Source: Chlamydiia bacterium
Lineage (GTDB): Bacteria; Chlamydiota; Chlamydiia; Chlamydiales; 2-12-FULL-49-11
Direction of reading: 5' to 3'
NCBI GenBank assembly: GCA_044359535.1
Contig: JBIKLZ010000018.1
Coordinates: 1 to 21,174, forward strand
Length of the DNA stretch: 21,174 bases
Shown: piece after piece, positions 1-21,174 of the stretch
How positions within the stretch are numbered: the first letter of the stretch is position 1
How the letters are laid out: the number at the start of each line of letters is the position of its first letter
The notes under the pieces: generated by a model
Told to the model about the DNA's origin: nothing
Database searches by the model: none
What the model saw: only the letters and a program-made list of their open reading frames with translations
Translations under genes and position numbers: made by a program

Positions 1-285
1 TTTTATTTGATTTTGTTCATCTAAAATAGACTTTTTCAATTTTTGACAAAGAATAGCTAAGTGGGTGCTTAATCCCACAGAAACAAGAGCCATCACGCCA
101 AAGGTGATTCCCAAAATAACAGTCACAATGGGTGTAAATAGAAATACAGATACAACCGTTGCAATTAAAAGAGCGCCAAAAAGAACCCAAGAGGTTGCTG
201 AAACACCCTTAAAAATCTTAATACCAACATTTAACGACAACTTAATCGATCCATCTAACACTGGATGTCCATCTATTGTTAGCAT
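1..285 (-). CDS. Inc-like membrane protein with bilobed hydrophobic domain (3' end runs off the window)
   Basis: ATG at 285 with GAGGGG RBS; manual translation is open to base 1: MLTIDGHPVLDGSIKLSLNVGIKIFKGVSATSWVLFGALLIATVVSVFLFTPIVTVILGITFGVMALVSVGLSTHLAILCQKLKKSILDEQNQIK; about 45-aa two-helix hydrophobic stretch followed by a charged tail. Not in the ORF track because it has no stop. Confidence 0.75.
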   Translation of the reverse strand, partial: MLTIDGHPVLDGSIKLSLNVGIKIFKGVSATSWVLFGALLIATVVSVFLFTPIVTVILGITFGVMALVSVGLSTHLAILCQKLKKSILDEQNQIK

Positions 286-369
286 AACCCCTCTTTTTTA
301 ATAAAAAGTCTATCACATCCTGAGTAAAACAACAATTAACAAAAACATCGCTTTAAATATTGAGTATTT

Positions 370-2556
370 ATGAAAATTCTATTTATAGTATTGATTTTTT
401 TAAATTCATTTCATATGTTTACGTATATGCCAAAGAATCGATACGCAAACCCTTTTGACTTAATCACTCCTGACGGGAAGATTATTAAAATAGAGAAAAC
501 TTCTGAGACAAGTGTGACCGTTTTAGTCCTTATTGAGGATATAAACGCCAATTTTATAGGGTATCATCTTGACCCTCAAGATATTAAATTTAATATTAAA
601 AGTACATTTGCCCAACTTGGAATCACAAGCATTTTAAAAGAAATGGAAATTGATAAAGGTAAAGGGGTAGCAAGGGTTGAAGTGATCCTCCTTTCTTTCA
701 ATTCGATAGGGGGTATTTTGCTGTCGTTATTAAAGGTGGGGGTATTTGTTGGAAAGCTGTTTGCAAAGGATCCAAGGAGGATTATCCGTTCATCGGATTA
801 TTTATACCGACTTTTTGATAAAGTGGATCATAATGGAGAGCCGTTATTAATCTTTTCAGAAGAGTATAAGACAGAAGAAATTATCGATGATAGTGAAAAA
901 AACCGTGTTTTAGTGAGAATCCCCCTTAGAAAGGGGCATTTTATTTACGATGAATATATAAAAGGGTTTTTGCCAACAGTTGTTAAAGGGTTATGTGAAA
1001 ACAAACCCTCATTTCGAAAATTTTTATACCTTCATCAACAGCATATTGATGCTCCACGGGTGATTCCGAAAAATGATTTTCTTTTAGTAAAGACCATGAC
1101 AATGAGTGTAAGGACGCTATTTTCTTGTGTAGCTCATGATGCGTTGCCGAAAGGGTATCGTCATGCAAGTGCCGATGTATTAGAGCCTCAAAAAACAAGT
1201 GGAGATATATTTGAATTTCATTGTGACAATCCGAAAAATCCACCGACAGAAGAGATTACACACATTCCACTTGAATTTTACTCATTAGAACCGCACAGAG
1301 AATTTTTTTTCTTTTCTGACAAGGAGTCGCTTAAAGAAAGCCTTAAAAAAAAGGAGGTGGTGTTTAAAGCCCTTGCATCAGCCCCCCTTGAGAATCATTG
1401 TTCAACATTTATAGTGAAAAAATATCAGCTCCATGAATTAAAGGAGGAGGATTGGACAATTGCAGACCCTGAGTTACATAGATACTTACCTGACTTTGCA
1501 AGGACAAGGGAGGATAAATCAATAATCCATGAGTACATAACAAGACAATCGGAATATCCGATTTTAAAATCGATGCAAGAGGGGTATATTACTTCTCAAG
1601 GGATTTTATTTTCGAAGGTATTTCCATCGAACCTGCTATTAAATTTTTTGATTAATGAACATGTGGCCCATTGTTTAAAAGGGATCTATTTTTTAACGCC
1701 GTCAAACACTCACGGAAACTATTTTTCACATGATGATCGATCGTTGCTTCGAAATTTGGCAAAGCAAGATATTGATGTTTTTTGGGCAGATAAGGAAACT
1801 GATCTTTTGTTGAAATACACCCCCCGAAAGAATATGGATACAGGGTTATTTGTGCCGTTAGATAAAGTGGATGATTATAAAGACGCAACGATTTTTGGAG
1901 TTTATGGGTCTCGTTTTGAGATTACCAATTACGAAGAGGAGTTAAGAGCGCTGTTTACAGGGCTTATTGAAATGAAATCGCGAGTTGACCATGATTTATT
2001 TCAAAAGCACCATACGATTGCAATAGCTACCGGTGGGGGTCCTGGAATTATGTCTATGGGGAATAAGATAGCCTCTGAATTGGGGCTTTTATCTATTGGG
2101 CACGCCGTAGATTTTAGAAGACCGCATGAAAAAGATGAGCTAGGAGAAACGATGAATCACTATATTCAAGGGAGGATGACCTATCGACTTGAACAAGTGA
2201 TTATTCGACAATCGGAATTTGGACTAGATTTTCCTATTTTTTTTGAAGGGGGCATTGGCACAGATTTTGAATATGCCCTTGAGTTGTTAAGAACACAAGT
2301 GGGATCCAAAAAGCCAACCCCGCTGCTGCTATTTGGAGAAGAGGCCTATTGGAGAGGAAAAATCACATCGAATTATCAAATGAATCTTGAGCATGGAACG
2401 ATCAAAGGATCGGAATGGATTTCTAATTGTTTTTATTGTGTACAAAATCACAAGCAAGCGTTGTCGATATACTATAAATTTTTCACAGGGTCGCTTCCTA
2501 TTGGATGTAATTTTAAGGGTTCGAAAGAGGGATTTATGACTGTCCCCTCATTTTAA
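370..2556 (+). CDS. Conserved chlamydial CT387-like protein with C-terminal LOG/lysine-decarboxylase-like domain
   Basis: 728-aa ORF; C-terminal motifs IATGGGPGIM and FFEGGIGTDFE (LOG-family GGGxGxM and PGGxGTxxE); N-terminal DLITPDG resembles the chlamydial family as recalled. True start may be ATG 415 or 427. Confidence 0.75.
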   Translation: MKILFIVLIFLNSFHMFTYMPKNRYANPFDLITPDGKIIKIEKTSETSVTVLVLIEDINANFIGYHLDPQDIKFNIKSTFAQLGITSILKEMEIDKGKGVARVEVILLSFNSIGGILLSLLKVGVFVGKLFAKDPRRIIRSSDYLYRLFDKVDHNGEPLLIFSEEYKTEEIIDDSEKNRVLVRIPLRKGHFIYDEYIKGFLPTVVKGLCENKPSFRKFLYLHQQHIDAPRVIPKNDFLLVKTMTMSVRTLFSCVAHDALPKGYRHASADVLEPQKTSGDIFEFHCDNPKNPPTEEITHIPLEFYSLEPHREFFFFSDKESLKESLKKKEVVFKALASAPLENHCSTFIVKKYQLHELKEEDWTIADPELHRYLPDFARTREDKSIIHEYITRQSEYPILKSMQEGYITSQGILFSKVFPSNLLLNFLINEHVAHCLKGIYFLTPSNTHGNYFSHDDRSLLRNLAKQDIDVFWADKETDLLLKYTPRKNMDTGLFVPLDKVDDYKDATIFGVYGSRFEITNYEEELRALFTGLIEMKSRVDHDLFQKHHTIAIATGGGPGIMSMGNKIASELGLLSIGHAVDFRRPHEKDELGETMNHYIQGRMTYRLEQVIIRQSEFGLDFPIFFEGGIGTDFEYALELLRTQVGSKKPTPLLLFGEEAYWRGKITSNYQMNLEHGTIKGSEWISNCFYCVQNHKQALSIYYKFFTGSLPIGCNFKGSKEGFMTVPSF

Positions 2557-2586
2557 TTGACAATTAAACTTTCCATTTTATATATT
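2557..2586 (+). promoter_or_regulatory. Candidate sigma66/sigma70 promoter
   Basis: TTGACA 2557-2562, TATATT 2581-2586 (18-bp spacer), AGGAG RBS before ATG 2615. Confidence 0.45.
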
Positions 2587-2614
2587 TGATTTTTAAAATC
2601 TTACAGGAGTTAAA

Positions 2615-3379
2615 ATGAAAAAGAATTTTGTCATGTGCCTTGCTTGTATTTCTCTTTTTGGGGATCCGATAAAAGAGATACCGAATGAATTAATGAGTGC
2701 ATTTACAGAGAATGGAACTATTAAAGTGAATTCTTGGTATTTAAATGATGCGTACAGTTCAGATAGGCCTATTAGATGGACGGTGGCTGAAATAAAAAGG
2801 TATTGTGGACAGATAGCAAGGGGTCAATCGTATTATTACGGAGATACTGATAGCTATTTATATAATGCGTTAAGAGATTTTCCTATTAGAGGAAAAAGTG
2901 TTGCGGTGGTGGGTTCTGTGACGCCTTGGTATGAGTCGGTTGTATTGACCTATAGAGGGAAGCCGACAACAATTGAATACAATAAGATTATCTGTGATCA
3001 CCCGAAGATTGAGGTTTTTACAGTGAAGGAATTTGAAGCACATCCAAAGAAATTTGATGCGATCATATCGATTTCGAGTATTGAGCATGATGGGTTGGGG
3101 AGGTATGGAGATCCTATTAATCCGTATGGAGATTTTGAAGCGATGGAAAAATGTCGTAAGATGTTAAAGCCAGGAGGATTTTTTTATTTAGCCGTTCCGG
3201 TGACAGAGGATAGTATTACGTTTAATGCGCACAAGACGTATGGGAGGATTCGGTTGCCGAAGCTTCTTTCGGGATGGAATGTGGTAAGAAGTTATGGTTT
3301 TGATGAATCAAATTTTGAATATGATAGTAAGACCATGTGGGGTCATCAACCAGTATTTGTGTTGCAATCAGAAGAGTAA
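2615..3379 (+). CDS. DUF268-like class I SAM-dependent methyltransferase with N-terminal signal-like peptide
   Basis: Motifs VAVVGSVTPWYE, FDAIISISSIEHDGLGRYGDPINPYGD and LKPGGFFYLAVP typical of DUF268; N-terminus MKKNFVMCLACISLFG. Confidence 0.8.
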   Translation: MKKNFVMCLACISLFGDPIKEIPNELMSAFTENGTIKVNSWYLNDAYSSDRPIRWTVAEIKRYCGQIARGQSYYYGDTDSYLYNALRDFPIRGKSVAVVGSVTPWYESVVLTYRGKPTTIEYNKIICDHPKIEVFTVKEFEAHPKKFDAIISISSIEHDGLGRYGDPINPYGDFEAMEKCRKMLKPGGFFYLAVPVTEDSITFNAHKTYGRIRLPKLLSGWNVVRSYGFDESNFEYDSKTMWGHQPVFVLQSEE

Positions 3380-3389
3380 GAAAAAGTAG

Positions 3390-3418
3390 TTGCAATGAAG
3401 AGAGTTGTTGAGTATACT
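3390..3418 (+). promoter_or_regulatory. tRNA promoter
   Basis: TTGCAA 3390-3395, 17-bp spacer, TATACT 3413-3418, 17 nt upstream of the tRNA. Confidence 0.7.
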
Positions 3419-3435
3419 TTCTTGAACAAACTTTA

Positions 3436-3509
3436 GGGGCAATAGCTCAGTTGGTTAGAGCAACGGACTCATAACCCGTTGGTCGCTGGTTCAAGTCCAG
3501 CTTGCCCCA
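3436..3509 (+). tRNA. tRNA with CAT anticodon, probably tRNA-Ile2 (lysidine); elongator Met not excluded
   Basis: Acceptor stem GGGGCAA/TTGCCCC, D arm GCTC-AGTTGGTTA-GAGC, anticodon loop CTCATAA, T arm GCTGG-TTCAAGT-CCAGC, which matches E. coli ileX as recalled; fully paired 1-72 argues against fMet; CCA not encoded. Confidence 0.93.
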
Positions 3510-3599
3510 TATTTCTCCACTCCTCTTTATCCATAAAGCCTCTGGACTCAATTTTGCTAATGTTCTTAAATGGTAGCAAGATCACCCAAAGACTACCCT

Positions 3600-4034
3600 A
3601 TGAAAAAACACTTAAGCTATTCTCTGTTTTTTATCTTATCGTTCACTTCACTATTTGCTCTAGATACCAATGATCTCAATGCAATCGATAAAATCGTCGA
3701 GCACTTTACACATGCATGGAATGATTGTGAAGGAAAAGGATCTGGAGATTACTATAGTCAAGATGCAGATTTTGTGAATATATTTGGGATGGCTTTCTCT
3801 GGAAAGCAGGAAATTGAGAGTCGCCATGTGAAGATCCATGAAACTTTTTTAAAGGGTTCTATATTTGAAGTGATTGAATTAAAAATAAGGGAGGCAAAAC
3901 CTGAGGTTGTGATTGCTCAAGTCTATTGGAAGGTCACTAATATTCAAAAGCCCGGAGCAGAAACTATGAAAGGCATTTTTACTCACACTTTCATTAAAAA
4001 CAAGGGCTCATGGGAAATTGCAACCTTTTTCTAG
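3600..4034 (+). CDS. SgcJ/EcaC-like NTF2/SnoaL-fold protein with signal peptide; last codons supplied by an IS3 end
   Basis: AWN, DADFVNIFG..FSGKQEIE..H and WEI motifs; likely start ATG 3600 (MKKHLSYSLFFILSFTSLFA); sequence from about 4014 is the IS3 repeat. Confidence 0.75.
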   Translation: MKKHLSYSLFFILSFTSLFALDTNDLNAIDKIVEHFTHAWNDCEGKGSGDYYSQDADFVNIFGMAFSGKQEIESRHVKIHETFLKGSIFEVIELKIREAKPEVVIAQVYWKVTNIQKPGAETMKGIFTHTFIKNKGSWEIATFF

Positions 4035-4298
4035 ACGCTAAGAATAAGCACATTGTTTTTTAAAATAGTCCTCTTCAAATGTTCTTGGAGAAACATATCC
4101 CAAACTAGAATGACTCCTTTTGCCATTTTAAAAAACCTCTATGAATTCAAATATATTATTTATAGTCTCTTCTCTGGTTTGAATCTCAGTTAGGTAAATA
4201 TACTTTGTTTTTAAGGTGTGAAAAAAGCTCTCTTTTGCTGCATTATCATAACAGCTTCCAGGGTTCATAATTCCTTTTGTAAAAAAAATTTTTTAATA
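4014..4298 (-). mobile_element. IS3-family right-end remnant, copy 1
   Basis: Minus strand gives GSCYDNAAKESFFHTLK...IFEFIEVF* then, frameshifted, KRSHSSLGYVSPRTFEE, the IS3 OrfB C-terminus; terminal IR-like GAAATTGCAACCTTTTTCTAGACGC; near-identical to 6335-6619. Confidence 0.85.
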
Positions 4299-4380
4299 TA
4301 ATAAAAACGCTTAAAAAACTTTCAATAATTTTGTTATATTCTATTAATATTGTATAATTTTCATAAAAAGGACGCGAATT

Positions 4381-5031
4381 ATGCCAAACAACCCTAAATT
4401 ACAAAATGAACCTTTTCAATTAAGCCTTAAAAGCTTTCTCCCAGGAGACTGGGATTATCAAGGTGTAAAAGATAACGAAGGTGAGGTAATCAAATGGCAG
4501 TATACAGATATACCCATGTATGTACTAGATAACCATACCGGTGCTTTTTATTTGAATCAGCCTAATGATCATTTAAGAATAAAATTAGCGTTCCTAACAG
4601 GACTTTTAGCTGGCGTTCTTGGTAATGCTATAAGCTTAACAATTAATGCGGGTTATCGAGCTTTGAAAATAGCCTCTTTCTCACATTTTTGGCTACCGAT
4701 GTCAAAAATTGATCCAAATAAAAATGATGGATCTTATCACTTTCTTATCAGATTAGCTGCATTTGCTAAAGATCTTGCAAGAATCATAGCAACACCTTTT
4801 GCTTACATAGCAATACTTTTTACCAGCTTGTTAGGTTCTATAATGCCTACAAAAAATGGTCCTAAAGATGCAATGAAGATTTTTTCATCTATTGAAATAG
4901 CTATGTATGGAGGTCTTTGTGGAGAAGGTCCTTTGAAAAAAAATGGTCATTTTTGTTGGGCCCCATGCTATCAACCAAACCCCACTTTTCATGGATTAGG
5001 TGGTGATATTAAAGAGGAAAGGGCCTTTTAA
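4381..5031 (+). CDS. Hypothetical membrane protein
   Basis: 216-aa ORF, AAAGGA RBS, two hydrophobic segments, C-terminal WAPCYQP; no family recognised. Confidence 0.7.
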   Translation: MPNNPKLQNEPFQLSLKSFLPGDWDYQGVKDNEGEVIKWQYTDIPMYVLDNHTGAFYLNQPNDHLRIKLAFLTGLLAGVLGNAISLTINAGYRALKIASFSHFWLPMSKIDPNKNDGSYHFLIRLAAFAKDLARIIATPFAYIAILFTSLLGSIMPTKNGPKDAMKIFSSIEIAMYGGLCGEGPLKKNGHFCWAPCYQPNPTFHGLGGDIKEERAF

Positions 5032-5142
5032 AAGGTTTTTAGACAACAAATGCATTTTGAACTAGAGTTGCCCTATTAGGCCTATTACTCGAGGGAAATT
5101 TCTTGAACTCATAAGATCAGGAAATATCCATCGTTATATTCC

Positions 5143-5433
5143 TCAACGCAAGATTTTATCCAAAGAAAGCGGAGGAAATAGTAAAACCAATTTGTAGATC
5201 AAATTTAGAGTGGGATTACATCTTTTCTCAAGTCTTTGATAACTATAAATAGCTTTCATTCCCAATTGATCTGCAGCTTCTCTTTCCGTTAATCCCTGCT
5301 TTATTCGTTGATATCGAATAGAAAAAGCAAGAGCTACGGAAGGATTGACAGGAACTTCAACAACATTACGCTCTTCTTTGATGGATGCTTTGGGGCATGG
5401 GAGCTAAATATTCATAATCTTCAACATCCTGTA
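5143..5433 (-). pseudogene. hicB: HicB-like antitoxin with XRE HTH, 5'-truncated and frameshifted
   Basis: Manual translation LQDVEDYEYLAPM/PKASIKEERNVVEVPVNPSVALAFSIRYQRIKQGLTEREAADQLGMKAIYSYQRLEKRCNPTLNLIYKLVLLFPPLSLDKILR*. Confidence 0.7.
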
Positions 5434-5434
5434 A

Positions 5435-5785
5435 ATTGAAGAGCTGATCGGATTAGCGAAGCAGCTGCGCAATGATCAACAACGAAGAGAAGAGCTGGGA
5501 CTATCCGATGACGAAGTCGCCTTCTATGATGCGCTTTGTACTAATGGCAGTGCGGAATCAATCATGGGTGATGATCGGTTAAGAGCTTTAGCACAGGAGC
5601 TGGTTCGAATGGTGCGCAGCAGCGTGACTGTTGACTGGACGTTAAAGGAGTCAGCGCGTGCCGCAATTCGTCGTGATGTAAAGCGGCTCCTTAGGAAGTA
5701 TGGATACCCTCCGAATAAAGAACTGTTAGCCACCGATCGCATCATACAGCAGGCAGAGACTTTATGTGAGGATTGGACAAAATGA
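5435..5785 (+). pseudogene. hsdR: Type I restriction subunit R, C-terminal (DUF3387-like) fragment
   Basis: IEELIGLAK...ELGLSDDEVAFYDAL...VTVDWTLKESARAAIRRDVKRLLRKYGYPP; frame begins right after an in-frame TAA at 5432-5434; visibly more GC-rich than flanks. Confidence 0.9.
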
Positions 5786-6363
5786 CCACAACCCGAAATA
5801 TCGATCAAATGTCCTGCGTATCACTTGTTGTAGAGCCTATCATTCAACACGCTGGTTGTGAAGCCATCGAATGCGGCTCCGCCACAGGTTTCGTGGTCGA
5901 AAAAGAGGTCTCACACTTTCTAGTGACTAATTATCACGTTGTCTCCGGAAGAAGATCTACCGATGGAGCAGTCATTTATCCGACTGAAGGGACACCTACT
6001 CATCTTAGGTGTATATTCCATGGACAAAGGCTCGGCACTTGGCAGCAAAAAATCGTCCCTTTTTTCGATAAGAATGACAAGCCCACTTGGCTTCATACTG
6101 TGATTAACGACTCCGATATTTTCAAATTTGCAGATGTTGCGGTCATTCCCCTTGAGCACACCGAGGAAATAGCACTTTATCCAGTTGCTATCGATAAATC
6201 CGATGACATTCGCTCATCTCCTTGCTCTGAAGCTACCGTTTTGGGATATCCAGGGGGCAAGTCTTCTTATAAGTATTTTCCGATTTGGGTTACGGGCTAC
6301 ATTGCCTCTGAACGACAGCTTGATTATGCAGACCTGAAATTGCAATCTTTTTCTAGACGCTAA
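5782..6363 (+). pseudogene. Trypsin-like serine protease truncated by IS3 end before the catalytic Ser
   Basis: GSATGFVV, LVTNYHVV (His), ADVAVI (Asp), VLGYPGG; no GxSGS motif; IS3 IR begins at 6335; ATGA overlap with the hsdR stop. Confidence 0.8.
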
Positions 6364-6619
6364 GAATAAGCACATTGTTTTCAAAAATTCTCCTCTTCAA
6401 ATGTTCTTGGAGAAACATATCCCAAACTAGAATGACTCCTTTTACCATTTTAAAAACCCTCTATAAATTCAAATATATTATTTATAGTCTCTTCTCTAGT
6501 TTGCATCTCAGTTAGGTAAATATACTTTGTTTTTAAGGTGTGAAAAAAGCTCTCTTTTGCTGCATTATCATAACAGCTTCCAGGGTTCATAATTCCTTTT
6601 GTAAAAAAAAATTTTAATA
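6335..6619 (-). mobile_element. IS3-family right-end remnant, copy 2
   Basis: Begins TGAAATTGCAATCTTTTTCTAGACGC (TG terminus as in IS3); direct repeat of 4014-4298. Confidence 0.85.
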
Positions 6620-6695
6620 CACCTTTTCAAAAGTTAAGTGCAAAAATATTTCGCTGGTTGATTTCAACCACTTCCGTAAAAAATGCCTAAAAGCC

Positions 6696-6864
6696 TTACA
6701 GTAGAAAGGGCAATAGCACGTTGGAAGAGACTTTTTGGACCTGCACTTCAAAGTAGAAATCAATAAAATCAAGATAATTGAATAAAATGAAGGTTGCATA
6801 AGAGAGACTTGCTCTACTTTATAAAATGGATCTAGGTCCTTTTAGTGAATTAGGAAACACTCCC
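6696..6864 (+). mobile_element. IS5-family (IS903 group) right-end fragment
   Basis: TVERAIARWKRLFGPALQSR...LNKMKVA*, ending in IRR GTGAATTAGGAAACACTCCC; inverted copy of 9382-9575 with a small internal deletion. Confidence 0.8.
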
Positions 6865-7071
6865 GTCCATTTAGAAAGAGCTTCTTCATCTAACCAAAAA
6901 TTAATGCTACCACGATTAACTAGAGATGTATTATAATTCTTCCAATCACGATTTGTCTTTTGCATGAGATTTTCCTTTGTTTTTGAGTACTTTAGGATAT
7001 CTCATGCGTTTTTTGTTAATCAAGAAACATTTTAGAACTTATATTTTTTTGATGAATTAGGAAACACCCCC
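6865..7071 (-). mobile_element. IS5-family (IS903 group) left end with degraded transposase N-terminus
   Basis: IRL GGGGGTGTTTCCTAATTCATC; ATG at 6965 gives MQKTNRDWKNYN/SLVNRGSINFWLDEEALSKW, matching the IS903-type NWxxYNxxLxxRGSxxFW motif. Confidence 0.85.
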
Positions 7072-7093
7072 CCAAATATAGACCTAAAAACCC

Positions 7094-7852
7094 TTATTTC
7101 TTTAAACAAGTGAATTTTTTTATAACAAACCCCTCTTTAAAATCACACCTTTCATCCATTGAATCAAACGAAACTCCCCTACTTATCATTTTTTTTCCAA
7201 TAAATTGAGATAGAATAGAATGTAGATACTCTTTATCCCCATCAAGATATCCCACAAGATATTTTTGATCCTTTTCAACTCTCCATGTAGCCGGTTGGAA
7301 ATAGAAAATTTCTCCATTTTCAAAACAGAACGTAGGTTGACCATTTTTGTCATAGATAATTTTCTCCACAATTAAACCTTCATTGTTAATATCTTGTTTT
7401 TTAAAAGTCTCTATGAGGGTAAAATGTTTTGCTCTTGAATTAACCCTATTTATCGCTTCCTCATTATGGGTATCCACCCCAATATCTGATTCATCAGGAA
7501 AAATAAGTGTCCATTGATTTTCATTTCTATGATCAAAAAAGGTTTTTAATTTTATCTTATCGGAAAAATAAAATTCTGCATCCAAAAATTGAGAACTAAA
7601 TTCTAATTTCTCATATTTTTTCCCCACTAGTTGTTGAATATTAAATTCAATATCACTTCTTAAATCCCCAGAGCCTACAAGAGTTTGTCCATTTTTAGAA
7701 ATTCTCCATGAGGCGTTACTTACCCATATAGACCCTTTTCCACACTCGATAAAAATATTAGATCCGATTGAATTAAAAGCACGATTCACCTTAAAACCTT
7801 TTCTTTGTCTATTCCACTCTTCATACTTATTTAAAAACTCTTCATTTTCCAT
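7094..7852 (-). CDS. Hypothetical protein with two internal repeats, possible toxin immunity protein
   Basis: Repeats WRISKNGQTLVG...LVGKK...F and WRVEKDQKYLVG...FIGKK...F; start overlaps the stop of the upstream relic frame. Confidence 0.6.
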   Translation of the reverse strand: MENEEFLNKYEEWNRQRKGFKVNRAFNSIGSNIFIECGKGSIWVSNASWRISKNGQTLVGSGDLRSDIEFNIQQLVGKKYEKLEFSSQFLDAEFYFSDKIKLKTFFDHRNENQWTLIFPDESDIGVDTHNEEAINRVNSRAKHFTLIETFKKQDINNEGLIVEKIIYDKNGQPTFCFENGEIFYFQPATWRVEKDQKYLVGYLDGDKEYLHSILSQFIGKKMISRGVSFDSMDERCDFKEGFVIKKFTCLKK

Positions 7853-8113
7853 AAAACAACCAATACCCCTCTTCCACTAATTCATGAAAATTATAATTAT
7901 GACCGGTTAGAAATATGAATGAGTATATATTACCTCATCGAAAGGAGAGATTCTTTCAATGTGCAATAAAAAAGAACCTTCATAAAGGTACCGAACAGCT
8001 CCTAAATTTCCCAAAGAGAAAGTCTTAACCTCAGCATAAAGCGAAAATAAAATCAGAATGTAAAGAAATTTCAATAAAAACCTCAAAAGAACTACTTTAT
8101 TTTTTTTCATCAA
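7842..8113 (-). pseudogene. Internally deleted RHS/YD-like secreted protein (N-terminus plus last about 22 codons)
   Basis: Signal peptide then LGAVRYLYEGSFLLHIERISPFDEVIYTHSY (YD-like), then out of frame LTGHNYNFHELVEEGYWLFYGK* overlapping the next ATG. Confidence 0.5.
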
Positions 8114-8143
8114 TTTTTAAAAGATTTTTTTTAACATTAGCGA

Positions 8144-8246
8144 GGGAGTGTTTCCTAATTCACTAATTAGAATATCTGATGGGTTTCTTGTTAATGAAGA
8201 AACATTTTAGAACTTATATTTTTTTGATGAATTAGGAAACACACCC
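8144..8246 (-). mobile_element. 103-bp MITE derived from the IS903-group element
   Basis: GGGAGTGTTTCCTAATTCA...TGAATTAGGAAACACACCC terminal IRs; inverted near-identical copy of 12309-12411. Confidence 0.9.
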
Positions 8247-8600
8247 GAGCACTATCAGGAAATTCTTCCTATTGTATATCAACAATTATTATCTAATATG
8301 ATTCATTGGGAATTAGCACAAACTGTTTTTCCCATAAGGATGAATAGAGTAGATGCTTCAAAAACGCTTTACTTTAATCCTGATTTAGTCAATGTTGATG
8401 GAAACCATACGAAAGATGCAGTCTATGAGGATCTTTGTCCATGGTACCCCTTTATAGAATAAACAGGTATTTTATGTGGGGATGGCGGGTCTTGGCCTTC
8501 TGTAAGAAAAGCTATTAAAAGATTCCCAAAAGAAAGAAACAAAAAGTTATATGCAAAAGGTAATTTCTGGTGCTTATACAATAAACTAATGGGGTTTTAG
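8247..8600 (+). pseudogene. Class I SAM methyltransferase (Methyltransf_24-like) C-terminal fragment
   Basis: PDLVNVDGNHTKDAVYEDLCPWYPFIE*TGILCGDGGSWPSVRKAI; in-frame TAA at 8460-8462; 5' part missing at the MITE boundary; stop abuts ATG 8601. Confidence 0.75.
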
Positions 8601-9347
8601 ATGAAGAATTTTAAGTCAGTATTTTTTTTATTATTCATAATAGGTTGTGGCTCTTTTTCTGCAGTTTTTTCTGAAGCAAAAATAAATCAGTCGAGACTTT
8701 CAGGGTTTGAAGATTTACTTGTCCAGCATGTTATGAAATGCATTGAAAATGCAGAAAGGGGTATTTCATCTCTTTCTCAAGAAGCACTTGCAGTAGAGGG
8801 TATGTCAAGCCATAAAGTAAGACATCTCCTTAACAACTTATGTGCTTTTCCAGAAATTAATTATTTGGAAATTGGAGTTTGGCAAGGATCTACCTGGATA
8901 GCTTCTTTGTACAATAACTCTTCCACAATAAATGCAGCTGTTGCTATCGATAATTGGTCCGAGTTTGGTGGCCCAAAGGAAGAGTTTTTAAAAAACTGCA
9001 ATACATTTTTGAAAAGCAGTAGTTATAAGATAATTGAAAATGATTGTTTCCAACTTGACTTAAGTGAATTTACCTTCCCAATTAATCTTTACTTTTATGA
9101 TGGAAATCATACAGAACTTTCTCAAGAAAAAGCTTTTACATATTATGACCCTATTTTCGATGATTTGTTGATTGCAGTAGTTGATGATTGGAATTTCGCA
9201 GGAGTTTCAGAGGGCACTCGAAGGGCTTTTAGCTCATTAAATTATGAAATTCTTTTTGAAGTTATACTACCTTCATTTTGTATCAATGATAAGGATAACT
9301 GGTGGAATGGAGTCTATGTATCAGTTATTCGAAAAAAAATATTATAA
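8601..9347 (+). CDS. Class I SAM-dependent methyltransferase with signal-like N-terminus
   Basis: YLEIGVWQGST, AIDNWSEFGG, LYFYDGNH and AVVDDWN motifs; hydrophobic N-terminus. Confidence 0.85.
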   Translation: MKNFKSVFFLLFIIGCGSFSAVFSEAKINQSRLSGFEDLLVQHVMKCIENAERGISSLSQEALAVEGMSSHKVRHLLNNLCAFPEINYLEIGVWQGSTWIASLYNNSSTINAAVAIDNWSEFGGPKEEFLKNCNTFLKSSSYKIIENDCFQLDLSEFTFPINLYFYDGNHTELSQEKAFTYYDPIFDDLLIAVVDDWNFAGVSEGTRRAFSSLNYEILFEVILPSFCINDKDNWWNGVYVSVIRKKIL

Positions 9348-9381
9348 TACGGCCATTTCAAGCTTGAAGTGCACAGAAATA

Positions 9382-9580
9382 GGGAGTGTTTCCTAATTCA
9401 CGAAAAGGACTTAGATCCATTTTATAAAGTAGAGCAAGTCTCTCTTATGCAACCTTCATTTTATTCAATATACTTGATTTAAGAGCAATTTCTAGATCTT
9501 GATTTTGTTGATTTCTACTTTGAAGTGCAGGTCCAAAAAGCCTCTTCCAACGTGCTATTGTGCTTTCTACTGTAACTCTT
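9382..9580 (-). mobile_element. IS903-group right-end fragment
   Basis: RVTVESTIARWKRLFGPALQSRNQQNQDLEIALKSSILNKMKVA* followed by IRR (GGGAGTGTTTCCTAATTCAC on + strand). Confidence 0.85.
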
Positions 9581-9669
9581 TTATTAGACTTGTTTCAAAA
9601 CTTCATTTGTTTTTAAAATGATTCTTTTTGTCATCTTTTTTGAAAAATTTTGAGACCCTATGTCTACAT

Positions 9670-9776
9670 GGGTGTGTTTCCTAATTCATCAAAAAAATAT
9701 AAGTTCTAATATCTTTCTTCATTAACAAGAAACGCATGAGATATTCTAAGGTATTGAAAAACAAAGGAAAATCTCA
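9670..9776 (+). mobile_element. IS903-group left-end fragment, cut at the transposase start codon
   Basis: GGGTGTGTTTCCTAATTCATC...AAAGGAAAATCTCA; matches the reverse complement of about 6965-7071. Confidence 0.85.
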
Positions 9777-10315
9777 CCCAAAAGCCATATCTTTTCTTGC
9801 CCGAAAGTGTTCAGCGTCTCTGCAAAAAGTTTTAATTTTTTCAGAGAAAGTGAGCTCTTTGATGAATTGACTGCCATTATTGGACGCAATAGATGCATAG
9901 GTCGTAATGAGTTGTTCTGCCTCTCCACAATCTAAAATAGCCTTGAGAAATTCAAGAAAAGGTTTCCAAACCAAACGTGATCTGTCAGTAAGCATTTGCT
10001 CATCAAATTTTGTTTTAGTTTCTTTGAAGAAAGATCTGTCGATAGCCTTTTTCAATCTGGGATCACAGCTTATTTTATTCCTAAGTTCAGCTGTTGCGCG
10101 ATGCACATCTTCAAACACAGCCTATCCAAGGTTTTCAAAATGTTTTTGATCTTGCTTTTTTGCCTTGGATAACTCATTGATGCCTCCTTGGAAGTATTTT
10201 TGTTTGATTCGTTCAGACTAACAAGATCACAAACAGCATAAATAAGACTCCCTAAGGAATTATCTCCATCAAGATCCTTCAGAAGAAGGTTTACAATATT
10301 TATTACATCTTTCAC
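9777..10315 (-). pseudogene. Fragmented hypothetical gene
   Basis: Overlapping minus-strand ORFs 10070-10315 and 9774-10118 look like one frameshifted gene whose 3' end is cut by the IS left end; no family recognised. Confidence 0.4.
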
Positions 10316-10428
10316 TTCGGAGCTCTTTAGTTTTGGAGATGATTATTAATGAATCGCTATGATAGGATTCTGGGAAAAAATGATCAATACTATCATGATA
10401 TTGACAAATTAGAATCCAGAGGAATTTT

Positions 10429-12168
10429 TTGATGAGGAATTTTATGTGGCGTATACGTCCTAAACATATAGAAAAGAATGGAAAGATATGGGGAGTTTTA
10501 TATTTTTTATTTTTGGCCATAACCAGTTTTACAAATTCTCATTTACAAGGAGAAGCTATTCACTCAGAGCTTACAGCCAATCAATCTGTTCCATGTTTGT
10601 CAGTTAATACCATTCAAACAATGACTCTTGAGGAAAAAGTAGGACAGCTTCTCATGGTTAACTTTCATGGAGAAGTTGCTAATAACGAAGCTAAGACTCT
10701 CATTCAAGATACGAAAGTGGGAGGAATTATTTATTACAATTGGTCTAATGGGTTGAGCTCTCCAGAACAAGTTCAGGATTTAAGTTTTGGTCTTCAAAAG
10801 CTAACACAAAATAATCGGATTCCTATCCCTCTTTTTATTGCAGTAGATCAAGAAGGTGGTGTGGTTGCCAGATTAAATAATGGTTTTACAACATTTCCTG
10901 GCAATAGAGCTTTGGGAGAAACTCATGACCCTAATCTTGCGGAGATGGCAGCATTTTCTATAGGACAGGAATTACAAGCTGTTGGCGTTAATATGAACTT
11001 TGCACCGGTTGTAGATGTCAACATTAACCCCCGTAATCCAATTATTGGAGTTCGTTCTTTTGGCGACGATCCAGAGACTGTTCTTACCTTTGGTGAAAAA
11101 GCCTTACATGGATACAGGCAGGCAAATATTATAGCTTCGCTGAAACATTTTCCTGGACATGGCGATGTAGAGATTGATTCTCATGAAGATTTGCCAATTA
11201 TTCACAAATCAATGAAAGAATTAGAACAAGTGGAGTTACTTCCTTTTGCAAAGCTTGCATCATCTTCCGATATGATTATGACAGCTCACCTTCTTGTTCC
11301 GGCTTTAGATAAAGAAAATTGTTCTACATTATCGGAAAAAACTCTGGCATATCTAAAAAACACTATTGGTTTTAAGGGTGTTATCATTACCGACTCCCTT
11401 GTCATGGAGGGAGTGTTGAAAAAATGTCATACCGTTGATGAAGCTGCAATTCAAGCATTAAATGCGGGTTGTGATATTCTTTTGCTAGGTGGAAAACAGT
11501 TAATTGGCGGACATGCCAATTTAGCGCTTACTGTGAGCGATATTCACCGAATACACGGTTCTATCGTCAATGCTGTTAAGAGTGATCGTATTTCAGAAGC
11601 AAGGTTAAACCAAGCCGTTGAAAAAATTCTTAGATTAAAAAAACGCTATTTAAACTCTACAATTTCCCAATCTCGACCCGATCTGGATCATTTAGTTAAT
11701 ACACTCAATCATCAAGAACTTACCCAAAAAATTGCTTCTCTGGCATTGAAAGTCCTTTTGAATTCACCTGATGCCATTTCACCTCTTAATCAAAAGAAAA
11801 TTGTTGTATTTTCTCCTCAATTACTCCGCGATAGTATTAAAAAAACGACTCTTCATGAAATTGGGAAAACAACTGATTTATGGTTTTTTTGCAATCTTAA
11901 CCCTTCTAATGAAGAAATAGAAGCTGCAAAGCAAAATGCACAAGCCGCTGATGTGTTACTGATTTGCTCTTACAATGCATGGAAAAATCCATCCCAAGTA
12001 GCACTAATTCAATCACTTTTAAATACAGGAAAACCAGTAATTCTTTTAGTTATGAGGGATCCACTTGATACTTTTTTCTTTCCTAAGGCAAACCTTATTT
12101 TCAATACTTTTAGTCCTACTGCACCTTCGATAGAGGCTGTCTGTAATCAACTAAAAGAGAGGTATTAA
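10429..12168 (+). CDS. nagZ: GH3 beta-N-acetylhexosaminidase (two-domain NagZ-like), probably exported
   Basis: MTLEEKVGQL, AVDQEGGVVAR, NFAPVVDV, RSFG, KHFPGHG....DSH (NagZ signature), IITDSLVM; start may be a downstream ATG (e.g. 10444). Confidence 0.9.
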   Translation: MMRNFMWRIRPKHIEKNGKIWGVLYFLFLAITSFTNSHLQGEAIHSELTANQSVPCLSVNTIQTMTLEEKVGQLLMVNFHGEVANNEAKTLIQDTKVGGIIYYNWSNGLSSPEQVQDLSFGLQKLTQNNRIPIPLFIAVDQEGGVVARLNNGFTTFPGNRALGETHDPNLAEMAAFSIGQELQAVGVNMNFAPVVDVNINPRNPIIGVRSFGDDPETVLTFGEKALHGYRQANIIASLKHFPGHGDVEIDSHEDLPIIHKSMKELEQVELLPFAKLASSSDMIMTAHLLVPALDKENCSTLSEKTLAYLKNTIGFKGVIITDSLVMEGVLKKCHTVDEAAIQALNAGCDILLLGGKQLIGGHANLALTVSDIHRIHGSIVNAVKSDRISEARLNQAVEKILRLKKRYLNSTISQSRPDLDHLVNTLNHQELTQKIASLALKVLLNSPDAISPLNQKKIVVFSPQLLRDSIKKTTLHEIGKTTDLWFFCNLNPSNEEIEAAKQNAQAADVLLICSYNAWKNPSQVALIQSLLNTGKPVILLVMRDPLDTFFFPKANLIFNTFSPTAPSIEAVCNQLKERY

Positions 12169-12308
12169 TGAGAAAAAATTCAGTTTAAATTCCTTCACAA
12201 GGAAGGAGTAACTTTACCTGACTGGTTAAAAGTTGCCTCTGGATGCCCGTGGCGTTTATGAATAGGGTCATTTAAATCCCAGCAATCGATTTTTTTATTC
12301 TTCCAATC

Positions 12309-12411
12309 GGGTGTGTTTCCTAATTCATCAAAAAAATATAAGTTCTAAAATGTTTCTTCATTAACAAGAAACGCATCAGATATTCTAATTAGTGAATTAG
12401 GAAACACACCC
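12309..12411 (+). mobile_element. 103-bp MITE flanked by ATC direct repeat
   Basis: Perfect 19-bp IR GGGTGTGTTTCCTAATTCA/TGAATTAGGAAACACACCC; ATC at 12306-12308 and 12412-12414. Confidence 0.9.
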
Positions 12412-12504
12412 ATCATTAACCAAAAATAAATGTATCATAAAATATATTTCAGAATACAAAGCAGAACTAAAGTTCTGGTATAAGATTTCTTCACTAAAAT
12501 CACC

Positions 12505-12534
12505 TTGCAAAAAATCATGAAATTTGTTCATAAT
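12505..12534 (+). promoter_or_regulatory. Candidate promoter of the His leader/symporter
   Basis: TTGCAA 12505-12510, CATAAT 12529-12534 (18-bp spacer). Confidence 0.4.
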
Positions 12535-12587
12535 AGTTCTATATTTTGTAGTAAATTGCAAAAATACACCCCATTTTGGAGAAACCT

Positions 12588-12683
12588 ATGAAAACATTAC
12601 GCTCAAGACATAATTTAAATCTTCTGCTTGCCCTTTCTTTTTCTCTCCATCATCCTCATCATGACGAGCATCTTGCTCACTAA
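12588..12683 (+). CDS. His-rich leader peptide (31 aa)
   Basis: GGAGAA RBS, MKTLRSRHNLNLLLALSFSLHHPHHDEHLAH*; 6 His in the last 11 codons; about 100 nt upstream of the symporter. Confidence 0.8.
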   Translation: MKTLRSRHNLNLLLALSFSLHHPHHDEHLAH

Positions 12684-12785
12684 TCACACTATAAATAAAA
12701 AATAAAATTTATAGCATCTTTTGGCTGGAATAAGAAATTTAGCCTATTAAAACAATTTTTAATATTTTATTTGGAGAAAAATAAA

Positions 12786-14147
12786 ATGAATATTTACATT
12801 TTTATTATCATGCTTTTTGCCCTTCAATTGTTCTATTGGTTCGTTGGAAGAAGAGGTTCTATGAACCTTGAGGGACAAGAGGATTATTTTTTGGCTGGGA
12901 AAAGTGTACGTTTATTCCCATTAATGATGACCTTTCTTGCCACACAAGTTGGGGGAGGCGTTGTTCTTGGTGCTGCTGACGAGGCGTTTATATTTGGGTG
13001 GCCAGTGCTTTTATATCCCCTTGGGGTGGCACTTGGGTTGATTCTTTTGGGCTCTGGAGTTGGAAAAAAATTAGCTAGATTTAAGGTGTCGACCGTAGCT
13101 CAAATTTTTGAGGTGGTCTATAGCTCTCCTATGCTTAGAAAAGTTGCAGCGATGTTATCTATCATTTCCTTATTTATGATCCTTGTGGCGCAAATTATCG
13201 CTTCAGCTAAGTTCTTAGGGAGTCTTGGAGTGAATAACACCCCTTTATTCATCGCATTTTGGGCAATTGTTATCGTATATACAGCACAAGGTGGGTTGAG
13301 GACTGTTATTTCAACAGATAAAGTACAGGCGGCGTTTTTTTCAGTAGTATTTCTCCTTTGTTTTGGATTCGTACTTTATTCAGATCCATCAATAATTGCT
13401 ATGCCAACATTTCAATTAGAAAATTTTGAAAAAGTATCCACAAAACTTTGCGGGTGGATTTTAATGCCCTTACTTTTTATGGTGATTGAGCAAGATATTG
13501 GGCAGCGTTGTTTTGCAGGTGCCTCTCCTAAAATTGTTTCAAGAGCCTCCTTTTTTGCAGGGATTATGACTTTGATTGTCTGCGTAGTCCCAGTGTTTTT
13601 TGGCTGCTTGGCAAAAACGATGGAATTAAAGATCTCTCCTGGAAGTAGCGTATTATTGACTGCTGTTGCAAAAACTACCAACCCATGGATGGCAAGTTTG
13701 GTTGGATGTGCTGTAATTGCAGCAATTATTTCCACCGCGACATCCTTGATAAATGCCATCAGCTCTAATATTACTAGCGACTTCAAGCTGGCTATTTTTG
13801 AGCAAAAGAACTCGATGCGTATTGTACAAGCAATTACATGCCTCATTTCCATTGCAGCGATATTTTTTGCGTTTTACTTTAATAATATTGTTGATCTTCT
13901 CATCCAAAGCTATGAACTCTCAGTGAGCTGTCTTTTCATTTCTATTTTTATTGCCCTCTTCAAGAAGAAAGGGAATTTCGAGGCAGCTTTTATTTCCATC
14001 CTTTTTGGGTCACTTGGATTTGTCCTATTTCGCATATATCCGATGAAAATTCCAAAAGAGGTGGCTAGTATCATCCTTTCTATGAGTGGCTATCTTATAG
14101 GTGAACTGTATGCTTATAATAAGAAAAAGGAGTATCGCATACTATGA
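12786..14147 (+). CDS. Sodium:solute symporter (SSS/PutP-PanF-like), predicted histidine importer
   Basis: DYFLAGKS, GGLRTVISTD, QRCFA and AAIISTA motifs; many TM helices; GGAGAA RBS favours ATG 12786 over TTG 12771. Substrate is inferred. Confidence 0.88.
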   Translation: MNIYIFIIMLFALQLFYWFVGRRGSMNLEGQEDYFLAGKSVRLFPLMMTFLATQVGGGVVLGAADEAFIFGWPVLLYPLGVALGLILLGSGVGKKLARFKVSTVAQIFEVVYSSPMLRKVAAMLSIISLFMILVAQIIASAKFLGSLGVNNTPLFIAFWAIVIVYTAQGGLRTVISTDKVQAAFFSVVFLLCFGFVLYSDPSIIAMPTFQLENFEKVSTKLCGWILMPLLFMVIEQDIGQRCFAGASPKIVSRASFFAGIMTLIVCVVPVFFGCLAKTMELKISPGSSVLLTAVAKTTNPWMASLVGCAVIAAIISTATSLINAISSNITSDFKLAIFEQKNSMRIVQAITCLISIAAIFFAFYFNNIVDLLIQSYELSVSCLFISIFIALFKKKGNFEAAFISILFGSLGFVLFRIYPMKIPKEVASIILSMSGYLIGELYAYNKKKEYRIL

Positions 14148-14186
14148 AATAAATAAATCACATTATGATTAGATTTATATTTAGAA

Positions 14187-14440
14187 TCAGATGAGGCAAT
14201 TACTTTTTTTGCAACTGTAGGGTACCTTTTTAAATTACCACTGCGAGCAACTGAAGGTTTTTTAAAATCTCTATTTTCTGCCTTAGAGCTATTACTTATA
14301 GTTCCTGGTTACTCTGGCGTGTGCAAAAGAATGCAAAAAATTACTCTCCCGACTCATTTAAAAAAAGGGGTAAAAATTAGAGATATAAGACTTCTGAGTT
14401 CAAGCGGTTTAAAAGTATATGGCGAGGGTGAATGAAAAAG
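14187..14440 (+). mobile_element. IS903-group transposase internal fragment (degraded)
   Basis: SDEAITFFATVGYLFKLPLRATEGFLKSLF...VPGYSGVCKRM then SSGLKVYGEGE* (IS903-type DSTGLKVFGEGEW with TGG changed to TGA). Confidence 0.85.
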
Positions 14441-14442
14441 AT

Positions 14443-14475
14443 TTGACTTTTATTTGTGTAATGCTGTAACGTTAC
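14443..14475 (+). promoter_or_regulatory. trpR promoter with overlapping TrpR operator
   Basis: -35 TTGACT 14443-14448, -10 TAACGT 14467-14472; imperfect palindrome GTAATGCTGTAACGTTAC 14458-14475, resembling the C. trachomatis trp operator as recalled. Confidence 0.75.
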
Positions 14476-14500
14476 GTTAAAAGACTAGAAAAAGGGATCC

Positions 14501-14797
14501 ATGCACATACAGAATAAAAAAAATTGGAAGATGTTTTTAGAGCTTTGTTTAAAAACACAGAGCACTTCCCGTTTATCGGATTTATTTGATTTGTTTTTCA
14601 CGATCGAGGAAAAACAGCACCTTGCTTGTCGTATGCAAATTATTGAGGACCTTTTGGAGGCAAAGCTTTCCCAAAGAGAGATCTCTGAAAAAAAGAATGT
14701 GAGTATTTCTCAAATTACGCGTGGGTCTAACGCTTTAAAAATTGCAAGTAGTGATCTTGTAAAATTTATTGAAAGTTACCTAAGGGAGAATAAGTAA
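14501..14797 (+). CDS. trpR: Trp repressor
   Basis: WKMFLEL...FFTIEEKQHLACRMQIIEDLL...SQREISEKKNVSISQITRGSNALK, the TrpR family HTH signature. Confidence 0.93.
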   Translation: MHIQNKKNWKMFLELCLKTQSTSRLSDLFDLFFTIEEKQHLACRMQIIEDLLEAKLSQREISEKKNVSISQITRGSNALKIASSDLVKFIESYLRENK

Positions 14798-14798
14798 A

Positions 14799-14858
14799 AT
14801 GAAAAAAGATCTTTTTTTTAGATTTTCCCTCCCCTTTTGGTGGCGCTTTAAGCTCTAA
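14799..14858 (+). CDS. trpL: Trp leader peptide (19 aa)
   Basis: MKKDLFFRFSLPFWWRFKL*; ATG 1 nt after the trpR stop, GGGAGA RBS inside trpR; tandem TGG TGG followed by Arg as in enterobacterial TrpL. Confidence 0.85.
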   Translation: MKKDLFFRFSLPFWWRFKL

Positions 14859-14953
14859 TTCATTTTTTATTAAAAAATACATTTCATTTGCCATCACCGC
14901 TTTAATTTAGCCCGTTTGGCATCACTTAAACCAAATAATTCAAGAGACTTATT

Positions 14954-16327
14954 ATGATACATATCTATGAGAAAAACTATGTCAAATTTTGTTTTTCATT
15001 ATTAAATAACAATAATATTAACACGCACAATATTGAATCAACTATATTTTTAAATCTTCAAAATGCAAAAAAACTACATGATACGATTGATTCTTATATC
15101 AATAGATTAGCCTTTAGATGTAGCCTTTGTTTTAAAGTTTATATAAAACTTGCAGTAATTAGTGGGGCAGGCATTGCAGGTCTTTGTACATCTTTTGAGC
15201 TTTTAGCAAAGGGTTATAAAGTAATTATTGCTGAAAAAAGAGAAGCTTTTTCTCGCTCAAATATCATTAACTTTAACATAGAAATTCAACATTTTCTAAA
15301 AAGATTTGATCTACTTAGTGAATTTGAAGAATCTGTTGCAGCAATAATAAAGAGTCATAAAGTAATTCACATTGGAAAAGATGGTACAAAAGAGCTTTTT
15401 TTTTCAGATGTTAGCAACCTTAAGCTTAGTAACCAATCTTTTGAAATAGAAAATTTTAACACCCTTTTTAAAGAAGATGGGGTCTACAGTGCAAAGATTA
15501 AAGATTTGCAAGCATTTCTTGCTAATAAAGCTCTAGAAAATGGGGTTCAAATATTTGGAAATGTAAAGGTAAAGATCCAATCTTTGGCGCAAGTAAAAGG
15601 TAGTTTAAAAGTAGAAATAATAGCAAATCGATATTTGCAAAATCCTATAAAACTTAAGCCAGATCTGCTGTTTGTAGCAGAAGGAGCACATTCAACTACT
15701 GCAAAATTTCTTAATCTAAAAGCAAAGGTGGTTAAAAATATGTGCACTGATGAACATTGGGTTTATGGAAATATAAATTATCCAGTTGAAAAGAGTTTTG
15801 TTGTTTCTATAGTAGATACTTTGCAAAAAAATTTAAGTATAGCAAATGTGATTTTCAATGCTAAGGTTGGACAAATCAATATTGCAGTAACTTCAAAACC
15901 GTCTTTAAGTAAAAATCTTATTGAAAATAAGCTTTTAGCTATTTTAGAAAAAGTTTTTACTTTCGAGTCTATGGAGCACATTCCTAACTTTTCAATTACC
16001 ACTGTTGATCGTCCAGTGCGTGTTAGAAATCAAATGCGGAATATTTTTTCAAAAGGGAATGTTTTTTTAATTGGAGACTCAGCAGGCAACAGCTCCCCTC
16101 TTGCTGGTTTAGGTGGCACTATTTGTCTTACTCTTATTCCAAAAGCTGTAGAGCAACTTTTAAAGGATAGTGAAGTAGACCCATCTAATAAAGATAAAAA
16201 CTTTGAAACTTTTTCAAATGCTTATATTTCTAGATGGATGGGTAAATCCGAGCAAGTAAAGAGATTTTGTACCCATTTATTTGATCAAGAGCGACTAAAA
16301 GTGGGGCAATATGAAAATCAGCAATGA
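14954..16327 (+). CDS. FAD-dependent monooxygenase (group A/PHBH fold) with MICAL-like motifs
   Basis: GAGIAGL, EKREAFSRSN, VAEGAHS and LIGDSAGNSSPLAGLG motifs; about 64-aa N-terminal extension. Confidence 0.85.
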   Translation: MIHIYEKNYVKFCFSLLNNNNINTHNIESTIFLNLQNAKKLHDTIDSYINRLAFRCSLCFKVYIKLAVISGAGIAGLCTSFELLAKGYKVIIAEKREAFSRSNIINFNIEIQHFLKRFDLLSEFEESVAAIIKSHKVIHIGKDGTKELFFSDVSNLKLSNQSFEIENFNTLFKEDGVYSAKIKDLQAFLANKALENGVQIFGNVKVKIQSLAQVKGSLKVEIIANRYLQNPIKLKPDLLFVAEGAHSTTAKFLNLKAKVVKNMCTDEHWVYGNINYPVEKSFVVSIVDTLQKNLSIANVIFNAKVGQINIAVTSKPSLSKNLIENKLLAILEKVFTFESMEHIPNFSITTVDRPVRVRNQMRNIFSKGNVFLIGDSAGNSSPLAGLGGTICLTLIPKAVEQLLKDSEVDPSNKDKNFETFSNAYISRWMGKSEQVKRFCTHLFDQERLKVGQYENQQ

Positions 16328-17546
16328 ACAGCAAGGATTTTTTCTAGTGAATTTGGGTGTAGCCTTTGAGCATCTTGACATGATGCTCAGCTCTTTACTT
16401 GCTAGTTGTATTGTAAAAGAATTTATCTACTACAATAGCTATGCAACTGAATTACTTGTTGCCTACACAGCGTACGCCATTGCCTTTTTATTTAGACCTT
16501 TGGGGGCATTTTTTTTTGGTTGTATAGCTGATTTATATGGAAGAAAAATTTCGTTACTTGGGTCTATGGTCTTAATGTCTACTGCAACCTTTGCAATTGC
16601 TTTTATACCAAGTGTAAAGGTTTTAGGGTTTTTCTCTACTATTTTATTTCTTACTTGTCGTATTGCCCAAGGGCTTGCTGTTGGAGGAGAATATGGCACT
16701 GCTATGACTTATTCTTACGAACTTAATCCAAAATTACGAACATTTTATGGCGCTTGTGTAATTTGCTCCACACATATTGGAGGGCTCTTTGCAAGTTTTT
16801 TAGCTAGTCAATATGTAGAAAATTTCCGTCTAACTTTTCTTATAGGGGGATTAATCGGATTTTTTATCCTATTATTTCGCTCGATTTTAAAACAATGTGA
16901 TGTTTCTACTTCGAAAAAACTCTATAAACACATTAAAGAATCGGTAAAAAACAAAAAGGCTATTTTAAAAGTAGTGGTTGTTGCCTCTATGCAGGTTCTA
17001 GTTTTCTATGGATCTTTAATTTATGTTAATGAGCTTGTTTATCAAAATCTTTCTATTTCTCGCTCTTTGATATTTAAAGCCAATTCTCTACTTCTTGGGC
17101 TATGGGTTATTATACCTTTTTGCTTTGGTTATGCTATCGATAGATTTAATTTCTCTTATCTAAAAATAATGAGATTTAGCGCCCTTGGAGTTTTTTCTAG
17201 CGCCCCTGTTTTAGGTTTTTCGTTAACTTTTAACTCATATAAAACAATTTTATGTGCCCAAATTTTTATGCATATTTTTCACATGGTTTTTTGCCTTTGC
17301 ACTCCCCACTTTTTTGGAGATCTTTTTCATCAAAAGATACGTGCTACAGCAATTTCGACAAGCTATTCTCTAGGGGCCTCTTTTTCGGCAGCTTTTGCCC
17401 CGCTAATTTGCCATCTTAGTATCAGTTTTTTTCACACAACCTTTGCTATTTGTCTACCTTTTATGGGGGTTGCATTGGTTGCTATTTTTATTCTTAAACA
17501 GGAGGATTTATGCAAAAAGATGACTCTTTTGAACTCTACGACATAA
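16311..17546 (+). CDS. MFS transporter, metabolite:H+ symporter (ProP-like) family
   Basis: FRPLGAFFFGCIADLYGRK and RIAQGLAVGGEYG motifs; about 12 TM helices; overlaps the upstream gene by 17 nt. Confidence 0.9.
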   Translation: MKISNEQQGFFLVNLGVAFEHLDMMLSSLLASCIVKEFIYYNSYATELLVAYTAYAIAFLFRPLGAFFFGCIADLYGRKISLLGSMVLMSTATFAIAFIPSVKVLGFFSTILFLTCRIAQGLAVGGEYGTAMTYSYELNPKLRTFYGACVICSTHIGGLFASFLASQYVENFRLTFLIGGLIGFFILLFRSILKQCDVSTSKKLYKHIKESVKNKKAILKVVVVASMQVLVFYGSLIYVNELVYQNLSISRSLIFKANSLLLGLWVIIPFCFGYAIDRFNFSYLKIMRFSALGVFSSAPVLGFSLTFNSYKTILCAQIFMHIFHMVFCLCTPHFFGDLFHQKIRATAISTSYSLGASFSAAFAPLICHLSISFFHTTFAICLPFMGVALVAIFILKQEDLCKKMTLLNSTT

Positions 17547-17854
17547 AAGTTGAGGTAGTTAACAATGGATTTAAGCCCATGATATGTAATCACAAAGAGG
17601 GGGACTATTTCCTCCTTAGTGGGGAAAACTTTTCTCTACCTGATGGACAAAGCTTTCCTATTTATTGCCTTGCCGCTTTAATTCCTATTATCACAGTAAA
17701 ACAAAGATTTTGCTCCCCTAATGATTGGATCTCTACAGACCATGAGGTTGCTTGCCCTGATGTTAATTGTGGTGCCGTTTTTAAAATATCAAGGGTAGGA
17801 AAAACAACTTTTTATCACCACCTAATAACAGCTACAAGGATAATGGATGAGTAA
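17510..17854 (+). CDS. TIGR04076-like Cys-rich small protein
   Basis: ELYDIKVEV...CNHKEGDYF.LSGE...VACPDVNCG; CAGGAGG RBS; overlaps both neighbours. Confidence 0.75.
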   Translation: MQKDDSFELYDIKVEVVNNGFKPMICNHKEGDYFLLSGENFSLPDGQSFPIYCLAALIPIITVKQRFCSPNDWISTDHEVACPDVNCGAVFKISRVGKTTFYHHLITATRIMDE

Positions 17855-18842
17855 ATACATACAAACTTCAAATATAATTAGAGGATGCTGGCAGCTGGCA
17901 GCTTCACATTCTAAACAAAATAGCAGTATAGAACCTATTAAAGACGCTATCGAATGTGGTTTTACAACTTTTGACTGCGCAGATATTTATCTTGGTGTGG
18001 AAGAATTATTAGGAAAAGCTTCAAAAATTTTTATAGATAAAAAGCTGCAAATTCATACTAAATTTGTACCCGATCTTAATCAGCTGGAAAAAATTGATCG
18101 CAAATATATTGAAAATATCATCTATCGAAGTCTTGATCGTTTGCAAATAGAGAGTATCGATCTTGTTCAATTTCATTGGTGGGATTTTAAAATTAAAAAC
18201 TACTTAAAAGTGGCAGAAATTCTCTTTGACTTAAAAGCTTTAGGTAAAATACAAAATATTGGCCTTACAAATGTAAATACAAAATATCTAGAAGAATTTT
18301 CAAAATACTTTGATATTACTTGTTTACAAGCCCAAGTTTCTCTTTTTGATAGAAGAATTGAAAAAGGAGTAGGTAAATTTTGCCAAAATAAAAACATTAA
18401 GATTTTTGCATATGGATCGCTACTAGGGGGTTTTGTTAGTGAAAAATGGCTTTATAAAAAGGAGCCAAACCTTCAAGATTTAGAGAATCGCTCTTTGGTA
18501 AAGTACAAGCTTTTGATTGATGCATCTTGCGGCTGGAATAGATTTCAAGAGCGTTTGTTTACTTTATATAACCTTTCTATTAAGTACCATTGTGATATTT
18601 CATCTATTTCTATAGCAGCTTTACTTCAAAGTGGAAGGGCAGATTCGGCAATTGTGGGTCTAAGCCCCACTAATTTTAAGGAGCAAAATCAGAGTTTAAA
18701 ACATCTCCCCCTGTTAGATTTAAAGGATCTAAATGAGATTTGTTTTTGGAGCTGTAATTTGCAAGGGGATATTTATGATGAAGAAAGAGATATAAATAGC
18801 GCTCATGCAAAAATTATGAAATACAACCTTAATGCCCAATAA
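17847..18842 (+). CDS. Aldo/keto reductase
   Basis: GCWQL, FDCADIY, HTKFVP, SLDRLQIESIDLVQFHWW, IGLTN, AYGSLLGG motifs. Confidence 0.92.
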   Translation: MSKYIQTSNIIRGCWQLAASHSKQNSSIEPIKDAIECGFTTFDCADIYLGVEELLGKASKIFIDKKLQIHTKFVPDLNQLEKIDRKYIENIIYRSLDRLQIESIDLVQFHWWDFKIKNYLKVAEILFDLKALGKIQNIGLTNVNTKYLEEFSKYFDITCLQAQVSLFDRRIEKGVGKFCQNKNIKIFAYGSLLGGFVSEKWLYKKEPNLQDLENRSLVKYKLLIDASCGWNRFQERLFTLYNLSIKYHCDISSISIAALLQSGRADSAIVGLSPTNFKEQNQSLKHLPLLDLKDLNEICFWSCNLQGDIYDEERDINSAHAKIMKYNLNAQ

Positions 18843-19329
18843 CAGAAAGATTTAACTTTTGTAGCTTAAAACTTGCCTTATGTAGAAGAATTTAATTTTT
18901 TTCTATATAATGCTGGAACGTTTCCTTCCAAGGCTAGAAAGAGATAACATGCAAAGGGTCTATAATCTTCTTAAAGAAGCTTAGGTAAATTTAAATCTAA
19001 ATCGGATAAGCTATACTTTTATTTTTAATTTTCAGGTTTATTTTCAAGGTTAAGTAACTGTTTTTTATAATTAGTTTCTCCTTCCAACAGTTCACCTTTC
19101 TGGAACAAATCAATCATCGATGTGAGTGTTTCCACTTCTTCAGTTAGGCAAACACTTTTGCACTCACGATGGGTTAGAGAGGGGTCTTCTCAAAAGGAAA
19201 AATCGATCAAAAAAAAATACTTCAAACAATTTGTTTAACTTGTTTTTGAAATTTTTGAATTATTGGATTGAAATTAAATAACCTAGGTATTCATAATTGT
19301 CTTGTATTTTTAACCGAAAGAGGTGATAC

Positions 19330-20568
19330 ATGGCATCTTTATCAAATACTTTTTTTATGATTCCAAGAGAGCTTCCAAGTTATCTAAAGGTTGCTTACTC
19401 GCTGCGTTACGCCGATGAGCCAAATACTGGAAATTGTCTTTCACGTATTGCCAATGTTGTCAAACGCACCTTTGCTTTAATTAAAGAACTTATTAATTAC
19501 AGACCCTGCTTGAGCGATTTCAAAATTAATATTGAAAAGCTCAATAGGGCTTTTGAGAAAATAAATAAAACCGTACAAGGTAATCAAAAACCTCTTTGCG
19601 TTTATTTCGTTAGTTCCCAAGACCACAATGGAGCTATCTTAGGAGACCATCTTTATTACTATCATCATTATAAAATTCAAGGGCTGCAAAAGCATTTTGC
19701 TGTCGCTCCAATGGTTGTCTCTTCTCAAGAAGAGATGAAAAATTTTATGACCTCTCTTCGAGATAACTATCCTCAAAGAGAAATTAAATTTGTTGATGTA
19801 GTAACTCATGGTGGTAAGTCTTCTTTAGAAATTCATCCTCCACGTCAAGGGTCGATTACCCCTGATGTATTGAGAGAGGATCTTTTTTCAGACTGTGCCT
19901 CTGATGCGACAATTTTATTAGATGCATGTATTACAGGATTGGGAGATAGAAATATTGCAGACGAAATTGCTAGAATAACCCCAGGAAGAACAGTATTAGC
20001 CCCCGGTCCTTCACTATATTTTTCAAAACCTGTGATCAAAGTGACCGAGAATAATCCTCGGGTAGTTTCTGCAGTCCATGGGTTTGCAATTTTTAATGCC
20101 TATGAATGTAAATCCTTTTTATATTCAGAAAAACAAGTCACGCAATATCCATATCTAAATGAAAACAACCTGAAGAAGGATATTTTATTAATAGCGGAGT
20201 CTTCGCTCCTTCAAAATACTTGGCTCGATCGGTTTGTAAAAAGTGATAGAAACGACTATAAGACTCAAATAGGTCGTATTTATAACGGGCTTTCTGAAAG
20301 CACCCAAGCTATGATTATACAGAAACTTCGCGAAAAAAATGAAAATTTTGATGGAAATTTCGTTCTTAATGACCCTCTTAATCCTCATGTTCTTTGGGCA
20401 TTTCGATCGATTTTTAAGGAATTGGTGCACGAAGTGCGTGAATATCCTCAGGTTAAAACGGCTAAGATAGGTCTTGTTATTAGGAACATATTGGAAGTGA
20501 TAAAAGAATTTTTTCGCGATCTTACTTATAGAGAAGCTCTAGCTCCCCCTCAACCTCAGATTTCTTAA
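19330..20568 (+). CDS. Hypothetical protein with putative clan CD (caspase-fold) His-Cys dyad
   Basis: GAGGTG RBS; FVDVVTHGG and TILLDACITG motifs; no Sec signal peptide. Confidence 0.65.
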   Translation: MASLSNTFFMIPRELPSYLKVAYSLRYADEPNTGNCLSRIANVVKRTFALIKELINYRPCLSDFKINIEKLNRAFEKINKTVQGNQKPLCVYFVSSQDHNGAILGDHLYYYHHYKIQGLQKHFAVAPMVVSSQEEMKNFMTSLRDNYPQREIKFVDVVTHGGKSSLEIHPPRQGSITPDVLREDLFSDCASDATILLDACITGLGDRNIADEIARITPGRTVLAPGPSLYFSKPVIKVTENNPRVVSAVHGFAIFNAYECKSFLYSEKQVTQYPYLNENNLKKDILLIAESSLLQNTWLDRFVKSDRNDYKTQIGRIYNGLSESTQAMIIQKLREKNENFDGNFVLNDPLNPHVLWAFRSIFKELVHEVREYPQVKTAKIGLVIRNILEVIKEFFRDLTYREALAPPQPQIS

Positions 20569-20757
20569 ACTTTTTTGATCCTGAGTATAGTTGTCTTTTA
20601 GAACATTTTAACTAACTCTAATAACTCTCTTAAAGAAAGTTACCTCATTCACAGTCATAGAAACACACCCTTTTGTAGTTAGCGCCTCCGATAATTGCTT
20701 ATCTCAGTAAACCCAAAAGGGGGCATTTCTAAAAAACGGTTAAACGTAAAAATACAA

Positions 20758-20786
20758 TTGACTTTTTCGATAAAATGCTTTACTCT
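20758..20786 (+). promoter_or_regulatory. Candidate sigma66 promoter
   Basis: TTGACT 20758-20763, 17-bp spacer, TACTCT 20781-20786. Confidence 0.4.
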
Positions 20787-20881
20787 GTTTCTTTAAAACC
20801 ATTTTGATGACTTAATTTTAAGCTGATTTTTTAAAAAAAAGCGAAAAAAATTAATTAACTCATTACAAAAAAAGGATCTTT

Positions 20882-21174
20882 ATGTCATCTGTCACAAAAG
20901 CGCTATTTGATGCAATACCTTCGATAATTTATGTAGATGAGGATAATAATGTAAAACCTCCTTCATATGGAACAATTGAAAAACTCATGAGCTCATTGCA
21001 AGAAAATGGTCCCCTCATAGCAGTCGGTCAAATGGGCCCAAGTGCTTATACAGAACCCCCTTTTAAACTGAAAAACAAAGAGGTCTATGGTTGGAAATCC
21101 GATACACGTAGACAAAGATCTTGTTTACAAAATGTAATCTTACTCAGGGCACAAAGAGATAAATCCACTGATAA
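20882..21174 (+). CDS. Hypothetical protein, runs off the window
   Basis: AAAGGA RBS; open frame MSSVTKALFDAIPSIIYVDEDNNVKPPSYGTIEKLMSSLQENGPLIAVGQMGPSAYTEPPFKLKNKEVYGWK... to the window end. Confidence 0.7.
   Translation, partial: MSSVTKALFDAIPSIIYVDEDNNVKPPSYGTIEKLMSSLQENGPLIAVGQMGPSAYTEPPFKLKNKEVYGWKSDTRRQRSCLQNVILLRAQRDKSTD

Follow-up and report, generated by a model that had tools for sequence, protein, structure and literature searches.

In the his operon of Escherichia coli and Salmonella, the hisL leader (Rfam family RF00514) is a short ORF that is translated and has its His codons in a run towards the end; it precedes genes serving to overcome a lack of histidine, and acts as a sensor by ribosome stalling when tRNA-His is uncharged (PMC9413887). 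The same source describes T-box(His) elements, HisR and His-leader attenuators of Firmicutes, which control the histidine transporters hisXYZ and yuiF. In tnaC (tnaCAB), speFL (speF) and cruR (bfrG), a ribosome held at the end of an upstream ORF (uORF) shields a Rut site, adjacent or internal, and thereby allows expression downstream, sometimes of a transporter (PMC12360218). Among transporters, the SSS/SLC5 domain of CbrA from Pseudomonas putida is reported to bind and transport L-histidine specifically (PMC7096432). On that account, histidine is a known substrate within the SSS superfamily.

Within Chlamydia, to our knowledge, a leader-peptide attenuator has so far been proposed only once, in the form of TrpL from the C. 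trachomatis trpRBA operon. PMC7755916 describes this putative peptide as unvalidated, atypically long (59 aa) and devoid of tandem Trp codons, and reports that C. trachomatis lacks TrpL-mediated attenuation. The original prediction for the locus considered below knew of no His attenuation in Chlamydiota; in line with that, our full-text searches of the literature, with supplements outside their scope, found no description of a chlamydial His leader or histidine importer.

The locus lies in a stretch of 21,174 nt from a Chlamydiia bacterium (assembly GCA_044359535.1, contig JBIKLZ010000018.1; the genome is denoted G000), further referred to as the window, and consists of a His-rich leader ORF followed by an SSS-family transporter gene (Table 1). 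It resembles hisL in having a short translated ORF with His codons near the end, and differs in that the target is no biosynthetic operon but an importer, in a genome in which the pathway was not detected, that no terminator/antiterminator pair was found, and that the leader has a long C-rich, G-poor tract and, at its end, a small hairpin overlapping the last His codons. RF00514 had no match at the gathering score in the whole window, nor at E ≤ 10 over 12400..12900, and Rfam scans of the same two regions gave no T-box match. With the Firmicutes systems, as PMC9413887 presents them, the locus shares histidine uptake genes, here a candidate one, under a histidine-specific cis or trans sensor, while phylum, transporter family and RNA are different. 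Unlike TrpL, the His leader has tandem cognate codons and is widely conserved.

Table 1. Features of the leader and transporter locus (positions in the window).
Feature	Position	Strand	Basis or remark
Promoter-like site TTGCAA-18-CATAAT, 5' of leader	12505..12534	+	consensus scan; low confidence
Shine-Dalgarno GGAG of leader ORF	12578..12581	+	6 nt 5' of ATG 12588
Leader ORF, 31 aa, MKTLRSRHNLNLLLALSFSLHHPHHDEHLAH + stop, 7 His	12588..12683	+	translation; never annotated
Pyrimidine-rich, G-poor tract GCCCTTTCTTTTTCTCTC, immediately 5' of His codons	12630..12647	+	base composition
Six-His-codon cluster CAT CAT CCT CAT CAT GAC GAG CAT CTT GCT CAC, proposed stalling site	12648..12680	+	read from sequence
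Small hairpin GAGCA-TCT-TGCTC, overlaps last His codons, abuts stop codon	12666..12678	+	helix conserved in type-A leaders
AU-rich hairpin CTATAAAT-N10-ATTTATAG then CATCTTTTGG; weak terminator-like or pause element	12689..12714	+	folding, -2.7 kcal/mol
Second spacer hairpin GGCTGGA...TTTAGCC	12723..12744	+	MFE folds
Shine-Dalgarno GGAG of SSS gene	12773..12776	+	9 nt 5' of ATG 12786
SSS-family transporter gene, 453 aa, 0 His	12786..14147	+	PF00474 match; translation

The 31-aa uORF with a good RBS and His-rich tail, proposed in the original prediction, is borne out by translation and by the GGAG ahead of its start codon. Six of its seven His fall within the final 12 residues, and its N-terminal half is basic, then hydrophobic (LNLLLALSFSL). 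The locus has both the short same-strand ORF with its own RBS upstream of the regulated gene and the cognate codons near the leader end that are characteristic of leader-peptide attenuators. Among 14,350 ATG-started ORFs of 8–70 aa in this genome, 12 have at least four His in the last 12 residues, and the leader is the only one with six; the exact peptide has no match in a collection of 15 billion proteins. The promoter-like site upstream of the leader is a low-confidence candidate: the consensus scan of the region yielded seven sites, compared to 7.3 expected from shuffles, so the scan alone lends this site no support, and the sole argument for it is the placement about 50 nt before the uORF.

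The SSS reading frame is open to position 14147 from TTG at 12771 (458 aa) or from ATG at 12786 (453 aa), the latter being the likelier start, as the Shine-Dalgarno sequence precedes it at 9 nt and overlaps the TTG. From either start the protein contains no His, as had been claimed for it, and the nearby MFS protein of 411 aa (16311..17546) has nine, again as claimed. The other 14 ORFs of the window that were counted have 1.6–3.9% His each, the His fraction over 942 long ORFs of the genome is 2.39%, and only two of its 517 ORFs of at least 300 aa lack His altogether. With the genome fraction, a stretch of 453 aa would lack His with a probability of 1.7e-5; with the SSS family mean (0.8% His), this probability is 0.026. 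In a comparison with other SSS proteins, suggested in the original prediction, the depletion proved strongest in close orthologues: the 30 closest family representatives have 1.47 His on average, 12 of them having none, compared to a mean of 4.56 at ranks 90–129. The SSS orthologues that are preceded by a leader have on average 0.77 His, and 30 out of 53 have none. The depletion is not strictly bound to the leader, since 24 His-free SSS proteins are also found among the 65 orthologue loci, out of 130, without a His-rich uORF within 700 nt.

SSS orthologues (E ≤ 1e-40) are present in 167 out of 400 genomes of the order. To count as a leader, an ORF had to start with ATG, be no longer than 70 aa, carry four or more His in the last 12 residues and lie within 700 nt upstream; 9 of 143 matching loci were excluded as 5'-truncated. 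Such an ORF is present at 55 of the remaining 134 loci, which upholds the anticipated conservation, while about 0.5 would be expected over 134 loci from the rate in this genome (12/14,350, with approximately four small ORFs per 700 nt). The leader-bearing loci represent 15 family codes of the order, and the leader is kept at two loci of the same genus, L002 and L003. An SD-like 4-mer precedes the in-frame ATG in 45 of the 53 non-redundant leaders, compared to 62 of 505 (12.3%) control ATGs from the same upstream regions. These 53 leaders have a median of six His in the last 14 residues, with the last His 0–3 residues before the stop in 51 of them, and use CAT in 267 cases vs. CAC in 34. Their N-terminal parts vary freely between families in sequence and length (21–44 aa). 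The leader ORF, its SD and the His cluster are conserved, and the remainder of the peptide is variable.

The motif of one leader type (type A) yields 35 matches in 33 out of 401 genomes, the reversed control yielding none. The match in G140 was left out of the follow-up, and L159, the second match in G370, was set aside as having neither a start codon nor a downstream ORF. Type-A leaders precede a racemase and an undescribed enzyme (with or without the SSS) at 15 loci, an NCS1-like permease cluster at three and a polar-amino-acid ABC importer at two, the SSS being the last gene of leader–racemase–undescribed enzyme–SSS strings at seven loci. The enzyme of these longer operons is likewise poor in His (0–2 residues in 11 out of 12). 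In G000 the SSS gene stands alone behind the leader; a copy of the undescribed enzyme and the ABC importer genes were not found in this genome, and its racemase-like match is weak. Leaders preceding the ABC importer and other permeases are consistent with a histidine-supply regulon, and mark a co-regulated gene set that includes an enzyme family without a known domain. For this enzyme, a wide model comparison points to cyclodipeptide synthases with borderline Z of 8.2 and 8.1, a level that the tool regards as typical of models lacking a clear match; the best Foldseek match in PDB is TyrRS (E 1e-3, TM 0.33), and the best score in a protein atlas, 0.82, is a lead only. If the borderline resemblance held, an enzyme of this kind would use up aminoacyl-tRNA, not supply histidine, which would count against the importer reading.

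For amino acids, chlamydiae rely on the host. The hisD and HisA/HisF families were not found in G000, which is 92.6% complete, so histidine auxotrophy, called probable in the original prediction, is plausible for this organism; hisD exceeds the cut-off in only 3 of the 400 genomes of the order. HisRS is present, as is one tRNA-His (GTG). A TrpR-family gene adjacent to the SSS gene was considered as a HisR-like regulator and rejected, being a TrpR equivalog by TIGR01321 (98 bits, cut-off 67.25); no HisR match was among the family-model hits reported for it.

On balance, we consider the leader to be probably a ribosome-stalling sensor of His-tRNA, switching on an importer of histidine or of a direct histidine source. 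The run of His codons would gauge how much charged tRNA-His is available. Under histidine shortage, the ribosome would stall within this run, at the leader's 3' end, and the stall would let transcription or expression proceed into the SSS gene, whose product, one that can be made without histidine, would import a histidine source or histidine itself into an organism not synthesising it. As the combination of the leader and a His-free transporter recurs in many chlamydial families, the leader is most likely a histidine gauge for import. Our statements on the RNA switch, on the substrate and on which way the response runs are all presumptive. The His-attenuated Na+/histidine symporter of the original prediction thus keeps the support of uORF conservation and His depletion, while the classical terminator/antiterminator pair was not recognised either in the MFE folds or in the consensus fold. 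A conserved His-codon leader would provide a concrete and testable cis-sensor of amino-acid supply in Chlamydiota and points to a candidate histidine importer; the pair would also make a clean natural case of proteins devoid of the very amino acid whose scarcity switches them on.

The final 63 nt of the uORF contain 22 C and 6 G, ranking within the top 0.87% among 114,840 windows of the genome. In the 53 leaders, the region from –60 to 0 has 27–40% C and 4–9% G, with C exceeding 2G in 51. A C-rich, G-poor, Rut-like tract at the uORF end, as in uORF-dependent Rho attenuators, is therefore present by composition only, and Rho itself is encoded in G000 (TIGR00767, 654.2 bits, cut-off 509.45). These features and the position of the His codons near the stop make the locus similar to tnaC, speFL and cruR; those, unlike the leader described here, respond to a small molecule or metal acting on the nascent peptide, while here the expected signal is uncharged tRNA. 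By analogy, the stalled ribosome may cover the tract and exclude Rho, a mechanism suggested by base composition, its only basis, and to which we give slightly less than even weight.

In a rather doubtful variant, the stalled ribosome would keep a small hairpin, situated at the stop codon or past it, from forming and acting as a terminator or pause signal. The helix at the ORF end is well conserved: paired cells amount to 85.3% over 34 type-A leaders, compared to 22–41% when the helix is slid, and the inner four pairs form in all 34, with an A-U pair replaced by G-C in two and by G-U in six. In the type-A tail, Glu is always encoded by GAG, never GAA, or is replaced by Gly GGG, with the final base of the Ala codon as the pairing partner. 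The lone ORF-end hairpin, by our reasoning, could not by itself distinguish a stalled ribosome from a passing one. Downstream of the stop, the AU-rich hairpin retains its stem in L002 and L003 with a different loop, and the second spacer hairpin is retained there with one-sided changes. The best hairpin-plus-U-tail energy of the leaders is on average –4.95 kcal/mol vs. –3.08 in shuffles, none of 20 shuffle sets reaching the observed value; energies of –6 kcal/mol or lower are observed in 17 of 53 leaders vs. 8.2 expected, the best in the window being only that of the AU-rich hairpin. A terminator scan with fixed rules also selects 17 of 53, with 9.1 expected. Terminator-like hairpins are thus enriched among the leaders, not universal.

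Unmasking of the SSS ribosome-binding site is an unlikely switch. The duplex between the His/CU region and the cognate SSS RBS has –8.37 kcal/mol vs. –7.99 for non-cognate ones (permutation 0.065), the RBS accessibility is 0.407 with the stall site held open vs. 0.389 free (Wilcoxon p 0.16, n = 51), and four pairings of the pre-hairpin or post-stop tract with the uORF or downstream RBS in 28 type-A leaders give permutation fractions of 0.27–0.99. With all three tests negative, the SD-masking model was rejected.

For the L077 stretch, no RNA data set was listed, and the 13 runs available were Logan contigs of guessed RNA status. Of four runs that were aligned, one has leader and gene together on a single contig, whereas in two, both from the same study, the contigs are broken after the end of the uORF and before the start of the SSS gene; these observations are unusable as evidence.

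The SSS protein matches Pfam PF00474 over the complete profile (positions 1–406 of 406, 97.4 bits, cut-off 22.8), which assigns it to the SSS family (TC 2.A.21). PanF (pantothenate) and PutP (proline) belong to the same superfamily, but the protein falls far below their equivalog cut-offs (73.5 bits vs. 328.05 and 38.7 vs. 515.5, respectively). Family models assign it to the superfamily only and yield no substrate. Names of orthologues in public records, such as "proline permease" and "sodium/pantothenate symporter, putative," are all generic or guessed and, given these distances from the cut-offs, are no evidence of substrate. Among solved structures, a choline transporter is the nearest relative (E 1e-13), and PDB matches at E ≤ 0.001 comprise only choline transporters and vSGLT. 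The likeness to CbrA is at the superfamily level, and these matches showed no closeness to it in sequence; CbrA, moreover, is fused to a sensor kinase and probably proton-driven, according to PMC7096432. It is from the regulation alone that we infer histidine as the substrate.

The substrate is also the point at which another reading enters: the leader may sense His-tRNA while the SSS carries a histidine precursor or derivative converted in the cell, or an unrelated starvation solute. Both the distance from PanF and PutP with a choline transporter as the nearest structure, and the seven strings in which the SSS follows the racemase and the undescribed enzyme, hinting at a pathway acting on an imported compound, fit such a substrate. 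In G000, though, the SSS has to help on its own, as it stands alone behind the leader, without the undescribed enzyme and with only a weak racemase-like match, and another unit under the same control is a polar-amino-acid ABC importer; we regard this reading as improbable. A reversed response, in which the genes would be expressed only with plentiful His-tRNA, is less probable still. Here a closely following ribosome would melt the ORF-end hairpin, as in pyrBI, and a stall at upstream His codons would let it form and stop transcription. The geometry, with a single small hairpin and then a U-rich tract right at the stop codon, is suitable, and a cyclodipeptide synthase-like enzyme (borderline, as noted) would use charged tRNA. 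The His codons, on the other hand, fall within the hairpin's 5' arm and directly next to it, so that a ribosome stalled there would cover the hairpin; the genes under control encode importers; and the controlled proteins are His-poor, the SSS and the undescribed enzyme alike, as expected for proteins made in shortage.

The tails rich in His and often in Cys or acidic residues (HHPHHDEH, HHHCHHH, a conserved ...HSC end) raise the question of whether the nascent peptide senses a metal ion, as Bordetella CruR does copper, and controls uptake of a metal complex; a metal-sensing uORF shielding a Rut site is on record (PMC12360218). We find this highly unlikely, since the RNA helix accounts for the conserved residues other than His in the type-A tail, the downstream genes encode amino-acid-type importers and a racemase, not metal transporters, and a His-free transporter would be unexpected in a metal system. 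Small membrane proteins accompany some SSS carriers. The basic and then hydrophobic N-terminal half, together with peptide conservation at the amino-acid level within the genus Chlamydia, could accordingly suit a stable micro-protein, e.g., an accessory transporter subunit, but the hydrophobic stretch is too short for a membrane span, the N-terminal parts differ freely between families, and genes for soluble enzymes and for an ABC system also follow this leader, which leaves this a very slim prospect. That the ORF is there by chance and has no function is barely credible: short ORFs abound in AT-rich intergenic DNA, as the number of them in G000 demonstrates, yet this one has the most His-rich tail of all, the leader and its SD are conserved across 15 family codes, and the reversed pattern gave no matches against 35.

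If the sensor of histidine shortage is accepted, its possible extent can be outlined. Tentatively, and with considerable doubt, one family of His-codon leaders may govern an order-wide His-starvation regulon of Chlamydiales, in which, in place of the classical terminator/antiterminator switch, a stalled ribosome would shield a C-rich Rho-loading tract in a tna-like manner, the targets being His-free genes for uptake and salvage, namely a dedicated SSS histidine importer, the ABC importer, the NCS1-like permease and the undescribed enzyme family. If true, this regulon would give the phylum its first clear sensor of the leader-peptide type.

Within the genus Chlamydia, a strong conserved hairpin with a U tract is present in nine leaders. 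A TTGACA... promoter considered in the spacer of these leaders was rejected, the consensus fold showing it to be the inner stem of the conserved hairpin. In 17 leaders of the genus, the peptide ...FRYSGRYLH is maintained via synonymous third-position changes, and in most species the His run is reduced to one His; if the above reading is true, this genus, including C. pneumoniae, carries a partly decayed copy of the leader.

The 31-residue leader ORF upstream of the SSS transporter gene is preceded by GGAG 6 nt before its ATG, and the transporter contains no histidine in either the 453-aa or the 458-aa reading, the latter starting at TTG 12771, which overlaps the gene's own GGAG. Both parts of the original prediction, a His-rich ORF with a good RBS and a transporter devoid of His, thus hold, as does its count of nine His in the 411-residue MFS protein of the window; in the remaining window ORFs counted, His makes up 1.6–3.9%. 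The leader had also been described as unannotated, and none of seven leader peptides looked up is present among approximately 15 billion predicted proteins, which bears this description out for those seven. The transporter matches the sodium:solute symporter family PF00474 over the whole profile (97.4 bits), and falls far short of the curated cut-offs of PanF (73.5 vs. 328 bits) and PutP (38.7 vs. 515.5 bits).

Features of the leader–transporter locus and the genes following it
Feature	Position	Strand	Description
Leader ORF	12588..12683	+	translates to MKTLRSRHNLNLLLALSFSLHHPHHDEHLAH then stop; 31 residues, 7 His, 6 of these in the last twelve
Helix at leader end	12666..12678	+	GAGCA/UGCUC
SSS gene	12786..14147	+	ATG start, 102 nt past the leader stop; 453 aa
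Open frame	14169..14429	+	87 aa; matches DDE transposase C-terminal part (PF13737, 57.9 bits, profile 34–112 of 112)
Gene cluster	14501..18842	+	TrpR equivalog (TIGR01321, 98 bits), then FAD monooxygenase, MFS transporter, TIGR04076-family protein, aldo-keto reductase

The 87-aa open frame, which separates the SSS gene from trpR, is a remnant of an insertion sequence, and the genes beyond it may form a TrpR-linked cluster without trp synthesis genes.

In the genome that contains the window as contig C20 (G000; 1.21 Mb, 57 contigs, 92.6% complete) His constitutes 2.39% of residues in 942 long ORFs, and the probability of a 453-residue protein without His is 1.7e-5 at this frequency; with the SSS family mean of 0.8% it is 0.026. 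Of the 517 ORFs with 300 aa or more, just two are His-free, the transporter being one; the other (43903..45111 of contig C35) belongs to a run of ORFs of 338–672 aa at approximately 38.6–45.1 kb, each with 0–2 His and a low-complexity N-terminus. Four or more His in the last 12 residues are found in 12 of 14,350 ATG-started ORFs of 8–70 aa; only three of these twelve, the leader among them, lie between long ORFs, and the leader alone reaches six.

A search of the order (400 genomes) identified the transporter (E <= 1e-40) in 167. We took 146 loci around SSS genes and left out nine with an incomplete 5' end, 134 being usable. ATG-started ORFs no longer than 70 aa, with four or more His among the last 12 residues, are present on the same strand within the 700 nt upstream in 55 of the 134 loci, compared to approximately 0.5 expected by chance from the rate of such ORFs in G000, and are distributed over 15 families (family codes of the 400-genome search), so that the leader is conserved upstream of orthologues. 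In the same genus the tails are ...LSFSLHHPHHHEHFAL (L002) and ...HHPHHHEHFAH (L003), and at more distant loci they include ...FHFHHHEHLAH, ...SHHHHGHPAH, ...HSHHHHHHRSV, ...VHHHHHHS, and ...HHHHRHIHSC. In 53 non-redundant leaders the N-terminal parts vary freely, with lengths of 21–44 aa from the ATG preceded by a Shine-Dalgarno (SD) sequence; the His cluster has a median of six within the last 14 residues, and the last His is 0–3 residues from the stop in 51. An SD-like 4-mer precedes an in-frame ATG by 4–17 nt in 45 of the 53, compared to 62 of the 505 remaining ATGs of these upstream regions and 27 of the 53 SSS genes themselves. The closest SSS orthologues outside the genus (78–70% identity) carry other family codes (f37, f32, f8, f5), with only 49–61% identity in same-family genera, a pattern that hints at paralogy or transfer among chlamydiae.

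Orthologues from C. pneumoniae, C. caviae, C. gallinacea, and a Protochlamydia are publicly named "proline permease," "sodium/pantothenate symporter, putative," or SSS family protein. Leaders of the genus Chlamydia end in ...RYLHHHS in one group and in ...RYLHRI or ...RYLHP in most. In 17 of them the peptide ...SLFSLSFRYSGRYLH is retained despite varying third codon positions (GGA/GGG/GGT, CGC/CGG/CGT, TCA/TCC/TCT), which argues for selection on the translated product, and CTC CAT is invariant in all 17. Positions occupied by R or Y in most Chlamydia species are H in others and, as CGY and UAY are each one step from CAY, the tail looks like a decayed His run. A "proline permease," Cpn0486, is listed as expressed in an RNA-seq table for C. 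pneumoniae (PMC5723314); by name, it is probably the SSS orthologue.

Transporters with the leader upstream have on average 0.77 His, 30 of 53 having none, compared to 2.08 (3 of 12) for those with a three-His uORF and 1.68 (24 of 65) for those without a leader. A search of 1.8 billion proteins supplied 129 full-length SSS representatives; the mean is 1.47 His in the 30 closest, with 12 at zero, and 4.56 in those ranked 90–129, with two at zero; as relatives are not independent, these averages are purely descriptive. The depletion relative to other SSS proteins is thus a trait of this clade, strongest with the leader yet not confined to leader loci.

Genes for hisD and the HisA/HisF family were not found in G000 by searches that both matched all 14 control genomes, and only three of the 400 genomes of the order have hisD above the cut-off, none of them among the SSS holders. 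Rho (654 bits) and HisRS are encoded in G000, as is just one tRNA-His (GTG).

Over their last 60 nt the leaders are rich in pyrimidines and nearly devoid of G (C 27–40%, G 4–9%), and C remains at 31%, with G at 10%, when the His codons are removed from the leader ends. C exceeds 2G in 51 of 53 leaders, and a U-rich, G-poor stretch comes after the tract. CTC constitutes 28% of Leu codons in leader tails vs. 8% in G000, and TCT and TCC together, 75% of Ser codons vs. 47%, so codon choice follows the C-rich, G-poor bias. A small hairpin, AUGAGC-N5-GCUCAU, closes the leaders of type A (...HH-E/G-H-x-A-x-stop); His and Glu codons make up its 5' arm, and its 3' arm lies directly against the stop. 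Across 34 sequences, pairing occurs in 85.3% of cells, vs. 22–41% with the partner slid, the four inner pairs form in all 34, and one pair switches from A-U to G-C in two and to G-U in six; a smaller 13-sequence set was also examined. The Glu codon in this hairpin is always GAG, never GAA. Most type-A leaders have UUUUUCCC(N)UUUAAUUUUU in the first 25 nt after the stop and terminal hairpin; its role is unexplained, and the window's own leader lacks it.

Masking of the transporter RBS is not supported as the switch: the duplex of the His/CU region with the cognate RBS is no better than with non-cognate ones (-8.37 vs. -7.99 kcal/mol, permutation 0.065), RBS accessibility does not rise when the stall site is kept open (0.407 vs. 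0.389, p 0.16, n = 51), and four further pairings in 28 type-A leaders yield permutation fractions of 0.27–0.99. Terminator-like hairpins carrying a U tail are enriched beyond the His codons, with a mean best energy of -4.95 vs. -3.08 kcal/mol in dinucleotide shuffles, a mean reached by none of 20 shuffle sets; a rule-based scan was also run. Hairpins of -6 kcal/mol or lower occur in 17 of 53 leaders vs. 8.2 expected, and a strong hairpin with a U tract after it, located just upstream of the SSS RBS, is common to nine leaders of the genus Chlamydia, with some compensatory changes. Many leaders have weak hairpins, the best in the window being -2.7 kcal/mol, and we reason that a lone hairpin where the ORF ends does not suffice to tell a stalled from a passing ribosome. 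A ribosome stalled on the His codons at the uORF end could shield the C-rich, G-poor, Rut-like tract from Rho. This tract under the stall site, the Rho encoded by G000, and the His codons near the stop fit the scheme of tnaC, speFL, and cruR, in which a Rut site is shielded by a ribosome that stays at the end of the uORF (PMC12360218), the likeness being one of base composition alone.

For his operons, His-codon leaders are established in Proteobacteria; they have also been proposed in Firmicutes, where histidine transporters are controlled by T-boxes, HisR, and attenuators (PMC9413887; PMC2965389). Rfam covariance models yield no His_leader or T-box match in the window. Transport of L-histidine within the same superfamily is known for the SLC5/SSS domain of CbrA (PMC7096432). 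C. trachomatis is described in PMC7755916 as having no TrpL-mediated attenuation, the annotated TrpL being unvalidated and atypical, and full-text literature searches, at the level of listings, abstracts, and passages, retrieved no description of a histidine leader or histidine importer in Chlamydiota. The leader–SSS arrangement is real and conserved, and its reading as a His-tRNA-sensing leader before a His-free importer is well supported by comparative data. The response direction, the transport substrate, and the nature of the RNA switch are inferred.

A degenerate pattern for the type-A 3' core yields 35 matches in 33 of 401 genomes, compared to none for the reversed control. Eleven are leaders immediately before SSS; for the others, 20 stretches were taken and L021 and L027 re-read, the match in G140 being left out. 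In 15 loci (among L153–L168, L021, and L027) the leader is followed first by a gene of the Asp/Glu/hydantoin racemase family (PF01177; 14 over the cut-off, one fragment) and then by one for a conserved protein of approximately 300 aa without Pfam or NCBIfam matches; SSS follows on the same strand in seven. Twelve aligned copies of the latter protein have 46% mean column identity, 11 of them with 0–2 His; its AF2 model (pLDDT 87.3) has borderline best fold matches to cyclodipeptide synthases (Z 8.2 and 8.1) and TyrRS. A polar-amino-acid ABC importer lies behind the leader in L167 and L172 (SBP_bac_3 and permease, with an ABC-ATPase match in L172; the profile scan of the L167 cluster left out a fourth ORF), as do two unknown proteins and an NCS1-like permease in L169–L171, from genomes without an SSS match. 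Searches of G000 identified no ~300-aa protein, ABC binding protein, or ABC permease and only a weak racemase-like match; here the transporter stands alone behind the leader. The 277-nt leader–SSS spacer of L005 (G019:C12) retains an N-terminal remnant of a racemase-like ORF (MKPRSIGIIGGAGPMAG...), which suggests that leader–SSS arrangements arose through loss of intervening genes. Two type-A leaders stand in tandem before one racemase operon in L161 (G154:C7), their matches 285 nt apart, and on contig G370:C17 a second leader-tail copy (L159), with no start codon and no ORF downstream, lies 19 kb from the first (L158).

Follow-up and report, generated by a model that had tools for sequence, protein, structure and literature searches.

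In Escherichia coli, the trp operon senses tryptophan at two levels, through a palindromic TrpR operator that covers the -10 region and through a short trpL attenuator in which tandem Trp codons are followed by Arg. The locus described here lies in a window of 21,174 nucleotides from a lake-water relative of Chlamydia, whose 1.21-Mb genome appears devoid of tryptophan synthesis by a search for trpA/B/C/D. Positions 14443-18842 carry a promoter that includes a palindromic operator and, after it, trpR, a Trp-Trp-Arg leader peptide, and genes for a flavin-dependent monooxygenase (FMO), a major facilitator superfamily (MFS) transporter, a TIGR04076 family protein and an aldo-keto reductase (AKR). 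With its palindrome placed over the -10 position and its short Trp-Trp-Arg leader, the locus resembles E. coli trp, whereas the repressor gene is here part of the operon, the payload is non-biosynthetic, no clear set of 1:2/2:3/3:4 alternative hairpins is found, and the only U-tract hairpin is 5 bp long and takes in the second Trp codon.

Counterparts are also described in the Chlamydiaceae, with trpR-trpL-trpBA in C. trachomatis and trpR-(trpL in C. felis)-trpDCFBA-kynU-prsA in the C. caviae/felis/pecorum group (PMC3937554; PMC7755916). As outlined in these papers (PMC3937554; PMC7755916), trpR comes first and is autoregulated from an operator in its own promoter, and between it and the regulated genes lies a leader peptide whose Trp codons are close to the C-terminus, an organisation that the present locus appears to share. 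It differs in that its leader adjoins the trpR stop codon or overlaps it, that the hosts are environmental chlamydiae, and that FMO-MFS-TIGR04076-AKR takes the place of the trp and kyn genes. Among such relatives, the 2014 paper lists Parachlamydia, Protochlamydia and Waddlia without Trp pathway genes (PMC3937554).

No description of the trpR-leader-FMO-MFS-TIGR04076-AKR arrangement was found in print. It is read here, with a probability of roughly one half, as an autoregulated trpR-trpL-FMO-MFS-TIGR04076-AKR operon of a Trp-auxotrophic environmental chlamydia, switched on at low tryptophan and with a payload that serves salvage. That a Trp switch is conserved ahead of four transport and redox genes, none of them characterised, suggests a response to scarce tryptophan not described before.

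Operator and leader region

All elements of the preliminary description, namely the operator, trpR, the Trp-Trp leader and four overlapping genes, were found again at their coordinates; apart from the palindrome, to which no strand is assigned, they lie on the forward strand. A -35-like hexamer, TTGACT, can be read directly at 14443-14448, and an 18-nt spacer after it sets the -10 position at 14467-14472, inside a 20-nt near-palindrome (14457-14476) that is the candidate TrpR operator. The trpR promoter was not called in a simple consensus promoter scan of the window; a TTGAC-type hexamer at an equal distance from the palindrome is found in the upstream regions of 10 of 19 relatives, with close variants in the others. 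The palindrome itself is present in all 19 trpR-linked FMO loci with upstream DNA, and in two loci that lack trpR (L027/L069 and L066) it immediately precedes FMO or the FMO leader. When a weight matrix built from the relatives' palindromes was run over the 1.21-Mb genome, 14457-14476 was the one outstanding site (20.8 bits, the next best scoring 15.5 and 14.9). The repressor gene, trpR (14501-14797, 98 aa), matches PF01371 (E 4.8e-24) and, over residues 1-92, the TIGR01321 equivalog (98 bits against a cut-off of 67), and is the sole TrpR match in the genome. Judged by its family and by the conserved operator, TrpR is expected to bind the palindrome, and the Trp-bound repressor would thereby block initiation.

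The trpL-like leader (14799-14858, 19 codons and a stop) starts 1 nt past the trpR stop and carries Trp-Trp-Arg at 14838-14846, the Trp codons occupying 14838-14843. A leader with a Trp-Arg pair adjoins or overlaps the trpR stop in 20/20 trpR-linked FMO loci, with Trp-Trp in 15 and a single Trp in five; 40 other chlamydial trpR loci yielded no Trp-Trp leader of this type. Most FMO loci without trpR retain the operator or a Trp-codon leader, the leader being kept in L016, L023, L026, L028, L066 and L067.

Between the leader and FMO lies a spacer (14859-14953, alignment A2) in which the leader stop is followed by a U-rich tract, and which also contains a degenerate version of a conserved hairpin, H2, and the FMO ribosome-binding site. 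Hairpin H1 has 86.7% of cells paired; its dG is at or below -3 in 16 of the 20 loci and a run of at least five T follows it in 12, the two coinciding in nine. Four pairs of H2 have changed on both sides, and its paired share was reached by 0/500 shuffles and its covariation score by 3/500. A possible long-range helix, in which a 3' arm at 14930-14935 pairs with 14836-14841, has 86.4% of cells paired, against 37-65% in slid registers; it is mostly invariant in sequence, its paired share was reached by 45/500 shuffles, and its per-locus duplex z in the window is only -0.10. The leader RNA of the window (14790-14960) does not fold significantly better than shuffles (z -0.99), no terminator was called in its leader region, and the hairpin at the leader end, with a T-run of 6, reaches only -1.4 kcal/mol. 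These features, together with the near-invariance of the long-range helix, weaken the operon explanation.

Ribosomes finishing trpR would re-start on the abutting leader and, when charged tRNA-Trp is short, stall at the Trp-Trp codons. Stalling there may favour read-through, FMO translation or both, since these codons form the 5' edge of the short U-tract hairpin and part of the possible helix that reaches the FMO ribosome-binding region. Against this, a simple attenuation model leaves the two states undistinguished, because a ribosome closely coupled to the polymerase would mask the short hairpin whether stalled or not.

Distribution and tryptophan auxotrophy

FMO was detected in 14 of 400 genomes of the order, representing 12 of 216 genera and at least eight families. 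Upstream of it stands trpR in 20 of the 28 distinct loci with upstream DNA, and the complete gene order is seen in 19 distinct loci. The synteny search proposed in the preliminary description thus finds trpR-leader-FMO-MFS-TIGR04076-AKR recurring in at least eight chlamydial families, which rules out recent rearrangement or chance juxtaposition. Counting against the operon explanation, FMO occurs without its partner genes in L017, L029 and L031. At a further locus, L026, a Trp-codon leader and FMO are accompanied by a YheO-like regulator, and in place of MFS-TIGR04076-AKR there are a PLP enzyme of GntC/VioD-like type and an MFS of the Bcr/CflA type, which is usually an efflux carrier. Other chlamydial trpR genes stand before ABC, POT or TyrP transporters, peptidases, aro genes or trp genes.

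The window contains no trp biosynthesis genes, as had been claimed, and the proposed check of the whole assembly (92.6% complete, 57 contigs) likewise found no trpB, trpA, IGPS/trpC, trpD or kynureninase. Its sole chorismate-binding gene is menF, within a ubiE-menF-menD cluster, and a class I/II aminotransferase is encoded. A true trpB, scoring over the cut-off, is found in 0/14 FMO genomes against 54/115 TrpR-positive genomes. The payload is not for tryptophan synthesis, and the idea of a complete Trp-sensing module driving a non-biosynthetic operon is borne out by the comparison of operators, leaders, gene order and trpB absence. Given the recurrence of trpR, leader and operator before FMO and the lack of a true trpB in FMO genomes, the operon is very probably induced by tryptophan starvation, a prediction that is well supported at the level of comparative genomics.

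The four payload genes

The genes from FMO to AKR overlap successively by 17, 37 and 8 nt. FMO (14954-16327, 457 aa) encodes a group A (PHBH-fold) FAD-dependent monooxygenase-like protein that matches PF01494 (E 1.3e-9, 38 bits, cut-off 22) and misses all NCBIfam equivalogs by hundreds of bits. Its homologues form 117 clusters, few of them named, and those few carry Chlamydiae or generic hydroxylase-like annotations; by sequence it belongs to a chlamydial subfamily without a characterised member. The structural model (pLDDT 85.8, with low confidence in the N-terminal 60 residues) retrieved group A monooxygenases alone among the best Foldseek matches listed, at 14-19% identity and TMq 0.5-0.6. 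Its fold and FAD-binding motifs are those of MbnF, PnpA, UbiH, KMO, PqsL, PhqK and the tetracycline destructases, and the GD motif is invariant; it is set apart from the solved members by its 14-19% identity to each, a MICAL-like motif after GxGxxG and a 65-residue N-terminal extension.

The MFS gene (16311-17546, 411 aa), which follows FMO in 19 distinct loci, matches PF07690 (E 8.8e-19) and TIGR00883 (E 1.9e-46; 158.9 bits, below the cut-off of 443), with weaker matches to tricarballylate, shikimate and ProP carriers, so that its sequence places it closest to metabolite:H+ symporters. The TIGR04076 gene (17510-17854, 114 aa) encodes a small Cys/His protein (61.5 bits against a cut-off of 33) with invariant Cys26, His28, Cys82 and Cys87; no other gene of the operon is as well conserved (74-91% identity), and the model of its protein (pLDDT 90) matched no known fold convincingly. 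The AKR (17847-18842, 331 aa; PF00248, E 2.5e-47) has a catalytic tetrad, Asp43, Tyr48, Lys72 and His110, that is invariant in 16 sequences, and its best solved relatives are GSP69/YhdN and perakine reductase. With 1.81% Trp (genome mean 0.87%), the AKR would be an odd protein to synthesise in Trp starvation, a point that weakens the operon explanation.

The TIGR04076 protein is not specific to the present operon, being a widespread partner of AKR genes. Uncharacterised pairs in Alphaproteobacteria and haloarchaea likewise consist of a small Cys/His protein followed immediately by an AKR of ~330-350 aa, adjoined by a transporter and by a flavin enzyme or a second redox enzyme. They have GntR-type regulators and ABC transporters, unlike the TrpR and leader, MFS carrier and PF01494-type flavoenzyme found here. 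Such modules elsewhere lie in amino-acid or amine-type clusters that include amine or imine enzymes; amino-acid ABC or APC transporters, an AKR-RidA fusion, and DAO-type or amine-oxidase flavoenzymes are found nearby.

Possible roles of the payload

As a tentative best guess, somewhat short of even odds, the payload would take up and redox-convert a tryptophan-related compound. The MFS would import a host Trp-related amino-, keto- or hydroxy-acid or an N-substituted tryptophan; the flavoenzyme and TIGR04076-AKR would convert it, yielding free tryptophan or its keto acid for a housekeeping aminotransferase. Salvage is indirectly favoured by the Trp-acquisition genes behind other chlamydial trpR and by the amino-acid and amine-type contexts of TIGR04076-AKR. 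It is weakened by the flavoenzyme, since a group A monooxygenase adds oxygen and no route to tryptophan by that means is known.

It is rather unlikely that the operon, although induced by Trp starvation, serves to produce and export a modified aromatic or amino-acid compound, or to detoxify one, with no recovery of tryptophan. Hydroxylation by FMO would then be followed by completion of the product by the partner enzymes and its export by the MFS, for example as a host-directed signal; alternatively, host Trp catabolites such as kynurenines or reactive carbonyls would be removed. Locus L026 is as compatible with making and exporting a modified amino acid as with salvage, its PLP enzyme being closest to GntC/VioD-type enzymes acting on hydroxylated amino acids and its MFS being of the Bcr/CflA type. 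The FMO fold is common to KMO, PqsL, PhqK and MbnF, and tryptophan-derived molecules are substrates of several of these, but those fold matches are generic and KMO is absent from the sequence-search matches. Methylglyoxal reductase is the best NCBIfam match of the AKR; against export, however, the canonical MFS is closest to uptake-type symporters, and every other trpR payload seen consists of acquisition-type genes.

A role in general aromatic (chorismate/shikimate-related) or quinone metabolism, in which the MFS would import an aromatic acid for FMO to hydroxylate, seems improbable. TrpR control would then reflect no more than the traditional inclusion of common-pathway genes in TrpR regulons, and in one chlamydial locus, L077, trpR does stand directly before aroB-aroA-aroK. 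The genome also has chorismate synthase besides its menF-menD-ubiE cluster, and the weak matches of the MFS to a shikimate transporter and of FMO to UbiH-type hydroxylases (UbiH also being among the Foldseek matches) point the same way, but all these family matches fall far under curated cut-offs. A dedicated Trp-codon leader, kept even after trpR loss, argues for sensing of tryptophan itself, and elsewhere TIGR04076-AKR is found in surroundings of amino-acid or amine type and not in aromatic-acid clusters.

That the switch is a relic, trpR-trpL left behind after loss of trp genes with unrelated genes moved in, is disfavoured as very improbable. Decay of trp operons is on record for chlamydiae in the 2014 account (PMC3937554), a trpE remnant lies behind trpR in L079, and trpR is broken in L019. 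Against this stand the same arrangement in at least eight families, leaders intact in 20/20 loci, the leaders and operators retained before FMO even without trpR, and FMO genes that were intact in all cases checked (14/14). That FMO is a secreted MICAL-like effector oxidising a host protein, its neighbours being unrelated passengers, is barely credible: MICAL monooxygenase domains are its best sequence matches among solved structures (E 4.5e-10), the two have the motif after GxGxxG in common and the N-terminal 60 residues are modelled with low confidence, but the match spans only ~80 N-terminal residues, MICAL is absent among the best Foldseek matches listed, and overlapping genes couple FMO to the transporter and AKR in 19 distinct loci.

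Operon layout and tryptophan metabolism of the source genome

ORF listing and family scans of the window bear out the preliminary description of the region at 14443-18842, each element that it named being found in its place. A -35-like hexamer (14443-14448) lies upstream of trpR, and a 20-nt near-palindrome, the candidate operator (14457-14476), encloses the -10 position at a spacing of 18 nt from that hexamer. The trpR gene (14501-14797) matches the TIGR01321 equivalog model with 98 bits against a cut-off of 67.25, over residues 1-92 of 98, and PF01371 with 84.7 bits against 27. One base past its stop codon begins a leader ORF of 19 codons (14799-14858), with Trp-Trp at 14838-14843 and Trp-Trp-Arg at 14838-14846. 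There follow genes for a PF01494-type flavoprotein monooxygenase, hereafter FMO (14954-16327; 38.2 bits against a cut-off of 22), an MFS carrier belonging to the general MFS_1 family (16311-17546), a TIGR04076 protein (17510-17854; 61.5 bits against 33, profile positions 2-90 of 91) and an aldo-keto reductase, AKR (17847-18842; PF00248, 161.8 bits against 24). These four overlap successively by 17, 37 and 8 nt, and the genes downstream of the leader are not those of tryptophan biosynthesis. A consensus scan called neither a promoter for trpR nor any terminator in the leader.

The source assembly comprises 1.21 Mb in 57 contigs, of which the window is contig 20; it is 92.6% complete and has a G+C content of 36.7%. 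The interval 14400-18900 was found in 24 listed sequencing runs, all of lake or freshwater metagenome DNA and none of RNA, and a relative at 89% identity is a Chlamydiia MAG. The genome encodes one TrpR and four Trp/Tyr permeases. Checking for tryptophan biosynthesis genes, as had been proposed, found no trpB, trpA, IGPS, TrpD-type transferase or kynureninase in this 92.6% complete assembly. Its sole chorismate-binding gene is menF, flanked by ubiE and menD, while a chorismate synthase gene is present; therefore, within the limits of the assembly's completeness, the organism can make chorismate and appears to be a tryptophan auxotroph.

Conservation of the genes and of the tryptophan switch

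The FMO family consists of 117 protein clusters, mostly metagenomic; where a name is given, in a few cases, the annotation is Chlamydiae or a generic hydroxylase-like protein. A first scan of genome contigs, with a single FMO sequence as query, yielded one close relative only. FMO was found in 14 of 400 genomes sampled from the order, representing 12 of 216 genera and at least eight families. From genomes and metagenome contigs, 33 FMO loci were compared by tblastn; over the 900 nt read at each, L027 and L069 have the same sequence and L024 differs very little from L065. At 20 loci trpR lies directly upstream of FMO, and at eight distinct loci with upstream DNA it does not. The order FMO-MFS-TIGR04076-AKR is found at 19 distinct loci, and four (L017, L026, L029 and L031) have FMO without these partners. 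The conserved synteny for which a search had been suggested is hence real within the Chlamydiota, the combination of trpR and FMO cassette recurring across at least eight families in the 400-genome sample and the 33 loci. Two of the genomes with the operon, G292 and G328, are near-complete. With the near-identical locus L007 set aside, the TIGR04076 proteins share 74-91% identity with that of the window, the MFS carriers 55-75%, AKR 60-72%, TrpR 55-69% and FMO 39-63%, and the FMO gene is intact in all 14 cases checked.

Two degraded loci were also observed. In the metagenome contig L019 (6574-6765), one of the 20 trpR-linked loci, trpR has lost an internal segment, and the N-terminal half of the protein now runs on in frame into the last part of the leader peptide; the repressor there is probably non-functional. 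At L074 (G007:C30:6652-13200), from a 77% complete sister genome in the same genus as the window's, trpR is kept and is followed by a weak remnant matching FMO residues 5-48 only, after which the genes sit on the opposite strand; the operon seems to have been lost there.

All 20 trpR-linked FMO loci have a short ORF, adjoining or overlapping the stop codon of trpR and ending in a Trp-Arg pair, with Trp-Trp-Arg in 15 and a single Trp in five, and the palindrome is found at all 19 that have upstream DNA. The most telling evidence that the sensing parts accompany FMO comes from the loci without trpR. At L027/L069 the -35 hexamer and palindrome stand directly before FMO; at L066 the palindrome precedes a leader containing Trp-Arg; L016, L067, L026 and L023 have leaders with two Trp codons and L028 one with three. 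Inspection upstream of FMO at L031 and L036 showed no comparable operator or Trp leader. Another 40 chlamydial trpR loci (38 from the 49 TrpR-positive genomes lacking trpB and FMO, and two unlinked trpR genes of FMO carriers), examined as a control, contained no Trp-Trp leader and three possible single-Trp candidates. When a weight matrix of the palindrome was applied to the window genome, one site stood out, that of the operon itself at 20.8 bits, the next best scoring 15.5 and 14.9, and none lay near the Trp/Tyr permease genes. The window's TrpR thus looks like a dedicated local regulator, and it is very probable that the operon would be induced by tryptophan starvation.

Cross-tabulation of the 400 genomes places TrpR above cut-off in 115, trpB in 63 and both in 54. 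TrpR is present in 12 of the 14 FMO genomes, the exceptions (G037 and G250) having two-Trp leaders, and trpB exceeds its cut-off in none of the 14. Because kinship among the genomes makes them non-independent data points, this absence of trpB alongside FMO is to be read as a pattern, not as a statistic. The pattern is consistent with the FMO cassette standing where trp genes once were, behind an ancestral trpR-trpL module. Bonner, Byrne and Jensen describe a Trp-rich leader lying between trpR and trpBA in C. trachomatis and, in C. felis, one with tandem Trp codons that separates trpR from the gene after it, and list Parachlamydia, Protochlamydia and Waddlia without Trp pathway genes (PMC3937554). 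The switch is therefore of a known kind, resembling both the trpR-trpL module of Chlamydiaceae and the double control by TrpR and leader of the E. coli type.

The leader RNA offers a partial account of how the second control might operate. Most relatives share a 5-bp hairpin (H1; GGCGU/ACGCC) made up of the second Trp codon, the codon for Arg and the final two sense codons of the leader, with the stop codon and a U-run coming after it. At 16 of the 20 trpR-linked loci its dG is -3 kcal/mol or lower, and at 12 a T-run of at least five follows; nine loci combine such a hairpin, of 5 bp or fewer, with such a run. Paired positions make up 86.7% of the H1 alignment cells, with zero double changes. 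The window's copy is degenerate (-1.4 kcal/mol), with a T-run of 6 after it, and the fold of the whole leader RNA is non-significant there (z of -0.99). A second conserved hairpin (H2), in the spacer between leader and FMO, has four pairs changed on both sides; its paired share was reached by 0 of 500 shuffles and its covariation score by 3 of 500. There is also a possible long-range helix. One of its arms, UUCUUGGU, takes in at its end the first Trp codon plus the opening base of the next, and is the complement of a conserved ACCAAGAA that lies about 17-24 nt ahead of the FMO start. Pairing holds in 86.4% of cells of this helix, where slid registers give 37-65%; 45 of 500 shuffles match the paired share, one C-G to U-A exchange is common to five sequences including the window, and the duplex energies are mostly weak and unremarkable locus by locus. 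No mutually exclusive antiterminator structure was identified in the leader RNA. A ribosome stalled at the Trp codons would keep the 5' arm of H1 and the long-range arm single-stranded, which could favour read-through, translation of FMO, or both. Against so simple a model, a ribosome close behind the polymerase would mask H1 in either state, leaving it no means of telling the two apart.

Products of the four genes

The model of FMO (pLDDT 85.8) matches solely group A flavoprotein monooxygenases in Foldseek, at 14-19% identity and with E about 1e-20 to many of them, among which are MbnF, a Bacillus niacini FMO, PnpA, tetracycline destructases, UbiH, KMO, PqsL and PhqK; its structural neighbours in the Atlas are likewise PF01494 families. 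Across 29 sequences G71, G73, G374 and D375, of the GxGxxG and GD motifs, are invariant, and what we take to be the DG-motif position is Glu243-Gly244 in this family. Identification as kynurenine 3-monooxygenase was rejected, as no KMO chain occurs among 51 profile matches and one single-sequence match to solved structures at E <= 0.01, and the structural likeness to KMO is that of the generic fold (Foldseek rank 19, 15% identity). The best sequence matches among solved structures are MICAL domains, in the N-terminal FAD region only; these span about 80 N-terminal profile positions or 41 residues, short of the whole domain, and a MICAL-type monooxygenase was accordingly rejected as well. Since the fold is generic and the MICAL match N-terminal only, the modelled FMO is best described as a putative enzyme of the aromatic-hydroxylase type with no characterised close relative. 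A different PF01494 monooxygenase of 502 aa (E 3.6e-79) was seen convergent to another chlamydial trpR, at L083 (G122:C17, 1838-3346, minus strand). The MFS carrier best matches the metabolite:H+ symporter model TIGR00883 over its full length, at 158.9 bits, below the subfamily cut-off of 443.45.

In the AKR, D43, Y48, K72 and H110 are invariant in 16 sequences, and presumably constitute the catalytic Asp-Tyr-Lys-His tetrad. The TIGR04076 protein (model pLDDT 90) has invariant Cys26, His28, Cys82 and Cys87. No fold match was obtained for it by Foldseek at E <= 0.001 or by a profile search of solved structures. A wide VIA search gave best Z scores of 6.1 (N-terminal domain of an Rv0376c homologue) and 5.0 (XdhC-like), under the level typical for unmatched models, and comparison with Pfam at E <= 10 gave faint DUF2917 and zinc-finger matches only. 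Prediction of a complex between AKR and TIGR04076 protein gave no verdict (score 0.00).

Outside the Chlamydiae, AKR is again found directly downstream of TIGR04076. On plasmids of Rhizobium, Alloyangia, Acuticoccus and Mesorhizobium the pair adjoins a GntR regulator and a Liv-type ABC transporter operon, the last gene of which encodes an AKR-RidA fusion (RidA being PF01042) or, in Mesorhizobium, a DAO-family flavoenzyme, as seen at the alphaproteobacterial loci L071 (1282-2745) and L117 (2-1216). This Mesorhizobium FAD enzyme was considered as an FMO homologue and is not homologous (BLASTP E 3.6). In a haloarchaeon the pair adjoins peptide transport genes, a gamma-glutamyltransferase and an M20 hydrolase, and in Rhodococcus an APC permease gene is followed by TIGR04076, two LLM oxidoreductases and an amine oxidase. 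Judged from these gene neighbourhoods, the common theme is putatively chemistry among amino acids or amines, imines, and keto and hydroxy compounds. DUF3830 and DUF4440 proteins also adjoin the alphaproteobacterial pair.

Possible role of the cassette and other genes of the window

The payloads of trpR elsewhere were surveyed at 40 other chlamydial loci (L074-L113), taking in 38 of the 49 TrpR-positive genomes without trpB or FMO. They include PF04392-type ABC transporters, either sharing the strand of trpR or convergent to it; POT peptide transporters that come after 222-406-aa proteins of no known kind; S9/M20 peptidases; the TyrP permease; aroB-aroA-aroK; trp genes or their remnants; and, as one further type, an Asp/Glu racemase with an ABC transporter. 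The chlamydial trpR module is thus re-used with many different payloads, and by their annotation these appear overwhelmingly to serve tryptophan acquisition. Because of this, the FMO cassette is by analogy most simply another source of tryptophan, and we give such a salvage function a probability of roughly 0.4. It might consist of uptake of a tryptophan-related acid or N-substituted tryptophan and its subsequent conversion, for the final step of which a housekeeping class I/II aminotransferase, present in the genome, would be available. Counting against salvage, we know of no route to tryptophan in which a monooxygenase would obviously take part, and the AKR is rich in tryptophan (1.81%, against a genome mean of 0.87%); the tryptophan content of the operon proteins showed no clear selection for low-Trp proteins.

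The alternative that the payload exports or detoxifies a compound draws on L026 (2387-6900), where a Trp-codon leader and FMO are accompanied by a YheO-like PAS/HTH regulator, a PLP enzyme nearest to GntC/VioD and a Bcr/CflA-type MFS, without TIGR04076 or AKR; these partners suit the synthesis and export of a modified amino acid. Set against the acquisition functions found behind other trpR genes, this seems rather unlikely for the cassette as a whole. A role in general aromatic metabolism, with which an aromatic-hydroxylase-type enzyme would be compatible, is improbable for genes behind a tryptophan switch.

The salvage reading can be made more specific, if tentatively: after the loss of tryptophan synthase, environmental chlamydiae may regenerate L-tryptophan from a derivative supplied by the host (N-substituted, oxidised, or a hydroxy- or keto-acid), using a flavoenzyme that resembles MICAL, a TIGR04076 protein that binds metal, and an AKR, the whole cassette having taken the position of the trp genes behind the ancestral trpR-trpL module, a route undescribed so far. 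Such a route, if true, would give the widespread TIGR04076-AKR pair its first function. Of the nutrients over which Chlamydia and its hosts compete, tryptophan is the best studied, and the sole bacterial answers we know of are transport and synthase-based salvage from indole or kynurenine. Four uncharacterised genes that auxotrophs of many families keep under the double tryptophan control of real trp operons are for that reason leading candidates for a salvage chemistry, or a response to starvation, that would be new. They also make up a defined set with which, using tryptophan limitation as a physiological handle, a function could be sought for TIGR04076 proteins, which have AKR partners in bacteria and archaea.

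In the literature searched, which did not extend to table S1 of PMC4652624, the payload and its pairing with a Trp switch were not found described; nor was the operon in work on trpR in environmental chlamydiae, TrpR neighbourhoods being a possible subject of that table. A search combining trpR, Chlamydiae and FAD-dependent monooxygenase gave no match, and the mentions of TIGR04076 in the texts retrieved were those of annotation. The switch itself being known, it is the uncharacterised enzymatic payload that is possibly new.

Several other genes of the window may be mentioned. For a 412-aa ORF right after the operon (19330-20568), neither Pfam nor NCBIfam gave a match, nor did tblastn against the other FMO loci, and a 728-aa ORF (370-2556) has a faint LOG/lysine-decarboxylase-like match only. 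The protein encoded at 2615-3379 matches DUF268, a family named for Caenorhabditis proteins, with E 9.1e-32 in this chlamydial genome. Finally, a DUF4440 protein is encoded at 3570-4034 (PF14534, E 1.1e-7), a family that also directly follows the TIGR04076-AKR pair on the Acuticoccus and Mesorhizobium plasmids, which may be coincidence.
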